A DNA stretch of 10,169 bases from Chthonomonadales bacterium. Its GTDB lineage: Bacteria > Armatimonadota > Chthonomonadetes > Chthonomonadales > Chthonomonadaceae. A program made the position numbers and the translations under genes. The stretch is from contig JBBQPO010000229.1 in assembly GCA_038217285.1 (NCBI GenBank), positions 1 to 10,169 of the forward strand, written 5' to 3'. The notes below the pieces were generated by a model. That model saw only the letters and a program-made list of their open reading frames with translations, had not been told where the DNA came from and made no database searches. How positions within the stretch are numbered: position 1 is the stretch's first letter; each line of letters starts with the position of its first letter. Below, one piece after another: positions 1 to 10,169 of the stretch.

Positions 1-1
1 C

Positions 2-190
2 GCTCTGGCGCGTAGCGGGGGCATCTTTCTGTAAGCCTTCAATCTGTGCCGCGCCCTGGAACATGGGGCCTTTACCGACCCTCAGGCGCTCCCGAGCGCG
101 GACCGGTTTTATCCGGCGTTTCTGGCGCGTCTGCGGGAGCGGGCGGGGGCGACGACGTTCGACCAGGTTCACCTGCGTCTTCTTCTGCTG
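2..190 (+). pseudogene. Upstream in-frame continuation of the TPR gene: STAND/NACHT-type helical domain and start of the winged-helix region, interrupted by TAA at 32-34; gene 5' end lies outside the window
   Basis: The same frame as ORF 191..1321 reads ALARSGGIFL*AFNLCRALEHGAFTDPQALPSADRFYPAFLARLRERAGATTFDQVHLRLLLLL and runs into the ORF. SGGIFL(Y)A followed by LP..Y..FL.RL resembles the G-x-F-L-Y/W-A and LP-xx-L-xx-Y motifs that follow NACHT ATPase cores. Confidence 0.6.
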
Positions 191-1321
191 TTGACCGTAG
201 CGCGTCAGCCCGTGACATCCCTGCAACTGCATCGCTGGGGGGTGAGCACGGACAGCCTTCGTTTCGCCGTTGTCGACCTGCGCGACTTCCTGCATGTACA
301 TCGCGGCCCACGCTGGCATGAGGCACTGTCGGACAAGGCGGACGAGGAGGCGCGTTACGAGTTAGCGCACGAGGCGTTTTCGCGCTATGTGCAGGCCGAT
401 GCAGACCTTGCGTCGGGGCTGCTCGGGATGCATGCGACCATCGCTTCGCGCGCCCTGGTCGACCACGCGGGGCGTTGGGAGCAGGTCGATGCCGAAGATG
501 CTGAGGATCTGTATGACATTCGGCATGTGGCGGCGCATCTTCAGGCCATGGGGCGGGAAGCCGGTGAGATCGGCCAGGATCTCGGCCCGGACTACATTGC
601 GGCCTGCATTGCGCTCTCCACCCTGGCGTATGGTCGATCTCGGTATCGCGCCGTGCTCGATCTGATGGAAAACGTGATTGGCATCCTGCGGCCTCTGGTG
701 GAGGCGGGGCGCACCGAACTGGCAAACGACCTGGCTGCCGCGCTCATGAACAAAGGCAATGCTCAGCAGGGTCTGGGCGAGTTGCGCGCGGCGATCCAAA
801 GTTATGACGAAGCCATCGGCATCCTGCGGCCTCTGGTGGAGGCGGGGCGCACCGAACTGGCAAACGATCTGGCTGCCGCGCTCATGAACAAAGGCAATGT
901 TCTTGCTCAGGAGGACCGGTGGCAGGAGGCTATCGACTGCTATGACAAGGGAATCGCGCTCTGGCAAGCGCAGATTGAAGCGGGCCGGACACATTTTCTT
1001 CCCATGCTGCTCAAGGCACGTGGCATCCGTATCGACCTGTTCCGACGGTTGTCGTACTGGGACGCCGCAGCCGAGGAGGTAATGGAGGCTATCGCAGGCA
1101 TCGTGCCACACTTGGAATCGGATACCCTGTCTGAGGGCCTGGCACGGGAGTTTGGCGCCTTTCTGTACCGCCTGCAAGCGCTGGCTCCGGCGGAGCGAGC
1201 GGGGCTGTCTGCCGCATTAGGACCGGAACTGACGCAATGGCTTCGGGCCAGGTTTGGCCTGTGGAGCGATGAGAACGTTACGGAGGCAGAGGCGGCAGAC
1301 GGCAGCGAACAAGACGATTGA
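191..1321 (+). CDS. Tetratricopeptide repeat protein; probably the C-terminal WHD + TPR sensor part of a NACHT/STAND NTPase (the TTG at 191 is probably not the true start)
   Basis: TPR-like repeats LAAALMNKGNAQQGLGELRAAIQSYDEAIGI and LAAALMNKGNVLAQEDRWQEAIDCYDKGIAL. The N-terminal LLTVARQPVT...LRDFL...RYELAHEAF (353-379) matches the winged-helix signature of NACHT proteins. Acidic C-terminal tail. Confidence 0.8.
   Translation: MTVARQPVTSLQLHRWGVSTDSLRFAVVDLRDFLHVHRGPRWHEALSDKADEEARYELAHEAFSRYVQADADLASGLLGMHATIASRALVDHAGRWEQVDAEDAEDLYDIRHVAAHLQAMGREAGEIGQDLGPDYIAACIALSTLAYGRSRYRAVLDLMENVIGILRPLVEAGRTELANDLAAALMNKGNAQQGLGELRAAIQSYDEAIGILRPLVEAGRTELANDLAAALMNKGNVLAQEDRWQEAIDCYDKGIALWQAQIEAGRTHFLPMLLKARGIRIDLFRRLSYWDAAAEEVMEAIAGIVPHLESDTLSEGLAREFGAFLYRLQALAPAERAGLSAALGPELTQWLRARFGLWSDENVTEAEAADGSEQDD
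680..899 (+). repeat. Intragenic direct repeat, 2 x 82 bp (680-761 and 818-899), period 138 bp = 46 codons
   Basis: GGCATCCTGCGGCCTCTGGTGGAGGCGGGGCGCACCGAACTGGCAAACGA(C/T)CTGGCTGCCGCGCTCATGAACAAAGGCAATG occurs twice with one synonymous mismatch (730 C vs 868 T). It encodes GILRPLVEAGRTELANDLAAALMNKGN. Confidence 0.95.
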
Positions 1322-1329
1322 ACTGCACC

Positions 1330-1334
1330 GGAGG
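1330..1334 (+). promoter_or_regulatory. Shine-Dalgarno sequence for ATG 1345
   Basis: GGAGG lies 10 nt upstream of ATG 1345 and just after the TPR gene stop at 1321. Confidence 0.5.
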
Positions 1335-1344
1335 AATTCACTGA

Positions 1345-2583
1345 ATGAGCGGGCCCGCTCGCCGCGAGCCCTGCGCTACGCCGTGGAAGAGTATGTCACC
1401 AACCGAACCAAAAATAGAAAAGCATTTCACTATGATTCTCTATCCCTTTCAGCTCGACCTGAGCGGGCGCAATCGTAAGCGACGCCTGGACGCGCTGTGG
1501 GATCGGTGGCAGCCCTGGTGGAAACGACTGGAGACAGAGGAGGCAGTGGTGCGAGCCATCGACGATACCTACTTCTTTCTGCCGCACATTCGCACCCTCC
1601 TGTTCCCCGAACTACAGTCCCTGCACCCTCGAACCGGAGGAACGACCGATATAACGTCGGCGAAGATTGGCGACAATGTGGCGGAGGATGCGGTCATGCG
1701 CCTGACGCTGCAACCCCGGCATGACGATCCGCTGCAACAGCTCCGGCTTCTAAGCAAGCGACCGGACCAATCCGACTTTCACTATGACTTTCGGCTGGAA
1801 TGGGGGGATGTGGCTCTCTTTCCACAGGAGGTGGGCCTGCTCATTTTCAAGGTGAGCCTGATCGCCCCACTGGAAACGCGAGAGGTCGTCGAGTTTCTGC
1901 GTGAAGCGCGTCGAATCCATCCCCTGCGTCCCGATCTGAGCGTCGCTGCCTGGAAATCTGCCCCCGATCTGACCTTCACTGCCCGCGACCTCGTGGATTT
2001 CTACCTGCAGGGCCTTACGGACCTTAAGGGCGATCTGGACCACAGCTTTGCGAGTTTTCTCCGGAGATCTAACCGTGACGCTCCCGACGCCGAAAGGCCC
2101 GATCGCTATTCGCTCATGGACGCCGGCGAGGTGTATGGCGAAGGGTTCTTCCGGTATTCGTATGCCTGCCGGCCCCAGGTTGTGGAGGCTGCCGGCGCTC
2201 CTTCGCGGAACCGTTCCCATGATGCGGGTTCACTTGAGGACATACAGGCGTCGCGCCCCCCGCCCCTCGATCCCAGGCATTCGCATTCCGACACCCTCTT
2301 TGAGAACGATGAGACGCGCATCCTCTACCAGTTAGCTACCTGCACCGACCTTGACCATATCGACTCCCGGCCGCATCGACAGGGACTGCAGCATCTTCTG
2401 CGCCAGGGCCATATCGCCTGGTGGGCGAACTGGCAGGGGCTCGCGCTGCAGAGCAATGTGGTGTTTCTGGGATTGCATTCTTCAGTTCCGCCCTCGTCCA
2501 GGTCCAAAACGGACATCTGGTGTTTCCACACAGCGCATGGACCATGCTTGGGAAAGTCTCCCTCATCGTCTACCCGACATTGA
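1345..2583 (+). CDS. Hypothetical protein resembling the soluble N-terminal domain of divergent CorA-like (CRISPR/conflict-associated) membrane effectors; probably disrupted after about nt 2470
   Basis: Motifs ILYPF...W...YFFLPHIRTLLFP (1570-1608), DVALFPQEVGLLIFKV and WWANWQGLALQSNVVFLG recall the CorA-like family. The last ~35 aa are Ser/Pro-rich and look out of frame. Alternative start ATG 1393. Confidence 0.55.
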   Translation: MSGPARREPCATPWKSMSPTEPKIEKHFTMILYPFQLDLSGRNRKRRLDALWDRWQPWWKRLETEEAVVRAIDDTYFFLPHIRTLLFPELQSLHPRTGGTTDITSAKIGDNVAEDAVMRLTLQPRHDDPLQQLRLLSKRPDQSDFHYDFRLEWGDVALFPQEVGLLIFKVSLIAPLETREVVEFLREARRIHPLRPDLSVAAWKSAPDLTFTARDLVDFYLQGLTDLKGDLDHSFASFLRRSNRDAPDAERPDRYSLMDAGEVYGEGFFRYSYACRPQVVEAAGAPSRNRSHDAGSLEDIQASRPPPLDPRHSHSDTLFENDETRILYQLATCTDLDHIDSRPHRQGLQHLLRQGHIAWWANWQGLALQSNVVFLGLHSSVPPSSRSKTDIWCFHTAHGPCLGKSPSSSTRH

Positions 2584-2624
2584 CGCTCGTCTGGCTGCTC
2601 TGGCACCGGATGGACAGGGAATAG
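2463..2624 (+). pseudogene. Out-of-frame transmembrane C-terminus probably belonging to the 1345 gene
   Basis: Frame 3 reads GIAFFSSALVQVQNGHLVFPHSAWTMLGKVSLIVYPTLTLVWLLWHRMDRE*. This is the end of one hydrophobic helix, a loop, a full TM helix and a short charged tail, the layout of a CorA-type two-TM C-terminus. Its stop lies just before the RBS of the next gene. Confidence 0.5.
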
Positions 2625-2660
2625 CTTTTCCTTTTCATTCGTTTGTAAAGGTGAGATAGA

Positions 2661-3878
2661 ATGTCTTCCAAACTTCCACTCTCGTTGGATGCTAAGATCG
2701 CAAATTTATCCGATAGACTAGACCCCGTGTTACGGAGCGAACTCAAGATTTCACTTAGTACACTCCGGAACGCCGATAAACCTGATCCGTTTGGTACTGT
2801 GGTAAGGTTAGAGCGTCTGTCTTTGAAACTGCTCACAAAGATCCTGGAAGCTTCCGGGCATAAAATGCCCAGTGCAAATCTTTACAATTGTCTCACATAT
2901 GCGGGAAGAGGCGACCCTTCGAGCAAAACCACGGGGCTCAAACTCCTGCCTGATGAAATCGAAACGGCGCTGCATCCAATTCGCGTTTGGTCCGGAAAAA
3001 ATAAACATGATCTGGAAAAGGTTTCCCTTAACGTTTCGGACGCCGAAACGGCGCTTCATCTTTATCTCAGAGTACTGGAGTGGTATTACACCGAATATGA
3101 CAAGGGGCCTCGACTGCAGACGATCTACTCTCCTGTCTCCCTGGTTACTGGTCGAAGGGCCAGCGTACGCTCCGCAGTATATGCGTTAATCGTTATTGCC
3201 GGCGCCCTGCTTCTTACAAAAATACTTCCGCGCTTCAGTTCGACTGTATCCGCACTCTCACCATCCAGCAAAAATACCTCGATCTGGCAAGTATATCGTC
3301 CCGCTGACGGAAGTTATGTAATCGAATTCAAAGGCAAACCCCAAGAACTGAGCGCGCAGAACGCAGTGATGTCTCATTATGCAGGTGTTACGTATGCAGT
3401 CTACTCAACCAATATAACGGGCACAATAGCATCGACATCTGACGAGCAAGCGTACCTAACGAAACAGTTAACTCATATCGCACAGGCGTTTCCGAGTAAT
3501 GACGGCTCAATCGTCGAACTTCCCACATCAAACTCGTCCACACTGGATGGCTGCCCGGCAAAGCGATTCAGCATTCACCGCCCGCAAAACGAATGTACAG
3601 GGCTGCTTGTTCTCGCCCTTGGTCGCCTGTACGAGGTCACGGCAGTTGGCAAAGGACTGGCTTCTCACTCGATGGAAATCAGGCATTTCCTCGACTCGTT
3701 TCATCCGAAATTCTCGGCCGATCACACGCCATTGCCAGCCAGTTCGGTCTCCTCCGAACCTGGAATAGTGCCCACCCAATTGGACACGCTCACGAAAACA
3801 ACCGCTCCAGTGCAGCACATTAAGATTCAGGTCCGACCATTAGCCCGAAAAGTTATCGATAGACGTGAGATACCTTGA
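2661..3878 (+). CDS. Single-pass membrane protein: N-terminal DUF4145/HEPN-like domain, TM helix, extracytoplasmic PsbP/DcrB-like domain
   Basis: 405-aa ORF with RBS-like AAAGGTGAG upstream. Helical N-terminus with LHPIRVWSGKNKH (R108-x7-H116, nt 2982-3008) followed by DAETAL...VLEWY. TM AVYALIVIAGALLLTKIL (~3174-3227) preceded by Arg residues. Then WQVYRPADGSYVIEFKGKP...GRLYEV...FLDSF, and a Pro/Ser/Thr-rich tail. Confidence 0.7.
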   Translation: MSSKLPLSLDAKIANLSDRLDPVLRSELKISLSTLRNADKPDPFGTVVRLERLSLKLLTKILEASGHKMPSANLYNCLTYAGRGDPSSKTTGLKLLPDEIETALHPIRVWSGKNKHDLEKVSLNVSDAETALHLYLRVLEWYYTEYDKGPRLQTIYSPVSLVTGRRASVRSAVYALIVIAGALLLTKILPRFSSTVSALSPSSKNTSIWQVYRPADGSYVIEFKGKPQELSAQNAVMSHYAGVTYAVYSTNITGTIASTSDEQAYLTKQLTHIAQAFPSNDGSIVELPTSNSSTLDGCPAKRFSIHRPQNECTGLLVLALGRLYEVTAVGKGLASHSMEIRHFLDSFHPKFSADHTPLPASSVSSEPGIVPTQLDTLTKTTAPVQHIKIQVRPLARKVIDRREIP

Positions 3879-5619
3879 AGCCTAGCTCGATCTGGGTCTT
3901 GCTCTCTCTATCCACATGCCATTCATCGTCCCCGGTTACATGGCCACCATAGCTTCCCCTCACCTTATAATTTCCAGGTGAAACAGTGACGGTGCGGGAT
4001 TTTGCAGGTGCAAGATAGAATGAACGACTGGTCGAACCGATCACATTTACGGCAAGCCCCACGTTTCCGACGTTCGTAATAGTGATTTGTCCCCTGGGAA
4101 TGTCCTCATCTGTTAGCGTCCAGACCTGCTCGCCAGCTTCGAAACTTCGGATCCCCCCCGCTACAAACTCTCCCGCTCGAATTTGGTAGGGATATTTACC
4201 CGTCCTGAACGTCATTTTGCCACTGCCGTTCGGGCCTATGGATAACGCGTGGTCCCCTATCCGTGTCACCAGCGTGGAAGAGGTTTGGTTGTTTATGCTA
4301 AGCAGCGTGCGAGGAAACATATTCCCCTCGATGGTCCACTCTTCGCTGTATGTGAACTCGCGCTCCCCAGACATAACAGCCGGCCCCGCACTTACCTGGT
4401 AAGCATGGCTCCCTGGTGTTATGGGAAGCGCGATGCTCTGCATCGGAGGCACGGACCGCTGCACCGAGCCGATCAACACCTGTAGTGGAACCTCCACGCG
4501 GTTGATTACGACCACCGTGGGCAGGTCCTTTTGTACCTTGACCAACCAGGGGGCCAGGCGCAATGCTGCGTCCAGGTCAGGCCCAGGTGCAACCTCCCCG
4601 CGGCCGCGGGCCCGTGACAGTTCCATCCTGGAGAGCGCATCCCCAGGCCATGCGCGTACCGCTTCACTGGCTGCCGCCACGGCGCCGTCGAAGTCGCCGT
4701 CCGCACTGCGCGCGTGCGCGAGTTGTCGCTGGATTCGCCCGGAGCGCGGCCGTAACTTGCCTGCCGCTTCCGCCTGTTCTCGTGCTGTCTGCCTCGTCTG
4801 CGTCGCGTCCCCGCCCGATTCCGTAGTCATTGTGGCAAGCAATGACTCGGCATGTGAAATAGCGGCTAGTGCCTCGGCGTAATTGGGATCTATGTTCAAT
4901 GCCTGTCGAAAGAGTTCTACGGCGGCCAGTAAATCATCGGAAGTATGGCTTTTCATCCGCTGGGTGCCCTCGGCGTACTTCTTATGAGCTACGATAGATC
5001 CGGTCGCCCGGCTCTCGGCGGTCATCCGAGACCGTTCCGTGGCACTGGGGGACACGCTCATTGCCGCCACAACTCCCTTACAAACGGTATCCAACTGCGG
5101 GAAATAGTCATTGGGATAAGTGCCTGCACCGCGAATTGTTGCGCCCGACAGCACGTGTCCCGTCCTGACATCGAGCAGACGGGCTTCGATCCGGAACCTA
5201 TCTCCGACCCGCTGATAGCTGCCCATTACGACCACATCGGCACTCATGAGAGATCCGAGTTTGACTGCGTCAGACTCTTTTCTCGTATCCTGGATACTGC
5301 TCTGCTGTGCCACATCGGCAGCGACGGCCGGATCCACAACGGCTAACCCGTTTACACATTCCAGCGCGCCCGCAAGGCTATCGAGAATTCCTTCGCTCAG
5401 AGGAGCCGTTTCCGCGTCGCTAAGCGCGTTAAAAAACGGCAGAACCGCCACGCGTGGTGGCCTGGACCATGCGGTTCTCTGAAGCAAAACGTTGTTATGG
5501 CCCGTGCGCACCGGGTTCCTTCGTCTCTGCCCAGTTGCGAATGAGGCAGGCAAGACGAAGGCCAAAAACAATAACAGCGGAACACCCCATTTCAAGTTTG
5601 AACTTGGCATGCGTGTCAT
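3853..5619 (-). CDS. Exported protein: signal peptide, TolB-N/CsgG/FlgO-like domain, TPR repeats, three tandem beta-sandwich modules
   Basis: GGAGG 6 nt before ATG 5619 gives MTRMPSSNLKWGVPLLLFLAFVLPASFA (signal peptide-like). RVAVLPFFN...ADVVVMGSYQRVGDRFRIEARLLDVRTG is the TolB-N/CsgG-like pattern. AVELFRQALNIDPNYAEALAAI is a TPR. The frame is open upstream to ATG 5826, so the start is ambiguous. Confidence 0.8.
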   Translation of the reverse strand: MTRMPSSNLKWGVPLLLFLAFVLPASFATGQRRRNPVRTGHNNVLLQRTAWSRPPRVAVLPFFNALSDAETAPLSEGILDSLAGALECVNGLAVVDPAVAADVAQQSSIQDTRKESDAVKLGSLMSADVVVMGSYQRVGDRFRIEARLLDVRTGHVLSGATIRGAGTYPNDYFPQLDTVCKGVVAAMSVSPSATERSRMTAESRATGSIVAHKKYAEGTQRMKSHTSDDLLAAVELFRQALNIDPNYAEALAAISHAESLLATMTTESGGDATQTRQTAREQAEAAGKLRPRSGRIQRQLAHARSADGDFDGAVAAASEAVRAWPGDALSRMELSRARGRGEVAPGPDLDAALRLAPWLVKVQKDLPTVVVINRVEVPLQVLIGSVQRSVPPMQSIALPITPGSHAYQVSAGPAVMSGEREFTYSEEWTIEGNMFPRTLLSINNQTSSTLVTRIGDHALSIGPNGSGKMTFRTGKYPYQIRAGEFVAGGIRSFEAGEQVWTLTDEDIPRGQITITNVGNVGLAVNVIGSTSRSFYLAPAKSRTVTVSPGNYKVRGSYGGHVTGDDEWHVDRESKTQIELGFKVSHVYR

Positions 5620-5839
5620 CAGCGTCCTCCAGGCACTATACAGGGCCTCATCATCGAATTCCAGCCTGATCCCGGGCGCAACGGCGCCGATTTTGGCCGG
5701 TCTGAATGTACTCCCGCTCTCGAAAAACTGCCTTCCACAAACCCGCCTCATCCCGTAGCGAACCCAGATGAGCGAGCATACCTGGCCGTTTTCGCCACAT
5801 CGGGTACAGATTTCGAAATAAGCCATCGCAAATTTCCTC

Positions 5840-6619
5840 TCAGATAGCGCGCATGGCGATGTTCACTTCATGCGGCTGAGAGATCGTTAGCAGCATCCAG
5901 CCCTGTGCCTGATCACCCCACGGTAGTCCGAAAGAGATGGCGGGAGATGGCGCTAACAGAATGCCGTTGTGTTGAAGCGTAAGAGGGTGATGGGTATGGC
6001 CGGAGAGGATCGCACAAACGCGTCCCCGCTGTAACAGCGTCATTAGCCGGTTTCGTTGGACAGGATCTATATTCCACTGGTCAGGCGGTTCGTTCCGCGT
6101 GTGCACGAAAGGCGGATAGTGCGTGAGAAGGACCGTCGTTTCCGGCGTCGATGTTCGCAATTGATCGTCCAGAAACGCCCACTGTTGATTCTCGCGCGGC
6201 AAATTGCTTCCGAATAGCGAGGCAGTGACACCGATGACACGCAGCCCTTTGAACCGCTCTACGAAAAACGCGGGGCCGATACGGGCTTCATAGGCATTTA
6301 GGCTGGCCTCGGTGATCGGGTTCGAGCCACCGACCGATAGCTTGTCCCCCACATCATGGTTGCCCGCGACAAAACACACGGGCGCATTGAACCGCCGCAT
6401 CTGTTCGAGGGCTATCTCCACGTCTTCCGGAGCGGCACGGTCGGTCAGGTCGCCGGCGAAGAGAACCAACCCCACACTGGATCCATTGGCGGCGGCAATC
6501 ACTTCGTTCAGGCGTCGGCGATGGAGCGTTCCCGTCCCGTCCGCATCGCGCGACAGGTGCGTATCCGAAACGAGCGCTACGCGCACTATTGCGGCATATT
6601 GGAGGTTATGTGGCGCCAT
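5840..6619 (-). CDS. Calcineurin-like metallophosphoesterase (CpdA/Icc-like)
   Basis: All five family motifs are present in order: SDTH, GDLTD, GNHD, THYP, GHTH. 259 aa, no signal peptide. Confidence 0.93.
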   Translation of the reverse strand: MAPHNLQYAAIVRVALVSDTHLSRDADGTGTLHRRRLNEVIAAANGSSVGLVLFAGDLTDRAAPEDVEIALEQMRRFNAPVCFVAGNHDVGDKLSVGGSNPITEASLNAYEARIGPAFFVERFKGLRVIGVTASLFGSNLPRENQQWAFLDDQLRTSTPETTVLLTHYPPFVHTRNEPPDQWNIDPVQRNRLMTLLQRGRVCAILSGHTHHPLTLQHNGILLAPSPAISFGLPWGDQAQGWMLLTISQPHEVNIAMRAI

Positions 6620-6640
6620 AAGCGAGAGTGAAATCCAAAA

Positions 6641-7387
6641 TCAAGCGTGACTGTTGTTCACTCCATCCTCCTTTTCAACAGTCAGCCATAAAGCGCAGGC
6701 TTGAATCTTTTCGCGGACATACCGGCAGAACGCGTCGTGGCCGCGATTGCCGCTCTCGAAATAGGATGCCGTGTTATCGTAAAGAGGCAGCAGAGCGGAC
6801 CCACGCAGGAGAAGCATCGCGCCGAACGAGCGAGAGATACGGCCACAGCCATCGTAAAATGGATGCAGCGAGCCGCCGTTCAGTTCCCACTCCGCCCACG
6901 CCGCCAACGGCACGGGGTCGCCGGACTGTAGTTCCCCCCAGCGCAAATAGACCGTGTCACAGAACGATGCAACCGCCATTGGAAGCGCCTGCGCCGTAAC
7001 CTTCATCTGCGCGGCGGTAGTAGGCGCTTCGCCCTCCGGCGGTACGATCTCATGCGATCCGACCTCCCACGTCCGGTACCGGCCGGCGGGCAGAAGTCCC
7101 TCATTGGTAGTATCCGCAATTTGAAACAGCAGTGCCTGGACCTCTGCGCCGTTCCGTGGGGCGCGGTCCTGTCGCGTCTCAAAGAGAGAACGATGGACCA
7201 TCTGCTCATTTTCGGCGGACTTCGTGCGCAACGCATCTCCGATCAGGCGCAAAGGCAGTTTGTCGGCGCTGGTCTCGGTATTCGATATTCCTTTGCGGGT
7301 ACGGCTCAGGCGCAGGCTGATCTCGTGCAGGATGCGCGAGACGAAGCGCCAGTCTACACTGTGATAGTCAAACCGGTGGGAATCCAT
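6641..7387 (-). CDS. Fic/Doc family protein (putative AMP transferase)
   Basis: HPFYDGCGRISR at 6830-6865 matches HPFx(D/E)GNGRxxR with N replaced by C. The upstream AGRYRTWEV matches the G-x-Y/F-R pre-flap motif. RBS AAAGGA lies 8 nt before ATG 7387. Confidence 0.88.
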   Translation of the reverse strand: MDSHRFDYHSVDWRFVSRILHEISLRLSRTRKGISNTETSADKLPLRLIGDALRTKSAENEQMVHRSLFETRQDRAPRNGAEVQALLFQIADTTNEGLLPAGRYRTWEVGSHEIVPPEGEAPTTAAQMKVTAQALPMAVASFCDTVYLRWGELQSGDPVPLAAWAEWELNGGSLHPFYDGCGRISRSFGAMLLLRGSALLPLYDNTASYFESGNRGHDAFCRYVREKIQACALWLTVEKEDGVNNSHA

Positions 7388-7434
7388 GGTTACGATCCTT
7401 TCGCGACCTATCGCATCTGTCTCCTATCCGTGTG

Positions 7435-10167
7435 TCAGGCCTCTGTTGCCTCACGCAACGCGGCGCGCACCCATTCCCGCACATCCTCACGCAAGGGCGG
7501 ATCGCATGTCGCGGCCCCATCGGGCGAGCAGGTTTCCTCCAGATACCGTTCTTTAGCCTGGTTGATCGCTTTGCCGAGGCGCGGACCGTCTATCCCCAGT
7601 TCTTCCGACAGGCCGCTCGTTAAGGTGACGAATATCTTTTCCATCTTCTGACGGCAGACGAGTGTCGGATAGCACAGGAAATAGAAGGCAAGCAGCGCCA
7701 GATCGATCTCTCCAACATTGCCCAGCGGGATAGGCGCAGACGGGCCACGACAGGCCATCATGTCCGCATATCCATGCAGGATCATCAGCGGATACTCAGG
7801 TACATGATCGGAATGGTGTGGATCCAACAGAGGAAACAGATGGGATTTTTCCGCGGACGCCAGTGTGAGGATCACGTCCTGGCGCAGACACATCGTGAGG
7901 GACTCCAAAAACCGCTTGTTCTCATGGTACCGATTGACCTGCGTGTGGTGCTTGTGATGTTTGCGGATCATCTCCAGGGCGGTCAGGCAGGTGTCACTGC
8001 GGCTCGCACCGGATCCGGGAAAAAGGTCCGTCAGGCGCGAGGCAACCAACTGTGCGCCGTAGACTTCGTGCCCGAAGAACTGCGTCTTGTAGGCCTGCGT
8101 CTTTTCGTCCTGGGTCATCACGCGGGTCGCCGGCTTCCCGACATCGTGGAAGAGAGCGACCCACTTGATCAGCAGACGCCGCGAGTCGTTTAGATAGGCT
8201 GCCATCTTCTCTTTCAACTGGGGCAGCAGTGGCTGAATCCATGTGGTGTCAAGAGGTTGCACCTTGCCTCCAAAATCACTCCCCGGCGGCAGGGAGATCC
8301 CCTGTTCCTGGAGGCTCTGTTCGACTTTCTCATCAAGCCGATCCGGATGCAGCAGGCTCTCCATGGGATCTTCCAGGATCTCTTCCAGATAGGCCAGCAC
8401 CAGAAGCGTATGGTCGAAAACATCGAGGTGATGGCTCGCTCCCTGCAGGACGCCGCGTGTCGCATGGAGTGGTTCCAGCGCCTTCTGACCATCTTCGTTT
8501 TCCAGCCAGTAGAGCACGCGGCGCGGAATATATCGGCCCGACAACCACTGCTGCGTCAGCAGGCGCTCGTGCTTTACCGCACTGCGATTTCTCGCGTAAG
8601 GCTCCATCCCCATCATCCGACTGAGGGTGTCTTCCAGAACCCAGTAGAGTGCCATCAGCCAGCGGAAGTTTGCGATGGGAGCGGTGGGAGTTCCGGCGTA
8701 CTGGAGCGTATTCAACACCGTCAAATAGAGGACCGCAAGATACTCGCGCCGGTCCGGCGTATCCTCGCAGAAATAGGGCAAGGCGTGCCGACGAATGGAG
8801 GAGACGCAACGCATGACGTTGACAAGCGCGTCCGCATCCACGCCGAGGCGCGGGGCGATGTTGCGCACGGGCTCCATGCCTGCCTCCGTTGCGGTAAAGG
8901 TATCGAGCAGCAGGATCTCCATCTGCATCGCCTCTTCTTCGGTGTTCTCCTTCGAAGCGAGGTCCAGACACCAGAGGCGCACATAGACCTCCAGCTTGGT
9001 GAAATCGAACAGCGTGGGGCCGATTCCCGTCTCGCCAAAGTCTATGAGCCAGACATTGCTTTGATCCGCGAGGATGTTGCGGGGTTGCAGGTCGCCGTGA
9101 ATCAGGGAGTATCGAAGAGTCACCTGCTCCATCAGGCGATAGAGCAGGCCATCCCGGTTTTTGCCCAGTAGATGTGTGACCAGGTGTTCTCTCTGAACGA
9201 ACGCGATGTCCCACATTAGTTGTGCGGTAAATTGGCTGCGTTTCTCCGTATTGGATAGTTCGAATCTTCCAAACAGTGCGAGGGCGTCCTTCGGGCCGGC
9301 GCCCCGGAACATTTTCCACCAATTGCCGAGTTTCTCCGGGGCGCATCCGGTGTACCAGGTATGGGTGATCGCAAAGACCTTGTCCAGTACATGGTCTACC
9401 TGTTTGGAGTTCGCGGTATCTCGGAGGACGGATTGGAACGGCTGCGCCTGCAGCAGATCGCCTCCCAGAAACGTTCCGATAATCGTAGCGTAGGGAGGTT
9501 CGTCCGGTGAAGCGCCGGGCATACGGGCCGTCAGGAACTCTTCACTGCGGGACATGAAAGGATGGGTGCGATCCGCGAGGAAGACTTGATACCGCTCCCA
9601 CTCTTCGCGCGCCTTGCCTCTTGCGCCTGTCTTGATCAGCAGATTTGCGCCCCATGCCTGGCAGACCGCATCCAGCGGCGCGGTCCCCACAAACTCGGGC
9701 CGAGTCGTGTTGGGATTGCGCAATCGGGGGCGAAACACCAGCACATCGCTGCCCCCAAGCCCCGAAGTAAAGCGTCTTAGCCCGACGACCTCGGAGAAGC
9801 GCCTGTAACTGTGCCACAACAAAGCCGCCTTCGTCTGCTCCCAGCGACGCGCGGCTTCCGGGTTGCTTTTCAGCGCTTGAGCGGCGATGGGATCTCTCAA
9901 GAGAAGCGCATCGTTGATAGTACAGTGCGTCCAGCGAAGTAGGAGCAGGCAGTCCGGGATATCGGCTGCAGGATCGGCCTTGAGCGTGACCTCCCACTCT
10001 TCTTCTTGGGCCGGTCCCATTGCAACGGATGCAATAACCTCAAACTGACCGGCGCTCAGCGAATTGACATGCACGGTAAATTCGCGCGGTCCGCAGTGTG
10101 CCGCGAGAACAGGATCGGCGGTACTCACTGCATCCAACTTCAGCCGCAGGCATAGTCTGACCGACGT
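7435..10167 (-). CDS. APH/TCAD9-like phosphotransferase (kinase fold) fused to a C-terminal HD phosphohydrolase of the CCA/poly(A)-polymerase-associated type; 5' end probably outside the window
   Basis: Kinase motifs: SGLGGSDV (Gly loop 9748-9765), LLIKTG, EEWERY, IHGDLQPRNIL (9076-9099), WLIDFG (9034-9045), FDFTKLE. HD motifs: HHLDVFDHT (8407-8433), ALFHDVGKP (8131-8148), FFGHEVYGA, IRKHH, GYAD, and a GPRLG tail. The frame stays open above the TTG at 10137 (TSVRLCLRLK) to the window edge. Confidence 0.88.
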   Translation of the reverse strand, partial: TSVRLCLRLKLDAVSTADPVLAAHCGPREFTVHVNSLSAGQFEVIASVAMGPAQEEEWEVTLKADPAADIPDCLLLLRWTHCTINDALLLRDPIAAQALKSNPEAARRWEQTKAALLWHSYRRFSEVVGLRRFTSGLGGSDVLVFRPRLRNPNTTRPEFVGTAPLDAVCQAWGANLLIKTGARGKAREEWERYQVFLADRTHPFMSRSEEFLTARMPGASPDEPPYATIIGTFLGGDLLQAQPFQSVLRDTANSKQVDHVLDKVFAITHTWYTGCAPEKLGNWWKMFRGAGPKDALALFGRFELSNTEKRSQFTAQLMWDIAFVQREHLVTHLLGKNRDGLLYRLMEQVTLRYSLIHGDLQPRNILADQSNVWLIDFGETGIGPTLFDFTKLEVYVRLWCLDLASKENTEEEAMQMEILLLDTFTATEAGMEPVRNIAPRLGVDADALVNVMRCVSSIRRHALPYFCEDTPDRREYLAVLYLTVLNTLQYAGTPTAPIANFRWLMALYWVLEDTLSRMMGMEPYARNRSAVKHERLLTQQWLSGRYIPRRVLYWLENEDGQKALEPLHATRGVLQGASHHLDVFDHTLLVLAYLEEILEDPMESLLHPDRLDEKVEQSLQEQGISLPPGSDFGGKVQPLDTTWIQPLLPQLKEKMAAYLNDSRRLLIKWVALFHDVGKPATRVMTQDEKTQAYKTQFFGHEVYGAQLVASRLTDLFPGSGASRSDTCLTALEMIRKHHKHHTQVNRYHENKRFLESLTMCLRQDVILTLASAEKSHLFPLLDPHHSDHVPEYPLMILHGYADMMACRGPSAPIPLGNVGEIDLALLAFYFLCYPTLVCRQKMEKIFVTLTSGLSEELGIDGPRLGKAINQAKERYLEETCSPDGAATCDPPLREDVREWVRAALREATEA

Positions 10168-10169
10168 TG

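Follow-up and report, generated by a model that had tools for sequence, protein, structure and literature searches.

A kinase-HD and Fic-like gene pair as candidate core of a conflict-island module in a Chthonomonadales bacterium

Closest described systems

Class II tRNA nucleotidyltransferases, such as the A. aeolicus A-adding enzyme (3wfo) and the CCA-adding enzymes of E. coli and M. tuberculosis, are among the known enzymes closest to the locus described here, and HDIG-bearing CCA enzymes use their HD site to clear 2',3'-cyclic phosphate from the 3' end of tRNAs, according to the available portion of PMC10673834. The locus lies in a window of 10,169 nucleotides (the whole stretch of DNA that was analysed), and its first protein, P0001, shares the body and tail and an intact HDIG site with these enzymes but lacks their nucleotide-adding polymerase-beta head, whose place is taken by an N-terminal beta-sandwich followed by an APH-like kinase. 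FICD/HYPE and other class II Fic AMPylases/deAMPylases have the same fold as the second protein, P0002, in which the motif His, Asp, Gly, Arg and Arg are kept; P0002 differs from them in its motif Cys, in having neither TPR nor membrane anchor, and in its obligate kinase partnering.

The TCAD9 kinases of vWA-MoxR-VMAP ternary systems are a further point of comparison. The P0001 kinase is also APH-like and predicted to be active, but its match is confined to the last third of the TCAD9 profile (PF19974, positions 294-428 of 429; 71.4 bits against a cut-off of 40); the partner kinase at locus L148 matches almost the full profile. No vWA, MoxR or VMAP genes were observed in the window or in the scanned kinase-HD and Fic-like neighbourhoods (14 kinase-HD loci), and membership of a ternary system was rejected on their absence. 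An HD fusion or a Fic partner of ternary TCAD9 kinases is not mentioned in the available sections of PMC7159879 and PMC10910872, and for the APH-like kinases of ternary systems the same sections of the former (Kaur et al. 2020) point to substrates of low molecular weight.

Pnkp clusters the same chemistries, namely a kinase, a phosphoesterase and an AMP-transferring enzyme (PMC2190708 and PMC1920235, in their available parts), but all folds differ, with the kinase here being APH-like and not P-loop, the esterase HD (next to a calcineurin-like one in the window), and the transferase Fic and not a ligase nucleotidyltransferase. Domain scans of the window returned no P-loop polynucleotide kinase, ligase nucleotidyltransferase or Hen1 methyltransferase, and membership of Pnkp/Hen1 RNA repair was rejected, the likeness being in chemistry only. 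The toxSAS toxins FaRel2 and CapRel, in the partial accounts at hand, pyrophosphorylate the tRNA 3'-CCA end and block aminoacylation. They offer a precedent, by analogy only, for an immune or toxin-antitoxin effector that phosphorylates a terminal ribose, but the writer there has a RelA/SpoT-type fold with no sequence or fold kinship to P0001 or P0002.

The best PADLOC-DB 2.0 matches were Cas3-HD (1.7e-7, HD region only), SoFic (3.8e-4) and PDC-S04 (1.6e-3), both to P0002, and PDC-S10 (1.3e-7), to the third protein, P0003. These component matches are weak and at the level of domains, and no named system was observed in the window; those to SoFic/PDC-S04 and to CpdA-type class III phosphodiesterases cover the motif region only and fall far under family-level scores. 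A literature search found no description of a kinase-HD and Fic module, and the view of an earlier note on this DNA that the combination is not a named system was thereby upheld.

The three genes and their products

The kinase-HD gene (P0001, 7435-10167), the Fic-like gene (P0002, 6641-7387) and a metallophosphoesterase gene (P0003, 5840-6619) share one orientation on the minus strand in the ORF listing, with intergenic gaps of 47 bp (P0001/P0002) and 21 bp (P0002/P0003). Both gaps were scanned for a terminator-like site and none was found. An independent Logan contig piece (6473-7675) spans both gene junctions with 0 differences, and the three-gene adjacency is therefore taken as genuine and not a mis-join. 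The ORF listing and the Logan piece bear out the gene order and spacing given in the earlier note, and its claim of intact catalytic motifs stands for the kinase, the HD site and the phosphoesterase, and for the Fic-like protein except that an invariant Cys replaces Asn. Comparison of the whole contig with 30 relatives at the DNA level returned 0 matches.

The P0001 gene, of which the window contains 910 codons, lacks its 5' end because the contig stops there: 18 of 20 homologues extend further at the N-terminus, by 14-55 residues (one by 269). In total, 30 homologues were found. Pfam matches to P0001 included TCAD9 (1.1e-19), APH (6.6e-8) and HD (7e-9; PF01966, 36.4 bits against a cut-off of 22), and the HDIG model TIGR00277 scored 31.6 bits against 27.6. 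The open frame begins with a beta-sandwich (aa 1-85, 9913-10167; AF2 strands E2-E85) that did not resemble the N-terminal parts of STAND proteins encoded nearby. An APH/choline-kinase-like (TCAD9-type) domain follows (aa 107-524, 8596-9849), supported by invariant residues, Foldseek and VIA, with the catalytic loop HGD..N at 9076-9099 and the DFG Asp at 9040-9042. Residues K179, E189, H357-G358-D359, N364 and D376 are invariant in 21 family members. The best Foldseek matches of this domain were maltokinase, choline kinase, glucosamine kinase and APH, for which VIA gave Z scores of 10-12.8, and corramycin and amicoumacin kinases were also among the nearest structures. As modelled, the P0001 kinase resembles small-molecule (sugar or choline) kinases and not protein kinases.

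The C-terminal half of P0001 contains a region like the RNA-binding body and tail of class II tRNA nucleotidyltransferases (aa 492-835, 7663-8694). VIA matched this region to 3wfo_A with a Z score of 19.5 (rmsd 2.7, 212 residues aligned, 22% identity, 3wfo residues 187-448 only), outscoring all other matches of the C-terminal half by a wide margin, and a profile match to 3wfp (1.4e-10) fell over LLKWxxLxHDxGKP. The HD dyad of the intact HDIG site is at 8143-8148, and H674-D675, H700, H737 and D802 do not vary among the 21 family members. With these metal ligands in place and the model cut-offs exceeded, P0001 belongs by sequence to the HD/HDIG phosphohydrolase family. Pfam gave no NTP_transf or PolyA_pol match in P0001, and TIGR02692 reached 31 bits, in the HD region only, against a cut-off of 438.8; an identity as a CCA-adding enzyme was rejected, the polymerase-beta head being absent. 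The modelled CCA-enzyme-like fold alone does not establish RNA binding by P0001, and to our knowledge no APH-fold kinase acts on RNA.

P0002 (248 aa) had 92 homologues. Its Pfam Fic match (PF02661, 0.0021, 19.3 bits) is under the 24-bit cut-off, which was exceeded by two family members, the L085 homologue (25.2 bits) and the L149 fusion (24.4 bits). The AF2 model (pLDDT 92.7) aligned with FICD by VIA at a Z score of 18.1 over 198 residues (model 1-239, FICD 195-433), the 23 best VIA matches were all Fic, Doc or AvrB proteins, and Foldseek gave a probability of 1.00 for the Fic fold. From this model we confidently assign P0002 the Fido fold and a place in the Fic/Fido superfamily. The closest structures were FICD, IbpA Fic2, VbhT and FicT (protein AMPylases/deAMPylases), with AnkX and a CDP-bound Fic protein also among the fold matches. 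The canonical Fic motif is HxFx(D/E)GNGRxxR. In P0002 the motif HPFYDGCGRISR (6830-6865, minus strand) keeps His, Phe, Asp, Gly, Gly, Arg and Arg and departs from the canonical form in having Cys in place of Asn (HPFYDGCGR). This Cys was invariant in 30 of 30 aligned Fic-like members, and D[GA]CGR was present in 87 of 140 Fic-like representatives checked. Because the canonical Asn is missing from the motif, NMP transfer by P0002 is putative. P0002 is predicted to be a compact Fic enzyme akin to class II, in a subfamily of its own marked by HPFxDGCGR. The Fic domain of this family was fused to Zeta_toxin, a kinase of a third fold, in 6 of 28 long representatives and to NUDIX in three proteins (P0105, P0120, P0122).

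The third protein, P0003 (259 aa), was matched by Pfam Metallophos (PF00149, 7.7e-19, 69.3 bits against a cut-off of 21.5) and PRK11148 (2.6e-10). Calcineurin-like enzymes carry the motifs DxH/GD/GNHD/GHxH, and DTH, GD, GNHD and GHTHH were read from P0003, which on its score and motifs is a predicted CpdA-like, calcineurin-like metallophosphoesterase.

Recurrence of the pair and its neighbours

A Fic-like gene adjoins a P0001-family kinase-HD gene in 6 of 14 loci from several phyla, in both orientations and with Planctomycetota and Acidobacteriota MAGs among the sources (the window, L066, L067, L068, L085, and L069 joined to L147 via an N-terminal piece, E 1.6e-32). A TCAD9-type kinase was next door in 7 of 8 close Fic-like loci, the remaining locus not being judgeable. 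In P0025 (1176 aa) the two are fused, with kinase-HD at residues 18-937 and a Fic-like domain bearing HPFADGCGRISR at 946-1164. An analogous arrangement was observed in a distant branch of the Fic family, where the Fic-like gene directly follows the gene for a Pkinase plus dNTPase-like-HD protein in 6 of 6 full-length cases. The distant-branch kinases are of the Ser/Thr type (Pkinase 1e-15 to 1e-24) and unrelated to the P0001 kinase, and in the degenerate dNTPase-like HD part of the same proteins the HD dyad is replaced. These pairs are low-GC3 two-gene insertions next to transposases or housekeeping genes, and their kinase and Fic genes overlap, which suggests a protein complex.

Adjacency across phyla, the fusion and the distant pairs support the kinase-HD and Fic-like genes as a genuine, functionally linked pair, and this part of the linkage posited by the earlier note is supported. 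Since the pair recurs, once as a fusion, in distant bacteria, the two proteins probably act jointly, on a nucleotide or an RNA end. Seven of the 14 kinase-HD loci (L070-L076) contained no Fic-like gene in the available flanks even at an HMM E<=1, and scanning these MAGs with the Fic profile returned no hit outside the loci either; the kinase-HD protein can therefore work without a Fic partner. Few loci were sampled, most of them on MAG contigs with short flanking sequence.

The phosphoesterase did not recur in this way. P0003 homologues were observed in none of the 13 other kinase-HD loci and 11 further Fic-like loci, and those at 37-46% identity in 7 of 10 sister-family genomes stand alone beside unrelated genes. 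The closest homologues of the kinase-HD, Fic-like and phosphoesterase proteins (55%, 83% and 67% identity) are each listed with a longest contig of 174,516 bases and with an identical set of four sources, from which the trio is probably present on one contig in the nearest relative; a second shared contig value, 4289 (P0075/P0153), may be chance. On this distribution P0003 is not a conserved member of the module but probably a lineage-specific add-on or a mere neighbour, and the three-gene co-occurrence across genomes that the earlier note proposed to check is not supported for its third member.

Other genes of the window also have relatives near the module. P0005 (2661-3878, plus strand) has, from its homologues, a DUF4145(HEPN)-like N-terminal domain and a TM segment. 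It retains an R..H motif and is 30-38% identical to the DUF4145-FHA proteins of L085 and L147, which are encoded between kinase-HD and Fic, and to the N-terminus of the L075 AAA NTPase. Its domain thus recurs near the module and is possibly associated with it. P0007 (191-1321, plus strand), a TPR protein or fragment by Pfam, is 34-37% identical to the TPR part of a NACHT-TPR protein encoded beside a kinase-HD gene in L073. The P0007 gene contains an internal 88-nt repeat. STAND NTPase-TPR genes directly adjoin kinase-HD in 4 of 14 loci, and NUDIX genes are near it in L072 and L073. Biosynthetic or transport genes were not observed near the window or the kinase-HD loci.

The earlier note had placed the genes in a defence island with NACHT-TPR, CorA-like and HEPN-like neighbours. 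A defence (conflict) island is plausible, with STAND NTPase-TPR, DUF4145-FHA, transposase and integrase genes around the loci, but the NACHT-TPR neighbour was not found: the window contains no NACHT domain, the gene at 3853-5826 encodes a FlgO/TolB_N-like plus TPR protein (657 aa, Pfam), and the one at 191-1321 resembles the TPR part only. The HEPN-like neighbour is recovered only through homologues that match DUF4145, and the CorA-like one corresponds to a PADLOC match with an E-value of 7e-4.

Proposed role and alternative explanations

We lean towards the core being a two-gene effector or regulatory module of a conflict island, composed of Fic and of kinase-HD, the latter with a C-terminal half that would descend from the body and tail of class II CCA/A-adding enzymes, and acting on an RNA end or nucleotide. 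Linkage, fusion, folds and intact motifs are observed; what the module acts on, which way its reactions run and what it does in the cell we infer as follows. The CCA-enzyme-like half of P0001 would dock a nucleotide or a tRNA-like RNA 3' end. The kinase would phosphorylate a ribose or sugar hydroxyl, and the HD site would strip phosphate or 2',3'-cyclic phosphate. Hints at such a substrate come from the sugar and choline kinases nearest to the kinase domain, from the A-adding-enzyme match of the C-terminal half and from the cyclic-phosphate removal by HDIG-bearing CCA enzymes. The Fic enzyme would attach an NMP or phospho-group either to this substrate or to its phosphorylated form, with the substrate becoming blocked or unblocked, or a cut end healed. 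The target may be ribose hydroxyls or phosphates, possibly those of the tRNA 3' end. A narrower form of this scheme, in which P0001 derives from a CCA enzyme whose head was swapped for a sugar-hydroxyl kinase and, together with the Cys-type Fic NMP-transferase, writes and erases phosphate and NMP marks at the terminal ribose of a tRNA or other RNA 3' end, is tentative.

Protein phosphorylation is suggested instead by the FHA neighbour and by the Ser/Thr kinases with which the Fic proteins of the distant branch are paired. In a protein-directed toxin or regulator, the Fic enzyme would AMPylate a host protein or the kinase, the kinase would phosphorylate proteins, and the HD site would take off the NMP or phosphate in the manner of the HD domain of GlnD, with growth arrest on infection. 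The best structures for P0002 are protein AMPylases/deAMPylases, an FHA (phosphothreonine-binding) protein lies between the pair at two loci, and the overlapping genes of the distant pairs fit a complex. We nevertheless judge this rather unlikely, as the window kinase is nearer to small-molecule than to protein kinases, a protein target does not account for the CCA-enzyme-like half or for the fusions to NUDIX and Zeta-toxin, and direct modification of three unrelated kinase folds by one Fic family is hard to imagine. The nearest kinase structures (sugar, choline and antibiotic-type) would suit a small-molecule pathway, in which the kinase yields X-phosphate from a sugar-, choline- or nucleoside-like compound, Fic makes or uses NDP-X, and HD, NUDIX or phosphoesterase degrades the product. 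The compound might serve as a signal, or might be a modified metabolite or an antibiotic that is thereby inactivated. NUDIX as an NDP-X hydrolase, fused to Fic or encoded nearby, agrees with this pathway, as do the Zeta-toxin fusions and the AnkX and CDP-bound matches of P0002; Zeta-toxin kinases phosphorylate nucleotide sugars, and AnkX uses CDP-choline. The substrates suggested in the available text of Kaur et al. 2020 (PMC7159879) also agree. The pathway is still improbable in our view, as it gives no reason for the C-terminal half to match an RNA-binding region at Z 19.5, with no biosynthetic or transport genes nearby and a STAND NTPase and HEPN context better suited to an immune effector than to metabolism.

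A reversible three-gene circuit, the model of the earlier note, in which kinase and Fic write and HD and an integral metallophosphoesterase erase, would fit the shared orientation, the short gaps free of terminator-like sites, the probable trio in the nearest relative and the intact CpdA-like motifs, and the phosphoesterase belongs to the same superfamily as the Pnkp end-healing phosphatase (PMC2190708, available part). The absence of P0003 homologues from the other loci and the stand-alone relatives of P0003 make such a circuit quite unlikely, and a single nearest relative is no independent evidence. That kinase-HD and Fic are unrelated genes and chance neighbours agrees with the Fic gene being missing at half of the kinase-HD loci in small samples, but is very improbable given the P0025 fusion, the repeated adjacency in different phyla and both orientations, and the 6 of 6 distant pairs.

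If the narrower, tentative form of the scheme holds, the pair would amount to a so far undescribed immune effector or repair system that modifies RNA ends and is used with STAND NTPase sensors, and this Fic subfamily would serve generally as a partner to kinases, of three unrelated folds, that act on ribose or sugars.

Arrangement and recurrence of the kinase-HD and Fic-like genes

The window is an entire 10,169-base contig, one of 459 in the draft genome. On its minus strand we observed a kinase-HD ORF of 910 codons that is open at the contig end (P0001, 7435-10167), followed by ORFs for a 248-aa Fic-like protein (P0002, 6641-7387) and a 259-aa metallophosphoesterase (P0003, 5840-6619). The co-orientation and spacing of 47 bp and then 21 bp described in the earlier note were confirmed, and no terminator-like sites were found within either gap. 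In the sole public run (DNA) containing this stretch, an independent contig piece spanned 6473-7675 without any difference, so both gene junctions are bridged. The 5' end of the kinase-HD gene is missing, as 18 of 20 homologues in a 21-member alignment carried 14-55 (in one case 269) additional N-terminal residues. No tRNA genes or Rfam families were found in the window, and a PHROGs search returned generic matches only.

The kinase-HD family is rare, with 30 proteins among 5.8 billion. Within the phylum sample it was observed in one of 401 genomes and the Fic-like profile in one of the 68 genomes of the order, in both cases only the window's own. Comparison of the window DNA with 30 related genomes gave no real match, leaving the whole contig without a counterpart, and no paralogues of any of the seven window proteins were observed in their own genome. 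Scanning with a whole-protein alignment caught the HD motifs and retrieved only generic HD or CCA-type genes, and an alignment of the kinase region was used instead; it yielded 12 loci in 11 metagenome-assembled genomes (MAGs). The metagenome scan saturated on generic APH motifs and contributed one true locus (L085), giving a total of 14 with the window, a small sample made up mainly of MAG contigs.

A Fic-like gene lay beside the kinase-HD gene in 6 of these 14 loci. It was downstream on the same strand in the window and L068, divergent in L066 and L067, and divergent with one gene between in L085. The sixth locus was recovered as two pieces (L069 and L147), which belong together because L147 carries at its edge a 136-aa ORF that supplies the absent kinase-HD N-terminus (E 1.6e-32). 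Seven loci (L070-L076) had no Fic-like gene within the available flanks, even at HMM E<=1, and L065 was too short to judge. In the reverse view, a TCAD9-type kinase adjoined the close Fic-like gene in seven of eight loci, one of these kinases (L148) being without the HD half; the eighth (L149) was a Fic-TPR fusion running off a 4.7-kb contig. The case for joint action of the two proteins rests most strongly on a gene fusion: P0025, itself a kinase-HD homologue, is a single protein with a full kinase-HD portion (18-937) followed by a Fic-like domain (946-1164). The proposed linkage of kinase-HD and Fic is thus borne out by recurrence and by fusion, and, judged from gene order and sequence, the two genes very probably form a functional pair.

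A related, self-contained cassette was observed in a remote Fic-family branch (26-32% identity), whose members always followed a 775-821-aa protein combining a Ser/Thr-type kinase with a dNTPase-like HD domain, the HD dyad of which is replaced. The Fic-like gene was directly downstream of this protein in all six loci where the latter is full-length (L153-L157 and L170, also catalogued as L168-L173), from Alphaproteobacteria, Gemmatimonas and Pirellulales MAGs, while none of ten partial, kinase-only matches from the same scan had one. Starts and stops of the two genes often overlapped, and the pairs were two-gene insertions with GC3 below that of their flanks, located between housekeeping genes or beside transposases.

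Domains of the two proteins

Against Pfam, P0001 matched TCAD9, the kinase family of vWA-MoxR-VMAP ternary conflict systems (71.4 bits, cut-off 40, covering the last third of the profile only), as well as APH and HD, and it scored above the cut-off of the HDIG model. The kinase Lys, Glu, HGD..N loop and DFG Asp, together with five HD metal ligands, were invariant across the family. Three parts make up its AlphaFold model (pLDDT 82.3): an N-terminal beta-sandwich (residues 1-85), a kinase domain (about 107-524) and, C-terminal to it, a half built of helices. The closest folds to the kinase, from Foldseek and VIA-align (Z 10-12.8), were maltokinase, choline kinase, glucosamine kinase, corramycin kinase and aminoglycoside kinases, which groups it with small-molecule kinases. 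An adaptor domain common to the P0001 N-terminus and neighbouring STAND proteins was also considered and dropped, no match being better than E 0.45.

The top match of the whole P0001 model placed residues 492-835 on 187-448 of the Aquifex aeolicus A-adding enzyme (Z 19.5, rmsd 2.7 A over 212 residues, 22% identity). Lower-ranked matches included a CCA-adding enzyme from a plant (Z 9.3) and chain 3aql_A (Z 8.3), presumably E. coli poly(A) polymerase. The A. aeolicus enzyme was also found by a sequence profile search (1.4e-10), and this agreement of structure and profile takes the likeness of the C-terminal half beyond a generic HD fold. From the model, this half resembles the neck, body and tail of class II tRNA nucleotidyltransferases, the portion of those enzymes that binds RNA. 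P0001 retains the HDIG site of CCA-adding enzymes but has no polymerase head, which places it outside that family.

P0002 scored 19.3 bits against the Pfam Fic model, under the 24-bit cut-off, and its predicted structure (pLDDT 92.7) has the Fic domain fold. FICD superposed on residues 1-239 of the model at Z 18.1, and the 23 highest-ranking structural matches were all Fido proteins, with Foldseek in agreement; an ESM Atlas search agreed with Fic and gave nothing further. The Fic motif reads HPFYDGCGRISR. A Cys in place of the usual Asn was invariant in 30 aligned members, and D[GA]CGR was present in 87 of 140 representatives checked. Fold and motifs together make P0002 a Fic-fold protein, though one whose Fic motif is non-canonical, and P0001 an HD-family member. 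Among 1.84 billion representatives, the Fic-like profile retrieved 1153 clusters at E<=0.001, of which 401 passed E<=1e-10.

Domain fusions extended the association with kinases. Six of 28 long representatives carried a Zeta-toxin-type P-loop kinase fused to the Fic-like domain, including P0225 (1449 aa), which joins a Mu-type portal domain, a DGCGR Fic-like domain and the Zeta-toxin kinase and has the appearance of a phage-borne version of the Fic and kinase theme. An intact NUDIX domain was fused in three members (P0105, P0120, P0122). Taken together, fusions and gene pairs tie the subfamily to kinases of three unrelated folds (APH-like, Ser/Thr-type and Zeta-toxin) and to phosphohydrolases of several kinds (HD or NUDIX). 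NUDIX genes were also observed near kinase-HD genes having no Fic neighbour (L072, 9098-9430; L073, 4552-5463), echoing these fusions. One further protein (P0298, 931 aa) has the Fic-like domain fused to Cas_csx3, which might point to cyclic-oligoadenylate or RNA-related signalling.

The phosphoesterase and neighbouring genes

P0003 is an unremarkable member of the calcineurin-like phosphoesterases: it has all their motifs, and its nearest matches are CpdA-type cyclic-nucleotide phosphodiesterases. No homologue was observed in the 13 other kinase-HD loci or in 11 further Fic-like loci. Homologues at 37-46% identity were found in 7 of 10 sister-family genomes, as stand-alone genes beside unrelated genes, and in none of 18 own-family or two third-family genomes. 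The one exception is probably the nearest relative, in which the trio would share a contig: the best homologues of P0001, P0002 and P0003 (55%, 83% and 67% identical) all report the same 174,516-base longest contig and the same four sources. Proteins P0075 and P0153 likewise both report a 4289-base contig, which may be chance. The earlier note had read the three genes as one reversible circuit; the kinase-HD and Fic core of that proposal stands, but the phosphoesterase, absent from all 24 other loci, is a local neighbour and not a conserved third member.

The fourth co-oriented ORF (3853-5826, minus strand, 657 aa) begins 13 bp past P0003 and encodes FlgO/TolB_N-like and TPR domains by Pfam; it is not a NACHT protein. 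An internal stretch, MTRMPSSNLKWGVPLLLFLAFVLPASFA, resembles a signal peptide when read by eye; in that case translation may really begin some 70 codons after the first ATG, which would put about 220 bp between this gene and that of the phosphoesterase. The 412-aa ORF at 1345-2583 had only weak CorA-like PADLOC matches, over its N-terminal half (E 7e-4), and no Pfam match. No obvious membrane segment was seen in its translation, the overlapping 3' frame was uninformative, and the ORF may be truncated or frameshifted.

Large STAND NTPase-TPR genes directly adjoined the kinase-HD gene at 4 of the 14 loci; the copies in L073, L075 and L076 are orthologous. A DUF4145 (HEPN-like)-FHA protein sat between kinase-HD and Fic in L085 and L147, and the N-terminal domain of the window ORF 2661-3878 is homologous to it, with the R..H motif kept; a DUF4145-like domain also formed the N-terminal head of an AAA NTPase in L075. 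The window TPR ORF 191-1321 resembled the L073 NACHT-TPR protein. Such a context of STAND, DUF4145-FHA, NACHT-TPR-like and low-GC3 insertion features fits a mobile conflict island. The defence-island setting proposed earlier is in keeping with these conflict genes, although PADLOC recognised no system among the window proteins.

A low-GC stretch (2501-3500, 0.48-0.49 versus about 0.58-0.62 elsewhere) spans the start of ORF 2661-3878 and hints at separate acquisition. Within ORF 191-1321, a TPR unit is duplicated by an 88-nt direct repeat (677-764 and 815-902), whose copies share 97% identity and lie 138 nt apart. In the run, the summed depth of contigs reached 22 in bin 679-1017 versus about 5 elsewhere, so the repeat may be collapsed or occur in other genes as well, and it may account for the assembly break nearby. 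Around the Pirellulales pair in L066 (2573-8202, 14959-19998) we observed a weak protein-kinase-like gene, a CHAT protease, a DUF4384 protein, a DDE transposase and a giant Pkinase-nSTAND1-FGE-sulfatase gene, the island being partly duplicated on a second contig (L067).

Candidate substrates and relation to known systems

We infer that the common thread of these associations is chemistry on molecules that contain nucleotides, at their sugar hydroxyls and phosphates. Zeta-type kinases phosphorylate nucleotide sugars, and NUDIX enzymes cleave NDP-X. An HDIG domain in CCA enzymes removes the 2',3'-cyclic phosphate from tRNA 3' ends, as stated in a passage of PMC10673834 citing Yakunin 2004, and the toxSAS toxins show phosphorylation of the terminal tRNA ribose to be a workable immune and toxin mechanism. 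The likeness of the kinase to sugar or choline kinases, the Zeta and NUDIX partners, the CCA-like half and the toxSAS precedent lead us to favour a module that would mark and unmark, or heal, its substrate, either the 3' end of an RNA or a nucleotide. P0001 would supply a sugar- or choline-kinase-like activity, its HD-bearing half would correspond to the part of the CCA enzyme that holds tRNA, and the Fic enzyme would add an NMP or phospho-group to a substrate shared with kinase-HD. For an RNA end specifically, our assignment is tentative and less likely right than not. That the pair instead modifies a protein is rather unlikely in our estimate; the FHA protein between the two genes in L085 and L147 and the Ser/Thr-kinase partners of the distant Fic branch speak for it. 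A free small molecule as the substrate appears improbable.

The pair differs from the ternary vWA-MoxR systems, whose partner genes are absent beside kinase-HD, and from Pnkp, whose folds are different; it belongs to no PADLOC family. No description of the pair was found in the literature searched on TCAD9, ternary systems and Fic, kinase and HD defence operons. The earlier view that this is not a named system therefore holds. Passages of Kaur et al. 2020 do not describe the pair, the terms sought do not occur in Kaur et al. 2021, and the supplementary material of these papers may list such architectures.

The proposed three-gene system is thus corrected to a two-gene core, which contributes candidate effectors to bacterial immunity of the STAND/NLR type. 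A functional pairing would mark out a distinct Fic subfamily (HPFxDGCGR, 401 clusters at E<=1e-10), and the pattern of kinases of three folds with HD or NUDIX would, if true, point to a two-step chemistry undescribed for Fic enzymes. We know of no earlier case of a kinase carried on the chassis with which CCA-adding enzymes bind RNA; through this chassis the kinase-HD protein would, if the likeness is true, offer a concrete, testable hypothesis on the substrate.
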